In this document: piece after piece, positions 1 through 64,000 of the stretch | Layout: every line of letters starts with the position of its first letter | How positions within the stretch are numbered: the first letter of the stretch is position 1 | Assembly (NCBI GenBank): GCA_964586925.1 | Contig: CAZPJI010000009.1 | Location: 3,683-67,682 of the forward strand | Length of the DNA stretch: 64,000 nt | Direction of reading: 5' to 3' | DNA from: an uncultured Gammaproteobacteria bacterium | Lineage (GTDB): Bacteria > Pseudomonadota > Gammaproteobacteria > JAKDMP01 | Translations under genes and position numbers: made by a program | Notes under the pieces: generated by a model | The model's database searches: none | The model's input: the letters and a program-made list of their open reading frames with translations, nothing else | Told to the model about the DNA's origin: nothing

Positions 1-192
1 TCCCCGGCGCCGGATGCCAGTCCCTTCGTCGAGGTGGGCCAGAGCGTGAAGGAAGGTGACGTGTTGTGCATCATCGAGGCGATGAAGATGATGAACCAGA
101 TCACCGCCGACCGCGCCGGCACGGTCAAGGCCATCGAGGTGGAAAACGGCGACCCGGTCGAGTTCGGCCAGACCTTGATCCTGCTCGGATAA
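1..192 (+). CDS. accB: Acetyl-CoA carboxylase biotin carboxyl carrier protein, 3' partial
   Basis: Frame 1 translates to ...[57 protein letters not shown]. The EAMKMM biotinyl-lysine motif is present. The stop codon TAA is at 190-192, immediately upstream of accC. Confidence 0.9.
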
Positions 193-202
193 GGGGCTGC
201 CC

Positions 203-1546
203 ATGTTTGACAAGATTTTGATCGCTAACCGCGGCGAGATTGCCTTACGGATCCTGCGTGCCTGTCGCGAACTCGGCGTCCGCACGGTCGCGGCCTATTC
301 GACCGCGGACCGCGACCTCAAGCACGTGCTGCTCGCCGACGAGGCCGTGTGCATCGGCCCGCCCGCCGCGGCGAAGAGCTATCTCGACATCCCGGCGCTG
401 ATATCCGTAGCGGAAGTCACCGATGCCGAAGCGATTCATCCCGGTTACGGCTTCCTTGCCGAAAACGCCGATTTCGCCGAGCGCGTGGAGCAGAGCGGGT
501 TCGTGTTCATCGGCCCGCGCGCGGAAACAATCCGCCTGATGGGCGACAAGGTGTCCGCCAAGCAGGCCATGCGCGAGGCCGGCGTGCCCACCGTGCCCGG
601 CTCGGACGGCGCCTTGCCCAACGACCTGGCCGAGGTGCAGAAGATCGCCCGCTCGGTGGGCTACCCCGTTCTGCTCAAGGCAGCGGCCGGCGGTGGCGGC
701 CGCGGCATGCGCGTGGTGCACAGCGAGGCCGGGCTCGGCAACGCGCTCACGCTGGTCAAGTCCGAGGCCAAGGCGGCCTTCGGCGATGACAGCATCTATC
801 TCGAGAAATACCTGGGCCATCCGCGTCATGTGGAAATCCAGGTCCTGGGCGACGGCAAGGGCCATGCGATTCACCTGGGCGAGCGCGATTGCTCCATGCA
901 GCGGCGCCACCAGAAAGTGATCGAGGAAGCGCCGGGGCCCGGCATCACCCCGAAGCAGCGTGCGGCGATCGGCAAGCGCTGCGTCGAGGCCTGCCAGCGC
1001 ATCAAGTACCGCGGCGCGGGCACCTTCGAGTTCCTGTTCGAGGACGGCGAGTTTTATTTCATCGAGATGAACACGCGCATTCAGGTCGAGCATCCGGTGA
1101 CCGAGTTCATCACCGGTGTGGACTTGGTGGCGGAGCAGATTCGCATCGCTGCCGGAGAGGGACTTTCACGGCGCCAGGAGGACATCGAGTTCCGTGGTCA
1201 TGCGATCGAGGCGCGCATCAATGCCGAGGATCCGAAAACGTTCACCCCGTCTCCCGGCAAGGTCACCGAATGGCATGCCCCGGGTGGACCCGGCGTACGC
1301 GTGGATTCGCATCTGTATGCCGGCTATTCTGTGCCGCCTTACTACGATTCTCTGATCGGCAAGCTGGTCGTGTGGGGCGAGGACCGTGCGACGGCGCTGG
1401 CGCGCATGCGCACGGCGCTCGACGAGATGGTGGTCGAGGGGATCCATACCAACATCGACCTGCACAAGAGCCTGGTACACGATGCCGCGTTCATCGCCGG
1501 CGGCACAGACATCCACTACCTTGAGCACAAACTCGAGCGACGCTGA
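203..1546 (+). CDS. accC: Biotin carboxylase (acetyl-CoA carboxylase subunit)
   Basis: 447 aa. It carries the ATP-grasp motifs [17 protein letters not shown] and [10 protein letters not shown], and shows full-length colinearity with AccC. It sits in the classic accB-accC arrangement. Confidence 0.95.
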
Positions 1547-1568
1547 GCCTCGCGCCGCTCGCATAGAG

Positions 1569-2414
1569 TTGCGGGTCCGGACCACGGCGGAAGAGGCGTG
1601 GTCGCTCAGCGACGCCCTGGAATCTCTGGGCGCGCTCAGCGTTACGCTCGAGCCCCTGGGAAACAGCGCCCCGCAGTTGGAGCCGGCACCCGGGACCACG
1701 CCGTTGTGGCCGGAGCTCGAACTCCGCGCGCTTTTCGCGCGGAGCCGAGAGGCCGGTCGCGCCACGGAGCAACTGCGTGCGGATGGCTTTGATCTGGTGC
1801 TCGCCGAGTGTCCTGAACGCGACTGGGTGGCGGTGGGACGTGCCGGCCTGGAGCCTTTCGAGGTGGACGGCAAGTTGTGGATCGTACCCGACTGGTGCGA
1901 GACGCCCGACACGGAGCTGCCGGTGGTTCGCATCGCCCCGGGCCTCGCTTTCGGCACGGGCAGCCATCCCACGACGGCGCTCTGCCTCGAATGGCTGGTC
2001 AGTCATGAACTTGCCGGGAAGCGTGTCATTGATTACGGCGCAGGCTCGGGCATCCTGGCGTTGGCCGCAGCGCGGCTGGGTGCCGTCGATGTCATCGCCG
2101 TGGATAACGAGCCTCAGGCGATTGTGGCGGTGTGCACCAATGCCGAACTCAATAACCTGGAGGTCTCTGCCGTTGCGCCTGAGAAACTCATGACCGGCGA
2201 GGCGGATATCATCGTCGCCAACATCCTGGCGAGACCATTGGTTTCGTTGGCCCCCGTTTTGCTGGATCATCTGGCTGCCGGTGGGGCACTGGTTCTGTCC
2301 GGCATCACCCGCGATCAGGCCGATGTCGTAGCGGCGGCCTATGCGCCCGCGGCCCATGTGGTGGGCATGCGAAACCGGGGAGACTGGGTCTGCATGGAAT
2401 TGCGGCGGAACTGA
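1569..2414 (+). CDS. prmA: Ribosomal protein L11 methyltransferase
   Basis: The C-terminal methyltransferase fold (GTGSHPTTALCLEWL, DYGAGSGILALAA) aligns with E. coli PrmA along the whole length. The ORF-track start at 1386 lies inside accC, so the start was moved to an in-frame TTG at 1569 that matches the PrmA N-terminus. No ATG is available, so the start is uncertain. Confidence 0.8.
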   Translation: MRVRTTAEEAWSLSDALESLGALSVTLEPLGNSAPQLEPAPGTTPLWPELELRALFARSREAGRATEQLRADGFDLVLAECPERDWVAVGRAGLEPFEVDGKLWIVPDWCETPDTELPVVRIAPGLAFGTGSHPTTALCLEWLVSHELAGKRVIDYGAGSGILALAAARLGAVDVIAVDNEPQAIVAVCTNAELNNLEVSAVAPEKLMTGEADIIVANILARPLVSLAPVLLDHLAAGGALVLSGITRDQADVVAAAYAPAAHVVGMRNRGDWVCMELRRN

Positions 2415-2455
2415 CCGGTCTGCCCGCCCAACCGATCTGCGGATAAACTGAACGC

Positions 2456-3634
2456 ATGGTTACCCAGTGCACGGCCTGTCAGGTCTGGTTCAAGGTTACG
2501 CGCGAGCATTTGCATGCCGCGCACGGCCTCGTGCGCTGTAGTGCCTGCAATACCGTATTCAACGCACTGGCCACATTGCGTCATGACACGCCGGAAGGCG
2601 CCGTTCTCGCGGGCAGCACGACCGCTGTTGGCGGTGTAACCGCAGTCGGTGTCGCACAGCCATCGTCCCGGGAAGACGAAATACCGAAAGTCGAGAGGGG
2701 AGCAGATGCAGAGCCGGCCGAAAAGCAGTCGCGCGCCAGGGGGGATGATGAGGATACGATGCGGGACGGGTTGCAGCTGCAGCCCGCGGACGAAAGCGGA
2801 TCTCCAGGGGGCGAGTCTTATTTGGGCATGCCGATCGAGGAGCCGGGGCCGCAACCTGAGTCTGAATCCGTGCCGGAAATTGCGCAGGAAACCGACAGTC
2901 CGACTTCCGCGCAGGAAACTCTAAACGAGCTCGATCTCTACCTGGCCACGGCACTGGATGATACCGGTATCGATAAGCGTCCAACCGAGACACGGGACGA
3001 GATGGGTGACACAGACACGAGCTCCGGACCGACAGCGCCGCCGGAAGAGGCACTCGACAGCCAGCGGGGAGCGGACATATCGGAAGTGGAGCTGGAAGCC
3101 GGAAAAACGGCTGCGCAGCAGGGAATCGGGGAAGAAAACCGGAACAGCGAAATGGCGCCGATGCCAGCCACGGAACGCGGCGAGCGCTGGCAGCGACGCT
3201 TGTGGAGTCTCGTACTGGGGCTGGCCTCCCTGGCCCTGGCTGGCCAGATCGTTTATGCGCAACGCGAGGCGCTGGGCCGCATGTTCGGCCAGCCGCGCTC
3301 CGCACCGGTGCTCCGTCAATACGCCATCTCGGGCGCCGCGTTGGATGCCGCACAGCAAGGGGTTCTGGTTCTGAAAGGCGCGCTGGTGAATCAGGGACGC
3401 CGTGCGCAACCCTTGCCGCTGATCCGTGTGACCTTGACCGACCGCTACGGTGATACGGTGGGCGCGCGAATTTTATCGCCGCCTCAATATGGCGCCGGTC
3501 AAAAAACCTTGTTGCAAGCGCACCAGCACTTTATGTTCCACGTCAAGCTTGCAGATCCGGGTTCAAGCGCCGTAGGATTCAGCCTTGTGTTGTGCAAACA
3601 TCGTGGGCATTCAATTCTGTGCCAGGACTCATAG
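2456..3634 (+). CDS. DUF3426 / MJ0042-type zinc-ribbon protein with a highly acidic low-complexity central region
   Basis: The N-terminus has CxxC...CxxC (CTACQVWFKV...RCSACNTVF), a zinc ribbon. A D/E/P-rich linker occupies the middle, then a predicted TM segment (LWSLVLGLASLALAG). The C-terminal domain is DUF3426-like (RVTLTDRYGDTVGARI). The gene sits at the conserved prmA-downstream position. Confidence 0.7.
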   Translation: MVTQCTACQVWFKVTREHLHAAHGLVRCSACNTVFNALATLRHDTPEGAVLAGSTTAVGGVTAVGVAQPSSREDEIPKVERGADAEPAEKQSRARGDDEDTMRDGLQLQPADESGSPGGESYLGMPIEEPGPQPESESVPEIAQETDSPTSAQETLNELDLYLATALDDTGIDKRPTETRDEMGDTDTSSGPTAPPEEALDSQRGADISEVELEAGKTAAQQGIGEENRNSEMAPMPATERGERWQRRLWSLVLGLASLALAGQIVYAQREALGRMFGQPRSAPVLRQYAISGAALDAAQQGVLVLKGALVNQGRRAQPLPLIRVTLTDRYGDTVGARILSPPQYGAGQKTLLQAHQHFMFHVKLADPGSSAVGFSLVLCKHRGHSILCQDS

Positions 3635-3668
3635 TCACAACGGGTAGCAACTATATGGGGCTGGAAAG

Positions 3669-3965
3669 TTGACACTCGAAGCATTAGTGCAGACGCAGGA
3701 CGCGCAGTTGGTAAAAACTGAAACCACATCGCCGGATCAACAGCCGTTGCGCGAATGCCTGGCGCAGCACCTGGATGCTTATTTCAGCGAATTGGATGGC
3801 GAGGTTTCCGGGACGCTCTACAAGCTCGTGATCGCCGAAATCGAGCCGCCGCTCTTCGAGCACGTGCTCAAGCATACGCGCGGTAACGTCAGCCGGGCCG
3901 CGGAAATGCTCGGTATTCACCGTTCCACTCTGCGGCGCAAGCTGATCAACTACGGGCTGATCTAA
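3669..3965 (+). CDS. fis: DNA-binding protein Fis (nucleoid-associated, HTH)
   Basis: 98 aa. PLRECLAQHLDAYF...LYKLVIAEIEPPLFEHVLKHTRGNVSRAAEMLGIHRSTLRRKLINYGLI aligns residue-for-residue with E. coli Fis. It has a TTG start. Confidence 0.85.
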   Translation: MTLEALVQTQDAQLVKTETTSPDQQPLRECLAQHLDAYFSELDGEVSGTLYKLVIAEIEPPLFEHVLKHTRGNVSRAAEMLGIHRSTLRRKLINYGLI

Positions 3966-4032
3966 ATTCCCCTATATTCGGGGCTAAGCCTGCCGGGCAC
4001 GTATAATTGGCCCCCGCGATCAGACCGGTTCT

Positions 4033-5592
4033 TTGCCCATGTCCTCCGAACGGCCCATCCGCCGCGCCCTGCTGTCCGTGTCCGACAAGACGGGGCTCGC
4101 CGATTTTTCCCGCGAACTCAGCGCTGCGGGCGTTGAACTGATTTCCACCGGCGGCAGTGCGCGCGAGTTGCGCGCGGCCGGGCTGTCCGTAATGGACGTG
4201 TCCGAAGTGACCGGCGTCAGCGAAATGATGGGCGGGCGCGTCAAAACGCTCCATCCCCGCATCCATGGCGGTATCCTGGCCCGCCGTGGGGAAGACGAGC
4301 CGGAACTCGAGCGCCATGGGATTACACCCATCGACCTCGTCGTCACCAACCTTTACCCCTTCGAGGTTACGATCGCCAGGGAAGGCGTCGGCGAAGCCGA
4401 AGCGGTCGAGCAGATCGACATTGGCGGGCCGGCGATGATCCGTGCCGCCGCGAAGAATTTCTCCGCAGTGACCGTGGTGGTCGATCCCGCGGATTATCCG
4501 GCTGTAGCTGCCAGCATCCGCGAACAGGGCGGGGTGAGTCTCGAGGAGCGCCGCCGGCTCGCCGCCAAGGCGTTTGCCCGAACCGCCGCGTATGACGCTG
4601 CCATCGAGCGCTGGTTTGACCGCGACGGCGATGCTTTTCCGAGTATTTATGCGCCGCGATTCGAGCGGATCAGCGAATTGCGCTACGGAGAAAACCCGCA
4701 TCAACGCGCCGCCCTTTATCGCGAAGCGCAGGCGGGTGCCGGCACCGTGGTCAACGTCCGCCAGCACCAGGGCAAGGCCTTGTCTTTCAATAACCTGGCC
4801 GACACGGAAGCAGCGCTCCATGCCGCAAGCGGATTCGCCGCCCCCACCTGCGTCATCGTCAAACACCTCAATCCCTGCGGCATAGCCAGTGCGGAGAACC
4901 TGCACGCCGCCTATACGAAGGCCTTTGCCTGCGATCCGACTTCGGCGTTCGGCGGCATTATTGCCTGCAACCGCATGCTCGACGCTGAGACGGCAAAAGC
5001 GATCGTGGCCAACCAGTTCGTCGAAGTCATCGTTGCGCCGGATGTCACCGACGATGCGCTTTCGGCTTTATCCGCCAAGCCGAATGTGCGTGTCCTGTCC
5101 TGTGGCGATCTCGCCGAACGCCGGGAAACGCTCGAATTGCGCCAGTTGGCCGGCGGCGTTTTGCTGCAGGATGCGGATCCGCTGCGTCCGCTCTCTGCCG
5201 ACGCGGAAGTCGTGTCACGGCGCTCGCCTGACGAGTCCGAATGGCAAGCCATGGACTTTGCCTGGCGCGCCGTGCAGGCCGTCCGTTCCAATGCCATCGT
5301 GCTGGCTACCGAAAACGCGACCATCGGCATCGGCGCCGGCCAGATGAGCCGGGTTCTGGCGGTGCGCATCGCCGGAATCAAGGCCGAAGAGGGTGGACAC
5401 GATACGACGGGCGCCGTGCTCGCCAGCGATGCCTTCTTCCCGTTCCGCGACAATATCGACGAAGCGGCGAAAATGGGGATACGCGCCATCGTTCAGCCGG
5501 GTGGCTCGCGCCGTGATCCAGAGGTGATCGAGGCGGCGGATGGGCATGGGATAGCCATGATCTTCACCCACGAACGCCACTTCCGCCACTGA
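4033..5592 (+). CDS. purH: Bifunctional AICAR transformylase / IMP cyclohydrolase
   Basis: 519 aa. N-terminal MGS-like domain (RALLSVSDKTGL, GGILARR) and C-terminal AICARFT domain. Full length. Confidence 0.95.
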   Translation: MPMSSERPIRRALLSVSDKTGLADFSRELSAAGVELISTGGSARELRAAGLSVMDVSEVTGVSEMMGGRVKTLHPRIHGGILARRGEDEPELERHGITPIDLVVTNLYPFEVTIAREGVGEAEAVEQIDIGGPAMIRAAAKNFSAVTVVVDPADYPAVAASIREQGGVSLEERRRLAAKAFARTAAYDAAIERWFDRDGDAFPSIYAPRFERISELRYGENPHQRAALYREAQAGAGTVVNVRQHQGKALSFNNLADTEAALHAASGFAAPTCVIVKHLNPCGIASAENLHAAYTKAFACDPTSAFGGIIACNRMLDAETAKAIVANQFVEVIVAPDVTDDALSALSAKPNVRVLSCGDLAERRETLELRQLAGGVLLQDADPLRPLSADAEVVSRRSPDESEWQAMDFAWRAVQAVRSNAIVLATENATIGIGAGQMSRVLAVRIAGIKAEEGGHDTTGAVLASDAFFPFRDNIDEAAKMGIRAIVQPGGSRRDPEVIEAADGHGIAMIFTHERHFRH

Positions 5593-5614
5593 GACGGCGT
5601 CAGTTGGCCGATAA

Positions 5615-5915
5615 CTTTGTTGCGGGCCTCTCTGCGCTGCTCATGCACTTCTAGTGCACTCCGCTGCTCGCGAGCCCCGCGCCGCGTTCTCGCCCAACTG
5701 ACGCCGTCTCTGCGTCTCCGTTGAAAGCTGCGGGCGCTGCTTATGTACTGATGCGTATACTCCGTTGCTCGCAAGGGCTGCGCCGTGCGCTCGAACAACT
5801 CAGGCCACCTCAGCGTCTTCGTTGAAAGCTGTAGGTGCTGCTCATCATGTACTGACAAATGCACTCCGCTGCAGCGAGGGCTGCGTCGCATTCTCTCTTG
5901 ACCGTGGTCAGCGCG
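5615..5915. repeat. Three tandem copies of a ~100-bp intergenic repeat (period 99-102 bp)
   Basis: Each copy contains the core GCTGCT(C/T)ATG(C/T)ACT ... (G/A)T(G/A)CACTCCG(C/T)TGC(T)CGCGAG/CAAG. The core starts at 5655, 5755 and 5857. A second conserved block CGTCT(C/T)CGTTGAAAGCTG(C/T)(G/A)GG(C/T)GCTGCT lies at 5716 and 5813. Confidence 0.8.
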
Positions 5916-5975
5916 TGTGCGCGATAGCAGGTTTGGTCATGGTCCGGGTGCGGCACGTGTGCTACATTCAAACGA

Positions 5976-6761
5976 ATGGATGAATCGTCCTCGTCAGCCC
6001 CGGCCAAGGCGCCAGCTGCGCCGCCGCCACTGCATGTCCTGGCGGATGACGGAGGGCGCCGGGCGTTGTTTCTGGATTTCGATGGGACGTTGGTCGATCT
6101 GGCGCCTTCGCCGGAGGAAATCAACGTACCTCCGGAATTGCCCCGTTTGCTTCAGGAACTGGCAACGGATTTCGCCGGCGCCTTGGCCATTTTCACTGGC
6201 CGCACGTTGGCCAATCTGGATCGCCACCTTGGAATCCATTTGCCGGCTGCGGGTCAGCACGGCGTCCAACGACGCCTGAAAGCGGACGAGCAACCACAGG
6301 AAATCCCCTTGCCCTCGCTGGACGGGGCGCGTTCCAGGCTGCATGAACTGATCGCGGCCTGGCCCCGACTGTTGGTCGAAGACAAGGGCTCGACGCTGGC
6401 CGTGCATTACCGCGCCGATCCCGGGGCCAGGGAACAGGTTCATGCCCTGTTCGAGGAGATCGTTGCCGCCTCCGGGAATACTCTGGAGATACAGGAAGGC
6501 AAATATGTCTATGAGCTGCGTCCCGCGGGCGTCGACAAGGGCGTGGCCTTGAACGCTTTTATGCAAACGCCGCCCTTTGCCGGGTGCCTGCCTCTGGTGG
6601 TGGGTGATGACGTGACCGATGAAGCCGCTTTCGAAGCGGCCCTGCGCGCCGGCGGGTCTGCGGTGAAGGTCGGTGAAGGGGTGACATGTGCACCGTGGAG
6701 CATCGCTAGCCCGTATAAGGTGCGCATCTGGCTGCAAGCTATGTTGGAGGCCGGCCGATGA
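5976..6761 (+). CDS. otsB: Trehalose-6-phosphate phosphatase (HAD superfamily)
   Basis: HAD motif I LFLDFDGTLVD. The length (~260 aa) and its position immediately upstream of otsA with an ATGA overlap support the call. Confidence 0.85.
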   Translation: MDESSSSAPAKAPAAPPPLHVLADDGGRRALFLDFDGTLVDLAPSPEEINVPPELPRLLQELATDFAGALAIFTGRTLANLDRHLGIHLPAAGQHGVQRRLKADEQPQEIPLPSLDGARSRLHELIAAWPRLLVEDKGSTLAVHYRADPGAREQVHALFEEIVAASGNTLEIQEGKYVYELRPAGVDKGVALNAFMQTPPFAGCLPLVVGDDVTDEAAFEAALRAGGSAVKVGEGVTCAPWSIASPYKVRIWLQAMLEAGR

Positions 6762-8155
6762 GTGTTTCGGGTTCACGCCTGGTGGTGGTATCGAATCGCG
6801 TGGCCGTGCCACGGGCGGGGCGTCCCGCCTCCGGCGGTCTTGCTGTGGCCGTCAATTCTGCGCTCGCCGAGCGGGGCGGCCTGTGGTTCGGTTGGAATGG
6901 CCGCGTTGTGTCGGAGCGTCCTTCGCGTCTGTCGCATCAGCAACGCGGCAACGTCGAATATGCCACCACGGCGCTCAGCTCTGCCGACCATGCGGATTAT
7001 TACCTGGGGTTCGCCAACCGCGTGCTGTGGCCCCTGATGCATGAGAGGCTTGCGATGCTGACCTACCGGCGCCATTATGAGAAGGCTTACCGTAGCACCA
7101 ACGCATGGTTTGCCGAGAGCTTGATGCGCCTGATGCAGCCCAACGACATGGTATGGGTTCACGATTATCACCTTGTGCCGCTCGCCTCCGAATTGCGTCA
7201 GCGCGGCTTTCGGGGTTCGATCGGTTTTTTCCTGCACACCCCGTTTCCTCCGCTCGACATATTGCGTTGCCTGCCCATCTATCGCACATTCCTCGAGTGG
7301 TTGTGCGCCTATGACCTGATCGGGCTGCAAACCGACATAGACCGGCATGCGTTTCTCGATGCGGTTGCTTATGACCTGCATGCGCGCCGGAGCCGCGGGG
7401 GAGGGGTTCGTTTCAATGGACGGGAGACGGCAACAGGTGTTTTCCCGGTAGGCGCGGATGTCGATGAAATCGTGGACCAGGCGCGCCGTGGACGCAGTTC
7501 GCGCCAGGTGCGCTCCTTGAAGCAGAGTCTGGCGGGGCGGCGCCTGATCATCGGGGCGGATCGGCTGGATTACTCGAAGGGACTGATTGAGCGCTTGTGT
7601 GCCTATGAGCACTTGCTTGATGAGCACAAGGAGCTGCACGGGGACATCGTGTATCTGCAGGTTGCCGAACCGTCCCGCTCAGAGGTCCCAGAGTACCTGG
7701 AAATGCGCCACAGGCTGGACCAGATGGCGGGTGAAATCATTGGCAAGCACGCGCGCTTCGACTGGATGCCCATCCGTTACATGAGCCAGCGAATCCGGCG
7801 CCCGACGCTTCTTGCGTTTTTCTCGGCGGCCCGGGTCGGACTTGTCACGCCGTTGCGTGATGGCATGAACCTGGTTGCCAAGGAATACGTGTCCGCCCAG
7901 GAGCCGGGAGACCCGGGTGTGCTGGTGCTTTCGGAATTGGCAGGTGCCGCGCGGGAGCTCGATGCCGCCATGCTGGTCAATCCCTATGACGTCGAGGCTA
8001 CGGGGGATGCTATCGCGCAGGCCCTGAACATGCCACTCGATGAACGCCATGCGCGCTGGAAGCAGCTCATGGCCACGGTGCGCAAGAACGATATTCTCAC
8101 CTGGAGCGAGCGGTATCTGGGGCGCTTGGAAGCGACCCGGCATGGGACGCAGTGA
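6758..8155 (+). CDS. otsA: Alpha,alpha-trehalose-phosphate synthase (GT20)
   Basis: 465 aa. [10 protein letters not shown]-terminus, WVHDYHL, and GT20 family colinearity. Confidence 0.9.
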
Positions 8156-9123
8156 TGCAGAGACTGATCGGTGATATCGGTGGAACAAATACCCGCCTGG
8201 CCCTGGTGCAGGAAGGCACCGAATGGTCGCACATGCAGAGTTTCCGCAACGACGAATACGACTCCTTGGAAGCGGTCATCGAGCATTACCTGCAGTCGCA
8301 CGACGCCCATCCCGATGCCGCGGCGTTGGCAGTGGCAGGTCCAGTGCGCGATGACCGGGTGCGACTCACCAATCGTGGCTGGGTGGTCGATGCCATAGGG
8401 TTGAAGCGGAAATTTTCCCTTGAATACTGCCGCGTGGTGAACGATTTTTCGGCGGTGGCCATGGGTATCCCCGCGCTGGAAGGGGATGTTCTTGAGCAAC
8501 TGGGGGGAGATCGACCCAACAGCGAGGCGCCGATTGCTATCGTGGGGCCGGGCACAGGCCTGGGCGTAGGCGGGATCGTGCCGGGCGACGGCGGAGGGCG
8601 CATTCTCGTGACCGAAGGCGGCCACGCGAGCTTGCCGGCGAATGACGATCAGCAAGCGGCGATCCTGGGCACCCTGCGCCGGCGATTCGGGCACGTGTCC
8701 CGCGAGAGAGTTATTTCCGGCCAGGGCATAGAAAACCTCTATAGGGCGTTGGCCGAGATACAGGGGCTTGATGTCGAGCCGCTCTCCGCGGCCGAGATAG
8801 GCGAAGCAGCAGCCGGGCGCGATGACACGCTGGCCAACGAGACCTTGGACCAGTTTTTCCGATTCCTCGGAGCAGTCGCAGGCGATCTTGCGCTGTCCTA
8901 TGGCGCGTTCGGGGGCGTTTACCTGGCAGGCGGGATCGTACCGCGTTACCTGCAGAGATTCCGCGATTCCGGATTCCGGCAAGCGTTCGAGGCCAAGGGC
9001 CGGATGAGTGAATACCTGAAACCGATTCCTGTTTTCGTTATCCTGCACGAGGAAGTAGAATTGCTCGGGCTTGCGGCAAGTCTTGATGCCCGCGAAAAAA
9101 CAGTTCCCTGGCCCCATCTGTGA
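8152..9123 (+). CDS. glk: Glucokinase
   Basis: 323 aa. The N-terminal LIGDIGGTNTRLALV is the glucokinase ATP-binding motif. It is translationally coupled to otsA by an ATGA overlap. Confidence 0.85.
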   Translation: MMQRLIGDIGGTNTRLALVQEGTEWSHMQSFRNDEYDSLEAVIEHYLQSHDAHPDAAALAVAGPVRDDRVRLTNRGWVVDAIGLKRKFSLEYCRVVNDFSAVAMGIPALEGDVLEQLGGDRPNSEAPIAIVGPGTGLGVGGIVPGDGGGRILVTEGGHASLPANDDQQAAILGTLRRRFGHVSRERVISGQGIENLYRALAEIQGLDVEPLSAAEIGEAAAGRDDTLANETLDQFFRFLGAVAGDLALSYGAFGGVYLAGGIVPRYLQRFRDSGFRQAFEAKGRMSEYLKPIPVFVILHEEVELLGLAASLDAREKTVPWPHL

Positions 9124-9133
9124 GTCAATTGAA

Positions 9134-9991
9134 ATGAATAGGCCCGAAGCGCCAGATAACATTTTGATCAGCCTGATTATTCCCACGTATAACCGCGAAG
9201 AGCTGCTTGTGAACACGTTGCGCTGTGCCTTCGGTCAGGATCGTGACGATTACGAGATCGTGGTGGTCGATCAGACACAGGAGCACGAACCGGCTACCCG
9301 CGATTTTTTGAATGAAAATGCCGGGCGAATAAACTTGGTTCGTTTGCCAACCCCTTCGGTTACTGCGGCTCGCAACGCGGGCATGCGTGTTGCCCGGGGT
9401 GATTTTTTCGTGTTTATCGATGACGATACGAGTTTCGAACCGGATTTTCTTTCCCGTCATCTCGAAGCCCATACGGACGGCATGGGTGCAGTGCAGGGAC
9501 GAGTTACCGAGGACGGCTCTCCGGAGCATGATCACCCTACCTGGGTCAATCGCTGGATTCGCTTCCGGGGCGGAGACAATTGTCCGCATGACGGGACAAC
9601 CAATAACCTGACTGGCTGTAATTTTTCCGTACGGCGCGAAGTGAACGAAAAGATTGGTGGCTTCGACGAGCGTTACATGGGCGTTGCTGTGCGTGAGGAA
9701 TCGGATTACGCCCAGCGGATTATAGCTGCCGGTTACCGCATCGCTTATTCGGCACAGGCTGCAGTATTTCACCATCGCTCGAATCGTGGTGGACACGGCG
9801 AGGGGGGGGATCCCATATTTTTCAACCCCGCGTATTATCAAAGTGAGCTACTTTTTGCCCGTAAGCATTTTTCACCGTTGTCTGTGGCGTTATACCGGGT
9901 GCGGTTAAGATTGCGAGGACGACGTGCGATCAGGCGCCTTGTCAGACAAGCTGATAAAGCAGTGGACAGGGCGTTAAAAATCAAGGAATAA
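9134..9991 (+). CDS. Family 2 glycosyltransferase
   Basis: LISLIIPTYNREELL is the GT-A DXD-fold N-terminus, and a DDD motif (FIDDDTSF) is present. The ATG at 9134 (MNRPEAPDN) is preferred over the ORF-track start at 9071, which overlaps glk. Confidence 0.75.
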   Translation: MNRPEAPDNILISLIIPTYNREELLVNTLRCAFGQDRDDYEIVVVDQTQEHEPATRDFLNENAGRINLVRLPTPSVTAARNAGMRVARGDFFVFIDDDTSFEPDFLSRHLEAHTDGMGAVQGRVTEDGSPEHDHPTWVNRWIRFRGGDNCPHDGTTNNLTGCNFSVRREVNEKIGGFDERYMGVAVREESDYAQRIIAAGYRIAYSAQAAVFHHRSNRGGHGEGGDPIFFNPAYYQSELLFARKHFSPLSVALYRVRLRLRGRRAIRRLVRQADKAVDRALKIKE

Positions 9992-10025
9992 GCCAGCCGC
10001 TCTTTGCCATGCTGCTGCATTGAGT

Positions 10026-11198
10026 TCAGTGTGCGGATGGCTGTCCGTTGGCGCACCAGCGTTGCGGATTGAGGGTCTTGCCCTTGTAACGAATCTGGAA
10101 GTACAGCATGGGTTTTTTCTGGCCGCCGCTGGCTCCGACCGTGGCCACCAGATCGCCCGGTTTCACCCAATCGCCGACCTGCTTGTAGATGGTTTCGTTG
10201 TGGCCGTATACGGTCAGGTAACCGGCGCCGTGATCGATCATGAGCACCAGGCCGTAGTAGGGCAGCCAGCCTGCGTAAGCGACACGACCGTAAGCGATGG
10301 CGTGAATCGCGGTACCTGTCGGGGCGGCGATGCGCACGGCCTCCCAGGTCAGGTTGCCGCCGGCACGGCTGCTGCCGTAACGATTGACGAGGCGTCCGGC
10401 GATCGGCCAGGGGAGGCGGCCCCGCAGCTTTCCGAAATCCACGTCGTCGAGCAGGTTGGAGGGCACATCGGCAAGGTCCTGATTGACCGAATCGATTAGT
10501 TTCGAGAGACGGCGGGCGTCGCGTTGCAGACGTGCGGCGCGGTCGTGTTTGCTGGCGATGTCCCTATCGAGCTGTTTGATTACGGTCTGGCGCGTTTGCC
10601 GCGTCTTTTTGAGATCGGCAAGCGAGTCTTGCCGTTGCTGCATAGCACGGGTGAGGTCGGAGGCGGTGGCGGCCAACTGCTGCTGCAGCGACTGGTAGTG
10701 CTCGATGGTCTGGCTCAGGGCCATCAGGTGTGCTGCCCGTGCCTTGGAGTAATACCCGTAGTAGCCGAGCATGCGAGCCACGGTGGCCGGATCGTTACCA
10801 TTGAGTGCCAGCTTGAGTTGGGGTTCGCGGCCGAGGACAAAGGCCGCACGCAAGGCTGCTGCCAGCTCCTTGCTGGCTGTTTGCGCCTGCCCTTTGGCCT
10901 GTGCGCTTTTGGCTTGCAATTTCTGTTGTCTGGCTTCGAGCGAACGCATTCGCGTATTGAGTTTGTCCAGGGCCCGGGTCGTTTCCGCGATTTTTCGCTC
11001 CAGTGCCGAGAGCTGCGCCTGGATCCGGTGTTTGCGCTTCAGATCCGAGGCTTCCTGGGCCTGCAGGCGGGCGATCTGGGTGCGCAAGCGCTTGAGTTTG
11101 GCGGGTTGCTCGCTGCTGGCACGAGCTGCGGGAGATGCTGCGGTACAGGTGAGCAGCAGCCCAGCGAGCAGGCCGGCGAGGCGTAACGACCGGTTCAA
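10026..11198 (-). CDS. envC: Murein hydrolase activator EnvC-like protein (coiled-coil + LytM/M23 domain)
   Basis: Signal peptide, then a long Q/A/L/R-rich coiled coil. The C-terminal M23 domain has GIDIAAPTGTAIHAIAYGRVAYAG and DHGAGYLTVYGH. Confidence 0.8.
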   Translation of the reverse strand: MNRSLRLAGLLAGLLLTCTAASPAARASSEQPAKLKRLRTQIARLQAQEASDLKRKHRIQAQLSALERKIAETTRALDKLNTRMRSLEARQQKLQAKSAQAKGQAQTASKELAAALRAAFVLGREPQLKLALNGNDPATVARMLGYYGYYSKARAAHLMALSQTIEHYQSLQQQLAATASDLTRAMQQRQDSLADLKKTRQTRQTVIKQLDRDIASKHDRAARLQRDARRLSKLIDSVNQDLADVPSNLLDDVDFGKLRGRLPWPIAGRLVNRYGSSRAGGNLTWEAVRIAAPTGTAIHAIAYGRVAYAGWLPYYGLVLMIDHGAGYLTVYGHNETIYKQVGDWVKPGDLVATVGASGGQKKPMLYFQIRYKGKTLNPQRWCANGQPSAH

Positions 11199-11743
11199 CG
11201 GCGGTGCCGGAAGGTGCCGATCAGTTGGGTCTGCGCCAGCACGTGGCCCGCGATGGCCTGGAGCACCCTCTCGCGGTTCGGATTCACCCCTGTCAGATCT
11301 CGGTCGGTATCCAGCGCATACAGGGTGAAGATGTAACGATGCCGTCCTGCCGGCGGGCAGGGCGGCGTGTAACCCGTGTGCCCGGTGCTGTTCACGCCTT
11401 CACGGCTTCCCGGCGGCAGCGATGCGCTCTGCGCTTCGCCCAAGTGGTTGGTCGAAGCCGGCAGATAAGCGACGACCCAGTGGATGTAGGTATGGGTGGG
11501 CGGATGGTCGGGATCGGGCGCGTCGGGATCCGTCACGATCAACGCATAGCCTCGGGTGCCTTCGGGTGCGCCGTGCCACACCAGCGGTGGTGAAACTCCG
11601 GTCCCCTTGCAGGTGAAACGTTGCGGCAGTTCGCCGTGGTCGGTAAAGAGGGGTGAAGACAGCGTCAGGGCAGAGGCACTGGGGCTCATGGCTATCCCTG
11701 CGAGCATGCCCAGCAAGGCGGCAGCGAATGAGAATCGTGGCAT
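11195..11743 (-). CDS. YbhB/YbcL family Raf-kinase-inhibitor-like (PEBP) protein, secreted
   Basis: Signal peptide; PEBP motifs YALIVTDPDAPDP and HRYIFTLYALD. Confidence 0.8.
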   Translation of the reverse strand: MPRFSFAAALLGMLAGIAMSPSASALTLSSPLFTDHGELPQRFTCKGTGVSPPLVWHGAPEGTRGYALIVTDPDAPDPDHPPTHTYIHWVVAYLPASTNHLGEAQSASLPPGSREGVNSTGHTGYTPPCPPAGRHRYIFTLYALDTDRDLTGVNPNRERVLQAIAGHVLAQTQLIGTFRHRR

Positions 11744-11811
11744 GGCATCAGTGTGTGTTTCGGACCCCTGGAAAGTCTAACTGAACCCGGCCATGAGGGC
11801 GGGGATGGGCA

Positions 11812-12375
11812 TCAGTTGCCGGCATGGATGACGATGGCATGCAGCTTGTGGCGGGCCAGTTTGTCGCGCAGGCCGTTGAGCTTCTCGAGATCGCTGAGTG
11901 GGCCGATGCGCACGCGGTGCCAGGTCTCGCTCTGGACGTCCACGGCCTGTACGCTGGACTGGATTCCCCACAGCGCTAATTGCGCCTTGAGCGCTTCCGC
12001 CGCTTTCGCGTCGCGGAAGGAAGCCACTTGCAGGATGTAGCTGCCGGCTTGTGCCACGGGTTGGGTGGCCGGCGGTGTGGCGACCTCGCGGCTTTCGCCC
12101 GAGGTTAGGATCTGGGTCGGATGCTTGAGAAGCTGATAAAAGTCGAAGTGAGGTCCCGAGGACGTCGACGCCGCACCCGGGCGGGTCTTGGACAGTTTTT
12201 TGCCCAGGGACTTGGCGTGTTGTAGCGTGCTGGTTTCGGCATGGTGCAAGGCGCGCTTGATACCCGGGAAAGCGACGACGAGGATTACCGCGATGACGCC
12301 GCCCGCGATGAACCACAAAAACCCCGAGCCGCGGCGCTTGCCGCTTTCCTGAGGTTCTTTGAGGTCGGGCTTCAC
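11812..12375 (-). CDS. SPOR domain-containing cell-division protein (FtsN/DedD-like)
   Basis: Cytoplasmic basic N-terminus, one TM segment (FLWFIAGGVIAVILVVAF), and a C-terminal SPOR domain (SYILQVASFRDAKAAEALKAQLALWG). It sits downstream of argS, as in many proteobacteria. Confidence 0.75.
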   Translation of the reverse strand: MKPDLKEPQESGKRRGSGFLWFIAGGVIAVILVVAFPGIKRALHHAETSTLQHAKSLGKKLSKTRPGAASTSSGPHFDFYQLLKHPTQILTSGESREVATPPATQPVAQAGSYILQVASFRDAKAAEALKAQLALWGIQSSVQAVDVQSETWHRVRIGPLSDLEKLNGLRDKLARHKLHAIVIHAGN

Positions 12376-14102
12376 ATCTGCTCCGGCGCACTAACGCCAA
12401 GCAGGCCGAGCCCCGCGGACAGGGTGTTGCTGCAGGCCCGGGCCAGGCTGAGACGGGCGTTGCGCATGGCGGCCTCGTCAGTGATAAACGTACAGCTGTT
12501 GTACCAGACATGGAAGGCCTGCGCCACCTCGCCGAGGTAATGCACGACCTGGTGGGGCGCACGCTCGGCGGCCGCGGAGGCGACGACTTCGGGCAGGCGC
12601 GACAGTTGCAGGATCAGCGTCAGTTCCGTGGCGGCGGTCAGCGGAGCCAGCTCAGCCGTATCCCCGGGCGGCACCCATTCCAGGCCCTTTTCGTCGAGTT
12701 GGCGAAACACGCTGGCGATGCGCGCATGCGCGTACTGCACGTAGTAAACGGGATTGTCGTTGGTGTGCGACTTGGCCAATTCAACATCGAATTCCAGATG
12801 CTGGTCGTTGGAACGCGACAGATAGAAAAAGCGCGTGGCGTCGGTGCCGATTTCGCTGATCAGGTCATTGAGGGTGACGAAGTTGCCGCTACGCTTGCCC
12901 ATGCGCCCCGAGGAGAGGGTGACGAACTGGATCAGACGGGCTTCGAAGGCGTCGCTGCGCCCGGTCAGGGCCTCGATGGCTGCCGCTACCCGAGCGATAT
13001 AGCCATGGTGGTCTGCGCCCCACACGTCGAGCAACAGATCATGGCCGCGCTCGAGTTTGTTGAGGTGGTAAGCGACGTCACTGGCGAAATAGGTGGTGCT
13101 GCCGTCGCTGCGCTTGAGCACACGGTCTTTTTCGTCACCCAGTTCGGACGTGCGCAGCCACAGTGCGCCGTCGGCCTCGTAGGTATGGCCGCGTTTGTCC
13201 AGTTCCTGCAAGGCATGGTCGACCGCTCCCCCGGAGGTCAGGTCGGCTTCGGAGAACCAGCGGTCGAATTCGACGTGAAAGTCCTCCAGTGTCTTGCGGA
13301 TGGCTTGCGTCTGTAATGTCAGCGCATGCGCTTTGAGCGTTTCATAGTCGTTGCCGAGCAGGGAGCGTGCCCGCGCGATCAGGGCATCGACATGCGCCTC
13401 CTTGTCGCCCTCGGGAGCGTCAGCAGGGAGTCCCTTTGAAACTTCGGCCCAGGGATGATGCAAGCGTTTCGTGAGATCAGCGGGCAAGGCCTGGGCCGTG
13501 TGCGCAATGTAGTCGCCGGGGTAGGCCGCCTGCGGCAGCACGGGCGATTCGCCGGCTTCCGTTAGGGCCGCGAGCCACACGCTGATCGTGAGTATATCGG
13601 TCTGGCGGCCGGCGTCGTTGACGTAATACTCCTTGTCCACCTGGTGACCGGCGGCGGCAAGGATCCGCGCAAGGCTGTCGCCGTAGGCGGCGCCGCGGCC
13701 GTGACCGATGTGCAGGGGGCCGGTCGGGTTGGCGGAGACGAACTCGACCAGGATGCGCTGGGCATTCGAGTTGTCTTGTTCGCCCCAACGGTTGCCGGCA
13801 GCGAGTATTTCCTGCAACTGATGATGGTAGGCGGCAGGGGCCAGGAAGAAATTGACAAAGCCGGGGCCGGCTATCTCGCAGCGGGTCACGAGCGGCGAAT
13901 CGGGCAAGGCTTCCACCAGGCGCTCGGCAATGGTCCGCGGCGGCTGCTTGAGTGTGCGCGCCAGCACCAGGGCGGCGTTGGTCGCGAAATCGCCGTGGCC
14001 CTTGCCGCGGGCACGTTCGACCGCCACGGCGCCGCGGGCGTCGGCGGGCACTTCGAGAGTGTCCAGAGCCTGGGAGACCAGGGATTCAATCAGGTTTTTC
14101 AT
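12372..14102 (-). CDS. argS: Arginine--tRNA ligase
   Basis: 576 aa. Class I HIGH motif (PTGPLHIGHGRGA) and a KMSK-like motif (GRMGKRSGNFVT). Confidence 0.95.
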   Translation of the reverse strand: MKNLIESLVSQALDTLEVPADARGAVAVERARGKGHGDFATNAALVLARTLKQPPRTIAERLVEALPDSPLVTRCEIAGPGFVNFFLAPAAYHHQLQEILAAGNRWGEQDNSNAQRILVEFVSANPTGPLHIGHGRGAAYGDSLARILAAAGHQVDKEYYVNDAGRQTDILTISVWLAALTEAGESPVLPQAAYPGDYIAHTAQALPADLTKRLHHPWAEVSKGLPADAPEGDKEAHVDALIARARSLLGNDYETLKAHALTLQTQAIRKTLEDFHVEFDRWFSEADLTSGGAVDHALQELDKRGHTYEADGALWLRTSELGDEKDRVLKRSDGSTTYFASDVAYHLNKLERGHDLLLDVWGADHHGYIARVAAAIEALTGRSDAFEARLIQFVTLSSGRMGKRSGNFVTLNDLISEIGTDATRFFYLSRSNDQHLEFDVELAKSHTNDNPVYYVQYAHARIASVFRQLDEKGLEWVPPGDTAELAPLTAATELTLILQLSRLPEVVASAAAERAPHQVVHYLGEVAQAFHVWYNSCTFITDEAAMRNARLSLARACSNTLSAGLGLLGVSAPEQM

Positions 14103-14164
14103 GGCATCAATGTCGCTTCAGCGCGCAGGCACGCATTGTAAGGAAAACATCGGTCGGGCTGGCG

Positions 14165-16822
14165 TCAGGCCAGGGTTCGCTGGACGATTTCGTACACATC
14201 GGCGGACAGCGACTTCGAGGCTGCCATGCGTTCCAGTTCCGTGCGCATTTTGTCCCGGCGTGTCTCGTCGTAAGATCGCCAGCGCGCGAAGCATTTGACC
14301 AAGCGTGCCGCCACCTGCGGGTTGACGGCGTCGATGGCGAGCACCTGGTCGGCGATGAAACGGTAACCGGCGCCGTCGGCACGATGGAACCCGACGTGGT
14401 TCTGGTGCGCGAATGCGCCCAACAGGGCGCGGACGCGATTGGGGTTGCGCAGCGTGAAGACGGGATCCTTCATCAACTCCTGCACGCGCTCCAGCGTGTC
14501 CGGCGCCGGGCGCATGGCCTGCAGCGCGAACCATTTGTCCAATACCAATGGATGTTTGGCGTATTGCTGCCGGAACTGCTTGCTGGCTTCGCTGAACAAT
14601 TCATCTTCGTGTTCACTCAGGCTACGCAGGGCGCTCAGCCGTTCGGTCATGTTGTCGGCGGCATTGAATTGTGATCGGGCCCGTTCCCGGTGTTCCTTAT
14701 TCCCCAGTGCCGTCAGCAGCTCCAGTGCCGCGCCGTGCAGGCTGCGCCGGGCGGCATGTTCCGGTTCATAGCGGAAAGGCTCCCGGCTCTGCGTGGCGTT
14801 CCACGTCTTGAACAGACGCTCTTCCAGGCCTCTAGCCAGCGCCGTGCGCAAGGCGTCTCTCGCCTCATGCAGTGCGTCGATGTCCACGGTATCGTAGGCC
14901 AATGCCAGGCTGGCCTCGTTCGGCAAGGTCAGCATTTCCGCGATCAGGTTGGGGTCTTCACTGTCCGCTGCATCGAGCATCGCCGCCATGGACGCCACGA
15001 TGGCCTCCGTGGTTTCCACCGCGGGCCGCGCGTTCTCGACATGACGCCGGATGGCGTTGGCGATCAATTTCTGCAGGTTGTCCCAGCGGCTGAAGGCATC
15101 GTCGTCGTGACGCACCAGGAAGGCTAGTTCCTCGTCGCTGTAGTCGAACTCGAGTTTGACCGGTGCGGAAAAGCCTCGTAGCAGTGAGGGCACGGGCGGT
15201 GATTCAATACCCGTGAATACGAAGCTCTGAGCCATGTCCTGTAACCAGAGCGTACGCTCGGTCGGCGCGTCCCCGCTGGATTCGCCTTCCAGAACGAGAG
15301 GCAGTGCCCGGCCGTTTTGGTTAATGAGGCTAACGGCGACGGGGATCAGCAGGGCGGGTTTCTCCGATGCCGGTTGTCCCGGGCTGTCGCCGTGGATCTG
15401 TTCCAGGTCCAGGACATAGCTTTTTGCGTCGGCATCGTAATGGCCCTGCGCTTTTACCCGGGGTGTTCCCGTGACCGCATACCAGCGGGCAAACTGGGTG
15501 AGGTCGACGCCGTTGGCATCGGCCATCGCCGCGAGGAAATCGTCAGTCGTGACCGCTTGGCCATCGTGGCGTTCGAAGTAGAGGTCCATGCCGCGGCGGA
15601 AACCCTCCTCGCCCAGCAGGGTTTGATACATGCGCACGACCTCGGAGCCCTTCTCGTAGACGGTGGCGGTGTAGAAGTTGTTGATCTCGATGTACTGGTC
15701 AGGCCGCACAGGGTGCGCGATCGGGCCGGAATCCTCGGCGAACTGGAACTGGCGCAGGAAGCGGACGTCGTCGATGCGCTTGACCGCGGAACGTGTCATT
15801 TCCCGGGAAAAGCTCTGCTCGCGGAAAACCGTCAGGCCTTCCTTCAATGACAACTGGAACCAGTCGCGGCAGGTTATCCGGTTGCCGGTCCAGTTATGAA
15901 AATACTCGTGCCCGATCACGGCCTCGATGCTGGTGTAGTCCTGATCCGTGGCGACGTCGGGATCGGCGAGCACGTACTTGGAGTTGAACAGGTTGAGTCC
16001 CTTGTTTTCCATCGCCCCCATGTTGAAATCGTCCACCGCGACGATCATGAAAGTGTCGAGGTCGTATTCGCGACCATAGCGTTGCTCGTCCCAGGCCATG
16101 GCGCGTTTCAGCGAGGCCAGGGCATGATGGGCCCGTTCGCGGTTGTGTTGTTCGACATACAGTCTCAGTGCAACGGTGCGCCCCGATGCGGTGCGGAACT
16201 CGTCCTCGAGGCAGGCGAGGTCGGCTGCAACGAGGGCGAAAAGATAGGACGGCTTGGGATGCGGGTCGTGCCACTCCGCGAAGTGGCGGCCGTTATCCAG
16301 TGCGCCTTCCGCTTTCAGGTCGCCGTTGGACAACAGGATCGGGTAGCGTTCGCGCGAGGCTTCCACGCGCACATCGAAGCGGGAGAGCACATCCGGGCGA
16401 TCGAGATAGAATGTGATGCGCCGAAAGCCTTCGGCTTCGCACTGAGAGCAGAAATTGCCGGACGATTTGTACAACCCCGACAGGGCCGTATTTGTCTCGG
16501 GGTGTATACGCACCCGGCTGGTCAGGATGAACTGTTCCGGCGGCGAGTGAATCAGGAGGGCCTCGTCTCCGACCTGGTAGCGCTCGGGCGCCAACGGCTC
16601 GTCGTTGATGCGCAGTTCCAGCAGCTCCAGTCCGATGCCATCAAGGATCAGCGGATCCGCTGGTTTGATCGCTTTCGGATTGCGGCGCATGGCCAAACGC
16701 GCGGTGACTACCGAGCCTTCCTCCTCCAGGTCGAACAGAAGGGACGTGGAGTCGATCAGGTACGGCGGCGGGGTATAGTCTTCACGGTGTATGACGGTGC
16801 GCGGACCCGGATCGAGGAGCAT
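14165..16822 (-). CDS. pepN: Aminopeptidase N (M1 family)
   Basis: HEYFHNWTGNRITCRDWFQLSLKEGLTVF contains the HEXXH-18-E zinc motif, and GAMEN is present. The N-terminus MLLDPGPRTVIHREDYTPPPYLIDSTSLLFDL aligns with E. coli PepN, so the start was trimmed from 16888 to 16822. Confidence 0.9.
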   Translation of the reverse strand: MLLDPGPRTVIHREDYTPPPYLIDSTSLLFDLEEEGSVVTARLAMRRNPKAIKPADPLILDGIGLELLELRINDEPLAPERYQVGDEALLIHSPPEQFILTSRVRIHPETNTALSGLYKSSGNFCSQCEAEGFRRITFYLDRPDVLSRFDVRVEASRERYPILLSNGDLKAEGALDNGRHFAEWHDPHPKPSYLFALVAADLACLEDEFRTASGRTVALRLYVEQHNRERAHHALASLKRAMAWDEQRYGREYDLDTFMIVAVDDFNMGAMENKGLNLFNSKYVLADPDVATDQDYTSIEAVIGHEYFHNWTGNRITCRDWFQLSLKEGLTVFREQSFSREMTRSAVKRIDDVRFLRQFQFAEDSGPIAHPVRPDQYIEINNFYTATVYEKGSEVVRMYQTLLGEEGFRRGMDLYFERHDGQAVTTDDFLAAMADANGVDLTQFARWYAVTGTPRVKAQGHYDADAKSYVLDLEQIHGDSPGQPASEKPALLIPVAVSLINQNGRALPLVLEGESSGDAPTERTLWLQDMAQSFVFTGIESPPVPSLLRGFSAPVKLEFDYSDEELAFLVRHDDDAFSRWDNLQKLIANAIRRHVENARPAVETTEAIVASMAAMLDAADSEDPNLIAEMLTLPNEASLALAYDTVDIDALHEARDALRTALARGLEERLFKTWNATQSREPFRYEPEHAARRSLHGAALELLTALGNKEHRERARSQFNAADNMTERLSALRSLSEHEDELFSEASKQFRQQYAKHPLVLDKWFALQAMRPAPDTLERVQELMKDPVFTLRNPNRVRALLGAFAHQNHVGFHRADGAGYRFIADQVLAIDAVNPQVAARLVKCFARWRSYDETRRDKMRTELERMAASKSLSADVYEIVQRTLA

Positions 16823-16862
16823 GATTGACCAGTCGGTTGAAGTTGAATCACCCATTATAAGT

Positions 16863-18011
16863 GTGCCTGCGAAGGTACCGCAGGGCATTTACGTGCACGT
16901 GCCGTGGTGCGTGCGAAAGTGCCCGTACTGCGATTTCAACTCGCATGTTGCCCCGGCGGACGGAGCACCTTTTTCGGATTATGCGCGAGCACTGGTGGCG
17001 GACCTTGAATACGAGCTGAGCATTCGTCCGCCGGGGGTAGCTCCGCAAACCTTGTTTTTCGGCGGCGGAACGCCCAGCCTGTTGCCGCCGGAGGTGGTGG
17101 GCGGTTTGATCGAGCGCATCCGGGCTCTGAGCGGCCTGGCCGGAGATGCGGAAATAACCCTGGAAGCCAATCCCGGCACGATAGAGCGCGGCCGCTTCGC
17201 AGACTATGCGGCGGCTGGGGTCAATCGCGTGTCGCTGGGTGCCCAGAGCTTCGATGACGGACTCCTGCGCCGCATTGGCAGAATCCATTCCGCTGCCGAA
17301 ACACTGCGGTCGGTTGACGAACTGGCCGCGGCGGGAATGGAAAACTACAACCTGGACCTGATGTATGGCCTCCCGGGCCAGGATGAGACGGCTGCGCTGG
17401 CCGATCTCGACCAAGCTATCGCCTGCGGTCCGGCGCATGTATCGTGGTATGAGCTCACTCTGGAACCCGGCACCGTCTTTTACCGCCGTCCGCCGCGTTT
17501 GCCCGGAGAAGATGATTTGGTCTGCATGGAGTCAGCGGGCCGAACGCGACTTGCGGAGGCGGGCTACCGGCGTTACGAGGTCTCGGCCTATGCCCGGGAT
17601 GGCGCGCATTGCCGGCACAATCTGACTTACTGGACATATGGCGATTATATCGGCGTTGGTCCGGGCGCCCATGGCAAGCATTCGGGGCAAGGCTCCATTC
17701 GGCGTACGGAGCGGATTCGCTCGCCTGTGCGTTGGTTGCGCCTGGCGGGCCACGCCGAAGCCTGTTCCGAGCGTGAAGTCCGACAGAACGAGCGTGTTTT
17801 CGAGTATCTGCTGGGAGCGCTGCGTCTGACCGAGGGGTTCGCTTGGGCTGATTTTGAGCGCCGTACCGGTCTCCCACGTGCATGTCTGGAACCGCAGTTG
17901 TCCCAGGCACTGGCCGAAGGGTTGCTGGAATCGATCCCTGGCGGGGTGCGACCGACCGGTTATGGTATGCGTTATCTGAATGAGCTCCAAGCGCGTTTTC
18001 TACCCGACTGA
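16863..18011 (+). CDS. hemW: Radical SAM heme chaperone HemW (coproporphyrinogen III oxidase-like)
   Basis: Radical SAM CxxxCxxC (CVRKCPYCDF) and the HemN C-terminal domain. A GTG start at 16863 reproduces the YggW/HemW N-terminal spacing (M-PAKVPQGIYVHVPWC). The alternative ATG at 16821 would overlap the pepN start codon by 2 nt. Confidence 0.8.
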   Translation: MPAKVPQGIYVHVPWCVRKCPYCDFNSHVAPADGAPFSDYARALVADLEYELSIRPPGVAPQTLFFGGGTPSLLPPEVVGGLIERIRALSGLAGDAEITLEANPGTIERGRFADYAAAGVNRVSLGAQSFDDGLLRRIGRIHSAAETLRSVDELAAAGMENYNLDLMYGLPGQDETAALADLDQAIACGPAHVSWYELTLEPGTVFYRRPPRLPGEDDLVCMESAGRTRLAEAGYRRYEVSAYARDGAHCRHNLTYWTYGDYIGVGPGAHGKHSGQGSIRRTERIRSPVRWLRLAGHAEACSEREVRQNERVFEYLLGALRLTEGFAWADFERRTGLPRACLEPQLSQALAEGLLESIPGGVRPTGYGMRYLNELQARFLPD

Positions 18012-18437
18012 ATAGGGTTCTCCATCGTAGAAACAACGGGTTATGCACTGCCTTTGAACCCTTGCTCAGAAAACGCGGCTTAGCGGTATTGTTACAGTTG
18101 GATAACAGACCGGAGAAATTATAACCTATTGATAAATATATAATTATTAAGAGTTGGCGAAAAATGCGTCAATCCAAAGATGAACGCATTCTGAAACCTG
18201 AATGACAACAATTTCGTCAATTCGTCCACAAAGTTTTCCACAGGGGTTGTGGAAGAATCGGTTTTCCCATTGGCTTAGAGGTAGTTAGGGGGATTTCGTG
18301 AGAATGGCTTTGCGATTTACTGCCTAACTTAAAATTGCCGATACAAAGGCAACTGAAGTGAGAAATGAAAAGCAGGAGCCCTGGACTCCATGGCCCGGAT
18401 AGCTGGTACAATATCCTGCTTTACGGCCCTTTTTGCG

Positions 18438-18650
18438 ACCATGAAAGAAGGCATACATCCTGCATACAATGAAATCGACGTGACCTGCAGCTGCGGCAAC
18501 ACCTTCAAGTTGCGTTCCACGCTGACGGAAGCCCTGCACGTCGAAGTGTGTTCGGCCTGCCATCCGTTCTACACGGGCAAGCAGAAGATCGTTGACACCG
18601 CCGGGCGTGTGGACAAGTTCCGCCGCAAGTACGGCGCGTCCGCCAACTGA
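18438..18650 (+). CDS. rpmE: 50S ribosomal protein L31, zinc-ribbon (C+) form
   Basis: [22 protein letters not shown]...[12 protein letters not shown] carries 4 Cys for Zn binding. The ORF-track start at 18390 is an upstream extension. A TGgTACAAT extended -10 lies at 18404-18413. Confidence 0.9.
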
Positions 18651-18774
18651 GCAACGGCCCAGCCGTACGCTATGATTGCGCGCCGGCTTGACGCTGGCCG
18701 CGTTTGGGGAAAGTCCGGCTTGCCCAAAAGACGGCGAGTGGGCGTTACCCACTGAAACACTAAGGAGATTGGTG

Positions 18775-20073
<1,299 letters not shown>

Positions 20074-20228
20074 TCGCCCAGGTGCGTCGCTAAAAACTCT
20101 CGCCAAGACGCAAAGACCGCCGAGAATCTATTTTTGCGGGCGTGGCTAATCGTAGCCTGGTAAGTGGTTGGTTCGTAATAGGAAATCTTTGCGGCTCTGC
20201 GCCTTTGCGAGAATTCCTTTTGCAGGTC

Positions 20229-20837
20229 TCAGCCGGTTACGGACTGGCGGTTTTCCGCGATCAGTTGCTCCAGCGCCGCTTTGCCGATGCGCTGCATCGG
20301 ATGGCCGTCCACGGCATCCATGGGCGCCTCGCGCAGCTCTTTCAGGTTGAAAACCGTGATTTCCACAACCTGGCCGTCGATCGAAAAAGCGAACATGGGA
20401 ACGTCGCGCACACTTCCGTTGCGCCAGCTGTGGCGGCGGGTGTTTTCCTCGTAATGTACGCCCAGATCGGCCAATCGAAAGACCAGGCGCTCGGGCGGTT
20501 CCACAAATACATGCAGTTCCACGCGGGCGTGAGCCGTGGCGACTTCTGCGAGGATGGCGCCGGTAGCGCGGGTTTCCATGTCTTCCAGCCGTTGCATGAC
20601 GTCCAGCGCCAGCCTGCGCAGCCGGTCCAGGCGCTCCGGTTGGGAGGAGGCTTCAAACAGTCGCTGATGTTCTATAAGGGCCGTTTCGATTTCCCGATTG
20701 GTGGGCAGATGCTTGAGCGCAAGCCCGAGGTGCGCGGCCGCTTTTTGCTTGGCGCCGAGAAAGTCATGCCGGCCTTCCTCGGCGATAATGCGCGCCGCTT
20801 CCTGGGCCAACAGGCGTCTGGCATGCTCGGGTTTCAT
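20229..20837 (-). CDS. Conserved hypothetical protein (202 aa), co-directional with and 4 nt downstream of mrcA
   Basis: Long ORF with coding-like composition and no recognisable motif. The first half is alpha-helical and charged. Confidence 0.5.
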   Translation of the reverse strand: MKPEHARRLLAQEAARIIAEEGRHDFLGAKQKAAAHLGLALKHLPTNREIETALIEHQRLFEASSQPERLDRLRRLALDVMQRLEDMETRATGAILAEVATAHARVELHVFVEPPERLVFRLADLGVHYEENTRRHSWRNGSVRDVPMFAFSIDGQVVEITVFNLKELREAPMDAVDGHPMQRIGKAALEQLIAENRQSVTG

Positions 20838-20840
20838 GGC

Positions 20841-23330
20841 TTAGCCGCCTCCACCTCCGCCCCCGTACAGGCTGGGGGTTTTCTGTGACTGGCTCATCGG
20901 AGGCAGGTTGTCGCTGCGATAGATTTCCCAGATCGCATTCGGGTCACCCGCATTGCAGCGCAGGCCGGTTTTCGAGTCGATGCGGACGGTGACCAGGCCT
21001 TCGGGCATGGGAGTTGGGTTTTCCGGCACGCCTTCCAACGCCGGGCCCATGAAGCTGATCCACATGGGCAAGGCAGCACGTGCGCCGGATTCACCCGGGC
21101 CCAGTGAGTGGGGCTGATCGTAGCCGACCCAGGTCACGGTGACCAACCGCGGGCCAAAACCGTCGAACCAGGCGTTGGAGAAATCGTTGGTGGTGCCGGT
21201 CTTCCCAGCCAGATCGTCGCGGCCGAGGCTGCGTGCGGCGCGGCCCGTGCCGCTGGTGATGACACTGTGCAACATGTTTGCCATGAGATAGGCGTTCTGC
21301 GGGGGCAAAGTGCGAGGTGCAAGCCTCGGCACGTTGGTCGGCTGTGAGACCAGCACTTGTGCCGAGTGTTTGGCGGCTGCCGTCTGGCTCGCCGCCGCAA
21401 CCGCGGAGGCGGGTGAGGAGACACTCATGGGAGCACTGGGCGCGGTGGCCGCAACCGTGGCCTCCGCAGGCACGGGAGCCGTTGCGGCGGTGGAGGCCGA
21501 ACAGGGTCCGCATGCGACCCAGGGGTTGGCTTGCGCGAGAAGCGCTCCGCCCGGCCCGGTCACGCGTTGGATGTAATACGGCCGTACCAGAAAGCCCCCA
21601 TTGGCGAACACGGCATAGCCGCGAGCCATGGTGAGGGGACTGAGGCTGGCGCTACCGAGCACCAGGGTCAGGTTATGCGGCAGCTCGTCGGGCGTGAAGC
21701 CGAAGCGTCGGGCCCAGTCGATGGCCTTGTCGACGCCGATACGCTGGAGAATACGCACCGACACAATGTTGACCGAATGCACGAGCCCTTCTCGCAGGCG
21801 CATCATGCCCGAAAAGTTTTTCTCGTAATTGCGTGGGCGCCACAGGTCCGATAATTGCTGGTTGGCTACCGAGACAAAAGGCGCGTTGGATATCAGTGTG
21901 GAAGCGGTCAAGCCTTGGTTCAGGGCAGCGGAGTAGACAAAGGGTTTGAACGATGAGCCTAGTCCCCGGCGGGCCTGGATCGCCCGGTTGAATTTGCTTT
22001 GCTGAAAAGAGAAACCGCCGTCCAGCGCAACGATGGCCCCATCATAGGGATCGATGGACACCAATGCGCCCTGTACCTGCGGGATTTGCCCGAGTTCCCA
22101 GCCTGATTTGCCGTTATTTATCGCATAGACCACGTCGCCACGCTTGAGGAAGACGTCGGCCTTGTCAGCATTCCCGGCGGCCCAGTTGAGCCCTTGCCAA
22201 TCGATTTGGACAGCACCGTGGCCCTGGACGTAAGCGGCGACCGATTTGTCCTTGACCTGCGTGATCACGGCGGGTTGCAGATTGGCTACCGCCGGTGTTG
22301 TGGTGACAGCCGCCGCCAGAGTGGCCGTTTCAGGGTGGGGCGGCAGCTTGATTTGCGCCACCGGCCCGCGCCAGCCCTTCTCGCGGTCGAGGCGTTCGAG
22401 GTTGGCGACAACGGCTTTCTCCGCGGCTTTCTGCAGTTTGGCGTCGATCGTCGTGACGACCTGAAAGCCCGCGGTGTAGGCGCTTTCACCGTATTGGCTG
22501 GTGATGTAGTCACGAACCATTTCCGCTACATAGGGTGCGGACACGGTGACTTGAGGGCCGTGGGGCTTGGCCGTGATCGGGGCGGACATGGCACGCTGGT
22601 AGGCGCTTTGGTCGATATAGCCCAGATCGTGCATGCGTCCGAGCACATAGGCGCGGCGTTCGAGCGCACGCTTCGGATCGGCCAGGGGATTGAAAGCCGA
22701 GGGTGCCTTGGGCAGGCCGGCGATCATCGCCATCTGGGCCAGATCCAGTTGCCAGACCGTCTTGCCGTAATAGAGTTCAGCCGCGGCACCCACGCCGTAG
22801 GCGTGATTGCCGAGGTAAATCTTGTTCAGGTAGAGGCGCAGAATGTCTTCCTTGGACAACTCGTGCTCGATGCGCTGGGCGAGGAAGACTTCGCGGAGTT
22901 TGCGGATATAGAGCTTTTTGCGTGTGAGGAAGAAATTGCGCGCAACCTGCATGGTAATGGTGCTGGCGCCCTGTGACTTGCGCCCGGTTTCGATCAGATT
23001 GATCGCCGCACGGACCATACTGCGTGGATCGACGCCCGAGTGCTCGAAGAAACGGTCATCCTCGGCGGACATGAAAGCTTCAATCAGCAAAGGGGGGATT
23101 TGCTGGTACTCAAGCGGGATACGGTGCTTGGAACCGAATACCGCCATCAGCTTTCCGTCACGTGTGTAAATGCGCAACGGCACCTGCAGGTGAATGTCTT
23201 TGAGCACCGCCACCGACGGCAAACTGGGGACTACATACAGATAAATACCGACTAGGCCGACCAATCCGGCCAGGGACAGGGCGGCGGTGGCAATGAGGCT
23301 GTAGCGCAGTATTTGGCGGCGTCGGATCAT
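20841..23330 (-). CDS. mrcA: Penicillin-binding protein 1A (bifunctional transglycosylase/transpeptidase)
   Basis: GT51 motifs (EDDRFFEHSGVD, GASTITMQVARN) and transpeptidase SxxK (SSFKPF), SxN and KTGTT. The C-terminus ends in an unusual GGGGGGG tail. An ATG start at 23330 (MIRRRQIL) is preferred over TTG at 23348. Confidence 0.9.
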   Translation of the reverse strand: MIRRRQILRYSLIATAALSLAGLVGLVGIYLYVVPSLPSVAVLKDIHLQVPLRIYTRDGKLMAVFGSKHRIPLEYQQIPPLLIEAFMSAEDDRFFEHSGVDPRSMVRAAINLIETGRKSQGASTITMQVARNFFLTRKKLYIRKLREVFLAQRIEHELSKEDILRLYLNKIYLGNHAYGVGAAAELYYGKTVWQLDLAQMAMIAGLPKAPSAFNPLADPKRALERRAYVLGRMHDLGYIDQSAYQRAMSAPITAKPHGPQVTVSAPYVAEMVRDYITSQYGESAYTAGFQVVTTIDAKLQKAAEKAVVANLERLDREKGWRGPVAQIKLPPHPETATLAAAVTTTPAVANLQPAVITQVKDKSVAAYVQGHGAVQIDWQGLNWAAGNADKADVFLKRGDVVYAINNGKSGWELGQIPQVQGALVSIDPYDGAIVALDGGFSFQQSKFNRAIQARRGLGSSFKPFVYSAALNQGLTASTLISNAPFVSVANQQLSDLWRPRNYEKNFSGMMRLREGLVHSVNIVSVRILQRIGVDKAIDWARRFGFTPDELPHNLTLVLGSASLSPLTMARGYAVFANGGFLVRPYYIQRVTGPGGALLAQANPWVACGPCSASTAATAPVPAEATVAATAPSAPMSVSSPASAVAAASQTAAAKHSAQVLVSQPTNVPRLAPRTLPPQNAYLMANMLHSVITSGTGRAARSLGRDDLAGKTGTTNDFSNAWFDGFGPRLVTVTWVGYDQPHSLGPGESGARAALPMWISFMGPALEGVPENPTPMPEGLVTVRIDSKTGLRCNAGDPNAIWEIYRSDNLPPMSQSQKTPSLYGGGGGGG

Positions 23331-23464
23331 CGGAGGATTCCTACACAATTAATCGAATTTTGCATGACTTGCATTGACATCTTCAACCAATGCCTTATAG
23401 TTGGACATCAGGTCCCCTTGGGGTTGGGGCTCCGCATGGTGCGGGGCCAAGAGAGAATCAGATT

Positions 23465-24526
23465 ATGGCACGTAAACCACGAACCAAACCTGTGCTCGGC
23501 TTGGACATCAGTACCTCCTCGGTAAAGGTGGTAGAACTGGCCAAGGCCGGCTCATCCTATCGTGCGCAGACCTATGCGGTCGAGCCGATGCCTGACAATG
23601 CCATTGTCGACAAAGTCATCGTGAATATCGAGGGCGTCGGCGAAGCTGTGCGCCGTGCTTACAAGCGCTCGCGCAGCCGCCTCAAGGACGCGGCGATCGC
23701 TATCGGCGGGGCAACAGTCATCACCAAGACCGTACAGATTCCCAAGGGTCTGAACGCGCGCGAGCAGACGGAACAAATCGAATTGATGCTGCCGCGCATC
23801 ATTCCATTCGCGCTCGAAGAAGTGTCCTATGACTTCGAGGAGATTGGTCCTTCCGCAAGCGACGAGAACAGCACGGATATCCTGCTGGTGGCCACCCGGC
23901 GCGACAATGTTGAGCATCGCCAGGCCGTGCTCGAGGTTGCGGGCCTGAAGGCCGCCATAGTGGATTGCGAAGTCTTCGCGCTGGAGAATGCCTACAAATT
24001 ACTGGACGATGCGGTAAACGATAAAGATGAGGACAATGTTGTTGCCCTAGTCGACTTCGGCTCTGCAACCACGTCTTTCAGCGTGTTTGAAAACGGGCGC
24101 ATCATTTATACCCGCGACCAGGCATTTGGCGGCAGGCAACTGACAGACGCGATCATGCAGCGCTACAACCTCTCGTACGAGGATGCCGGACGCGCCAAGA
24201 GGCGCGGAGGACTGCCCGAGTCTTATCATGAAGAAGTCCTGGTGCCTTTCATCAACGACATGGCCCAGCAGGTCAACCGGGCACTGCAATTTTTCTATGC
24301 GGCGACTACCGAGCATACGAAGGTCAAGCAGGTTTTCATTTGCGGCGGCTGCGCATCGATTCCCGAGGCAGCTGAGCACATCGGCGAAAGACTGGACTTG
24401 CCGACCCGAGTTGCCAATCCGTTCACATCGCTCAAGCTGACAGGCCGCGCCCAGGCACAGGGTATCGAACAGGATGCGCCGGGGCTGATGGTTGCGTGCG
24501 GCTTGGCCATGAGGAGTTTCAGCTGA
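23465..24526 (+). CDS. pilM: Type IV pilus assembly protein PilM (actin-like ATPase fold)
   Basis: MARKPRTKPVLGLDISTSSVKVVEL is the PilM N-terminus. It is divergent from mrcA, the classic ponA/pilMNOPQ arrangement. Confidence 0.9.
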   Translation: MARKPRTKPVLGLDISTSSVKVVELAKAGSSYRAQTYAVEPMPDNAIVDKVIVNIEGVGEAVRRAYKRSRSRLKDAAIAIGGATVITKTVQIPKGLNAREQTEQIELMLPRIIPFALEEVSYDFEEIGPSASDENSTDILLVATRRDNVEHRQAVLEVAGLKAAIVDCEVFALENAYKLLDDAVNDKDEDNVVALVDFGSATTSFSVFENGRIIYTRDQAFGGRQLTDAIMQRYNLSYEDAGRAKRRGGLPESYHEEVLVPFINDMAQQVNRALQFFYAATTEHTKVKQVFICGGCASIPEAAEHIGERLDLPTRVANPFTSLKLTGRAQAQGIEQDAPGLMVACGLAMRSFS

Positions 24527-25107
24527 TGGCGCGCATAAACCTATTGCCTTGGCGTGAATGGGAGAACAGCCAGCGGCGCCAGCGTTTTTTGCTCTCGCTG
24601 GTGCTTTCGCTGGTCGTGGGTATCGTGATTATTGTGTGGGGGACGTTCATGGTAGGCGGTGCCATGAGTATTCAGCAGGGTCGCAACGCCTACCTGCGCC
24701 AGCAGCTTGCTCAGCTGGATCAGAAGATCAAGACGATCAAGGATCTCAAGAAGGAGCGCGAGTCGCTTTTGCGGCGCATGCGGGTGATCGAGAAGCTGGA
24801 GCAAAGCCGCTCGCAGGTGGTTCATTTGTTTGACCAGCTTACCCGCACGGTTCCGGACAGCGTTTATCTCACCGGGTTGAGAAACCATGATGGCGTATTG
24901 TCGATAGACGGCGTGGCCCAATCACCTGCCGGCGTCTCCACATACATGCAGAATATTGCACACTCGCCGTGGTTGGGCGATCCTAATCTGACGGTGGTCC
25001 GCACGCAAAGCGAGGGCAAACTGAGCCGCAGTGAATTCACTGTGACAACCAAACTGATACAGCCATCCGACAAGAAAGGCAAAGATGCCGATGGAGGTGG
25101 GTCATGA
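24526..25107 (+). CDS. pilN: Type IV pilus assembly protein PilN
   Basis: MARINLLPWRE is the conserved PilN N-terminus. One TM segment. The start overlaps the pilM stop. Confidence 0.85.
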   Translation: MARINLLPWREWENSQRRQRFLLSLVLSLVVGIVIIVWGTFMVGGAMSIQQGRNAYLRQQLAQLDQKIKTIKDLKKERESLLRRMRVIEKLEQSRSQVVHLFDQLTRTVPDSVYLTGLRNHDGVLSIDGVAQSPAGVSTYMQNIAHSPWLGDPNLTVVRTQSEGKLSRSEFTVTTKLIQPSDKKGKDADGGGS

Positions 25108-25742
25108 ATTTTCAGGACCTGAACAATCTCGATCTGCGTGATATCAATTTCTCCAATGTCGGAGAATGGCCCTTGGCAGGGCGTCTATTCGTAATGGCAA
25201 TAATTGTGGTCATCGTACTTGCGATCGGCTACTTTCTGGTCATACGCGGCAAACTGGAAGACCTCCACTATGCGCAGCAAGAGGAAGTGTCGCTCAAGCA
25301 GAAATTCGAAGCCAAGCAGCGCCTGGCGGCCAATCTCGATGCCTACAAGGCGCAGCTTGCCCAGATGCACAAGGATTTTGGTGCTCTTCTGAGGCAATTG
25401 CCCAGCAAGACGGAAATCGAGGCGCTGTTACGCGATGTGTCCCAGACTGCGCAGGAAGACGGTCTGGCACAGCAACTGTTTCAACCCGGCAAGGAACAGC
25501 GCAAAGGCTTTTATGCCTACAAGCCGATTTCGATGGGCTACCGGGGCAGCTATCAACAGATCGCCAAGTTTGTGAGCGATGTCTCGTCGTTGCCCCGTAT
25601 CGTCACCGTGCGTAATTTCGAGATGGCGCCCATCAAGAAAGACGATGGTAGCGAGCTGAATTTCTCCGTCACCGCCTATACCTACCGCTACCTCAGCGAA
25701 GGCGGTGTGGTCGTGAATAAAGGACGGAGGGGTAGACGATGA
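25104..25742 (+). CDS. pilO: Type IV pilus assembly protein PilO
   Basis: Position in the operon, a single N-terminal TM segment, a coiled coil, and ATGA coupling to pilN. Confidence 0.8.
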   Translation: MNFQDLNNLDLRDINFSNVGEWPLAGRLFVMAIIVVIVLAIGYFLVIRGKLEDLHYAQQEEVSLKQKFEAKQRLAANLDAYKAQLAQMHKDFGALLRQLPSKTEIEALLRDVSQTAQEDGLAQQLFQPGKEQRKGFYAYKPISMGYRGSYQQIAKFVSDVSSLPRIVTVRNFEMAPIKKDDGSELNFSVTAYTYRYLSEGGVVVNKGRRGRR

Positions 25743-26254
25743 ATGCCGCGAGCATGCGTCGTGTGGCCGTGTGTTTGGCCATATTTTGTGCCCTGCCACT
25801 TGCGGGCTGTGGGGATCAGGCTGCCCTGCAAGCCTGGGTGGCGCACGTCAAGGCGCGTCCGGGCGGAAGAATAGCACCGGTACCCAAGCCAAAACCCTAC
25901 GAGGGTTATATCTACTCGGCGGGTGGGCTGCGGTCGCCGTTCATTCCTTCATCCAAGCCGGATAACAGTGTTCGTCCCAATGCTCACAAAAAACAGTTCC
26001 TGGAGCAGTTCCCACTGGATTCATTGAAGCTGGTGGGTGAGATTCAAATCAACGGCACCAACTACGCATTGATCGAAGACCCGCAGGGGTTGGTCCACAA
26101 GGTCACTAAAGGTAATTACATGGGGCAGAACAACGGCCGCATCACGGCGATTCTGCCGAACGGGATCAGGTTGACTGAAATTGTGCCCAATGGCAGCGGC
26201 GGGTGGCTCAAGCGCCCCGCGTCGCTCTCGCTGGCACAAAAGTCTGGAGGCTAA
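25739..26254 (+). CDS. pilP: Type IV pilus assembly lipoprotein PilP
   Basis: Lipobox LAGC, a size of 171 aa, and position between pilO and pilQ. Confidence 0.8.
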   Translation: MNAASMRRVAVCLAIFCALPLAGCGDQAALQAWVAHVKARPGGRIAPVPKPKPYEGYIYSAGGLRSPFIPSSKPDNSVRPNAHKKQFLEQFPLDSLKLVGEIQINGTNYALIEDPQGLVHKVTKGNYMGQNNGRITAILPNGIRLTEIVPNGSGGWLKRPASLSLAQKSGG

Positions 26255-26257
26255 ATA

Positions 26258-28402
26258 ATGAAACACCATGCATACAAAGGCTTGATGGCAGCTACCCTGG
26301 CTGCGGCGTTTATCGGCTTTGCAGTAGGGCAGGCGCAGGCCGATCAGACACGGTCCCTGACATCTGTCAAGACAGTCACTCTGCCAAGCGGTGCCGTCGA
26401 GGTCGACATGACGCTCAACCAGGCGGCTCCCAAGCCCCTTTCGTTCAGCGTTGACCATCCGGCCATGATAGTGCTTGATCTTCCGGGTACCGGTGTGGGG
26501 CTCTCGCAGAACCAGAAGATGTTCAACGTGGGCGATCTGACCAGCGTGCAGGTGGCGGCAACCAGTAGCCGCACTCGCGTCGTGCTCAATCTGCAGTCGA
26601 TGACCGCCTACAAAACGCGTATCGACGGCAATCATGTTTACGTAACCCTCGGCGGTGGCAAGAGCCAGATGGCCAGCAACAAGATGAATGCCGGGGAGAA
26701 TACTTTTGGGCCCAAGTCGGGCAGTTCATCCGGTGCCCGCCAACAAGTGACCGGCACGGACTTGACCGGTGTCCATTTCCATCGCATGCCTGACGGAGGT
26801 GGCCGTGTTGAGATTGGTCTGCCGGGTCCGGACGTCAGCGGGAACGTCAACCAGGTAGGCGATCGCATCACGGTGCATTTCCCCGGTGCTACCGTTCCGA
26901 AGAAATTGGAAGAAAGTCTGGGGGTAAGCGACTTCGCGACCCCGGTATCCACCATCACAACCCGCAACACGCCCAATGGCGCGGAGGTCGTGATCAAGGG
27001 TTCGGGCAACTTCACCCAGATGGCTTTCCAGGCCAACAACACTTTTGCGGTCGAATTGAAGCCGGTCACGCTCGCCCAGCAAGCCACTGCGCTGAAGCAG
27101 TACAAGGGCAAGAAGCTGACCTTGAACTTCCAGAACATACCGGTGCGTTCGGTACTGCAGATTCTTGCCGATTTCACCGGCAAGAATATCGTCGTATCCG
27201 GCAATGTAGGCGGTAATATTACGCTGCGCTTGCACGATGTTCCCTGGGACGAGGCGCTGCACATCATTCTCCAGACACAGGGTCTGGCCATGCGCCAGAG
27301 CAATGACGTCATCATGGTGGCCCCGGCATCGGTTTTTGCCAGCCAGGAACAGAGTCAACTGGAAGCGAGAAACCAGATTGAAAAACTGGTACCGCTGTCC
27401 ACGGCCTATATCCAGGTGAACTACGCCAAGGCGGGAGACCTGGCTGATTTGATCAAGTCGCAGAAAACTTCCTTGCTTTCGCCCCGTGGCTCCATAACGA
27501 CCGATGCGCGTACGAATACCCTGATTGTTCAGGACACCAATGAGCACATCGACCAGGTGCGCAAGCTCGTGCATGTGCTAGACATTCCAGTGAAGCAGGT
27601 GCTTATCGAATCCCGCATCGTAGTTGCCAGTAATACCTATCAGGAGTCGCTCGGTGCGCGCTTCGGCATTACAGGCGTACAGACTGGTGCCAACAGCACT
27701 ATTGCGACGACCGGGAGCTTGACCGGTACCCAGCAGATGCTGAACGGGCAGTCTGCCGGTTCGCCCGGACCCTACCCGACGCCGACAAACCTTAATGATT
27801 TGCTGAACGTAAATCTGCCGGCCTCCAACGCTGGCGGGTCGGTAGGCCAGCTTGCGGTCGCGATACTCAACCACAATTTTGAAGTGGATCTGGAGCTTTC
27901 GGCGCTCCAGGCGGAAGGAAAAGGCGAGGTGGTATCCAGTCCGCACGTGATTACGGCCAATCAGCAGCAGGCCCATATCGAGCAAGGTGTGGAGATTCCC
28001 TATCAGAATGCGGCATCCAGCGGTGCCACGACGGTTCAGTTCAAGAAGGCCGTTTTGAGCCTCGACGTGACGCCACAGATCACGCCGGACAACCGGATAA
28101 TGATGAAAATCGAGGTTCGCAAAGATAACGTGGGTCAGACGGTGCAAACCGCCAATGGTGGTTCGGTGCCCAGTATCGACACGCGCCGGGTCAACACGCA
28201 GGTGCTTGTTGATAATGGCGATACTGTGGTGTTGGGCGGCATTTACGAGACTAATGTGACGAACTCTGTTAGCAAAGTCCCGCTGCTGGGCGATATCCCC
28301 TTGCTGGGCTTCCTCTTCCGTCAGAAGTCGAAGACCAACAATAAGGACGAGCTGCTGATTTTCGTTACACCCAAGATACTTGCTGACAGCTTGAGCCAGT
28401 AA
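26258..28402 (+). CDS. pilQ: Type IV pilus secretin PilQ
   Basis: 714 aa. AMIN, N0/N1 and a C-terminal secretin domain (VLVDNGDTVVLGGI...VPLLGDIPLLGFLFR). Confidence 0.9.
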   Translation: MKHHAYKGLMAATLAAAFIGFAVGQAQADQTRSLTSVKTVTLPSGAVEVDMTLNQAAPKPLSFSVDHPAMIVLDLPGTGVGLSQNQKMFNVGDLTSVQVAATSSRTRVVLNLQSMTAYKTRIDGNHVYVTLGGGKSQMASNKMNAGENTFGPKSGSSSGARQQVTGTDLTGVHFHRMPDGGGRVEIGLPGPDVSGNVNQVGDRITVHFPGATVPKKLEESLGVSDFATPVSTITTRNTPNGAEVVIKGSGNFTQMAFQANNTFAVELKPVTLAQQATALKQYKGKKLTLNFQNIPVRSVLQILADFTGKNIVVSGNVGGNITLRLHDVPWDEALHIILQTQGLAMRQSNDVIMVAPASVFASQEQSQLEARNQIEKLVPLSTAYIQVNYAKAGDLADLIKSQKTSLLSPRGSITTDARTNTLIVQDTNEHIDQVRKLVHVLDIPVKQVLIESRIVVASNTYQESLGARFGITGVQTGANSTIATTGSLTGTQQMLNGQSAGSPGPYPTPTNLNDLLNVNLPASNAGGSVGQLAVAILNHNFEVDLELSALQAEGKGEVVSSPHVITANQQQAHIEQGVEIPYQNAASSGATTVQFKKAVLSLDVTPQITPDNRIMMKIEVRKDNVGQTVQTANGGSVPSIDTRRVNTQVLVDNGDTVVLGGIYETNVTNSVSKVPLLGDIPLLGFLFRQKSKTNNKDELLIFVTPKILADSLSQ

Positions 28403-28437
28403 TTACGAATACGAGCCGGGTTCTCGAAGGGGTAGTT

Positions 28438-30168
28438 ATGAAAAAGAAATTTGCATTGATCGCAGTATGCAGCTTGGTTTTCACCCTCGCGGGCTGCGGT
28501 GGCAACAGTTCCTCGCTGGGTAGCGGCGGTAGCAGTAGCGGCGGTACCGGGACCGGTGGTGGCGGTTCGTCCGGTGGTCCCGTCGAATTCGGCAGCGGCA
28601 GCGGCTCCAGTTTTGTCCAGGGCGTACTGGGCGTGTCTGTGCCCAGTCTTTCGGCCGGCGGTTCGACCACGATTTCCGCTTCGTTACAGAACTCCGATGG
28701 TACTCCTTACACCACTTCGGCGACGGTGACGTTCACTTCACCGTGCTACCAGAACGGGTTGGCCACTTTTTCCAGTAACGGCACGACTACGAACAGCGTC
28801 AGCACGAGTACTGGCCAGGCCAATATTACCTACACAGCCCAGGGTTGTAGTGGCAGCGATACCATCACAGCCACGACCTCGGCGGGGGGGATTAATTTGA
28901 CCGCCGTGGGGACGGTGACCGTAGCCGGCGCGTCAGCCGGCTCGATCCAATTCGTGTCCGCAAACCCGGCCACCATTTCCCTCCAAGGTGGTGGCGGGCA
29001 GACCACCTCAACGGTCATTTTCAAGGTCTCGGATGCCTCGGGTAGCCCTGTGCCCAACGTTAAGGTCCAGTTTTCCCCGAATACCACGGTAGGAGGCATC
29101 GTACTGACCCCCACGAGTGCCACGACAAACAATTCCGGCCAGGTGCAGACCGTGCTCCAGGCCGGCACCCAGCACACAACGGTACGTATAACCGCCCAGA
29201 CTACGAATCAGGCGGGCACTACGATTTCCACCCAGTCGCCCGGCATCGACATCAGTACGGGGATTCCCACCGAGAAGAATTTCTCGCTCTCCATCAGCAA
29301 GCACAATGTCGAGGGCTTCGACTATGATGGCGTGACCGACACCGTGACGGTACTCCTGGCGGACCGTTTCAATAACCCGGTTCCTGACGGCACTGCGGTG
29401 TCGTTCACGACCAATGGCGGACATATTGATCCCTCCTGCACGACAACGAACGGCACTTGTTCGGTGACCTGGACCAGTGCTAATCCCAGGCCTTCGGGCT
29501 CCGGCCTCTCCGTGCTGGGGCACGCGGAAATCCTGGCTTACACTACGGGCGAAGAGAGTTTCACGGATGCCAACGGTGATGGCGTATTCGACGATAACGA
29601 CCAATTCAGTCTCTATACCGGATCGGGCGACAACTTCTTTGGTCCGCCTGCGCAGGACGACATCGGCGAAGTTTACCTGGACCAGGATGAGTCCGGGTCA
29701 TATAAGACCGGCGACTATTTCTTCGACTTTAATCAGGACGGTGTCAGGAATGGGCCGGACGGTAAATACCATGGCCAAGGATGCGTGGGCACGGCCACGG
29801 TTCAATGCGGCACATCCACCCTGGGTATTGGCGAACAGAGCTGCATCGTGATGTCCGGATCGAATCTGTTCATATCCGGTCCGACCAGCTTGAGCGTTGG
29901 CCAGACGGCCACCTATACGATCACGGACGAGAATGGCAATGTCCCTGCCGTCGGTACGGGGCTGGGGATAAATTCCAGTGGTCCCTCGGTAACCATTCTT
30001 CAGACGTCAGTACCGGATATCGGTTGCGGCAGCTCTCCGCCAGGCTCCGGAGTTTACTCCTTCCAAGTTTCAGTGTCTTCTACGTCAGCTACGGGCAGCT
30101 TCCTAATCAAAGCGACGGACCCCGTCTCGGGAACGGTAAGCTACAGCCTACCGATTCAGGTCAACTAA
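28438..30168 (+). CDS. Large surface lipoprotein with tandem bacterial Ig-like (Big/invasin-like) domains
   Basis: Lipoprotein signal MKKKFALIAVCSLVFTLAGC followed by a G/S-rich linker. Repeated ~90-aa beta-rich modules (TxTAxxxxG..ITAxT motifs) resemble Big_1-type domains. It is inserted between pilQ and aroK. Confidence 0.7.
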   Translation: MKKKFALIAVCSLVFTLAGCGGNSSSLGSGGSSSGGTGTGGGGSSGGPVEFGSGSGSSFVQGVLGVSVPSLSAGGSTTISASLQNSDGTPYTTSATVTFTSPCYQNGLATFSSNGTTTNSVSTSTGQANITYTAQGCSGSDTITATTSAGGINLTAVGTVTVAGASAGSIQFVSANPATISLQGGGGQTTSTVIFKVSDASGSPVPNVKVQFSPNTTVGGIVLTPTSATTNNSGQVQTVLQAGTQHTTVRITAQTTNQAGTTISTQSPGIDISTGIPTEKNFSLSISKHNVEGFDYDGVTDTVTVLLADRFNNPVPDGTAVSFTTNGGHIDPSCTTTNGTCSVTWTSANPRPSGSGLSVLGHAEILAYTTGEESFTDANGDGVFDDNDQFSLYTGSGDNFFGPPAQDDIGEVYLDQDESGSYKTGDYFFDFNQDGVRNGPDGKYHGQGCVGTATVQCGTSTLGIGEQSCIVMSGSNLFISGPTSLSVGQTATYTITDENGNVPAVGTGLGINSSGPSVTILQTSVPDIGCGSSPPGSGVYSFQVSVSSTSATGSFLIKATDPVSGTVSYSLPIQVN

Positions 30169-30176
30169 TTGATGGT

Positions 30177-30209
30177 GAACGGGTGTCCGCCTATGTTGGA
30201 CACCCGTTC
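30177..30209 (+). terminator. Perfect 12-bp stem hairpin (GAACGGGTGTCC-N9-GGACACCCGTTC) immediately downstream of the Ig-like lipoprotein gene
   Basis: Seen directly in the sequence. No U-tract follows, so this is either a rho-dependent/stability element or a regulatory hairpin ahead of aroK. Confidence 0.45.
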
Positions 30210-30306
30210 AAGGCACTGCCGAAAATCCGGGTTGCCTCCACACGACCCGATTGACTCCATCCATCTGGATGTCTCATAGCCGGGCTCGTGGAAAAAATAA
30301 TTCTTT

Positions 30307-30828
30307 ATGCCGTTCAAAGGAAATGAATCGATAGCGCTCGTTGGTTTGCCGGGGAGCGGCAAGTCGCGTGTGGGCGAATTGGTGGCTGAACGTCTCGGCT
30401 GGGTCTTTGCCGATACCGACTGCATCATCGAGACCCGAACTGCAATGACCATCGGCGAGCTCGTGGCGACCGAAGGATGGACGTGTTTTCGTAGTCATGA
30501 GCGGCAGGTGCTCGCAGAGCAATTGCAGCAGGAGCGTATCGTTATCGCTACCGGTGGGGGGGTTGTCGAATCACCGGAGAACCGCATGGCCATGAAGGCC
30601 GCCGGGCTGGTCTTCTGGCTGCAGGCGCCTTCAAAGCTCCTGCTGGAGAGGTTGGCGCGGGATACCACGAAACGACCGCTGTTGAGCGGTTCGACAGCAG
30701 AGCGGTTGGCGGAACTGGTAGGACGACGTGAGCCTTTGTATGCGGCTATCGCCGACCATCGAATCGATACCGGTGAGCTGGACGAAACCGCGGTTGCGGA
30801 TATGATTGCAGCTATCGCGCACCAGTAA
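30307..30828 (+). CDS. aroK: Shikimate kinase
   Basis: Walker A (GLPGSGKSRVG), 173 aa. Confidence 0.9.
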   Translation: MPFKGNESIALVGLPGSGKSRVGELVAERLGWVFADTDCIIETRTAMTIGELVATEGWTCFRSHERQVLAEQLQQERIVIATGGGVVESPENRMAMKAAGLVFWLQAPSKLLLERLARDTTKRPLLSGSTAERLAELVGRREPLYAAIADHRIDTGELDETAVADMIAAIAHQ

Positions 30829-30842
30829 CAGGAGCAGACACG

Positions 30843-31928
30843 TTGAGACAATTGCGTGAACCCGGTGTGGGTTATCCCGTATGGATCGGAAGTGGGAGTG
30901 AGCCCGCGGGTGCGTTGAATACCTTGGCGACTGGGCGTGATGTGATGGTCCTGAGCGATCGCAACGTGGCTCCACACCATCTGGACAACCTGTGCCAGGG
31001 CCTTGACAGTGCGGTGCGGATCGAAAAACTGGTCCTGCCGGCAGGCGAGGACAGCAAGTCGCTCACCGGTTTTTCGCGAGTGCTCGACACGCTCATCGAC
31101 GCTGCATTTCATCGTGATGCCTTGCTGGTAGCGTTGGGGGGCGGGGTGATAGGCGACCTTGGCGGTTATGCAGCGGCTTGCTACCAACGCGGCATTGACT
31201 GGGTCGCGGTGCCGACCACTTTGCTGGCCCAGGTCGATGCTGCGATCGGCGGAAAGACTGCGATCAACCATGCCCAGGGCAAGAACCTTATCGGCGCCTT
31301 CCACGATCCCTTGGCCGTCTGGGCCGATCCCTCGCGCCTGGATAGTCTCGCGACGAGGGAATACCGTTCAGGCATCGCCGAAGTTATTAAGTACGGCCTC
31401 GGCCTGGACGGCGATTTCTTTGCCTGGCTGGAGGAGAATGCCGAAGCACTGGACGGGCGTCGGTCGGACGTGCTCACAACCGCCATCGAGACCAGCGCGC
31501 GCACCAAGTTGAAGGTTGTAGCCGCCGACCGGACGGAGCGTGGGAGCCGTGCCCTGCTCAACTTGGGACATACACTGGGCCATGCACTGGAAACGGCCTT
31601 GGGACACGGTACTTGGTTGCACGGCGAAGCCGTGGCCGTGGGCCTGCTTGTGGCCGCCGAACTTTCAGCACGGCGAGGGACATTGGAGCGGGGATCAGTC
31701 TCGCGGTTACGTGCATTGCTTCAGGCCTTCAACCTGCCCGTGAAATTCCCCGCGGACGTTGACCACGATACTCTCGCACACGCCTTGGAACTGGACAAGA
31801 AAATCCTTTCGGGCCGCTTGCGGTTTATCGGCCTGGAAGCACTCGGCAAGGCGGCTGTCTGGAGCGATGTGGAACAGGGCGAATTCTTCGCAGCGGTCAA
31901 TGCCGCGCAAGAAGCGGGCGCCGGCTGA
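30843..31928 (+). CDS. aroB: 3-dehydroquinate synthase
   Basis: 361 aa. NAD-binding GGGVIGDLGGYAAA and the characteristic AIGGKTAINH. Confidence 0.9.
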   Translation: MRQLREPGVGYPVWIGSGSEPAGALNTLATGRDVMVLSDRNVAPHHLDNLCQGLDSAVRIEKLVLPAGEDSKSLTGFSRVLDTLIDAAFHRDALLVALGGGVIGDLGGYAAACYQRGIDWVAVPTTLLAQVDAAIGGKTAINHAQGKNLIGAFHDPLAVWADPSRLDSLATREYRSGIAEVIKYGLGLDGDFFAWLEENAEALDGRRSDVLTTAIETSARTKLKVVAADRTERGSRALLNLGHTLGHALETALGHGTWLHGEAVAVGLLVAAELSARRGTLERGSVSRLRALLQAFNLPVKFPADVDHDTLAHALELDKKILSGRLRFIGLEALGKAAVWSDVEQGEFFAAVNAAQEAGAG

Positions 31929-31949
31929 TAAAATGCCGCGAATTCGACT

Positions 31950-32675
31950 GTGGTGCGACCGGTGCCAGCCATTGATCCCAGAGACCGATTAATTTTCGCG
32001 CTGGACGTGCCCACGCCCGACGCGGCACGCGCCCTGGTGGACCGGCTCGGCGAAACGGTCAGCTTCTACAAGGTCGGCCTGGAATTGTTCACAGCTGGGG
32101 ATGGCCCGCAGCTGGTGCGCGACCTCAAGGCGGCCGGCAAGAAGGTCTTTGTGGATCTCAAGCTCTTCGACGTCCCTGCGACCGTGGCGCGGGCCGTGTC
32201 CCGACTGGCTGATCTCGGGGCTGATTTCATGACCGTGCATGGCAACCAGGCCATGATGGAAGCCGCGGCCCAAGCCAAGGGCGCGAGCAAGGTGCTCGCC
32301 GTGACGGCCCTGACCAGCCTCGATCAGGGTGACTTGGACGATATGGGCTTCCAGTGCGATATCCCCGCGCTCGTCGCCTCACGCGCCAGACGGGCGCTGG
32401 AAGCCGGGCTGGACGGCGTCGTTGCCTCGGGCCATGAAGCCGCGATGCTGCGTCAAAAGCTGGGCTCCAGACTCATGATCGTGACCCCGGGCATACGTCC
32501 TGTGCTCAATCGCGCCGCGGACGACCAGAAGCGCGTGCTCAGCCCGGCCGAAGCGATCGCGGCAGGTGCCGATTATCTGGTGGTTGGGCGTCCCATCCGC
32601 GACGCCGAAGATCCGTGCGCGGCGGCCAGCGCGATTATTGAAGAAATCAAAGAGGCGGTGTCCCATGCCGGTTAG
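31950..32675 (+). CDS. pyrF: Orotidine 5'-phosphate decarboxylase
   Basis: LIFALDVP and VDLKLFD (catalytic Lys). 241 aa. Confidence 0.85.
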   Translation: MVRPVPAIDPRDRLIFALDVPTPDAARALVDRLGETVSFYKVGLELFTAGDGPQLVRDLKAAGKKVFVDLKLFDVPATVARAVSRLADLGADFMTVHGNQAMMEAAAQAKGASKVLAVTALTSLDQGDLDDMGFQCDIPALVASRARRALEAGLDGVVASGHEAAMLRQKLGSRLMIVTPGIRPVLNRAADDQKRVLSPAEAIAAGADYLVVGRPIRDAEDPCAAASAIIEEIKEAVSHAG

Positions 32676-33717
32676 CAATCATGACTTCCTGTGCGCCTTG
32701 CGGCGCGAACCGGTCAGCCGTCGCCCGGTCTGGATCATGCGTCAGGCGGGCCGTTACCTTCCGGAGTATCGGGCCATCCGTGAGCAGGCCGGGAGTTTCC
32801 TGAACCTGATGCAGACTCCGGAGTTGGCGGCCGAGGTCACGCTGCAGCCGCTGCGCCGCTATGATCTCGATGCCGCGATCATCTTTGCGGACATACTGAC
32901 CATCCCCGACGCCATGGGTCTGGGGCTGAGTTTCGTGGCCGGCGAGGGCCCGCGCTTCGAGCGGACCTTGACGCGCAAGTCCGAGGCCGACGCTCTGCCG
33001 CTGCCCGACCCCGAGCGAGACTTGGGCTATGTGTTGGCAAGCATCAGCACTGTCGCCCGGGAACTGGACGGCAGCAAGCCCCTGATCGGTTTCTCAGGCG
33101 GCCCCTGGACGCTGGCAGCCTACATGCTCGAGGGGCGGTCAGGCGGTGGCGAGTTCAAGCGTGCGCGCGGAGCGTTGCACTCGGATCCCGAGTTGGGCCA
33201 GGCCATCACGGCGCGGCTCGTGCCCGCCATAGCCGATTACCTGATCGCTCAGGCGCGGGCGGGAGCCGATGCCCTGATGATCTTCGAGAGCTGGGCGGGT
33301 TTGTTGACTCCCGACGGTTTTCGGCGATACTGCCTGGAGCCGGTGGCGGCGATCGTGGAACGTCTCAAGGCCGATCCCGACGCACGTGACAAGCCGTTGA
33401 TCGTCTTCCCCAAGGGGGCCCACCAGCATGCCGCGGAACTGTCGCGTCTCGGTTTGGACGCGCTTGGCCTCGACTGGACGGCCAGCCTGGGCGAAATACG
33501 TAAGGCCGCGGAAGGACGGATAGCTTTGCAGGGCAACCTCGATCCCGCGGCCCTGGTTGCGCCCGAGCCGCAACTGCGAGCCGCCGTGCGCGCGGTCATC
33601 GACGACTACGGCCAAGGCCCGGGTCACGTATTCAACCTCGGTCACGGCATCACGCCCGACATCGACCCCGAACAGCTCGCCATCGTCATCGACGAAGTCC
33701 ACAAAAGCGCGGTCTGA
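32665..33717 (+). CDS. hemE: Uroporphyrinogen decarboxylase
   Basis: PVWIMRQAGRYLPEYR is the URO-D signature. The start was trimmed to the ATG at 32665 (MPVSNHDFL), which overlaps the pyrF 3' end by 11 nt. Confidence 0.9.
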   Translation: MPVSNHDFLCALRREPVSRRPVWIMRQAGRYLPEYRAIREQAGSFLNLMQTPELAAEVTLQPLRRYDLDAAIIFADILTIPDAMGLGLSFVAGEGPRFERTLTRKSEADALPLPDPERDLGYVLASISTVARELDGSKPLIGFSGGPWTLAAYMLEGRSGGGEFKRARGALHSDPELGQAITARLVPAIADYLIAQARAGADALMIFESWAGLLTPDGFRRYCLEPVAAIVERLKADPDARDKPLIVFPKGAHQHAAELSRLGLDALGLDWTASLGEIRKAAEGRIALQGNLDPAALVAPEPQLRAAVRAVIDDYGQGPGHVFNLGHGITPDIDPEQLAIVIDEVHKSAV

Positions 33718-33887
33718 AAACTTTCACAAAGACGTCAGGAAAGCGCCTATTCGAAGTTTGCCATGCGCGCTGCATGATGTGATTGCCAGCAAATCCTTGA
33801 CCCGGATTGTGCCTGACCGTAATCGGGTAATCCTGTGACTAGCTTGCCTCGGAACAAGGTAATGCGGGATTCAAAAGATGCGCTCGA

Positions 33888-34166
33888 CTACTTGCGTTCA
33901 GTTCGGTTTATTTCTGACTTAAGGCGGGTGGCAATACGCTTTCTTGCAACTTCGTCAAGCCGGGTTTCTGCGGTTGCTGATTCCAGGACCTTGCGAAAAT
34001 GACCGGATTTCATCCACCGGCGCAGGAGGGCGAGCTGCTTCTTGTATTGCTGACAACCGTCACACATGTGCAGGTGAAGTCGCAGCATAAGCCGGCTATG
34101 CCAACTGATCGGGTGATCCATTTGATCGGATAGGGTGCGGGCCGCTTCGGCGCAGGTCATCATCAC
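33888..34166 (-). CDS. Zinc-finger (zf-HC2/ZAS-type) anti-sigma factor, soluble
   Basis: 92 aa with HLHMCDGCQQY (H-x3-C-x2-C). A 4-nt overlap couples it to the upstream ECF sigma gene. Confidence 0.7.
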   Translation of the reverse strand: MMMTCAEAARTLSDQMDHPISWHSRLMLRLHLHMCDGCQQYKKQLALLRRWMKSGHFRKVLESATAETRLDEVARKRIATRLKSEINRTERK

Positions 34167-34813
34167 GCTTCATTTCCTGTCGATGGTTGGGAGAACCATG
34201 AGCGTTGTATGCAGTCACGCAGTCCGAGACGTGCGCGATGCAGTCTGACCCACAGATTGGATTTGGAAATACCTATGGAATCACAGACCTCATCGCTGTC
34301 CACGTCGTCGATCTCGATCAATCTGATGGCGACCGAAAGCGTTTTTGGAAGACCGTTGATACAGCGCTCGATCATATTCCAGAACTGGTCGTGCTCTACC
34401 ATGCTGTCAGGGTCTTGCCAAATACCCGGCGGCTTCCGCCAGGCACCTGAGCTGTCGAAGTTGCGTTCCAGAAGCGTATCGTTTCCGGGTTCGATTTCGA
34501 TCTGGATTTCGCGTGTGTTATGTCGGAATTGATCGAGTATCTTGTGCTTGAGGATTCCGAACAACCAGGTCTTTTCACTGGATTTGCCTTGATATTTGCT
34601 ACAGGCGTTAAGGGCTGCAAGTAAACATTCCTGTACGGCATCCTCGGCTTGGGTGCGATGGCGCAATCGTGCATACGCATAGCGAAACATTTCATCCCCG
34701 TATCTGTCCAGCCAGCTTTCTGGATCCAGTTCGTTTTCCCGGGAGGCTTTCTCTGGTGAGTCTTTCACAATAGGATCTCCATCTGGAGGAGGAAGGTTGC
34801 CATCGGCATTCAT
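34163..34813 (-). CDS. ECF (sigma-70 family group 4) RNA polymerase sigma factor
   Basis: Region 2 (FRYAYARLRHRTQAEDAVQECLLAALN) and region 4 HTH (SDEVCDSIGISKSNLWVRLHRARLGLRDC). Confidence 0.85.
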   Translation of the reverse strand: MNADGNLPPPDGDPIVKDSPEKASRENELDPESWLDRYGDEMFRYAYARLRHRTQAEDAVQECLLAALNACSKYQGKSSEKTWLFGILKHKILDQFRHNTREIQIEIEPGNDTLLERNFDSSGAWRKPPGIWQDPDSMVEHDQFWNMIERCINGLPKTLSVAIRLIEIDDVDSDEVCDSIGISKSNLWVRLHRARLGLRDCIQRSWFSQPSTGNEA

Positions 34814-35028
34814 GCGGTTTCTTCAGTGCAACGTCTTGCAATGCATTCCGAATGCGTTTCGATAGCCGAAACCATCTTCCTGACCAGTGCGGGGCGAGAG
34901 AATGACGGGTCGTCCATGTAGTTATTCACACTTGCGGCTGAGAATATTAATACCATAAAAACAATGGCGATCACACCTCCTGCAAACAGGAGATACTCCG
35001 CCACTTGTTTGGAATGTCCTCTGAACAT
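34810..35028 (-). CDS. Small single-pass membrane protein (72 aa) translationally coupled upstream of the ECF sigma gene
   Basis: The hydrophobic core LLFAGGVIAIVFMVLIF, then a Cys/His-containing tail (HSECIARRC). An ATGA overlap couples it to the sigma gene. Confidence 0.45.
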   Translation of the reverse strand: MFRGHSKQVAEYLLFAGGVIAIVFMVLIFSAASVNNYMDDPSFSRPALVRKMVSAIETHSECIARRCTEETA

Positions 35029-35111
35029 GTTCCTCTCCTTGAGTTCTGCATTGGATCATCCCTGCCAAGCTTCCGTTGCTCTCCGTTGTGCAAAGCAATG
35101 GAAAGGGGTGA

Positions 35112-36077
35112 TCATCGAGATATTGCCACCTTCGATGCGCTCAAAATGGGGTTTGATCGAGACCGTTTACCTGTGCCGGTAAGCGTCACGTAACCGGCAC
35201 CGAGAATCGCTCCGTACACGAGGCTGAGCACCAGTAAAAGTGCGACGCCTACCCATCCGAAACGCCATGCGAAGAGACCGGCGTGTCCGAGAGGCGCAAC
35301 TGTCAACATAGCGAGCAACCAGGCGCCGAAACCGAATAAGGCACCACGTACGGCTGAGTGGCCCGGGAGGTGCGGATAGAGCCAGGCGAAGGCCAGCCCC
35401 CCGATGACGATTGCCGCAATGAGGAATATCATCCATCCGCCGATAACACCTGTATGGGTGGCTTTGCCGATCAGCATCGCTGGGTCGAGCCCCGGCAATA
35501 CACCGTTTAGTGTCTTGAGCAGCAGGATGGCGCTGAGTGCGGCAGTCGCCATGAATGCGGCGCCTCCGCCGCCCAACCAGCGGTTGAGGTCTGCGTATGC
35601 GAGCGTTGAGTCGGCGGGTTTGAAGCCACTCGGGAAAAGCCGTGTGAGCAAGTGATCCAGAGAGAGCCGGCCCGGGCCGTAAAAGGTCAGTGCCAATAGC
35701 ATGAGTCCCCAGGCTTGGTGGTCCGGGAAACCCGTTGACCAGATGTCGGGGTAAGATGCGACGGCAATGATGTTGTAGACGAACAGGAAACCGGAAACGT
35801 ATCGCCCCATCAGACCGAAAGCCAGAAGCGCCGGAAACACGAGTTCTGCGAAAGTGCCGGTATAAGCGGCGACGGCAGGGCTGAGCAGGGGAGTGTGGTA
35901 GACGTATTTAAACAGCGCAATAGTGCCGGGCATGTCCGCAATTTTGGTCAACCCGGAACGGAAAAAGGCTTCGGCGATCCATAGTCTCATGAGAAGCATG
36001 GCAAGGGGTGTCGAATAGGCGAGCCAAGCGTTCACCCGTTGGGATAATCCCAGTCCGCTTCGTACGATGTTCTTCAT
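35112..36077 (-). CDS. DoxX-family integral membrane protein (bufferin-operon BufD-like)
   Basis: Multiple TM helices. DoxX-like N-terminus (LAMLLMRLWIAEAFFRSGLTKI). The ATG at 36077 with a GGAGA RBS is preferred over 36140. Confidence 0.75.
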   Translation of the reverse strand: MKNIVRSGLGLSQRVNAWLAYSTPLAMLLMRLWIAEAFFRSGLTKIADMPGTIALFKYVYHTPLLSPAVAAYTGTFAELVFPALLAFGLMGRYVSGFLFVYNIIAVASYPDIWSTGFPDHQAWGLMLLALTFYGPGRLSLDHLLTRLFPSGFKPADSTLAYADLNRWLGGGGAAFMATAALSAILLLKTLNGVLPGLDPAMLIGKATHTGVIGGWMIFLIAAIVIGGLAFAWLYPHLPGHSAVRGALFGFGAWLLAMLTVAPLGHAGLFAWRFGWVGVALLLVLSLVYGAILGAGYVTLTGTGKRSRSNPILSASKVAISR

Positions 36078-36862
36078 CTTGATTCTCCGAGTGTCGATGT
36101 GGCGGCGAAGATGCCAGCCGTATGGTGGCGTTGTAAGCACGCCTCAAGGTCGAACGAATCGCTCGATTCTTCGGCGCATGCCAGTGCCGCAGTCAAGCAC
36201 GCCCCGTTCGCGCAGGCGTCGAGAAACACATACTCTCCGGCATCCAGTGCCAGTACCAGAACGTCGTCATGAGGTCGTACGATCAAAACGCGCTCGCTAC
36301 CAGCGTTCAGCGCAGGTGGTTCGCCGGGCTCGTCCTCGAGGCAGTAACGCCACAGCGTCAGGACCGGGTATTGAGACGCCACAAGCCGGACGCTCGGATG
36401 GATCGGCAGCCGTTCGTTGCCGGGGAGAATCGAGGCCGGGTCGAATGGATTGGCGTCGGCCGCGAGCAGCGCTTCCTGTCGTGCCCATTCGAGCCGGGCG
36501 ATGTCGGCCAGATAGGGGATATTTGCCGCCTCGGGAAGGTGAGCCAGAAAATCGGCGAAGCCGGCACCGTATCGATTGAGATCTCCGTACGAGGAAGGAT
36601 GTGCGCCTACGAAACGTTGGGTGGCGCCTTCGAAAAAGTCGTCGCCCACGAGTCGCGCCACGGCGGGGAAGCTCGTAAGCAGGGCATCGGTGAAATTGAG
36701 CAGGTAACTGTTGCGGTACACGGCCATGCGTGCTGCTGGCGTCAGTCCGGCGCCGTGCACCCATTGCAGCACGCGGCTATCTTCGCCGCGAACGTGGCGG
36801 ACAAATTCCTGCTGGGTTTCAAGCAGCGCAGGCACGTGTTCTCTCCAAAATCGACTCGGCAT
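36074..36862 (-). CDS. DUF2063 domain protein (MNIO partner, BufC/MbnC-like)
   Basis: N-terminal DUF2063 signature (LTPAARMAVYRNSYLLNFTDALLTSFPAVARLVGDDFFEGATQRFVGAHPSSYGDLNRYG). It overlaps the 3' end of the DUF692 gene. Confidence 0.8.
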   Translation of the reverse strand: MPSRFWREHVPALLETQQEFVRHVRGEDSRVLQWVHGAGLTPAARMAVYRNSYLLNFTDALLTSFPAVARLVGDDFFEGATQRFVGAHPSSYGDLNRYGAGFADFLAHLPEAANIPYLADIARLEWARQEALLAADANPFDPASILPGNERLPIHPSVRLVASQYPVLTLWRYCLEDEPGEPPALNAGSERVLIVRPHDDVLVLALDAGEYVFLDACANGACLTAALACAEESSDSFDLEACLQRHHTAGIFAATSTLGESR

Positions 36863-37697
36863 GATTTGCTTCGTCCAACAGGGTCTCCAGCGGCGGGATG
36901 TCGCGGTCCCACTCGATCAGGGTCGGTCGCGGTCCCAGGCGCCCGATGGCATGGGTATAAAGATCCCAGACCGGCGTCGCGACGCGCCTGCTGTGCGTGT
37001 CGATGAGTAGGGTCACGCCTTGCACATCTTTGCGAATGTGTCCGGCAAGATGAATTTCCTCGATCGCTTTGACCGGCATCGCGTTCAGATAGTGGTATGC
37101 GTCGAAAGCGTGGTTGACCGCGTTCACGTAGATATTGTTGATGTCGAGCAGAATGCCGCAGCCGCTGCGCTGAGCGAGTTCTGCCAGAAATTCCCATTCC
37201 GGGATGATTGAGTCTGTGAATTCAAGGTAGCTGGATACGTTCTCGATCAGGATTCGCCGGCCGAGAAATTCCTGCGTCTGCTCGACGCGTTCAACGATGT
37301 GGGTAAGCGCCTCCGCCGTATAGGGCAGGGGCAGGAGGTCGTTAAGGTGTACGCCTCCGGCAGCACCCCAGCATAGATGCTCGGAAACCAGGCCGGGAGA
37401 AAACCGATCGACCAGGGACTTTAATTGTGCAAGATGCATGTCGTCGAGCGGGTCCGTCGAGCCCAGTCCCAGGCCTACCCCATGCAGGCTCAGCGGGTAC
37501 TCGCAACGCACTTTTTCCAACAGTCGCAATGTCGGACCACCGGCGGCAAAAAAGTTTTCGCTATGGACTTCAATGAAACCAACTGCCGGTCGACGCTCAA
37601 GTAGTTGGGAGTGATGCGGCGGCCTGAGGCCGATCCCGGCGTGTGCCGGGATCGACTCCAGTGCCGGACACGAATGCTGTCGCGCCGGGGATGACAT
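36819..37697 (-). CDS. DUF692 / MNIO (multinuclear non-heme iron-dependent oxidase, MbnB/BufB-like; TIM-barrel)
   Basis: GIGLRPPHHSQL...VGFIEVHSENFFAAGG...YPLSLHGVGLGLGS...VSEHLCW...DLLPLPYT...RRILIENVSSYLEF matches the HI1600/MbnB family consensus. Confidence 0.85.
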   Translation of the reverse strand: MSSPARQHSCPALESIPAHAGIGLRPPHHSQLLERRPAVGFIEVHSENFFAAGGPTLRLLEKVRCEYPLSLHGVGLGLGSTDPLDDMHLAQLKSLVDRFSPGLVSEHLCWGAAGGVHLNDLLPLPYTAEALTHIVERVEQTQEFLGRRILIENVSSYLEFTDSIIPEWEFLAELAQRSGCGILLDINNIYVNAVNHAFDAYHYLNAMPVKAIEEIHLAGHIRKDVQGVTLLIDTHSRRVATPVWDLYTHAIGRLGPRPTLIEWDRDIPPLETLLDEANHAESILERTRACAA

Positions 37698-38008
37698 CAG
37701 CCGGCGTTACCGGGTGTGGTGCTGCCGCCCGCGATCTTATGACATAGCCCCGCCGGAACGAGCAGAAATGCGCTCGGATCGCGGGCCTTTTTATCCTGTC
37801 CGGCGCAGGAGTGCCCCGGCGATTGGCAATCGTTCTTGAAGGCCGCGTTGATGCCGTAGCATTTTTCCATGCTGGTGCTGGTGGGCATTGTTTTCATCGC
37901 GTGTGCCTGGCTCATGTTGCCGGCAAAAGCGCCTTGAGTGCCCGCAAGAGTGCTTGCCGCGACGAGGCTGGCAAGGGCCGATTTGATGACGAGTGAACGT
38001 TTATCCAT
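37697..38008 (-). CDS. DUF2282-type Cys-rich secreted precursor peptide (bufferin BufA-like)
   Basis: 104 aa. Sec signal peptide (MDKRSLVIKSALASLVAASTLAGTQGAFA), then a core with four Cys in the conserved pattern EKCYG-x8-NDC-x5-HSCAG-x17-GLC. RBS GGAGA ahead of the ATG at 38008. An ATGA overlap couples it to the MNIO gene. Confidence 0.75.
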   Translation of the reverse strand: MDKRSLVIKSALASLVAASTLAGTQGAFAGNMSQAHAMKTMPTSTSMEKCYGINAAFKNDCQSPGHSCAGQDKKARDPSAFLLVPAGLCHKIAGGSTTPGNAG

Positions 38009-38079
38009 GAAAATATCTCCAATAAATACAAGTACATAAAAGTCACAACCCGCTTTGTTATTGGGATGCAACTGCGAGT

Positions 38080-38107
38080 TAGTCGGGTGAAAGATAGATT
38101 CCTTACA
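38080..38107 (-). promoter_or_regulatory. Candidate ECF-type promoter (GTAAGG-N15/16-CGAC) about 70 nt upstream of the precursor gene
   Basis: The reverse complement reads tGTAAGGaatctatctttcaccCGACtaac. It resembles the GTAACC-N16-CGAA class of ECF promoters. This is inference only. Confidence 0.3.
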
Positions 38108-38481
38108 AAAATTCCACTGCATGGCAGATTTAGAGGAACAACAGGGGATGCTCACCCCTCGCCCTTTTCATAAGAGACTGTTTTCTCCGCCGGATGGCAT
38201 AAGGACTATTTAGCCCGGTGGGGCTGAGGGCTACCTGGACCGTTCCCGGCTTTCAGGCACGGCCAAGTGAACGATAGTCTTGGGGGCGCGGGGGGATGAA
38301 TAAGTTGGCCGTGGGCTTTGCGACAGTAACCCGAGAAGAGTCGTTCGCTGATCCGCCAGGACGGATCTCGAGGGTTATGGAGTACCAGTCAAGTGTTTTC
38401 TTTTGCGCCTTCGCGAGCTGCATTCCTTGCCGGCCTATCACCGGGTCGTCAGCGTCGAGGGCCGGGTCGCTGCCTTCCTGC

Positions 38482-40170
38482 TCAGTTGCCCCCGTGGTTC
38501 TGGGGCAGTTGTGCCTCGCGCAGTTCCTTGCGCAGAATCTTGCCGACGTTGGACTTGGGCAACTCGTCGCGGAACTCGACGTGCTTGGGCACCTTGTAGC
38601 CGGTCAGGTTTTCGTGCGCGTAGGCGATGATGTCTTTCTCGGTCAGTTTGGGATCCTTGCTGACCACGAAGACCTTGACCGCCTCATTGGAATGCTTGTC
38701 GGGTACGCCGATGGCGGCGACTTCGACAATGCCGGGCATGTGGGCGAGCACATCCTCGACTTCATTCGGATACACATTGAAGCCCGAGACTACGATCATG
38801 TCCTTCTTGCGGTCGATCAGGTAGGCATAGCCGTTTTCGTCCACGCGTGCCACATCGCCCGTGCGCAGGAAACCGTCTTTGAGAAAAACCTTCTTCGTCT
38901 CATCCGGGCGGTTCCAGTAGCCGCGCATGACCTGAGGGCCGCGCACGCACAATTCTCCGGATTCACCCACTGCGACTTCTTCGCCCTCGTCGTTGCGGAT
39001 GGAAATGTCCGTCGAGGGAACCGGCAGGCCGATGGAGCCGGTGTAGTCCTTGATCGTCAGCGGGTTGGCGGTGACCACGGGCGAGGTTTCGGTCAGGCCG
39101 TAGCCCTCGATCAGCGGGATGCCGGTGAGTTTTTTCCAGCGCGCGGCGACGGCGCGCTGTACGGCCATGCCGCCGCCGAGCGCGAACTTAACATGTGAGA
39201 AGTCCAGGCTGTTGAAGTCATCATTGTTCAATAGCGCGTTATAGAGGGTATTGACACCGCTTATGGCCGTCCATTGCGTTTTCTTCAGCGTCTTGACGAA
39301 GTCCGGGATATCTCGCGGGTTGGTGATGAGTATGTTTTCACCGCCGAAGTGAATCATCACGAAGGCGTTTACCGTCAGCGAAAAGATGTGATAGAGCGGC
39401 AATGCCGTGATGATTTTTTCCTCGCCGAATTCGAACAGATCACCGATCCAGGCGCTGAGTTGCAGCGCGTTGGCGATCATGTTGCCATGCGTCAGTTCCG
39501 CACCCTTGGCCACACCCGTCGTGCCGCCGGTGTATTGCAGGAAGGCCAGGCTGTCATGATCAAGCTCTGTTTCCGGCAACTCGTGCCGGCTGCCGGCCTG
39601 GAGGCAGTCCTTGAAGCCGATTGCGCCCTCGATGGTCCAGTCGGGCACCATGTGCTTCACCTTCTTGACCACGAAATTGATCACGCTGCCCTTGAGGCCG
39701 GGCAGCATGTCGCCCATGCGCGTCACGATCACATGCTTGATGTCGGTGCCTTCCATGGCCTGCTCGAGCGTGTGCGCAAAATTGTCCAGCACGATAGCGG
39801 CCGTGGCACCGGAATCCTTAAGCTGGTGCGCCATTTCGCGGCGCGTGTAGAGCGGGTTGAAATTGACCGCGACCAGGCCGGCGCGCAGTACGCCGCAAAG
39901 CGCAACCGCGTACTGCAGGATATTGGGCATGATCAGGGCGATCCGGTCGCCCGCCTGCAGACCGAGTTCCCCACGCAGAAAGGCGCCGAAGGTAGCGCTC
40001 TGGCGGTCGAGTTCGGCATAGCTGATTGCGTGGCCAAAGTTGGAGAAAGCGGGACGGTCCGGATACTGGCTGAATGCTTCCTGCATGAGATCCACGAGCG
40101 ATGAGTAGCGGCTCATGTCAATCTTTTCTGGCACACCTTCGGGGTAGTTCTTCAGCCAGATTTTTTTCAT
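38482..40170 (-). CDS. fadD: Long-chain-fatty-acid--CoA ligase
   Basis: 562 aa. AMP-binding motif (YTGGTTGVAKGA) and the FadD-like N-terminus MKKIWLKNYPEGVP. Confidence 0.9.
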   Translation of the reverse strand: MKKIWLKNYPEGVPEKIDMSRYSSLVDLMQEAFSQYPDRPAFSNFGHAISYAELDRQSATFGAFLRGELGLQAGDRIALIMPNILQYAVALCGVLRAGLVAVNFNPLYTRREMAHQLKDSGATAAIVLDNFAHTLEQAMEGTDIKHVIVTRMGDMLPGLKGSVINFVVKKVKHMVPDWTIEGAIGFKDCLQAGSRHELPETELDHDSLAFLQYTGGTTGVAKGAELTHGNMIANALQLSAWIGDLFEFGEEKIITALPLYHIFSLTVNAFVMIHFGGENILITNPRDIPDFVKTLKKTQWTAISGVNTLYNALLNNDDFNSLDFSHVKFALGGGMAVQRAVAARWKKLTGIPLIEGYGLTETSPVVTANPLTIKDYTGSIGLPVPSTDISIRNDEGEEVAVGESGELCVRGPQVMRGYWNRPDETKKVFLKDGFLRTGDVARVDENGYAYLIDRKKDMIVVSGFNVYPNEVEDVLAHMPGIVEVAAIGVPDKHSNEAVKVFVVSKDPKLTEKDIIAYAHENLTGYKVPKHVEFRDELPKSNVGKILRKELREAQLPQNHGGN

Positions 40171-40245
40171 GGTGTTTCTCCGTAATATTGGATTCAGTCA
40201 GTCGACTTATTGACTTGAAGAATGCCAGTTTACAGCCTCAATGCG

Positions 40246-41217
40246 TCAGTCTACCCGGTTGCGGCGTTGCGAAGCTCGCCAAGCCGTTATATTCGCTGCA
40301 ATTTCCGTGATGGCTCGCTGCCTCGCCTCGCGTGCGGCCCAGGCGATATGTGGGGTGACGAGGCAGTTATCGAGGGCGGGGTCGAGCAGGGGGTTGCCGG
40401 CCGGCGGCGGTTCACTGCTCAGTACGTCCAGTCCGGCGGCGCCGATCTCGTGCCGGGCCAGTGCCCGCGCCAGGGCCGCCTCGTCGACCAGGGCGCCGCG
40501 AGCCGTGTTGATCAGCAGGGCGTCGCGTTTCATCAGGGCCAACGCGTCGGCATCGATCAGCGCGCGTGTCTCCTCGGTCAGCGGCGCATGCAGGCTGAGC
40601 ACGTCGGCTTCGGCGAGGGCCTGTTCGAAGTCCACGCGCCCGGGGCGTGGCGGTTGTCCCTTGCGTTCGGCCACGATCACGCGCATGCCGAAGACCCGGG
40701 CGCGTTCCGCCACTGCCCGGCCCAGGGTGCCATAGCCCACGATGGCCAGGGTCTTGCCGGCCAGTTCCCGGATTGGGAAGTCCAGTACGGAGAACGTCTT
40801 GCTGTGTGTCCAGTCGCCGGCGCGTACGCTGTGCCGGTAATCGATGAGGTGTACCGTCAGTGCGAGGATCAATGCAAAGGCGTGCTGGGCTACGGAGTCC
40901 GTACAGTAATCGCGAATGTTGGCTACACCGATGCCAAGTTCACGCGCTGCCGCCAGGTCCACGTTGTCGGTGCCCGTGGCCGCCAGGCAGATGAGTCCCG
41001 GGCGTGCAGTTTCGAGTATGTCGGCGTCCAGGCGGGTTTTGTTGATGATGACTACGCCGGCGTTCGGTATGCGTGCGATGACGTCATCCGCTGCGGTGAC
41101 CGGCCAGGACTCGAATGTGTCAACGGTCTTGCGCAACGGGGTCAGGTCGAGGTCGCCGCGGTCGACGGTGGCCAGATCGAGGAAGACAGCGCTGACGGGA
41201 CCGGTTTGTCGGGGCAT
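40246..41217 (-). CDS. D-isomer-specific 2-hydroxyacid dehydrogenase (glycerate/hydroxypyruvate reductase-like)
   Basis: NAD-binding GxGxxG (LAIVGYGTLGRAVA) and catalytic-domain colinearity. The ATG at 41217 is preferred. Confidence 0.8.
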   Translation of the reverse strand: MPRQTGPVSAVFLDLATVDRGDLDLTPLRKTVDTFESWPVTAADDVIARIPNAGVVIINKTRLDADILETARPGLICLAATGTDNVDLAAARELGIGVANIRDYCTDSVAQHAFALILALTVHLIDYRHSVRAGDWTHSKTFSVLDFPIRELAGKTLAIVGYGTLGRAVAERARVFGMRVIVAERKGQPPRPGRVDFEQALAEADVLSLHAPLTEETRALIDADALALMKRDALLINTARGALVDEAALARALARHEIGAAGLDVLSSEPPPAGNPLLDPALDNCLVTPHIAWAAREARQRAITEIAANITAWRASQRRNRVD

Positions 41218-41276
41218 TGCATGCTCGTGCGTCGCAAAGCCCCAAGTATAAGGACAGCCTGTGTCCGAACGCCGAT

Positions 41277-43265
41277 TCAACCGCCGAGGAGAATGTTTTC
41301 CGCTTGTTCTATGGCTTCCGGCGTGCCGTAGAGCACCAGCGTGTCCGTGGGCTGCAGCACGGTCTCCGGCCCCGGGTCACGGCCCACGATGCCGGCCCGG
41401 CGCAACGCGGTGACGTTGATGCCCAATTCCTCCAGTTGCAATTCGCCCAGCGTACGGCCGGTGGACTGGGCCCCGGGGCCGAGGGTGATCGCGTCGAGCT
41501 GTTCACGGAATGCGTGCGTGTCATCGAGGGGAGCGGCGTCGCCACGCCGGTAGACGTTACGCATCAGCGAGTAGCGCTGGGAGCGCACTTCGGTGACATG
41601 GCGCAGGATGCGGCGCATGGGTACGCCCAGCAGCGCGAGCAGGTGCGAGGCCACCATGAGGCTGGCCTCCAGGGTCTCGGGGATCACCTCATCGGCGCCG
41701 GCCGCACGCAGCTCTTCCAGGTGTGAGTCGTCGCGTGTGCGCACCAGAATGGGCAGGTCTTGTCGCAATCGGCGCACGCTGTCGATGATCACCATCGCAG
41801 TGTCCACACTCCAGTATGTGATTACCAGTGCCCGTGCGCGGAGAATGCCGGCGGCTTCGAGCACCGCGGTCTGCCGCGCATCGCCGAAGTAGACAGGGTC
41901 GCCGCCGGCATGGGCTTCGCGCACCCGCTTGGGGTCCAGGTCCAGCGCCACATAGGGAAAGCCTTCCTCGTCGAGGAAGCGCGCGAGGTTCTGTCCGACG
42001 CGGCCGAAGCCGGCGAGGATGACGTGTCCGGCGACCTCGCTTTCCTGGATGGCCAGAGCTGCCGTGTCTATGTCCTCGTCGGGCAGGACGGAGTCGGGGG
42101 ACAGATGCGCGGCAATCGCCGAGTTGTAGCGCACCAGAAATGGGCTCACGATCATGCTCAGCACGAGGATGTTCAACGCGACCTGCGCGGTCGTGCCCGA
42201 AAGATAACCGTGCGATAGTCCGAGCGTCAGCAAAGCGAGGCCGAATTCGCCGCCCTGGCCGAGGACCAGGCCCGTGCGCAGCGCTTCGCGCAGCGGCGCA
42301 CGTAACAGGCGGCTGGCGAGCAGCACGATCAGTGTCTTGAACAGGATCAAGGCCAGGGTGCCCAGCAGGATGACGGCTGTGTGAGTTAAATACAGGCGTG
42401 GGTTGGCATACATGCCGACGGTGACAAAAAACAGGCCCAGGAGGATGTCGCGGAAGGGACGGATATCGGCCTCGATCTGGGGCCGGTAAGCACTCTCGGC
42501 GAGGATTGCGCCGGCGACGAAGGCGCCCAGCGCCAGCGATAGGCCGGTAGCCTGGGTGGCCCAGGCGGATGCCAGCGTTATAAGTAACGAGGTGAGCAGG
42601 AATAGCTCGCCCGAGTGACTGCGGGAGATCTCTACCAGTAGCGGTCGCACGACGAAGCGGGCGGCGAGGATCATGATCACGACAACGGCTACGCCTTTCC
42701 CGAGGACGATGGCCAGCGTGATGGCCGAAGAGGCCCAGCTGCCATGGCCGTTGGCGAGAGCCGGAATCAGGATCAGCAGCGGAATAACGGCCAGGTCCTG
42801 GAACAGGAGCACACCGATCGCCAGGCGCCCGTGGATTTGGCGCAATTCGAGTTGTTCGCCGAGCTGCTTGGCGACCAGGGCTGTGGACGACATGGCAACG
42901 GCGCCCGCGAGCAGTACCGCGATTACCGGCCTTGCACCCGCAAAAAAGTAAAGCGCCAGTGCCGCGAGCGCCATGCTGACACCGACCTGCAATCCCCCGA
43001 GCAGGAATACTTCCCGCCGCATTGCGATGAGCCGGTTGAGTGAGAACTCGAGCCCGATGGTGAACAACAAAAAGACGATGCCGAATTCGCTCAGTGCCGC
43101 GGTGGTCGCATCGTGAGGCACCCAGGCCAGCACGTGCGGGCCCACGCAAATACCCGCGACGAGATACCCGAGGGCGGTGGGCAATCGTAAACGCCTGATC
43201 AGCCATACGGCAGCGACCGCAATGACGAGCAGGATCAGGATCCCGCCCAAGGCTTCCGGATTCAC
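41277..43265 (-). CDS. kefB: CPA2-family monovalent cation:H+ antiporter with C-terminal RCK/TrkA-N domain (KefB/KefC-like K+ efflux)
   Basis: 662 aa. 12-13 TM helices colinear with E. coli KefB (LFQDLAVIPLL), then a Rossmann RCK domain (HVILAGFGRVGQNLARFL). GTG start. Confidence 0.8.
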   Translation of the reverse strand: MNPEALGGILILLVIAVAAVWLIRRLRLPTALGYLVAGICVGPHVLAWVPHDATTAALSEFGIVFLLFTIGLEFSLNRLIAMRREVFLLGGLQVGVSMALAALALYFFAGARPVIAVLLAGAVAMSSTALVAKQLGEQLELRQIHGRLAIGVLLFQDLAVIPLLILIPALANGHGSWASSAITLAIVLGKGVAVVVIMILAARFVVRPLLVEISRSHSGELFLLTSLLITLASAWATQATGLSLALGAFVAGAILAESAYRPQIEADIRPFRDILLGLFFVTVGMYANPRLYLTHTAVILLGTLALILFKTLIVLLASRLLRAPLREALRTGLVLGQGGEFGLALLTLGLSHGYLSGTTAQVALNILVLSMIVSPFLVRYNSAIAAHLSPDSVLPDEDIDTAALAIQESEVAGHVILAGFGRVGQNLARFLDEEGFPYVALDLDPKRVREAHAGGDPVYFGDARQTAVLEAAGILRARALVITYWSVDTAMVIIDSVRRLRQDLPILVRTRDDSHLEELRAAGADEVIPETLEASLMVASHLLALLGVPMRRILRHVTEVRSQRYSLMRNVYRRGDAAPLDDTHAFREQLDAITLGPGAQSTGRTLGELQLEELGINVTALRRAGIVGRDPGPETVLQPTDTLVLYGTPEAIEQAENILLGG

Positions 43266-43379
43266 GGGGTACCCCCTCGTTGGACCATGGCGTCCGGTCC
43301 CGTTTCGTACACCTCTAGCTTATACTGTTGTCATGCTGATTCATGCAGTCAGGGCGGAAGGTGATGCCCGCAGTGGCAC

Positions 43380-43637
43380 TTACTAACCCGACCGGTAGTA
43401 AAGCCTCACTCAGAGCTCCTGCGCCGTTCGCCGACAAGGCGCGTTCGCGCCGGCGTAGTCGTTCTACGCCAAGCGGGCGCAACGTCGGCGGCGGGCGGCT
43501 CAGGGGCTCCCTGCGGGCGGGACGGTGCCGGGCGCCTGCGGCGTTACGCGGGCTTGAAAGGGAATCACCCTTCCTGCGCCCGCGTGCCTTGCATGCACAC
43601 CGGCACCGTCTCGCTGAGTGTGGCTTTACTACCGGTC
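43380..43637. mobile_element. MITE-like element: 36-bp terminal inverted repeats flanking a ~185-bp GC-rich structured core, located in the kup promoter
   Basis: Left arm 43380-43415 TTACTAACCCGACCGGTAGTAAAGCCTCACTCAGAG. The right arm 43600-43637 is its reverse complement with 2 mismatches. Each arm contains its own TTACTA/TAGTAA hairpin. Confidence 0.6.
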
Positions 43638-43668
43638 GGGTTAGTAATCCGTCCAAAGCAGAGCAATA

Positions 43669-45864
43669 ATGCTGTTCCAAAAGCTTTTATCCAAGCCGCA
43701 AGGGGGCGAGGACGACGCTCAGGATTCCGAGCGCCGCCGCCAGTTGTGGTTGTCTTTCCTCTCCTTGGGCGTCGTGTTCGGCGACATTGGCACGAGCCCA
43801 CTCTATGCCGTCCGGGAGTCGCTGCATGCCATCGGTCATGCGCCGACGAAGGAAGAAGTGCTGGGCATCATCTCGCTCGTGATCTGGGCGCTGATCCTGG
43901 TCATCTGTTTCAAATACCAGACATTCGTGTTGCGCGCGGATAATCGCGGCGACGGCGGGATCATCGCACTTGTGGCCTTGCTGCGCCATCGCAACCGCCC
44001 GGGCGCGGAGCGCCAGCCGGTAGGCGCTCCCCAGCGTTCGCGACGCCAATGGGTGGCTGCCGGGGCCTGGGTGTTGGTACTGGGTACTTTCGGGGCCTCG
44101 CTGCTCTACGGCGACGGCATGATCACCCCGGCCATTACCGTGCTCTCGGCCGTGGAAGGCCTGCATGTGGCAACGCCCAGCCTGGGGCATCTCATCATTC
44201 CCATCACGTGCGCCATCCTGTTTTTCCTGTTCTGGTTTCAGCGCAAGGGAACCTCCGGTGTCGCCACCTGGTTTGCGCCGATCATGGTGGTGTGGTTTCT
44301 GACCCTTGCGGGCCTGGGGATAGCCTCCCTGATGCGTGCGCCGGGTGTCCTGGCTGCTTTCAACCCGTTGCACGCCGTGGATTTCTTTCTCTCGCACGAA
44401 GAATTGGGCTTTATCGTGCTCGGTTCAGTCTTCCTGGTCGTGACGGGCGGTGAAGTGCTCTATGCGGATCTGGGGCATTTCGGCGCACCCCCGGTGCGCC
44501 GCGCCTGGTTTGCACTGGTATTTCCGGCCCTGTTGATGAATTATCTGGGCCAGGGGGCGATGGCGATCCGGCACCCTGAAGCGGTTCCTGACCTGTTCTA
44601 TTCACTGGCACCGGGATTTGGCGGGAATTTTTCCATTTTTGCACTGACGTTGCTGGCGACCGTGGCCGGCGTCATCGCTTCCCAGGCGGCGATCTCGGGC
44701 GCGTTCTCGCTCATGACACAGGCCATTGGTCTGAACATCAGCCCCCGAGTCAAGATCGAACGCACCTCGCGCACCGAACGTGGCCAGGTCTACATTCCCT
44801 CGCTCAACGTCATACTGATGATTGCCTGCATCCTGTTGGTGCTGACGTTCCGCAGTTCCAGCAACCTGGCGGGCGCATACGGGGTGGCGATCAGTACGGA
44901 CATGCTGATCACGACGCTGCTGATGTATATCGTGATGCGGCGCTTGTGGCATTGGTCCTGGTGGAAGACGATTCCACTGATCGCCGTTTTCCTGGCGATG
45001 GATATCCCGTTCTGGGGCGCCAACATGATCAAGCTCGACCAGGGCGGCTGGGTGCCGATCATGATCGCGCTGATCGCTTTTGCGATCATGCGGGTCTGGA
45101 CCAAAAACCGCGAACGGCTGATCCGCACCCTGCGCTCGCGGACGGACAATGTCGCCGTATTCCTCGACCGTCTTGGGCATCACATGCCTAAGCGGGTGCC
45201 GGGTACGGCTGTGTTCCTGGCAGCGCCGGGTCTGGGGATCCCGCCCATGCTCAAGTACCATCTGCGCCACAACCAGGTGCTGCACGAGCAGGTGTTGCTG
45301 CTTTCGGTCATGATCTCCGATGAACCGACCGTCAAGGCTCGCGGGCGTCTGGATGTCGTGCCGCTCGGCTATGGTTTCTACCAGGTGACCATGCATTTCG
45401 GGTTCAAGCAGGAGCAGAACGTGTTGATTGGCCTCAAGCTCGCGGCCGAGCAGGGCTTGCTTGACATTGATCCCGAGCGGCTGACGTTCTACATCGGCCG
45501 TGAAACGCTGATGCCTGCCAGTTACGGGGGGCCCCTGCATGGCCCCCGGCAATGGTTTGCCCGGCACTGGCGCAAGTGGCGGCGGTTGCCCGAGCCCGAG
45601 CGTACCGGAGGACAGGAAGTGGGCATCATGCAGGCCATCTCGGAGCGGGTGTTCGTGCTGATGCATCGCAATGCGATGCGTGCTACCGACTTCTTCAAGA
45701 TTCCGGATGACCGTACGGTGGAATTCGGTTTGCGCGTCAGTACCACGGCGCTTACCCGGGAAGAGCAGCTGGAACGACAGCGCCAGCGTGCAGAAGCACT
45801 GGCGCAGACGGACGTGCATGCGGACAATTCCGCAACGTCACCCAAGGCGGGCGAAACTGCCTGA
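43669..45864 (+). CDS. kup: KUP/HAK/KT family potassium uptake protein
   Basis: 731 aa. The N-terminal K+ transporter signature (GVVFGDIGTSPLYA, GDGGIIAL) and 12 TM helices. Confidence 0.9.
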   Translation: MLFQKLLSKPQGGEDDAQDSERRRQLWLSFLSLGVVFGDIGTSPLYAVRESLHAIGHAPTKEEVLGIISLVIWALILVICFKYQTFVLRADNRGDGGIIALVALLRHRNRPGAERQPVGAPQRSRRQWVAAGAWVLVLGTFGASLLYGDGMITPAITVLSAVEGLHVATPSLGHLIIPITCAILFFLFWFQRKGTSGVATWFAPIMVVWFLTLAGLGIASLMRAPGVLAAFNPLHAVDFFLSHEELGFIVLGSVFLVVTGGEVLYADLGHFGAPPVRRAWFALVFPALLMNYLGQGAMAIRHPEAVPDLFYSLAPGFGGNFSIFALTLLATVAGVIASQAAISGAFSLMTQAIGLNISPRVKIERTSRTERGQVYIPSLNVILMIACILLVLTFRSSSNLAGAYGVAISTDMLITTLLMYIVMRRLWHWSWWKTIPLIAVFLAMDIPFWGANMIKLDQGGWVPIMIALIAFAIMRVWTKNRERLIRTLRSRTDNVAVFLDRLGHHMPKRVPGTAVFLAAPGLGIPPMLKYHLRHNQVLHEQVLLLSVMISDEPTVKARGRLDVVPLGYGFYQVTMHFGFKQEQNVLIGLKLAAEQGLLDIDPERLTFYIGRETLMPASYGGPLHGPRQWFARHWRKWRRLPEPERTGGQEVGIMQAISERVFVLMHRNAMRATDFFKIPDDRTVEFGLRVSTTALTREEQLERQRQRAEALAQTDVHADNSATSPKAGETA

Positions 45865-45898
45865 CCGCAGCCGTTTTCAACACAGACCAAGGAGGTGC

Positions 45899-46885
45899 AT
45901 GATGCAATACCGGCGTCTCGGCCGTTCCGGCCTCAAGGTGTCCGCCCTTTCCTTCGGCTCCTGGGTTACCTTCTCCAACCAGGTGGACCGCAAGCGGGCG
46001 GAAGAGATGCTCGCGCACGCCTATGCAGCGGGGGTCAACTTTTTCGATAATGCGGAGGTGTACGCCCACGGCCAATCCGAGCTGGTCATGGGCGAGGCTC
46101 TCAAGCGGTTGGCATTCGACCGCGACACTTGGTGCGTTTCCAGCAAGGTCTTCTTTGGCCGTGTGATGGAGCCACGGCCCACGCAGCGGGGCCTGGCGCG
46201 CAAGCACCTCATGGACGCCTGCTATGCCGCCTTGCGGCGTCTGCAGGTGGATTACCTGGACCTGTATTTCTGCCACCGCCCCGACCCGGATACACCGATC
46301 GAGGAAGTGGTTCGCACCATGAATACGCTGATCGCCCAGGGCAAGATCTTGTACTGGGGAACCTCGGAGTGGAGCGCGGCCGAGATCGCCACGGCGCATG
46401 CGCACGCCCTGCGGCTGGGGCTCGAGGGGCCGACCATGGAGCAGCCCCAGTACAACCTGTTCCATCGCCGGCGCATGGAGATCGAATACGCACCCGTGTT
46501 CAGCGAATACGGGTTGGGTACGACCATCTGGTCGCCACTTGCCTCCGGAATACTCAGCGGCAAGTATGCCGACGGCATACCCCCGGACTCGCGCTTCAAC
46601 GTCAAAGGTTATGAATGGTTGCGCGACAGGATCGAGAGCGAGCGCGGGCGTGCCCAGATCCAGGCCGCGAGCGAGGTGGCGACAATCGCCCGGCAACTCG
46701 ACGCAACGCCGGCTCAGCTTGCGCTGGCCTGGTGTCTGGCCAAGCCCAATGTCTCCACGGTGATCCTGGGTGCATCGCGGTTGTCACAACTGGAGGAAAA
46801 CCTTGGTGCGCTAGCCGTGTATGAGCGCCTGGACCCGTCCGTTATCGAGCGCCTGGAAGCACTCACCGAAGCTGTTGCGGACTGA
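45899..46885 (+). CDS. Aldo/keto reductase, voltage-gated K+ channel beta-subunit-like (AKR6/Tas family)
   Basis: MMQYRRLGRSGLKVSALSFGSWVTF is the Kv-beta/AKR N-terminus, and the protein has a TIM-barrel length of 328 aa. The ORF-track start at 45671 is an upstream extension. Confidence 0.8.
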   Translation: MMQYRRLGRSGLKVSALSFGSWVTFSNQVDRKRAEEMLAHAYAAGVNFFDNAEVYAHGQSELVMGEALKRLAFDRDTWCVSSKVFFGRVMEPRPTQRGLARKHLMDACYAALRRLQVDYLDLYFCHRPDPDTPIEEVVRTMNTLIAQGKILYWGTSEWSAAEIATAHAHALRLGLEGPTMEQPQYNLFHRRRMEIEYAPVFSEYGLGTTIWSPLASGILSGKYADGIPPDSRFNVKGYEWLRDRIESERGRAQIQAASEVATIARQLDATPAQLALAWCLAKPNVSTVILGASRLSQLEENLGALAVYERLDPSVIERLEALTEAVAD

Positions 46886-46907
46886 AGTTCCGGTCTGGAT
46901 GGCGCAG

Positions 46908-47501
46908 CTAGCCGCGTGACCAGACCAGACAGCGGTTGTTGGCGGGCATGGCGGCATCGGCTCGAAGCGAAAAGCCTGCGCTGCGCGCCAGGGCGTCAAC
47001 GGCTTCGAAATCGCGGATGCCCCGGTGCGGTACCTGCCTTTTAAGCCACTCATCGAAAGCGGCGTTACTCTTGCTGGTGAAGCGGCCGCCGTAGTTGAAA
47101 GGTCCGTAAATCACGATCCTGGCATTTTCGGCGAGCAGCGTGCCGTTACCCGCGAATAGCCGTTCTACTTCCGGCCAGCTCATGATGTGCAGTGTGTTGG
47201 CGCTGAATAGCGCATCGTAGCCGCCGACCGGCCAGTCGGCATCGTTGACGTCGAAACTCAAGGGCGCCGGTGTGTTGTCCAGTCCTGCAGCAACGAGCCT
47301 GGACGCAAGGTCCGGGAGGTTTTCCGGGCGTTCCGTAGCCTGCCACTGTAAATGCGGCAGGGCGGCCGCGAAATATTCGGCATGCTGCCCGGTGCCGCTG
47401 CCGATTTCGAAGACCCGTGTGCAGTCGGCGAAATGCTCCCGCAGCACGGCGAGAATGGGATCGCGGTTACGTTCGCAGGAAGGAGAACTCGGCAGCGTCA
47501 T
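46908..47501 (-). CDS. DUF938 family class I SAM-dependent methyltransferase-like protein
   Basis: 197 aa. Motif I VFEIGSGTGQHAEYFA. The small DUF938 architecture. Confidence 0.7.
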   Translation of the reverse strand: MTLPSSPSCERNRDPILAVLREHFADCTRVFEIGSGTGQHAEYFAAALPHLQWQATERPENLPDLASRLVAAGLDNTPAPLSFDVNDADWPVGGYDALFSANTLHIMSWPEVERLFAGNGTLLAENARIVIYGPFNYGGRFTSKSNAAFDEWLKRQVPHRGIRDFEAVDALARSAGFSLRADAAMPANNRCLVWSRG

Positions 47502-47519
47502 GCAATAAGCGTAACAGGC

Positions 47520-47948
47520 TTACTGGAAGCAGCTATCGGGTTGTCGCCCCAGAACCCGAAAGAGCAGCATGCCGCCGGCCAGGCCGAGCGTGAATACCAC
47601 TGCCTCCCATGATCCCTGGGCCATGGCCGCGATGCCGGGTCCGGGGCAGAAGCCGCCGAGGCCCCAGCCGATACCGAATAGGGCGGCGCCGCCAATGAGT
47701 GGAATGTCGATGTACTTGCGAGTAGGCAGCTGAAAGCCTCCGCCGAGCAGTGGGTGGGGACGGCGCAGGATAAAGTGGAAGCTGATCAGGGTTACGAGCA
47801 CGGCTCCGCCCATGACCAGGGCCAGGGTCGGGTCCCACGTGCCGCTGAAGTCCAGGAAATCGATGATCTTCGCCGGGTTGGTCATTTGCGCCAGCGCGAG
47901 CCCGAATCCGAACAGCAGGCCCGAGGCGAGACTGATGAGATTCTTCAT
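47520..47948 (-). CDS. YeeE/YedE family sulfur-compound transporter, half-size subunit (DUF6691-like)
   Basis: 142 aa, 4 TM helices, and the conserved GGFCPG loop. The ATG at 47948 with a GGAG RBS is preferred over 48056. Confidence 0.75.
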   Translation of the reverse strand: MKNLISLASGLLFGFGLALAQMTNPAKIIDFLDFSGTWDPTLALVMGGAVLVTLISFHFILRRPHPLLGGGFQLPTRKYIDIPLIGGAALFGIGWGLGGFCPGPGIAAMAQGSWEAVVFTLGLAGGMLLFRVLGRQPDSCFQ

Positions 47949-48382
47949 CAGAAGACTCCGAACAGGTGACGCAGTGTGAACACGGTCAGCGTGCCGGTGG
48001 CCATAAAGGTCAGCGTCGCGACCAGGGAACGCATGGAGAGGCGTCCCAGGCCGCATACGCCGTGACCGCTGGTGCAGCCGCAGCCCATGGCGGTGCCGTA
48101 ACCTACGAGCAGTCCGGCTAACAGGAATGTCGGCCAGGGCAGTGCGGCGTGGAATGCGCGGTGGCCGGGCACCAGCCAGAATTCAAGGGCGGCGCCGCCG
48201 ATTAGGCCTAGCAGGAAAAGCCAGTCCTGCATGCGCGTCTTATCAGGGCGGTGCAACGCACTATCGAAGATTCCGCTGACGCCGGCGATTTTGCCGTTCA
48301 GCCCAAGCAGCAGCGTGGCCGAGACGCCGATGAATAATCCGCCGATGAACCCGCTGACCGGTGTGAAATTGATGATGGTCAC
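47948..48382 (-). CDS. YeeE/YedE family sulfur-compound transporter, half-size subunit
   Basis: 144 aa, 4 TM helices, and the conserved Cys loop GCGCTSGHGVCG. GTG start. An ATGA-type overlap couples it to the downstream half. Confidence 0.75.
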   Translation of the reverse strand: MTIINFTPVSGFIGGLFIGVSATLLLGLNGKIAGVSGIFDSALHRPDKTRMQDWLFLLGLIGGAALEFWLVPGHRAFHAALPWPTFLLAGLLVGYGTAMGCGCTSGHGVCGLGRLSMRSLVATLTFMATGTLTVFTLRHLFGVF

Positions 48383-49287
48383 AGGTTGTCGGACTTCTTG
48401 CCGGTGATGGTGGAGAAGGCCTGGGGCTGGTTGAGCGGCACCTTGATGTAGCGGGCGCCATTGTCTTCGGGGGGCGGAAAATCGCCGCCCCGGACGTTGA
48501 GCTGCACCGATGGAATGATCAGCGTGGGCAGGTCGAGCGTCCGATCGCGCTCGTTGCGCATGGCGATGAAATCCTTCTTGTCGCGTCCGTGACCGACATG
48601 GATGTTATGGCGTTTCTCGTCGCCTACGGTCGTCTCGTTCATGTGCTCCCGGCCGCCGGGGGCGTAGTCGTGCAATACGAAGAGACGGGTCGAATCGGGC
48701 AGGGCGAATACGCGCTGGATCGAATCGTAAAGCGTGGCCGCATCGCCGCCCGGGAAGTCGCACCTTGCGGTGCCGCCGTCCGGCATGAACAGGGTGTCGC
48801 CGACGAAAGCGGCGTCGCCGATCAGATAGGTGAGGTGATCCGGAGTGTGGCCCGGAGTAGCGATGGCTCGTGCTGGGATATTGCCGACCTTGAAGCTTTC
48901 TCCGTCCTCGAACAGGTGGTCGAACTGCGAGCCATCGGGCTGGAACCCGCGCTCCAGGTTGAATACGTCGCGGAAATGTTTCTGTACGTTCCGGATACCC
49001 TTGCCGATGCCCAGGGTGCCGCCGGTCCTGGATTTGACATAGGTACCTGCAGCAACGTGATCGGCGTGTGCGTGGGTCTCGAGGATCCATTGCACCTCCA
49101 ATCCCTGTTCTTTCAGGAACAGCAGGATCTGATCGGCATAATGCGTGGAGGTGCGTCCCGAGATGGCCTCGTAATGCATGACGCTGTCGATCACGGCCGC
49201 CTTGCGGGTATCTTCGTCCCAGACCACGTAGGAAAAGGTCGAACTCTCAGGATGGAAAAATGCCTTGATCAGGGGGATGTCAGCCAT
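48379..49287 (-). CDS. MBL-fold metallo-hydrolase, probable persulfide dioxygenase (ETHE1/Blh-like)
   Basis: HxHxDH motif (ETHAHADH) with downstream His/Asp metal ligands. 302 aa. It sits in a sulfur-handling gene context. Confidence 0.65.
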   Translation of the reverse strand: MADIPLIKAFFHPESSTFSYVVWDEDTRKAAVIDSVMHYEAISGRTSTHYADQILLFLKEQGLEVQWILETHAHADHVAAGTYVKSRTGGTLGIGKGIRNVQKHFRDVFNLERGFQPDGSQFDHLFEDGESFKVGNIPARAIATPGHTPDHLTYLIGDAAFVGDTLFMPDGGTARCDFPGGDAATLYDSIQRVFALPDSTRLFVLHDYAPGGREHMNETTVGDEKRHNIHVGHGRDKKDFIAMRNERDRTLDLPTLIIPSVQLNVRGGDFPPPEDNGARYIKVPLNQPQAFSTITGKKSDNL

Positions 49288-49380
49288 GTAACTGTGATTT
49301 CACGAAATGAGAATAATTTATTAGACAACACTAAATTAGTCAAGTAAAATGAATAAAACCGGCTCCGCAGGTACCCGTAA

Positions 49381-49749
49381 TTGGCTAGGAAACAGACTGC
49401 ACCTACTCTAGAGGAAGACCAGGCCCAGCCCTCTTCGCAGGACATAGCCCAGATGGAAGACCACGCCAGCGATGCGGCACATTTGCTTAAGCATCTTGCG
49501 CACGAGTCACGGCTGCTGATTCTTTGTCTGCTCTGGGAAAGGGAGTTGACCGTCGGCGAAATCAATGAGCGCGTACAGCTAAGCCAATCGGCACTCTCCC
49601 AGCATCTCGCTCTGCTACGCGAGAAGGGGCTGGTCAGCAGCCGCCGGCAATCACAGAATATTTTTTACAAGCTCGCCGATCCCAAGACATTACGGATTCT
49701 TGCCACGTTGCATGAGCTGTACTGTAGGGATGGAGGTAAGAAACCCTGA
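49381..49749 (+). CDS. ArsR/SmtB-family transcriptional regulator, BigR/SqrR-like two-cysteine (persulfide-sensing) type
   Basis: wHTH region LAHESRLLILCLLWERELTVGEINERVQLSQSALSQHLALLREKGLV. One Cys in helix alpha2 (ILCLL) and one near the C-terminus (ELYCRDG) match the SqrR/BigR sensor pair. The start is ambiguous: TTG at 49381 or ATG at 49453. Confidence 0.65.
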   Translation: MARKQTAPTLEEDQAQPSSQDIAQMEDHASDAAHLLKHLAHESRLLILCLLWERELTVGEINERVQLSQSALSQHLALLREKGLVSSRRQSQNIFYKLADPKTLRILATLHELYCRDGGKKP

Positions 49750-49757
49750 TTTATGCG

Positions 49758-50546
49758 TTGATCGGAGCTTTGTGCGTAGGTTTGAGTCTGGGTCTTCTGG
49801 GTTCGGGCGGATCGATCTTGACCGTGCCCGTACTCGTCTACCTATTGCACCAGTCACCGAAGGTGGCTATTGCGGGTTCCTTGGCCATCGTAGGCGCCAT
49901 CGCTTTGATTGGTGCTGCACGCTACGCGCACCAGGGCCTTGTCAGTTGGCGTCATGTCCTGCTGTTCGGCCTACCGGGCGTGTTCGCGACCTATGGCGGG
50001 GCCTGGGTGTCGAAGTTCGTGCCGGGCACCGTTCAGTTGGTGGTATTTGCCCTGGTCATGGCGCTTGCCGCCTGGGGCATGTTGAAGTCCCCGGTGAAAA
50101 AGCCTTCCGCGGAGGATGAAACCGGTCATGCCGAGAAGCCCCTCTTCTGGCTGATCATGGCGGGACTGGGGGTTGGGATCATTACCGGTTTCGTTGGGGT
50201 GGGCGGCGGTTTCTTGCTGGTGCCGGCCCTGGTCTTCCTCGGCGGATTGCCGATGCATAGGGGGATCGCGACGAGCCTGGCGGTGATTGTGATCAATTCG
50301 GCCAGTGGGTTTTACAAGCAGTTCGATGTCGTCACCGGTGCAGGGCACTCGCTCGACTGGCGCGTTATCGGCATTTTCATCCTGGTGGGTGGCATTGGCA
50401 GCCTGGTCGGCAACACCATAGCCCGTCGTATTCCCCAGCACCGCTTGCGCCAGGTGTTTGGAGTGTTTCTGATCCTGATGTGCGGTTTTATCCTTTGGCG
50501 GACAGTGCCAGAATTGCTGCACCATGCGGGATTGCATCATGTCTGA
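49758..50546 (+). CDS. TauE/SafE (DUF81) family sulfite/anion exporter
   Basis: 262 aa, 7-8 TM helices, and the duplicated motif GSGGSILTVPVLVYLL / GVGGGFLLVPALVFL. TTG start. Confidence 0.8.
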   Translation: MIGALCVGLSLGLLGSGGSILTVPVLVYLLHQSPKVAIAGSLAIVGAIALIGAARYAHQGLVSWRHVLLFGLPGVFATYGGAWVSKFVPGTVQLVVFALVMALAAWGMLKSPVKKPSAEDETGHAEKPLFWLIMAGLGVGIITGFVGVGGGFLLVPALVFLGGLPMHRGIATSLAVIVINSASGFYKQFDVVTGAGHSLDWRVIGIFILVGGIGSLVGNTIARRIPQHRLRQVFGVFLILMCGFILWRTVPELLHHAGLHHV

Positions 50547-50571
50547 CCCTATCCGAGGAGGAGTGTTTACT

Positions 50572-51021
50572 ATGCCGCTCGAGGTTCGTCATTTACCCAA
50601 TCTGAAGCAGCCCGAAGAGAACCTATTCAGCTGCGGGCAGCCAAGCCGTGAAGCGCTCGAGGCGCTGTGCAAATCGGGATGCGAGGTGATCGTCAATTTA
50701 TGCCCGCCCGCGGAGTGCGGGGATTTCGACGAAGCCGACTGTGTGCGTCAACTGGGACTTACCTATCACAATATCCCGATCGCGGGACCCGGTGATCTCG
50801 GGCCGGAAGCAGTGGATGCGCTCGACCGCATCCTGCAAGAGGCGGCCGGGCGGCCGGTCGTCATTCACTGTGCGAGCGGCAATCGCGTGGGCGCGTTGCT
50901 GGCGTTGCATGCCTGCTGGAAACGGGGCACAAGCCCGGAAGAAGCGATTGCCTACGGAGAGAAATCGGGACTGACATCGCCCGGGCTGCGCGATGCGGTG
51001 TTGCGGATTCTGAAGCGCTGA
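50572..51021 (+). CDS. DUF442 / TIGR01244-family protein-tyrosine-phosphatase-fold sulfurtransferase-like domain protein
   Basis: CX5R active-site loop VIHCASGNRVG. About 150 aa. In BigR-regulated Blh proteins this is the domain fused N-terminal to the MBL hydrolase. AGGAGG RBS at 50553-50558. Confidence 0.65.
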   Translation: MPLEVRHLPNLKQPEENLFSCGQPSREALEALCKSGCEVIVNLCPPAECGDFDEADCVRQLGLTYHNIPIAGPGDLGPEAVDALDRILQEAAGRPVVIHCASGNRVGALLALHACWKRGTSPEEAIAYGEKSGLTSPGLRDAVLRILKR

Positions 51022-51072
51022 GCGCCAGTGGCCGTGGGCCGGTGGGGCATTCGATCCCATCGGCAGGCAGGC

Positions 51073-51106
51073 AAAAAAAGGGGCCGCATTGCGGCCCCTT
51101 CGCTTT
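51073..51106. terminator. Bidirectional rho-independent terminator between convergent genes
   Basis: AAAAAAA-GGGGCCGC-ATT-GCGGCCCC-TTCGCTTTT. An 8-bp GC stem with an A-tract on one side and a T-tract on the other. Confidence 0.7.
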
Positions 51107-51127
51107 TGCAGCGTTTTCCGTTACGCC

Positions 51128-54100
51128 TCAGTCGTTACCACCGCAGGTGGTCTTGGCCGGGCACGGTGGATAGTTCGGCTGCGGCGGGTAGGCCGGTAGC
51201 CAGGACGGCTGCGCCGGCAGTTTCACCGGATGCGCCTCGATCTTCTGCATCAGGACGTCCACGGCCGTCTGCAACTGCGGGTCTTTGCCCGACATCACGG
51301 CTCCTGGTGTGTTGTCGACCTTGATGTTCGGCTCCACCCCCACGTTTTCGACGATCCAGGCAGACTTGGTGTCGTACATCGATTCCTCGGGAATCGTGAT
51401 GTAGCCGCCGTCCATCAGCGGCCAGTAGCCGCGGATGCCGCGTACGCCACCCCAGGTGCGTTCGCCGATCGCCGGGCCGAGGCCCATCTGCTTGAACTTC
51501 CAGGGGAAGATGTCCCCGTCGGAAGCCGAGTAGTGGTTGATCAGAACGGCCTTGTAGCCGAGGGCGATCGCGTTCTGTGGCGCCGGACCGTCCTGGCGGC
51601 CGGCGAACAGCGACACCAGTTTGCGCTTCAGTCGTTCGAGCACGATGGGGTCGATGAACCCGCCGCCATTGTAGCGGTCATCGATGATCAGGCCCTGTTT
51701 CATCAGCTGCGGGTAGAACTGACGCATGAACTGGTCCATACCGAGCTCTTCCATGTCGCTGAGATAGATATAGCCGATCTTGCCCCCGGAAAGCCGGTTC
51801 ACTTCCTCGCGGTTGTGCTTGATCCAGGCATGCAGCCACAAGGGCAGGGCGTTTTTGATCGGCTTGACCCGGATCGTCCACGCGTTGCGGCCTGCGGCGT
51901 TATCCGCAAGCTTGAGCGTCACGGTGGTGCCGAGCGTATTGACCAGGAAGCGATACGGGTTTTCCGGTGCCCTCAGCTCCTGACCGTTGATGGCGAGTAC
52001 GTAATCGCCTTCGGCAACCTTCATGCCCGGTTGATCCAGCGGGGCGGTGTAGCCGTCAAGGGTATTGTCACCCTTGTAGATGCGGGAGAAGTAATACCGG
52101 CCCGATTTGGCGTCGAGCGCGAAGTTGGCGCCGAGCATGCCGGTGCCGATGTACTTCGGTGCGTCCGGAGTGTCGCCGCCACCCACGTAGGTATGACTGT
52201 TCTGCAGCGAACCGATCATCTCGCCGATCAGGTAGTTGAGATCCTGGCGGCAGGTGACCAGCGGCAGCAGCGCGGCGTAGCGCTTGCCGATCGCGTTCCA
52301 GTCCTTGCCGTTCATCTTGGGGTTGACGAAGAAGTTGTGCTCCAGGCGCCAGGCGTTCCAGTACATCTCCTTCCACTCCGCCACCGGATCGACCCGCATC
52401 TGCATGTGTGACAGGTCCAGCTTGTCGCCGCTGCCGTCGCTCATATCGGCGGAACGGATATACCAGTCGTTTCCGGTCTGGTAAAGGAGGGACTTGCCGT
52501 TGGCGGAGAGGGCAAAGTCGCTCACCCCGGCCACCAGTTGCTTGCCTTTGCGCTTGTCCATGTCATAGGCCATGAGCGCGGGCGTTTCGCCGGGCAGCGT
52601 GTTGCCGAGGATCGGATTGGGGTAAGTGGTGTAGAAGACGACGCCGTTGGATTCGGCCACGTTGCCGATGTTGGCCGTCGGCACCGGCAGGGGCACGGCG
52701 CGCTGGGCGAGGCCGTCGAAGTCGATCTTCACGCGGACGGGGCCCTTGCTTTTCGCGCTTTTGCCGGTCTTCCCGTTTTCCGTGGCGCTTGCCTGACGCG
52801 GGGCGAATGGCGACGGGGTCCCGGCCTCGAGGGTGGTCACGTAGAGGCCGTCCGGTTTCATGTTGGCCACGTTGAATTCGTTGCTCGAGAAGGCCGGGTT
52901 CTGGTGCCGCGCGGAGACAAAGTAGAGGTATTTGCCATTGCTGGAGAACACCGGATTGGAATTGTCGAACCACGAGTTCGTGACCTGGTGCACGGAATGC
53001 GAACTCACCCCGTAGATGAACAGGGCACGCATGCCGTTGGGCTGGGACTCGGAATAAGCGAGCCAGCCGGAGTCGGGCGAGAAGGAGAAGTCCTTCATCT
53101 CGCGCCACTTGTCATGTGCGACCTTGAACATCTTGCGCGAGGCCACATTGAGCAGCCACAGCGTCTTGGAACTGTCGGAGAAGGCCATCCATTTGCCGTT
53201 CGGGGACCAGGTGGGGCCGTAGTAGGAGCTGTCGTCGGTCGAGGTCAGCAGGGTTTCCTTGCCGCCGGTCGCCGGGCGCATCGCAATTTCGCTTGCGCCG
53301 CTGGCATCGGTGACGTAGGCGACCGTCTTGCCATCCGGACTCCACGACGGGTACTGTTCGCGGGCGCCGGTGGTCTGTGTGATGTCGGTGGTATCCCCAT
53401 GCTTTGCCGGAACCGTGAAGATGTCCCCGCGGGCGCCGAAGACCGCCAGCTTGCCGTTCGGGGCAATGTCGGCCGAGCGGATCATCTGACTGGCGTCATA
53501 CCAGTACGGCCGGGTGCGGATGCCGTCATTGGGTACGGTCACCGGCACCTCGACGAGCTGCTCGGAAGGCAGCTTCAAGACGTAAAGCTTTCCCTGGTCG
53601 GCGAAGGTGATACCTGTGTTGCCGAGGCTGGGCCAGTCAACGTCGTAATTCTTGAAGTGCGTGACCTGGCGGAACTGCTGTGTCTTCAGCGAGTAGGCCC
53701 ACAGATTCATGGTGTGGTTAGGCCCCTCGTCAGATGCATAGTAAATCGTGTCGCCGAACCACATCGGGTCGATGTCGCTGCCTTTCCAGTGCGTGATGCG
53801 GTCTACTTTCTTGGTCTTGAAATCGTAGGTCCAGACGTCCTGCGCCAGGCCACCGTAGTAGTGCTTCCAGGTACGGAAATTGCGGAAGATGCGGTTATAG
53901 GCGATCTTCGTGCCATCGGCGTTAAAGCTAAGCATTCCCCCCTTGGGCAACGGCATTGCGATCGGCAGACCACCGTCCACGGGGACTTCGAACAGGCGCC
54001 CGAACCACGAGTTGTAGGTATCGCGACGGCTGAGGAATACGATGTCCTTGCTGTCCCGGGTCCAGGTCACGACCATGTTGTTGGGTCCCCAGCGCATGGG

Positions 54101-54469
54101 GGCATGGGGCGTGACGTCGGAATCGTAAGTCAGGCGTTTGACTTGGCCGCCATCGGCTGGCATGACGTAAACATCGGTCTGGCCAGCATACTCGCCCGTG
54201 AAGGCGATCCACTTGCCGTTTGGTGAAAAGCGCGGCATTTGGTCGTAGCCGGGATCGGCGGTCAGGCGGTGGGCCTCGCCGCCGGTCATACCGACTTTCC
54301 ACAAGTTGCCACCGGCTTCGAAAACGATGCTGTTGCCATGCAGGGTGGGGAATCGTACGAGAGCCTGCTGGCTTCCGGTCTGGGCCTGCGCGGCGGCAGG
54401 CAGCAGCAGTAAGGCAAGAAAACTTGCGCCTGCACTGAGCAGGGCGAGGCGGCGGGAACAAAACATCAT
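51128..54469 (-). CDS. Tricorn protease homolog (TolB-like beta-propellers + PDZ + S41 C-terminal peptidase), periplasmic
   Basis: 1113 aa. Signal peptide. The N-terminus has repeated WD40/TolB-like blades (SPDGKWIAF, SPDGKTVAY, SPNGKWMAF). The C-terminus has the S41 domain with catalytic Ser (GASDGDIFP). Confidence 0.75.
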   Translation of the reverse strand: MMFCSRRLALLSAGASFLALLLLPAAAQAQTGSQQALVRFPTLHGNSIVFEAGGNLWKVGMTGGEAHRLTADPGYDQMPRFSPNGKWIAFTGEYAGQTDVYVMPADGGQVKRLTYDSDVTPHAPMRWGPNNMVVTWTRDSKDIVFLSRRDTYNSWFGRLFEVPVDGGLPIAMPLPKGGMLSFNADGTKIAYNRIFRNFRTWKHYYGGLAQDVWTYDFKTKKVDRITHWKGSDIDPMWFGDTIYYASDEGPNHTMNLWAYSLKTQQFRQVTHFKNYDVDWPSLGNTGITFADQGKLYVLKLPSEQLVEVPVTVPNDGIRTRPYWYDASQMIRSADIAPNGKLAVFGARGDIFTVPAKHGDTTDITQTTGAREQYPSWSPDGKTVAYVTDASGASEIAMRPATGGKETLLTSTDDSSYYGPTWSPNGKWMAFSDSSKTLWLLNVASRKMFKVAHDKWREMKDFSFSPDSGWLAYSESQPNGMRALFIYGVSSHSVHQVTNSWFDNSNPVFSSNGKYLYFVSARHQNPAFSSNEFNVANMKPDGLYVTTLEAGTPSPFAPRQASATENGKTGKSAKSKGPVRVKIDFDGLAQRAVPLPVPTANIGNVAESNGVVFYTTYPNPILGNTLPGETPALMAYDMDKRKGKQLVAGVSDFALSANGKSLLYQTGNDWYIRSADMSDGSGDKLDLSHMQMRVDPVAEWKEMYWNAWRLEHNFFVNPKMNGKDWNAIGKRYAALLPLVTCRQDLNYLIGEMIGSLQNSHTYVGGGDTPDAPKYIGTGMLGANFALDAKSGRYYFSRIYKGDNTLDGYTAPLDQPGMKVAEGDYVLAINGQELRAPENPYRFLVNTLGTTVTLKLADNAAGRNAWTIRVKPIKNALPLWLHAWIKHNREEVNRLSGGKIGYIYLSDMEELGMDQFMRQFYPQLMKQGLIIDDRYNGGGFIDPIVLERLKRKLVSLFAGRQDGPAPQNAIALGYKAVLINHYSASDGDIFPWKFKQMGLGPAIGERTWGGVRGIRGYWPLMDGGYITIPEESMYDTKSAWIVENVGVEPNIKVDNTPGAVMSGKDPQLQTAVDVLMQKIEAHPVKLPAQPSWLPAYPPQPNYPPCPAKTTCGGND

Positions 54470-54594
54470 GGTATTCGCTCCAAGGAAGAAACCAGGGTAG
54501 GACGGCTTTGCCGCCCCCCAGGGTGGTAAAGCCGCAATTATTCAAGTAGGCTACCGCATTTATACGTTTCCATACAACTGAAGGTAAACCGATT

Positions 54595-55182
54595 ATGCGA
54601 CGACTTTCCGCAGCAACATTTCTCATTCTGGCGTTGGCAGCGGCGCCCCTGGCCCTGGCTGCCGGCAACAACACCAAGGTGGGTGTTATAGACGCCCAGA
54701 GCGTGCTGCAGCGTAGCCAGGCCGGACAGGAAGTCATGCAGCAACTGAAGGCTTACGGCACCCAATTACGGTCTCAGATCAAGGCTCAAGGTGAGAAGCT
54801 GCAAAAGGAGCGCGACGATTATGAGCGCAATTCCAAGATCGAGGGCAAGGCTGAACGGAAGAAAGCTCAGCAGACGTTGAGCGAGCATTTTCAGTCCTTC
54901 CAGGAGGCGCAGCAGAAAGCCAGCCATGCTTTCGATGAGAGGCGTGCTGCTTACATGATCCCCTTGCGGGGCAAGCTGCAAGATCTGGTCCAGAAATATG
55001 CTAAGGAGCATGGTTTCGGGATGATCATTGATGCGTCGGCCGTCATCTACAATAAGGACGATCTTGACATTACCGACGCAGTGCTCAAGGCCTTCAACAA
55101 GGCCCAGCCCCACGCGCCCAAGCCAGATACAGCGGCTGCTGCGAAGGCTGCTGCCGCCGCCGCCGGAGGGCCGGGGAACTAA
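54595..55182 (+). CDS. OmpH/Skp-family periplasmic chaperone
   Basis: Signal peptide. KVGVIDAQSVLQRSQAGQ is the OmpH motif. A long charged coiled coil. 195 aa. Confidence 0.75.
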   Translation: MRRLSAATFLILALAAAPLALAAGNNTKVGVIDAQSVLQRSQAGQEVMQQLKAYGTQLRSQIKAQGEKLQKERDDYERNSKIEGKAERKKAQQTLSEHFQSFQEAQQKASHAFDERRAAYMIPLRGKLQDLVQKYAKEHGFGMIIDASAVIYNKDDLDITDAVLKAFNKAQPHAPKPDTAAAAKAAAAAAGGPGN

Positions 55183-55185
55183 GGC

Positions 55186-55971
55186 TTGAACCGCACTCCA
55201 ACACGTGTCCGCACGCCAGTCCGGCGTGCGAGGCGTGTGCTTGCGTTGACGTTCGCCCTGGCCGTTGCCGGCACGGCTTTCGCGGCCCCTCCCAAACCGG
55301 TTGCCGATGCCCTGGCCCAGATTTCGGCCAGCGGGAACAAGCTTGCCGATAGCTGGCGCTACAAGCAGACGATTACAGGCACCCAGCAGAGCGAAAAGCT
55401 GGCCTACGATGCTTCACAACCGGAAGGCCGGCGCTGGACGGTGCTCAGCGTCAATGGCAAAAAGCCGAGTCCGGAAAAGGCGCGTGAGCTGGCCGGGCAG
55501 GCCAAGCAAACTCATGGAAAAGGCCACAGTGATTCTCTCGCCATGGGTGTAGACAGCTGGCTGAACGCGAGTCACTATCGGTTGGTCGACTCCACTGGTA
55601 ATCACCTGGTCTACCAGATCGAGCCGCAGCCGGGCGCACATGCGGATGCAGCCACCACCAACATGCTCAAGCATCTGTCTGGACAATTCGTGGTGGCCAA
55701 GGAGGATCACCGACCCCTCTCGCTCACACTGGATAATTTCGAGTCCTTTTCACCGCGTTTCGGAGTCGAGATCAAGAGCTTCCAGTTGAAGATACGTTTC
55801 ATCCGGCTTGCGGCCGGGGAGCGGCCTGTCGTGGCGCAGGAAGTCGACACGCAAGCCAAGGGCAAGGTCTTCTGGATCAAAAGCTTCGATGCCAGGACCA
55901 AGGTCGTGCTTTCGGATTTTGCCCCCGTCGATGGTGCTCGCACTGTCCCGGCCGCCGCAGCTACGCACTGA
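55186..55971 (+). CDS. Secreted hypothetical protein (261 aa)
   Basis: TTG start and an Arg-rich n-region with a signal peptide (RVLALTFALAVAGTAFA). No family recognised. It is co-directional with skp. Confidence 0.5.
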   Translation: MNRTPTRVRTPVRRARRVLALTFALAVAGTAFAAPPKPVADALAQISASGNKLADSWRYKQTITGTQQSEKLAYDASQPEGRRWTVLSVNGKKPSPEKARELAGQAKQTHGKGHSDSLAMGVDSWLNASHYRLVDSTGNHLVYQIEPQPGAHADAATTNMLKHLSGQFVVAKEDHRPLSLTLDNFESFSPRFGVEIKSFQLKIRFIRLAAGERPVVAQEVDTQAKGKVFWIKSFDARTKVVLSDFAPVDGARTVPAAAATH

Positions 55972-56004
55972 CCGGTCCAACCAAAACCAGGGCGCCGGAT
56001 TCTG

Positions 56005-56355
56005 TTAGCGGCTGCAGTCTTCGTCGACGCCGCTGACTCCATCGATCGAAGAAATTATGCCAATGGCCCGCGAGCGCAGTTGTTCGCTGGGGAACGTGCC
56101 GCACAGGGACACTTCTCCGTGGTTTACGAAAAAGCGCAAGTGCAGCGCCTTCAGCTCGGTGTCCTCGGCAAGCGTTTTGCGCACGCGCAGGGCGATCTGC
56201 CTGTCCGCATCCTTCTGTTTGGCCTGCTCGCGGGCATAGTCGCCACTCCACTGCGTCTGGGATTTTCCGCCGGATGTCGTGGTGACGACGCACCCAGACG
56301 TTGCCAGCAAGGCTGCCGTCAGCGTCAGTCCCAGAAACGTTTTAGTTGTCATCAT
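56005..56355 (-). CDS. BON-domain lipoprotein
   Basis: Lipobox LATSGC. C-terminal BON domain (LRFFVNHGEVSLCGTFPSEQLRSRAIGIISSIDGVSGVD). Confidence 0.7.
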   Translation of the reverse strand: MMTTKTFLGLTLTAALLATSGCVVTTTSGGKSQTQWSGDYAREQAKQKDADRQIALRVRKTLAEDTELKALHLRFFVNHGEVSLCGTFPSEQLRSRAIGIISSIDGVSGVDEDCSR

Positions 56356-57190
56356 CCCGATCCACGATCTTTTTTACGCCTAATCTTAAATTAATGTGCC
56401 CCACGCCCACTTTCAAGGTGTAAGTGGTTTTGCCCTGGCCGGTCAGTTTCTGTAAGGCAGCGGTGAAATGCCGTTCGAATCCCTTCGTGTTCTGGTGGCC
56501 ATTTACGTCAAATTTGATGTGGCCCACGCCGGCTGTGAGGTTGACATCGCCGTAGTCATTGTCGATCACATCGGCATTGATGTCGCCTACGCCGACATTG
56601 GCGTTGAGTGGCCCCTGTTGCAGGCCCACGTTGAGCTTGCCGACGCCGATCTTGGCATTCAGCCCGCCGGCGAGACCCTGAACCGTGGCTTTGCCCACGC
56701 CTACTATCAAATTCAGTGCCAGCCGGGCCGGAAGGCTTACTGTCCAGTTACTCTTCCAGCCGGGGTTGTGGTCGTTGACATTTATGTGCACTGATCCGTT
56801 GGCCGGGTTTTCGGGGAACATGTTGTTGCTGTCTGAAGACTTGTCACCGGATTCCAGGCTGACCACGAGTGTGTCTCCGTCGCGGTGCGTGACCAGATGC
56901 AGGCCGGGAGGCAGTGCATTTGCCGATTTTCCGGCGGTCCAGTCAAAAATGAAATGCATGTCCTCGCCCGCCGTAGTGGCGGTCTTGATCACCACTTTGT
57001 CGTCTTCGTTTGTGGTGATTTTGATTTTGCCGACCTTGACCGTGAATTTGACGTTCTTGAGGCCACTGGCGTCTAAGGCACTTGAAAAAGTCTGCTCCAT
57101 AGGTGCCTTAGTGGTTTTACCGGGCTGAGCGGCGAAGGCCAGCGGTGATAGGGTCAAGGTCAGTGCAGCGATGATGAGTTTGCGATACAT
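56342..57190 (-). CDS. Secreted beta-helix 'putative adhesin' family protein (DUF4097/DUF2807-like)
   Basis: Signal peptide (MYRKLIIAALTLTLSPLAFA). Repeated GVG-x-(I/L/V)-x-(V/L) rungs (KIGVGKLNVGL, NVGVGDINADV, TAGVGHIKFDV, KVGVGHINLRL) suggest a beta-helix. The start was trimmed to 57190 (GGAGA RBS). Confidence 0.65.
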   Translation of the reverse strand: MYRKLIIAALTLTLSPLAFAAQPGKTTKAPMEQTFSSALDASGLKNVKFTVKVGKIKITTNEDDKVVIKTATTAGEDMHFIFDWTAGKSANALPPGLHLVTHRDGDTLVVSLESGDKSSDSNNMFPENPANGSVHINVNDHNPGWKSNWTVSLPARLALNLIVGVGKATVQGLAGGLNAKIGVGKLNVGLQQGPLNANVGVGDINADVIDNDYGDVNLTAGVGHIKFDVNGHQNTKGFERHFTAALQKLTGQGKTTYTLKVGVGHINLRLGVKKIVDRDDDN

Positions 57191-57204
57191 GGTGATCTCC
57201 GGGA

Positions 57205-58119
57205 TCAAGAGGACGCCGAATAACGGCGTGCAATCACGGCGAGTGCGATCAGTCCAAGGCCGATGACAATGCCTATCCACATGGAGGGCGTGGCCAGGAA
57301 TTGACTGATTAGTCCCGCGCCTGAATAGAGCGGGTTGGCACTGGTGGCGGCCTGGGCCAGGTTGGCTGAGGAGGGAACCAGTTGGCTGCTGAGAGTGAGG
57401 CTCGGCCACCCGTTGAAGATGGGCGAATTAGCCAGATGGCTGCCGACGAACTGGAAGATATGGGAACTCTGGGTGATGATCAACTCCGCCACGCCGGCTA
57501 CAGCAGGGACGATGATGGCCCAGATTAATGGGTGACCGCGCGGGGACACCGCCGAGACCAACAGCAACCAGCCGTAGTAGGGGAGCCACCACAGCGCCTG
57601 CACGAACAATGCATAAGCGAAGAATACCCAGGTTCCAAACAGCGAGCCGGGAGAGGCGAATACGCTGAAGCCGGCGGCACCTCGCGCACTGGCAGCGGTG
57701 GCGAGCGCCAACAAAGAGATCAGATGCCCCACGATCATGGCGATCAGTACCAACAGCGAACCCACAAACATGGCCATGGCCGCCTTGCTGATGACCGTCG
57801 CGGTATCGGAAACGGGAAGGGAACGCCAGAACAGCACGCTGCCGTCTTTGCGGTCGTCATAGAGCGAGCCGCTGAGGTAACCCAGCATCGACAGGCTGTA
57901 GAAAAGGAAGATGAAATTGCCGATGCTTAGGCCCAGGATGGCGACACCTGCGGCACTGGCCCGGCCCGTGGGATGCAGTGTGGTGAAGGCGCCGCCGACG
58001 GCAATGCCCAGCACGGCGCTTGCCAGTACGATGATTCCGAACAGGATTCCAATCATGATGTAGAAATTGCCGCGGTTCTCCCACAGTTCACGGCGTACCA
58101 GGGTCAATGCGGTATTCAT
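57205..58119 (-). CDS. ABC-2 type transporter permease
   Basis: 304 aa, 6 TM helices. An ATGA overlap couples it to the upstream ATPase gene. Confidence 0.75.
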   Translation of the reverse strand: MNTALTLVRRELWENRGNFYIMIGILFGIIVLASAVLGIAVGGAFTTLHPTGRASAAGVAILGLSIGNFIFLFYSLSMLGYLSGSLYDDRKDGSVLFWRSLPVSDTATVISKAAMAMFVGSLLVLIAMIVGHLISLLALATAASARGAAGFSVFASPGSLFGTWVFFAYALFVQALWWLPYYGWLLLVSAVSPRGHPLIWAIIVPAVAGVAELIITQSSHIFQFVGSHLANSPIFNGWPSLTLSSQLVPSSANLAQAATSANPLYSGAGLISQFLATPSMWIGIVIGLGLIALAVIARRYSASS

Positions 58120-58973
58120 GCTTGCTTCTCCTGCATCTTGGCAGTGAACAAATCGGCTACGCGGGTGGGGCTGACTTCGCCCAGCGATTGGAGCTTCTCG
58201 GCAGGAACGCCCTCAAAGAGAAAAACGTGCTGGCCGAGCAGGACGTTTTCCTGAATGGGCTTGAGCTTTCTTGCCGCCTCGACGTTGTCCCGCTTGACGG
58301 CGACCGTGGCGTAGCGCGCGTTGATGTCGTCCATGCTGGAGTCGAGCATGATCCGCCCCTGGTTGATAAATACCACGTCGGTCAGGATGTGCTCGATTTC
58401 CTCGATCTGGTGCGTCGACACGATGATCGTCCGGTTCTCGTCGAAGTAATCATTGAGCAGATTGGTATAGAAGGTCTTGCGAAAGAGGATGTCCAGGCCC
58501 AGGGTCGGCTCGTCGAGCACCAGCAGGCTCGCGTCGATGGCCATGACCAGGGCCAGATGGACCTGCACTTTCATGCCCTTGGACAGGGTCTTGATGCGTC
58601 GGCTGGTGTCTATGCCGGTCTGCTTGAGGAAATTCTCGGCGCGCTTCCGCGAAAAGTTCGGGTGCACGGCTTCGGTGTATGTGAGGATCTGGTTGATCCG
58701 GGCCCATTTAGGCAATGTGGCCGTATCGGCAATGAACGCCACGTCGCGCATCAGTTTGACGCGCTCGCTCCAGGGGTGTTGGCCCAGTACGTCCAGATCG
58801 CCGTCGACCCGCAGCAGGCCGGTCAGGGCACGCAGCAGGGTGGTCTTCCCGGCCCCGTTCGGACCGATGAGGCCCACGATGCGTCCGCGCTCGACTTCCA
58901 GCGAAACGTCATTCAGAGCTTGCGTCTTGCGGTAAGACTTTCTGAGGTCCTTGGCTTTGATGACGGCATCCAT
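58116..58973 (-). CDS. ABC transporter ATP-binding protein
   Basis: Walker A GPNGAGKTT, ABC signature LSKGMKVQV, and Walker B LLVLDEPTLGLD. The start was trimmed to 58973 (MDAVIKAKDL), overlapping the stop of the GntR gene. Confidence 0.85.
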   Translation of the reverse strand: MDAVIKAKDLRKSYRKTQALNDVSLEVERGRIVGLIGPNGAGKTTLLRALTGLLRVDGDLDVLGQHPWSERVKLMRDVAFIADTATLPKWARINQILTYTEAVHPNFSRKRAENFLKQTGIDTSRRIKTLSKGMKVQVHLALVMAIDASLLVLDEPTLGLDILFRKTFYTNLLNDYFDENRTIIVSTHQIEEIEHILTDVVFINQGRIMLDSSMDDINARYATVAVKRDNVEAARKLKPIQENVLLGQHVFLFEGVPAEKLQSLGEVSPTRVADLFTAKMQEKQA

Positions 58974-59335
58974 CAGTCGTCTCCATTCAGGTGTTTGAGC
59001 AAAGTCGCGGCGTCGAGGCCGAGCCGTTCGATACGTGCCACGATCCGTGGCCACTCGTCCTTGAGGAATAGATCGCGTTCGCTGGAAGCGAGCTTGCGCC
59101 CGGCTCCCTCGCGCACGAACATGCCCAGCCCGCGCCGCTTCTCCACCAGATCCTGGGCCACCAGGAGCTGGTAGGACTTGAGTACGGTGAGTGGGTTGAT
59201 CTGGTAGTCGGCGGCAACCTGTCTCACCGACGGCAGAGCGTCGCCATCCTTCAGCGTACCGTCCAGCATCATTTGTATGATGCGGTCCTTCAGCTGAAGG
59301 TAGATGGGTTCGTTGCTGTTCCATTCGGTGTTCAC
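58973..59335 (-). CDS. GntR-family transcriptional regulator, YtrA subfamily (short C-terminal domain)
   Basis: 120 aa. N-terminal wHTH IYLQLKDRIIQMMLDGTLKDGDALPSVRQVAADYQINPLTVLKSYQLL. It is the first gene of the GntR-ABC operon. Confidence 0.8.
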   Translation of the reverse strand: MNTEWNSNEPIYLQLKDRIIQMMLDGTLKDGDALPSVRQVAADYQINPLTVLKSYQLLVAQDLVEKRRGLGMFVREGAGRKLASSERDLFLKDEWPRIVARIERLGLDAATLLKHLNGDD

Positions 59336-59355
59336 AGACGATCCTCGTTGTAAGC

Positions 59356-59397
59356 TTCTATGCTTCGATACATAGTGTTATATAGAAGTATAACACT
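59356..59397. promoter_or_regulatory. Nested perfect palindromes in the GntR-operon promoter, a likely YtrA-type operator
   Basis: AGTGTTATA-TAGAAG-TATAACACT at 59374-59397 is a 9-bp perfect inverted repeat. It is nested with CTTCTAT...ATAGAAG at 59356-59388. It lies 20-60 bp upstream of the GntR start codon. Confidence 0.6.
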
Positions 59398-59418
59398 ACT
59401 GCCAAAAAAATCAAGCCA

Positions 59419-59709
59419 TCACTTTATCGTGACTGACTTAGGCGATTCCTGCACTGATATAACCACGACTTCCTGTGCCGTTTGGTCGCTCAATTGCTGA
59501 TCCAAAGCCATTTTGAAGGTATGGATACCGGAATTCAATGCTTCCTCGATGTTTCTGGCCCGCAGACGGTTCTGCGCCACCGAGGTCATCTGGTTGAGTG
59601 TAAGCCGGGCACGCTCACTGCGAACCACGGATTCGGTGCTGTAGGAGCCCGGCTGAGCCGGAGTGAAGGCGAGGCCGGAGGCCAGGGCGATTACGGACAA
59701 GGTCAACAT
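59419..59709 (-). CDS. Small secreted hypothetical protein (96 aa)
   Basis: Signal peptide MLTLSVIALASGLAFTPA. Coding-like composition. An imperfect 20-bp palindrome sharing TATAACA with the GntR operator lies 28 bp upstream. Confidence 0.45.
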   Translation of the reverse strand: MLTLSVIALASGLAFTPAQPGSYSTESVVRSERARLTLNQMTSVAQNRLRARNIEEALNSGIHTFKMALDQQLSDQTAQEVVVISVQESPKSVTIK

Positions 59710-59886
59710 GGTGGTTTCCTCTATGCGGTGGGTAACTGTTGTAGATAACTATAACACCAAATCTCAAAAAGTCAAGACTTTTTCAAAGCGCCGCGGAAGG
59801 GGCGTTAAAATGTGCGCCGGATCAGCGGTAGCGCGGCTTTCCCGGCGCTTCCGGTCTTCATCGAATTCATCCCAAGGAGTCCTTTC

Positions 59887-60864
59887 ATGACCCAACCCGT
59901 CCGTATTGCCGTCACCGGCGCCGCCGGCCAGATCGGCTATGCCCTGCTGTTCCGTATTGCCGCCGGCGACATGCTCGGCCCGGATCAGCCCGTGATCCTG
60001 CATTTGCTGGAAATCACCCCGGCGCTCGAGGCGCTCAAGGGCGTGGTGATGGAGCTCAATGACTGCGCCTTCCCGTTACTGGCCGACGTCGTCGCGACTG
60101 ACGATGCCAACGTAGCCTTCAAGGATGTCGACTACGCGCTGCTGGTGGGCGCGCGCCCGCGCGGTGCGGGCATGGAGCGTAAGGACCTGCTTTCCGCCAA
60201 CGGCGCAATTTTCGGCCCGCAGGGCAAGGCCTTGAACGACCACGCCAAACGCGACGTGAAGGTGCTGGTGGTCGGCAACCCAGCCAATACCAACGCCCTG
60301 ATCGCCCAGGCCAATGCCCCGGACCTGGATCCGAAGTGCTTCACGGCGATGGTGCGCCTGGACCATAACCGGGCGATGAGCCAGCTGGCCGAAAAGACCG
60401 GCACGCACAACACGGACATCAAGAACATGATCATCTGGGGCAACCACAGCTCCACCCAGTATCCCGACATCCACCACGCTACGGTGCAGGGCAAGTCGGC
60501 CACGGATCTGGTGGACCAGACCTGGTACGAGAACGATTTCATCCCCACCGTTCAGCAACGCGGCGCGGCGATCATCAAGGCCCGCGGCGCTTCCAGTGCC
60601 GCCTCCGCGGCTTCCGCAGCGATCGACCACATGCGCACGTGGGCGCTTGGTACGCCCGAGGGCGAATGGGTCTCGATGGGCATCCCCGCCGACGGCAGCT
60701 ACGGGATCGAGCCGGGCATCATCTATGGCTATCCGGTAACCTGCAAGGACGGCAAGTACGACATCGTCCAGGGCCTCGAGATCAACGAGTTCTCGCGTGC
60801 CCGCATGGATGCCACCGACAAGGAGCTTCGCGAGGAGCGCGAGGCCGTTGCCGACCTGATCTGA
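59887..60864 (+). CDS. mdh: Malate dehydrogenase (LDH-like MDH2 family)
   Basis: [32 protein letters not shown] (NAD-binding) and [11 protein letters not shown]. 325 aa. Confidence 0.9.
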
Positions 60865-60903
60865 GGCCGGGTGCCCGCCCGGGTACGCAATCGGTTAATA
60901 CGA

Positions 60904-60931
60904 GTGCCGGCAGGGATGCCGGCACTTTTTT
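60904..60931 (+). terminator. Rho-independent terminator of mdh
   Basis: GTGCCGGCA-GGGA-TGCCGGCAC followed by TTTTTT. Confidence 0.8.
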
Positions 60932-61337
60932 CCCAGAAACTCTCGCAAAGGCGCTAAGGCCGCAAGCTACAAACTTTCGCAACGGCACCACGACGCAACG
61001 ATAGTGCGAGATGAAAAAGGCTGGGCAAAGGAGAGGGCATGAGTTTAGCTCTCAGCTGAAATGTCGGGACTGGATTACTCGCTGCACCGCTTGCCCTCGG
61101 ACCACGCGCCACGCGCATGTTGTCTCCGGCCTTTGCCGGAATGACGAGATCCTGTAGAAGCTGCGGTCCCCGCCGCGATAGGCTTATCGAATTCCTCTCC
61201 GGTTTCCCCCTTGCTTGCAACACAAAGGGGACGGATAAATCTTTTTTTTCTTGGCGGTCTCTGCGACTTGGCGAGATTTTTATTCGTGGCGTCGTTGCGA
61301 AATATAAAGCCGCAGTCCACTACGACTCGGAAATCAA

Positions 61338-61355
61338 TTCAAACACCCGTTTGAA
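61338..61355. promoter_or_regulatory. PsrA-type (TetR) fatty-acid-degradation operator TTCAAAC-N4-GTTTGAA upstream of fadE
   Basis: A perfect inverted repeat matching the (C/G)AAAC-N2-4-GTTTG(C/G) PsrA box. It lies 78 bp upstream of the fadE ATG. Confidence 0.5.
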
Positions 61356-61432
61356 TCAGATGGGAAATCGCGCTATCTTAGGGGCATTATCCGGCACGCG
61401 TTGCCGGGGTATTTGCATCTACGAGGTGTGAC

Positions 61433-63973
61433 ATGAATGCTGTTTTCTCGCTCGCGACGTTAATCGGCGGTGCCGGGGTGTTCGTCGTGGCGTCGCTACT
61501 CGAACTCTTCAAGCGTGCGGTCGTCCTTGTCGGATTGGCTCTAGCGGCAATCATTGGTTTGGTGGCGGGCCTTGTGTGGCGGATCGCGGTCTGGATTGGC
61601 CGTGCAACGGGTCTCAAGCTGTTGCGGCGGAAGCTGTTTACCGCGCCGATACTGGGCCTGTTCCGCAAGGTGCTGCCACCGATTTCCGATACCGAGCGGG
61701 TCGCCCTGGATGCCGGCGGCGTCTGGTGGGAACGTGAGATATTCTCCGGCCACCCCGATTGGAGCAAGCTTCATTCCATGGCCCCTCCGGCGCTGACCGC
61801 CGAGGAAAAAGCCTTCCTGGACGGTCCCTGCGAAGAGTTGTGCCGACGTCTCGATGAATGGAAGATCACCCATGCCTGGGCGGATTTGCCCCCGGATATC
61901 TGGGACTTTCTGCGCAAGAACAAATTCTTCGCCATGATCATTCCCAAACGCTACGGCGGCCTGGAGTTTTCCAACTTCGCGCATTCACAGGTGCTGCTGA
62001 AGATTTCCAGCAGGAGTCCGACGACGGGCTCGATAGTTTCGGTCCCCAACTCGCTCGGCCCGGCCGAACTGCTATTGCACTATGGCACCGATGCGCAGCG
62101 CGACTACTACCTGCCCAGGCTGGCGGAAGGAATGGAAATTCCATGTTTTGCGCTGACCTCACCCACGGCCGGGTCGGATGCCACCTCGATCCGGGATACC
62201 GGTGTGGTGTGCAAAGGCCTATGGCAGGGCAAGGAAGTGGTCGGCATCCGCCTGAATTGGGACAAGCGCTACATTACCCTGGCGCCGATAGCGACCCTGC
62301 TGGGCCTGGCGTTCAAACTCTACGATCCCGAGCATCTGATCGGCGAGAAAGACGAGTACGGCATTACCTGCGCGTTGATACCGACTTATCTCCCCGGCAT
62401 CACCATCGGGCGCCGTCATTTCCCCATGGACGTGCCGTTCCAGAACGGTCCGACCCAGGGCAAGGATGTTTTCGTCCCGGTAGACCACATCATCGGCGGC
62501 GCGAAGATGGCCGGCCATGGCTGGCGCATGCTGGTGGAGAACCTGTCCGTGGGACGCTCGATCTCACTGCCTACCAATGCGACCGGCTGCTCCAAGCTGG
62601 CCTTGTACGCCACCGGGGCCTATGCCCGGGTGCGCAAGCAATTCCGTGTGCCGATCAGCGCCTTCGAGGGCGTGCAGGAGGTACTTGCACGCATGGGGTC
62701 TACCGTCTACGTCATGGACGCCACGCGGCGCATGACACTCGCCTCGCTCGACCAGGGCGAACGGCCCGCGGTCGCGTCCGCGATCGTCAAATATCACCTG
62801 ACCGAGTTTGGCCGTGTCGTGGCGAACGATGCGATGGACGTCCACGGTGGCAAGGGCATCATCCTGGGCGAAGGCAACTACCTCGCAAGCGGCTGGCGTT
62901 CGGTGCCGATCGCGATCACGGTTGAGGGCGCCAACATCATGACCCGCTGCCTGATGATCTTCGGGCAGGGTGCGATCCGCGCCCATCCCTACATCCTCGA
63001 GGAGATGGAAGCCGCCCAGGCGCAGGACAAGAACAAGGGACTCAAGGCTTTCGACAACGTGTTTTTCCGCCACATCGGTTTCCTGCTCGGCAATGCCGCG
63101 CGCTCCGTGCTGGCCGCGGCGAGTGGCGGACGTGGCCTTCGGGGCATACCGCAGGACAGCGTGCTGGCGGCACGCTACCGCCAGTTGGCTCGCTACAGTG
63201 CGTCTTTCGCGTTGCTGTCAGACGCGGCCATGCTCAGCCTCGGTGGCGCGCTGAAGCGGCGCGAACGCCTGTCGGCTCGCCTCGGCGACGTGTTGAGTGA
63301 TCTCTACATGGGTTCGGCTGTGCTCAAGCGCTATGCCGAGGATGGCGAGCCTGCTGAGGAGCGCATCGTCGTTGAATATGCGCTCGACGAGATCGCCTGC
63401 CGAATAGAGGACCGGTTGAGTGAAGTGATTCAGAACCTGCCCAATCGGGCACTCGCCGGGTTGCTCTCGGTCCTGGTTCTGCCTTTCGGGCGTCGCGCTC
63501 ATATGCCGAGCGACAGCCAGACCGTGGCGGTAGCGGATTTGTTCAGCAGCACCAGCTCTGTACGCAATCGTTTGTGTGAGGACATCTTCACGAGCGATTC
63601 CAATCATGTCATTGGCTGGTTGAAGGAAGCCCTGGAATTGGCCGAATGGGCCGAGCCGATCGAAAAGCGTATCAGCCATGCCGAGCGGAAAGGGCAGCTC
63701 GAAGTCGAACCGGGCGCAGACGAAGCGGCCTTGGTCGAGGCAGCGGTGAGCGCCGGACTGGCCTCAGCCGATGAAGGTGAGCGCCTGCGCCACTATCATG
63801 AACTGGTCGCGCGTATTGTTGCCGTCGACGATTTCGAATCGGAGGTGCTGGCCGCCCAGCCTCTGGAAGAGAACGAAAATCGTCGCATGCAGGCTTGGCG
63901 CGAGGCGGAGCTGAAGAAGTTCCAGGGCGCGAGTAGTGCTGCCGGAATGGTGCGCGCGGCCTCAGGCGATTGA
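61433..63973 (+). CDS. fadE: Acyl-CoA dehydrogenase FadE (long N- and C-terminal extensions)
   Basis: 846 aa. N-terminal membrane-associated segment, ACAD core (GITCALIPT..., KYHLTEFGRVVANDAMDVHGGKG), and a C-terminal DUF1974-like domain. Confidence 0.9.
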   Translation: MNAVFSLATLIGGAGVFVVASLLELFKRAVVLVGLALAAIIGLVAGLVWRIAVWIGRATGLKLLRRKLFTAPILGLFRKVLPPISDTERVALDAGGVWWEREIFSGHPDWSKLHSMAPPALTAEEKAFLDGPCEELCRRLDEWKITHAWADLPPDIWDFLRKNKFFAMIIPKRYGGLEFSNFAHSQVLLKISSRSPTTGSIVSVPNSLGPAELLLHYGTDAQRDYYLPRLAEGMEIPCFALTSPTAGSDATSIRDTGVVCKGLWQGKEVVGIRLNWDKRYITLAPIATLLGLAFKLYDPEHLIGEKDEYGITCALIPTYLPGITIGRRHFPMDVPFQNGPTQGKDVFVPVDHIIGGAKMAGHGWRMLVENLSVGRSISLPTNATGCSKLALYATGAYARVRKQFRVPISAFEGVQEVLARMGSTVYVMDATRRMTLASLDQGERPAVASAIVKYHLTEFGRVVANDAMDVHGGKGIILGEGNYLASGWRSVPIAITVEGANIMTRCLMIFGQGAIRAHPYILEEMEAAQAQDKNKGLKAFDNVFFRHIGFLLGNAARSVLAAASGGRGLRGIPQDSVLAARYRQLARYSASFALLSDAAMLSLGGALKRRERLSARLGDVLSDLYMGSAVLKRYAEDGEPAEERIVVEYALDEIACRIEDRLSEVIQNLPNRALAGLLSVLVLPFGRRAHMPSDSQTVAVADLFSSTSSVRNRLCEDIFTSDSNHVIGWLKEALELAEWAEPIEKRISHAERKGQLEVEPGADEAALVEAAVSAGLASADEGERLRHYHELVARIVAVDDFESEVLAAQPLEENENRRMQAWREAELKKFQGASSAAGMVRAASGD

Positions 63974-64000
63974 TTCGGCGCCTGAGGCATCCAGGCGGGC

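Follow-up and report, generated by a model that had tools for sequence, protein, structure and literature searches.

The kefB–kup locus and its intergenic element

The window, i.e., the whole 64-kb stretch of DNA analysed here, contains two divergent genes for potassium transport, a KefB-like efflux gene and the uptake gene kup, and the intergenic region between them holds a large G+C-rich element bounded by inverted repeats. The preliminary description of this DNA, made from the letters and a list of open reading frames, had placed such an element beside the same two genes, and the domain content and strands of both neighbours agreed with that placement. The features of the locus, with strand given for the two genes, are as follows:

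41277–43265 (− strand): KefB-like K+ efflux gene (Na_H_Exchanger, TrkA_N and TrkA_C domains), in the same synteny in relatives
43316–43356: conserved intergenic block of 41 nt, AGCTTATACTGTTGTCATGCTGATTCATGCAGTCAGGG, outside the element and upstream of the insertion point
43380–43401: left mini-palindrome
43381–43382: left apparent TA target-site duplication, from the TA flanks of eight of nine two-ended copies and the empty site of relatives
43382–43412: left terminal inverted repeat (5′ strand of stem P1), from the repeat search and family alignment
43383–43644: element proper, non-coding, 262 bp and 68% G+C, with ends CTAACCCGACCGG...CCGGTCGGGTTAG, absent at the orthologous sites of relatives
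43396–43413: left family-conserved core, TAGTAAAGCC-N-CACTCAG
43413–43509: hairpin P2, 97 nt, from the consensus fold, pair counts and the fold of the window copy
43510–43516: P2–P3 junction, CCCTGCG, which reads CCCTTCG in most other copies
43517–43614: hairpin P3, 98 nt, with three family-invariant wobble pairs, from the repeat search and consensus fold
43614–43631: right family-conserved core, CTGAGTG-N-GGCTTTACTA
43615–43645: right terminal inverted repeat (3′ strand of P1), from the repeat search and family alignment
43626–43647: right mini-palindrome
43645–43646: right apparent TA target-site duplication, from the sequence and the gapless alignment obtained on excision
43669–45864 (+ strand): kup (K_trans and K_trans_C domains), starting 22 nt after the right TA, at the same ATG as is used by the called genes of relatives

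The repeat search returned inverted-repeat arms at 43380–43426 and 43601–43647 (47 nt each, 85% complementary, with a spacer of 174 nt), and the outer 26 nt of these, TTACTAACCCGACCGGTAGTAAAGCC, are perfectly complementary. No other occurrence of TTACTAACCCGACCGGTAGTAAAGCC was found in the 64-kb window, even at three mismatches, and 100 shuffles yielded no matches; the inverted repeat upstream of kup is far beyond chance. The near-perfect terminal repeat described earlier is thus present, but the right end assigned to it, 43637, falls 10 nt short of the true end at 43647, and since the arm ends there, the distance to the kup ATG at 43669 is 21 nt rather than the 31 bp first given. Each arm carries the TTACTA/TAGTAA mini-hairpin that had been noticed, in the form TTACTA-N10-TAGTAA, an A+T-rich 6+6 palindrome within G+C-rich DNA. 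The interior (43400–43599) has a G+C fraction of 0.71 and is composed of sub-hairpins, also as had been described, although with arms of 36 nt it measures 196 nt and not about 185. Three reading frames are open through the element, and their translations had no homologue among 5.8 billion proteins, in keeping with the view that it lacks coding capacity.

Only one copy is present in the window. A second palindrome lies at 5591–5710, with 25-nt arms, GAGACGGCGTCAGTTGGCCGATAAC and GTTCTCGCCCAACTGACGCCGTCTC, that are 92% complementary and separated by 70 nt; it is unrelated by sequence to the element upstream of kup and may belong to another small repeat family.

An empty site in relatives

Kup homologues mark the host as an uncultured gammaproteobacterium, the best database relative being 92% identical, and the comparison of loci extended over four groups of relatives ranked by Kup identity: L001 (92%), L002/L003 (90%), L018–L020 (81%) and L004–L006 (80%). 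Gene order around kefB–kup was identical in all four groups, while the intergenic region measured 139–187 nt in them versus 403 nt in the window. The flanks were conserved in the alignment and the element was a single block missing from every relative. Excision of 43383–43646 produced a gapless alignment, the joined window sequence GGCAC-T-TA-A-TCCGTCC...AATAATG standing against GGCGC-C-TA-G-CCCGATC...AATAATG in L001, with L002 and L018 similar. Compared with the closest relatives available, the element is an insertion and, since excision restores the gapless alignment, it entered at a TA located 22 nt upstream of the kup start. The empty site reads C-TA-G in three of the four relatives (L001, L002 and L018), and the window flanks read T-TA-A. 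An arm that was unique and conserved in position among related species had been named as the result that would speak for a regulatory palindrome or riboregulatory element; what was found is the opposite, the four closest relatives being syntenic and devoid of the element.

The 41-nt block AGCTTATACTGTTGTCATGCTGATTCATGCAGTCAGGG contains the direct repeat TCATGC-N4-TCATGC and is kept in relatives down to 80% Kup identity while its surroundings diverge. It is likely, judging from this conservation, a candidate for a shared promoter or operator of the K+ efflux/uptake gene pair; a promoter scan gave no sigma-70-like match in the block, nor in or beside the element. The preliminary description had the element inserted in the kup promoter. 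A position in the 5′-UTR is at least as likely as one in the promoter, because the insertion is downstream of the conserved block and 22 nt upstream of the ATG.

Two further observations were made at this locus. In L004 (about 9870–9925), and also in L005 and L006, a different G+C-rich and hairpin-rich insertion of about 55 nt is present between kefB and kup, on the upstream side of the conserved block, and with this second case the kefB–kup control region has been struck by small insertions more than once. In addition, Kup of the window has 731 residues and its two closest homologues (92% and 90% identity) have 716; since the start codon is the same, the 15-residue difference must sit elsewhere in the protein.

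Related copies at unrelated loci

Searches with the exact 22- or 23-nt outer arm gave no matches in 596 Gb of species-representative genomes or in a metagenome collection. The productive query was the inner-arm motif common to both arms, TAGTAAAGCC-N-CACTCAG-N-G, which succeeded where the outer arm, variable among copies, failed. The scan of metagenomes with this motif led to copies L010 and L008, and the scan of genomes to a Halofilum MAG (L011), to the MAG SMAG_U1233 (L015), and to three contigs of one Ectothiorhodospiraceae MAG, CAZVBX01 (L012, L013 and L014). Comparison of the translated L013 copy with a protein collection added L021/L022 and L023 by way of two spurious ORFs, with L021/L022 counted as one insertion place present in two samples. 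The element was thereby located at ten insertion places, nine of them outside the window, all intergenic and all in gammaproteobacterial MAGs or metagenome contigs. The neighbours differ at every place: kefB/kup; a merC-like gene; an istB fragment with tnpB; rpmG; a phosphatase-family gene; an aminotransferase gene with a sigma-70 factor gene; fpg; rsmI/lpoA; fur and an ABC transporter; and an SDF transporter. The orientation of the element relative to its neighbours is mixed. A search for dispersed copies had been proposed at the outset as a check on mobility, and it returned these nine further places with unrelated flanks, three of which are on different contigs of a single MAG.

Both ends can be seen in nine copies, and in eight of these the inverted repeat runs up to a TA on either side, with no complementarity in the bases farther out; the exception is L015, in which the outer arms have diverged and there is no clean left TA. 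Copies within one MAG share 96% identity, those on two contigs of one metagenome sample 91%, and the window copy is 68–77% identical to the six other full-length copies. Shorter forms derived by internal deletion also exist, i.e., 236 bp in L010, 220 bp in L008, and an arms-only form of 70 bp in L011. The last of these (L011, 542–611) is a P1 hairpin with a 4-nt loop and TA on both sides; in the Halofilum MAG it has the rpmG (ribosomal protein L33) stop codon on one side and, on the other, a hairpin with a T-run that resembles a terminator.

Several individual copies deserve mention for their surroundings. The L008 copy (region 4261–6084) directly follows a C-terminal fragment of IstB (IS21) and is about 380 nt downstream of tnpB (OrfB_IS605/Cas12f-like), an insertion into an IS-rich patch that is reminiscent of RUP, a repeat of Streptococcus pneumoniae that tends to insert into IS elements (PMC2229807). 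In CAZVBX01, contig CAZVBX010000015.1 begins within a copy (L014, 1–54), and another copy (L012, 148–414) is 147 nt from the start of contig CAZVBX010000005.1; the true copy number of this MAG is probably greater than three, because the repeat apparently breaks the assembly at two contig ends. The predicted proteins P0121 (231 aa; L021, 10001–10696) and P0122 (204 aa; L023, 10001–10615) run through copies of the element and have no Pfam domain; almost certainly neither is a real gene, the ORFs being spurious products of the G+C-rich repeat. Two A+T-rich metagenome contigs (L007 and L009) and a viral contig (L016) each had a single arm-like match with no partner arm and were treated as chance matches.

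To judge from the 18-base motif, which had five matching loci in the 596 Gb of genomes and two real ones among the metagenomes, the family appears to be rare. Blastn of the window and L013 copies against plasmids and phages returned nothing useful, that of the consensus arm against 72,556 plasmids a single chance-level match, and neither its sequence strings nor the host family led to a description of the element in the literature. It is apparently a small, previously undescribed family of halophilic Gammaproteobacteria (Ectothiorhodospiraceae, Halofilum and unclassified MAGs).

A probable non-autonomous mobile element

Bacterial MITEs typically have terminal inverted repeats, TA termini, target duplications and transcripts that form long stem-loops (PMC2229807). 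In the element upstream of kup the terminal inverted repeats span 31 bp or more; it is small and non-coding, the only protein matches to the family being the two spurious ORFs that overlap other copies; it is bounded by an apparent short target-site duplication, a 2-bp palindromic TA that is indistinguishable by sequence from TA-containing termini; filled and empty sites were found between close relatives; and copies of the family are dispersed within one MAG, CAZVBX01 (three contigs), and within one metagenome sample (two contigs), the 64-kb window having a single copy. We consider it likely that 43383–43644 is a copy of a non-autonomous mobile element of the MITE type. This was also the reading put forward originally, and the relatives of the element at unrelated flanks, the TA on both sides and the empty orthologous sites all uphold it. 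A target-site duplication immediately outside the arms, the other check then suggested, was borne out as a TA at both ends here and a single TA at the exact position of the empty site in three of the four relatives.

The mechanism would involve a DDE transposase acting in trans that binds the inverted repeats, duplicates the TA and mobilises the element. Insertion at TA with apparent duplication of the TA, as expected of the IS630/Tc1-mariner group, was observed, and a transposase of that type would, by analogy with RUP and other bacterial MITEs flanked by TA (PMC2229807), be the most likely agent, the alternative being an IS5-group enzyme. CTAG, the form of the empty site in three of the relatives, is a preferred target of IS630, and IS5-group enzymes make duplications of 2–4 bp. 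No autonomous partner with matching inverted repeats was found, and none of the five genome matches was a full-length IS, the query being an exact 18-base one that would miss a diverged partner. Likewise, no transposase gene was present within 10 kb of the L021 and L023 copies, and near the others there were only the unrelated tnpB and istB fragment at L008. Since no partner was found, the attribution to an IS630-type enzyme has the TA duplication as its one basis; many accepted bacterial MITEs are similarly without a known partner (PMC2229807). TA is probably scarce outside regulatory regions in this DNA of 62–68% G+C, and insertions would thereby be steered to promoters, leaders and gene ends.

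A fold maintained between lineages

The RNA fold of 43370–43670 has a predicted energy of −201.6 kcal/mol, compared with −130.2 ± 5.6 for shuffled sequences (z = −12.8). In an alignment of the seven full-length copies (A3, mean column identity 85%), all share a three-way junction in which P1, about 33 bp formed by the inverted repeats, closes P2 and P3. Over the seven copies 97% of pair cells are standard pairs (96% in P1). Changes on both sides were counted in 35 of 106 pairs, versus 12.5 ± 2.6 when columns were shuffled (none of 500 shuffles reached the observed value) and 1–8 when partners were slid by 1–3 columns. Window and L012 differ by 15 compensatory changes and 7 broken pairs, and pairwise comparisons overall gave 15–18 compensatory versus 5–7 broken pairs each. 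These compensatory changes between lineages indicate that the fold was maintained as the sequences diverged, which points either to selection acting on active copies in their folded form or to arm-to-arm conversion.

The two hairpins have a pseudo-two-fold symmetry, with an imperfect duplex, GCAAGGCGCG/CGCAACGCCGC, present once in each hairpin in mirrored orientation. This duplex yields three invariant wobble pairs in P3 and an internal loop in P2, and in P2 the motif pair CAAGGCGCG / GCGCAACG forms an internal loop. The three wobble pairs of P3 that are found in seven of seven copies correspond to A3 columns 163:214, 164:213 and 167:210 (window 43540–43544 with 43586–43590); the pairs next to them co-vary, and at the mirror-image position P2 has an A/C internal loop.

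The conservation of the fold bears on a second reading, in which the family would be more than a deletion derivative of an IS and the whole three-way junction would be required for propagation, as folded single-stranded DNA, or would be retained by the host as an RNA module, e.g., an mRNA stabiliser or RNase III site. The mostly compensatory nature of the differences between lineages is in its favour, as neutral decay after insertion would not give such a pattern, and so are the constancy of the P3 wobble pairs amid co-varying neighbours, the invariance of the imperfect duplex in both hairpins, the junction, which on the + strand of the window reads CCC-UUCG-GGG or CCC-UGCG-GGG with a UNCG-type loop, and the 70-bp derivative in L011, which retains only the P1 hairpin. 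Were this reading true, the copy at kup would alter the expression of K+ uptake in a halophile. However, there was no strand asymmetry in folding energy, three copies favouring one strand, two the other and one neither to any extent, and among variable cells G.U (14) and A.C (6) did not differ significantly, on a strand for which the structure itself had been predicted. The mixed orientation to neighbouring genes argues against an RNA module, as does Rfam, in which no match reached the gathering score and those at E < 10 were hairpin-like miRNA models far below threshold. Moreover, related IS elements also differ concertedly in their inverted repeats, and conversion between the arms of a palindrome gives the same pattern without function. 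The conserved fold does not identify an RNA function, and we regard a fold-dependent element of this sort as unlikely.

Other readings of the element

The abundance of hairpins, and a TA duplication that by sequence might equally be TA termini, could also be accommodated by a palindromic element mobilised without a DDE enzyme, i.e., of the IS200/IS605 type, or REP/BIME-like and moved by a Y1 (HUH) transposase, with a fixed target and no duplication. The left flank and first base are (T/A)TAC in every copy, recalling the TTAC target of IS608, and the tnpB gene about 380 nt from the L008 copy would fit the same picture. Against this, the ends form a duplex of at least 31 bp with one another, as true terminal inverted repeats do, and those of IS200/IS605 have distinct subterminal hairpins, the TA is symmetric on both sides, and no tnpA, tnpB or RAYT gene is near the other copies. 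For REP/BIME in particular, which are RAYT-associated imperfect palindromes of 20–40 nt with a conserved GTAG/GGAG head, no pairing of distant ends and no duplication, the GTAG head occurs only in the window copy, the others having CTAGTAA or CTGGTAA, and the ends pair across about 200 nt. A non-DDE origin seems to us quite improbable.

The position immediately before kup, between two divergent K+ transporter genes, and the A+T-rich palindrome in each arm could suggest instead a resident cis-regulatory element of kefB–kup, either a riboswitch or leader RNA, or operator palindromes that loop the DNA; c-di-AMP riboswitches do occur upstream of K+ transporters. Such an element is hardly credible given that it is missing from the orthologous kup leaders of all four relative groups examined, that related copies lie beside unrelated genes, and that Rfam, c-di-AMP riboswitches included, gave no match. 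Least credible, to the point of being negligible, is a fold-back chimera of assembly or amplification: long palindromes can form in this way in amplified or mis-assembled metagenomic DNA, but the interior consists of two distinct hairpins with no simple fold-back, and the same architecture is present in at least eight independent assemblies.

Several other candidates were discarded. A riboswitch, retron ncRNA, omega-RNA/HEARO, group II intron and ribozyme were ruled out for want of any Rfam match, and neither a reverse transcriptase nor a tnpB gene adjoins the window copy. A left arm derived from the target (CTAACCCGACCG versus CTAGCCCGATCG in L001, alike at 10 of 12 positions) was rejected as the same arm is present at unrelated loci, and an integron attC site was rejected as the ends fit RYYYAAC/GTTRRRY at only five of seven positions, fewer in some copies, with no cassette array.

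Possible consequences for kup and beyond

The insertion at kup lies between the conserved intergenic block and the ribosome-binding region, and from that position it is probably transcribed as part of the kup leader, in which it would form a three-way-junction RNA that folds on its own; co-transcription is the most likely outcome on the model of the locus given here. The 11 nt immediately preceding the kup AUG are predicted to remain unpaired. A scan for outward promoters and terminators found no promoter-like site and, as to terminators, only an unrelated weak candidate inside kup, with no intrinsic terminator after the element. Any effect of the element on kup may be exerted through mRNA stability, RNase III processing or its spacing from the promoter.

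As a lineage-specific and recent insertion into a control region for K+ uptake and efflux, in a bacterium of a halophilic lineage, the element is a candidate source of strain-level variation in K+ homeostasis. It adds a large, G+C-rich and strongly structured MITE family to the poorly studied uncultured Gammaproteobacteria, and there is a practical side, in that repeats of the family appear to break MAG assemblies (the two contig ends) and yield spurious ORF calls (P0121 and P0122). Because its fold is maintained by compensatory changes, the family provides a small test case for whether selection or homogenisation alone preserves the structure of a bacterial MITE. It leaves the general view of such MITEs unchanged, and no new kind of system is involved.

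Comparison with known elements

Classical bacterial MITEs are shorter than 200 bp, A+T-rich and folded as a single stem-loop (PMC2229807), and the element at kup departs from them in all three respects. Among G+C-rich hosts, the CIR repeats of Caulobacter and Brucella resemble it in having two stem-loops joined by a linker (PMC2229807), but they lack terminal inverted repeats that pair the ends and contain a GANTC motif, whereas in the kup element a 33-bp terminal stem closes two hairpins. The ERIC/IRU and YPAL repeats of enterobacteria are likewise intergenic, transcribed, imperfect palindromes (127–168 bp) with filled and empty sites between close relatives (PMC2229807). YPAL differs in having no TA termini and duplications of 3–26 bp, ERIC in having inverted repeats of 7 bp, and the nested arm-hairpin-hairpin-arm architecture is found in neither of them.

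RUP of Streptococcus pneumoniae and the MITEs derived from IS630, e.g., Nezha of cyanobacteria, share with the kup element insertion at TA, apparent duplication of the TA and inverted-repeat ends. RUP was attributed to an IS630-family transposase acting in trans from its TA targets, i.e., from similarly indirect evidence (PMC2229807); however, the inverted repeats of RUP match those of IS630-Spn1, while for the kup family no matching parent IS was found, and host, size and composition differ from those of RUP and Nezha. The Correia elements of Neisseria (CREE/NEMIS) are non-coding, with inverted repeats of about 24–26 bp and TA ends, and lie in intergenic DNA near promoters or gene ends (PMC2229807), and they too have size variants that arose by internal deletion. 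The long hairpins into which their transcripts fold can act on the mRNAs of neighbouring genes (PMC2229807). Points of difference are the promoter activity, IHF site and RNase III processing of Correia elements. The two also differ in that Correia elements are 100–155 bp, A+T-rich, single stem-loops with hundreds of copies, while the kup element is 262 bp and 60–68% G+C, folds into a three-way junction whose two internal hairpins are each about 97 nt long, and appears to be rare and low-copy; no similarity in sequence was seen. The Correia elements and RUP are the closest functional analogues of the element at kup.

Follow-up and report, generated by a model that had tools for sequence, protein, structure and literature searches.

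We propose that seven genes of an uncultured gammaproteobacterium, located within positions 46908-51021 of the 64,000 nucleotides that were analysed (the window), likely constitute a regulon of the BigR/PigS/HlyU type that responds to persulfide (sulfane sulfur) and is organised in two divergent operons. All seven open reading frames listed in a preliminary description were present in the sequence, and six of them scored at or above the curated Pfam threshold for an appropriate family. The operons lie back to back around an AT-rich control region of 93-165 bp (Table 1): type II persulfide dioxygenase (PDO2), YedE1, YedE2 and DUF938 follow each other on the minus strand, the two-Cys ArsR regulator, TauE and DUF442 on the plus strand. 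The hairpin behind DUF442, called on the minus strand, consists of an 11-bp stem with eight GC pairs and a T-run; on the plus strand it is followed by TTCGCTTTT, and it is likely a bidirectional terminator that closes the plus-strand operon. The functional reading of the preliminary description, a persulfide/sulfite module, held in all available sequence tests, while its claims of unusual gene splits and of an island were not supported, nor was DUF938 as a module member beyond this clade.

Table 1 Features of the gene cluster and its control region (window coordinates)
Feature	Position	Strand	Remarks
DUF938/METTL26-family SAM-dependent methyltransferase	46908..47501	-	PF06080, 225 bits
YedE2/PmpB-like half-transporter (DUF6691)	47520..47948	-	142 aa; PF20398, 141 bits
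YedE1/PmpA-like half-transporter	47948..48382	-	144 aa; PF04143
Type II persulfide dioxygenase (PDO2/SdoA type)	48379..49287	-	302 aa, single domain, first gene of operon
AT-rich conserved operator-like/promoter block TTATTAGACAACACTAAATTAGTCAAGTAAAAT	49317..49350		Intergenic alignment, four relatives
Two-Cys ArsR-family regulator, BigR/SqrR/HlyU persulfide-sensing group	49381..49749	+	PF01022
TauE/SafE-family anion exporter	49758..50546	+	262 aa, TTG start; PF01925
Stand-alone DUF442-type sulfurtransferase	50572..51021	+	149 aa; active-site loop HCASGNRVG (C-X4-R)
GC-rich hairpin	51077..51101		Between convergent DUF442 and tricorn-protease genes

The dioxygenase matches PF00753 (MBL), scores 379 bits against the NCBIfam Blh model within its dioxygenase portion, and finds 9g8t (E 9e-111) and 4ysk, the PDO2/SdoA of Pseudomonas putida (E 2e-101), in the PDB. 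With regard to the functional residues listed in the literature (PMC5584763), it keeps H72/H74/D76/H77, H147, D164, R175, Y208, R244, R247 and L256; all metal ligands and all eight residues of the type II glutathione pocket are conserved, including the GSH-binding Arg and Tyr by which a PDO can be told from other MBL proteins. The P. putida enzyme (4ysk/4ysl), ∼60% identical over the full length, shares all of these residues. The window protein is 8 residues longer at its C-terminus and its loop after residue 159 is shorter by 4, differences that leave the listed residues unaffected.

YedE1 scores slightly below the cut-off of PF04143 (Sulf_transp; 24.8 bits, E 2e-5, cut-off 27), and its Cys103 and Cys110, both in a GCTSGHGVCG motif, are invariant. 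When its family profile is aligned to S. thermophila TsuA/YeeE, it matches the C-terminal half, and Cys103 falls on the cysteine of GGCNIGH. YedE2 has ∼4 hydrophobic segments by hydropathy, and Cys101 in its GGFCPG motif is retained by all of 27 homologues. Our profile tests did not detect homology between DUF6691 and the N-terminal half of YeeE, a relationship that rests on the literature. Both motifs quoted earlier for the two halves, GCGCTSGHGVCG and GGFCPG, were recovered. The halves are coupled by a single base (TGATG), the yedE2 ATG at 47948 lying on the yedE1 stop, and not by ATGA as first noted; it is the PDO stop and yedE1 that are joined by a 4-base overlap (GTGA). A split YeeE/YedE is also nothing unusual, but the normal form of the published two-gene importer for zero-valent sulfur PmpAB/YedE1E2 (PMC11582611, PMC10812762, PMC7315123), and in our gene-neighbourhood survey of 80 PDO2 loci the pair adjoins the dioxygenase gene at 42. 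We found no notable difference from YedE1E2 of Cupriavidus pinatubonensis or PmpAB: two adjacent genes of ∼140 aa encode about four TM segments each, every half has one essential conserved Cys (C103/C101 in the window; C104 in CpYedE1, C101 in CpYedE2), and the pair is found together with pdo (PMC10812762, PMC11582611). The identity to PDO2-linked pairs of other genomes is ∼45-50%.

TauE, which starts 8 nt past the stop codon of the regulator gene, matches positions 3-234 of the 237 in PF01925 with 164 bits; a TauE gene accompanies 14 of the surveyed PDO2 loci. The DUF442 protein stays just below the cut-off of PF04273 (25.0 vs 26.1 bits) and scores 28.8 bits on PF22741. It also matches TIGR01244, the N-terminal domain of Blh and the DUF442 structure 3gxg (E 2e-9), whose HC....R loop lines up with its own; Cys100 and Arg105 do not vary among 95 homologues, most of which carry PF04273. 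Its start is most likely the ATG at 50572, preceded at 8 nt by the Shine-Dalgarno sequence AGGAGG, and not 50524. What had been described as an unusually split Blh is the usual stand-alone form of type II PDO together with a separate DUF442 gene, an arrangement also seen at 7 of the 80 loci. Blh itself comprises DUF442 and an ETHE1-type dioxygenase only (PMC5823870), without the rhodanese domain ascribed to it. Separate DUF442 proteins have been described as 'dissociated' rhodanese-type proteins that stimulate PDO (PMC9163753).

Such a gene set could also serve sulfur acquisition rather than detoxification, with YedE1E2 importing sulfane sulfur or thiosulfate, the sulfite from PDO2 feeding assimilatory sulfite reduction, and TauE being no more than an overflow valve, or else an importer. 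YedE1E2 was indeed shown to import zero-valent sulfur, not to export it, and this import is coupled to PDO2 (PMC10812762); full-length YeeE/TsuA takes up thiosulfate for assimilation (PMC11582611), and no sqr gene lies within ∼10 kb of the cluster, so that the persulfide would have to come from import or from another locus. We nevertheless consider acquisition unlikely, since the regulator belongs to the persulfide-stress type and not to the CysB type of sulfur starvation, no cys genes adjoin the cluster, and the homologous operon of A. baumannii, when derepressed, protects against sulfide toxicity (PMC7315123).

The start of the regulator is probably the TTG at 49381 (122 aa) and not the ATG at 49453 (98 aa): the ATTGGC around the TTG is invariant, the indels of relatives are in frame, and SD-like AGGT/AGGAG lies upstream. 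With this start the intergenic region would comprise 93 bp, not 165 bp. The protein has exactly two Cys, Cys49 and Cys115, which occupy the alignment positions of the sensing Cys in HlyU (E 2e-24, the best-scoring solved homologue), SqrR (4e-21) and BigR (4e-20), in line with the switching positions assigned to them before. The pair is invariant in 120 of 120 homologues, which bears out the expected conservation among orthologues, and is present in 29 of the 35 BigR-like regulators that occur at the 80 PDO2 loci.

The block in the control region is the only long conserved stretch in the intergenic alignment of four relatives. The palindrome CTAAATTAG lies within it, and the block overlaps a face-to-face pair of predicted sigma-70-like promoters (plus strand, TAGACA-17-TAAAAT; minus strand, TTGACT-17-TAAATT). 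Its 24-nt core occurs just once in the window (0 occurrences expected by chance), and the block shares 11 identical nt, ACTAAATTAGT, with the V. cholerae HlyU operator (PMC10054925). These features support a conserved operator-like element within a divergent promoter. Both this identity and the rank of HlyU among the solved homologues would also suit an activator or anti-silencer on an AT-rich region that is turned off by persulfide, the genes being on when reactive sulfur is low. We give little credence to this alternative, since the block lies over both predicted -35 boxes, a geometry that fits a repressor, since the characterised regulators of the group that adjoin PDO/YedE genes, BigR of Xylella, Agrobacterium and A. 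baumannii, are all repressors (PMC5823870, PMC7315123), and since switching off detoxification genes under rising persulfide would be physiologically senseless. That the regulator is instead an ordinary ArsR/SmtB sensor of metals or metalloids, with coincidental sulfur-related neighbours, is highly improbable: it passes the generic NCBIfam 'metalloregulator ArsR/SmtB' subfamily model (86 bits, cut-off 55), but as read from the sequence it has neither the alpha-3 CxC nor the alpha-5 His/Asp metal site, its sole two Cys form the BigR/SqrR pair, and the same regulator type recurs beside PDO2 as given above.

The sequence itself shows the gene content, the operon layout, the retained catalytic and sensing residues, the operator-like block and the return of the gene set in other genomes; for the persulfide-responsive regulon we infer every biochemical step, the inducer and the direction of control from characterised homologues. 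The reduced two-Cys dimer would occupy the AT-rich block and repress pdo2-yedE1-yedE2-duf938 as well as its own operon regulator-tauE-duf442; repression of both sides is suggested by the overlap of the block with the -35/-10 elements of both promoters. As HlyU is known as an activator, we infer repression from the operator position only. Oxidation by persulfides or polysulfides would join Cys49 and Cys115 of the same polypeptide through a di- to tetrasulfide bridge, whereupon the regulator would release the DNA and both operons would be switched on. A YedE1/YedE2 heterodimer may then pass zero-valent sulfur across the inner membrane to glutathione, DUF442 may transfer sulfane sulfur to or from glutathione to give GSSH, PDO2 would convert GSSH and O2 to sulfite and GSH, and TauE would export sulfite or thiosulfate.

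The canonical bigR operon of Xylella fastidiosa and Agrobacterium tumefaciens encodes Blh (DUF442 plus dioxygenase), BigR and three membrane proteins including one sulfite exporter (PMC5823870, PMC4018554). The window shares all functional parts: a two-Cys ArsR sensor, a GSSH dioxygenase, a DUF442 sulfurtransferase, two half-size YeeE/YedE proteins and a TauE-type exporter. However, the window has two divergent operons instead of one, DUF442 and dioxygenase are encoded separately on opposite strands and not in one polypeptide, DUF938 is extra, and the regulator remains below the equivalog cut-off of the NCBIfam BigR model (97 vs 155 bits) and does slightly better on HlyU and SqrR. Like the yeeE-yedE-pdo2 operon repressed by BigR in A. 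baumannii, the cluster combines a stand-alone PDO2 and a two-gene YeeE/YedE with a two-Cys BigR-type regulator and has no SQR in the operon (PMC7315123); it differs by the order pdo-yedE1-yedE2, by TauE and DUF442 behind the regulator, and by DUF938 behind yedE2. The Serratia PigS/pmpAB-blhA locus, as cited in PMC11582611 (Gristwood 2011), was compared with the A. baumannii operon. HlyU of Vibrio cholerae, a persulfide-specific tetrasulfide switch with the same motif in its operator (PMC10054925), and SqrR of Rhodobacter capsulatus have the fold and Cys pair of the window regulator, but HlyU activates a haemolysin gene and SqrR controls photosynthesis and sqr genes, whereas the window regulator, like BigR, sits inside a PDO/YedE/TauE cluster.

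The clustering is not due to chance, as three relatives (L082, L087, L088) have all seven genes in identical order and a fourth (L002) has six of the seven in the divergent layout. From a further relative (L085/L086) the genes for PDO, YedE1 and YedE2 have been lost, and regulator, TauE, DUF442 and DUF938 remain; the oxidative arm is therefore dispensable in this clade. The island that had been supposed is not supported, since relatives show synteny of the cluster as well as of its flanks. The DUF938 gene, whose product corresponds to METTL26 (PMC8662637), follows yedE2 after 18 nt as the last gene of the minus-strand operon, and its position indicates co-transcription with pdo2-yedE. Its linkage to sulfur genes is confined to this clade, with none of the 80 PDO2 loci and one of 80 DUF938 loci, also surveyed, having it; DUF938 is probably a lineage-specific passenger. 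Gene sets of this kind, by which bacteria sense reactive sulfur, turn it into sulfite and export it, are ordinary and already well described; in this uncultured gammaproteobacterium the gene order is slightly altered and one gene, probably a passenger, is added.

The seven genes at 46908-51021 form two divergent transcription units, as delineated by ORF calls and family profiles (see table). The genes and motifs quoted in the preliminary description were recovered, while its type of overlap between genes and its starts of the DUF442 and regulator genes had to be revised.

Features of the divergent cluster and of a RiPP gene set in the same window
Feature	Position	Strand	Remarks
MBL-fold protein (PDO)	48379-49287	-	302 aa
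YedE1 membrane protein	47948-48382	-	144 aa; GTG start, GTGA overlap with the preceding stop
YedE2, DUF6691 membrane protein	47520-47948	-	142 aa; ATG start, 1-base overlap with the preceding stop (TGATG)
DUF938 methyltransferase	46908-47501	-	197 aa; starts 18 nt after the YedE2 gene
ArsR-family regulator	49381 or 49453 to 49749	+	
TauE/SafE protein	49758-50546	+	8 nt past the regulator gene
DUF442-like protein	50572-51021	+	likeliest start ATG 50572, AGGAGG ribosome-binding site upstream
GC-rich hairpin	51077-51101		between the plus-strand operon and the convergent tricorn-protease gene
Small secreted Cys-containing precursor	inside ORF 37697-38155	-	MDKRSLVIKSALASL...CYGINAAFKNDCQSPGHSCAG...
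MbnB/TglH/ChrH (DUF692) enzyme	36819-37697	-	PF05114, 364 bits
Partner ORF of RiPP set	36074-36862	-	262 aa
Membrane protein of RiPP set	35112-36140	-	

The cluster is flanked by genes for Kup, an aldo-keto reductase, the tricorn protease and OmpH, and the same flank genes occur in three related metagenomic lineages, whose regulators are 77-84% identical to that of the window. One lineage holds the full seven-gene cluster at two loci (L082 and L083) and contributes a short contig ending inside the PDO gene (L084); the full cluster is also present in a second lineage (L087/L088), and a decayed version in the third (L085/L086). Since flank genes and cluster are conserved together in these relatives, the cluster has long been at home in this part of the chromosome and is no recent acquisition; its earlier description as an island is not supported. 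A horizontally acquired island was rejected on this synteny, found in relatives whose cluster proteins are 68-93% identical, and the GC dip at 48.5-50 kb is accounted for by the regulator gene together with the AT-rich control region. The window proteins have their closest named relatives in MAGs labelled 'Gammaproteobacteria bacterium' and in Nevskiales genera, and the best PDO identity to a GTDB species representative was 61% among the matches listed. An unrelated gammaproteobacterial MAG (L002) has an identical six-gene divergent layout. Directly downstream of the cluster, in a position kept in all relatives, lies the gene for a tricorn-protease homologue of 1113 aa (51128-54469, minus strand) with PD40 repeats, Tricorn_C1, PDZ_Tricorn and Peptidase_S41 domains. 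Elsewhere in the window a bufferin/MbnB-type RiPP gene set occupies 35112-38155 on the minus strand. A search for known RNA elements and tRNAs across the window returned none.

From its sequence, the MBL-fold protein is identified as a type II persulfide dioxygenase (PDO2/SdoA). It matched the PDB entries 9g8t (E 9e-111), 4ysk/4ysl, the type II persulfide dioxygenase of P. putida (2e-101), and 4efz (4e-94), and its metal ligands H72, H74, D76, H77, H147 and D164, comprising the HxHxDH motif and the downstream His/Asp, are aligned to those of 4ysk. The residues listed for the type II enzymes, in P. putida numbering D78, H149, D170, R181, Y214, R250, R253 and L262 (PMC5584763), are all present as D76, H147, D164, R175, Y208, R244, R247 and L256, as expected for a persulfide dioxygenase; R244, R247 and L256 correspond to the type-II-specific glutathione-pocket residues R250, R253 and L262. 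The protein has a single domain, covering only positions 141-421 of the Blh model NF040641 (379 bits, cut-off 625). The best 80 genomic PDO homologues were likewise all found as matches of ∼280 residues, with a DUF442 gene near a minority of them. The dioxygenase and the DUF442 protein are indeed encoded by separate genes on opposite strands, as noted before under the term split Blh, but there is nothing unusual in this, since stand-alone PDO2 is the usual form. Nor does Blh contain the additional rhodanese domain ascribed to it, as it consists of DUF442 and the dioxygenase and nothing else (PMC5823870).

The DUF442 protein itself can be classified as a divergent member of its family. It scored 25.0 bits on PF04273, just below the cut-off of 26.1, and 34.5 bits on TIGR01244, well below 85.85, and it matched positions 4-125 of the Blh model with 37 bits. 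The closest solved structure is the DUF442 protein 3gxg, in which HCLANYR (HC-X4-R, PTP-like fold) is aligned with HCASGNRVG of the window protein. This loop is almost invariant in 95 homologues, with the catalytic Cys and Arg present in every one, and nearly all of these have a precomputed PF04273 assignment and go by source names like 'TIGR01244 family' or 'sulfur transferase domain'. Seven of the 80 genomes surveyed have separate DUF442 genes adjoining PDO2, with loops that read CRTGxR or CASGNR. A 'dissociated' DUF442 protein was reported to stimulate PDO and to limit the accumulation of sulfane sulfur (PMC9163753). The protein of this clade is also unusually rich in Cys (8 in 149 aa), and the seven besides Cys100 are common to only ∼10 of the 95 homologues.

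The two small membrane proteins correspond, as far as their sequences allow this to be judged, to the published PmpAB/YedE1E2 pair. PmpA/PmpB are proteins of ∼130 aa with four helices that match the C-/N-terminal halves of full-length YeeE, carry one conserved Cys apiece and were proposed to form a heterodimer (PMC11582611, Dahl and co-workers); one Cys per subunit was shown to be essential in YedE1E2 (PMC10812762). The window pair has 144 and 142 aa with ∼4 hydrophobic segments each, its genes overlapping by 1 nt. Both C103 (in GCTSGH) and C110 of YedE1 are invariant in 26 sequences, and so is C101 of YedE2 (in GFCPG) in 27 sequences. The YedE1 profile matches residues 220-323, the C-terminal half, of S. 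thermophila TsuA (E 1e-5) with C103 on the cysteine of GGCNIGH, and YedE1 reaches 24.8 bits on Pfam Sulf_transp PF04143, under the cut-off of 27, with an E of 2e-5 in the expected region. The DUF6691 profile gave no match to TsuA, and hhalign detected no relation between the YedE1 and DUF6691 halves (probability ∼1%); the assignment of the DUF6691 protein as the N-terminal YeeE half is taken from the literature (PMC11582611). The transporter is truly split, as the preliminary description had it, but the two-gene form is a standard architecture and no peculiarity: the pair adjoins PDO2 in 42 of the 80 surveyed PDO2 genomes, both genes always occurring together. The third membrane protein is a clear member of the TauE/SafE family by its PF01925 score (163.9 bits, cut-off 32.6; profile positions 3-234 of 237).

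The winged helix-turn-helix of the regulator was recognized by PF01022 (53 bits, cut-off 22), and its closest solved structures are HlyU of V. cholerae/V. vulnificus (E 2e-24), SqrR of R. capsulatus (4e-21) and BigR of Xylella (4e-20). The only two Cys of the protein fall on the sensing pair in every phmmer alignment (4k2e, 13ct/6o8k, 3pqj); they lie in alpha-2 and in the C-terminal helix, 66 residues apart, and match C42/C108 of BigR and the equivalents in SqrR and HlyU. Conservation of the pair among orthologues was borne out, both residues being invariant in all 120 best homologues (55-93% identity), across which many other positions are variable. Even among more distant ArsR regulators (36-58% identity) adjoining PDO2 in other genomes, 29 of 35 have both Cys. 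On the NCBIfam BigR model NF040642 the regulator scored 97.3 bits, below the equivalog cut-off of 155. Since the Cys pair and the structure matches are combined with a score below this cut-off, we place the regulator in the persulfide-sensor group, though not as a strict BigR orthologue or equivalog. Bridging of both Cys was demonstrated experimentally to abolish DNA binding, by sulfide or polysulfide in BigR (PMC5823870) and by persulfide in HlyU (PMC10054925).

Gene callers differ on the length of the regulator (88, 98, 121 or 122 aa). In the aligned intergenic DNA of four lineages ATTGGC at TTG 49381 is invariant, the region from 49381 to 49452 upstream of the ATG appears to be translated, two relatives having 3-nt indels there that keep the frame, and the TTG is preceded by an SD-like AGGT/AGGAG. 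Therefore, a protein of 122 aa starting at TTG 49381 is more likely than one of 98 aa starting at ATG 49453. The same alignment contains a single long conserved intergenic block at 49317-49350, TTATTAGACAACACTAAATTAGTCAAGTAAAAT, which includes the 9-bp palindrome CTAAATTAG. In L085 the palindrome is altered at the central base only, so its symmetry is retained. The core of the block occurs once in the window, the chance expectation being none, and the 11-mer ACTAAATTAGT of the block also occurs in the HlyU operator studied in PMC10054925; by a rough estimate the chance of this identity is 0.001-0.03. The inverted repeat GAATAATTTA/TAAATTAGTC, also considered as operator, was dropped as it is specific to the window, its left arm not being conserved in the relatives.

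We propose a persulfide-responsive system of repression, import, oxidation and export, which we consider likely. The reduced regulator would repress both operons and would leave the DNA when sulfane sulfur bridges Cys49 and Cys115. YedE1E2 would then import zero-valent sulfur, DUF442 would pass the sulfur to glutathione, PDO2 would convert GSSH to sulfite, and TauE would export the sulfite. Each of these biochemical steps is modelled on characterised homologues; gene content, operon structure, residue conservation, the conserved operator-like block and the recurrence across genomes are established here. In the canonical bigR operon three membrane proteins, a sulfite exporter among them, accompany Blh and BigR (PMC4018554), which gives a parts list equal to that of the window cluster, and A. 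baumannii has a yeeE-yedE-pdo2 operon under BigR repression (PMC7315123) with the same PDO2/YedE arrangement. No sqr gene was found within ∼10 kb of the cluster, and the A. baumannii operon likewise lacks one. An assimilatory role, in which the sulfur taken up would be used by the cell, appears unlikely. That the regulator acts as an activator in the manner of HlyU, its nearest structural match, is less probable still: the conserved block overlaps predicted face-to-face sigma-70-like promoters, TAGACA-17-TAAAAT on the plus and TTGACT-17-TAAATT on the minus strand, and repression is favoured since a dimer on the block would obstruct both. We infer that the regulator represses from this operator-like block. 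A metal sensor of the ArsR family is highly improbable, as inspection of the regulator sequence found no metal-site motifs.

The only non-standard element of the cluster is the clade-specific DUF938 gene. Its product belongs to PF06080 (225 bits, cut-off 27) with a conserved SAM-binding GxGxG motif (EIGSGTGQH), in a family that equals human METTL26 and to which no substrate has been assigned (PMC8662637); a search for a close solved structure found none. Members of the family, as seen in the window and at loci L088-L167, are very strongly conserved: identity is 55-70% among Gamma- and Betaproteobacteria, the matches number >8000, and an alignment of 25 sequences has 55 invariant columns, including an N-terminal RNR motif. 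By position the gene is co-transcribed with the PDO operon, of which it is the last gene in every clade member. It was found at none of the 80 PDO2 loci, and among 80 metagenomic loci with DUF938, of which 43 span at least 6 kb, a single one had any cluster gene, this one belonging to the same clade. A general association of DUF938 with sulfur genes was rejected on these counts; the place in the sulfur module that the methyltransferase had been given finds no support outside this clade, to which the linkage is confined. No dominant conserved neighbour of DUF938 emerged either; the largest ORF cluster comprised 11 loci, and many of the ORFs were spurious.

In two independent samples of the decayed lineage (L085 7764-7907, L086 1197-1340) a remnant of 47 codons is all that is left of the PDO gene; it retains residues 1-13 and 46-70 and then meets a junction. 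The lineage has lost both YedE genes and retains the operator, the regulator, TauE, DUF442 and DUF938, the last of which now lies immediately behind the conserved operator and overlaps the PDO remnant by ATGA. Since the PDO gene has decayed and the YedE genes are lost, the oxidative arm is dispensable in the clade, and these loci weakly allow for selection on DUF938 expression from the cluster promoter. As functional evidence the operon link is weak because it does not recur outside the clade, and a functional recruitment of the methyltransferase into the persulfide regulon of the clade is doubtful. If it was recruited, S-methylation of sulfide, persulfide or a thiol would be one possibility for an alternative disposal.

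Beyond annotation the importance of the cluster is slight: it adds an uncultured gammaproteobacterial lineage to the many bacteria in which a persulfide response of the BigR type is on record, and the divergent layout of regulator-tauE-duf442 against pdo2-yedE1-yedE2 is known from at least one other genome. The conserved intergenic block, which partly matches the HlyU operator, may be of use in defining the DNA motif of this branch of ArsR sensors.
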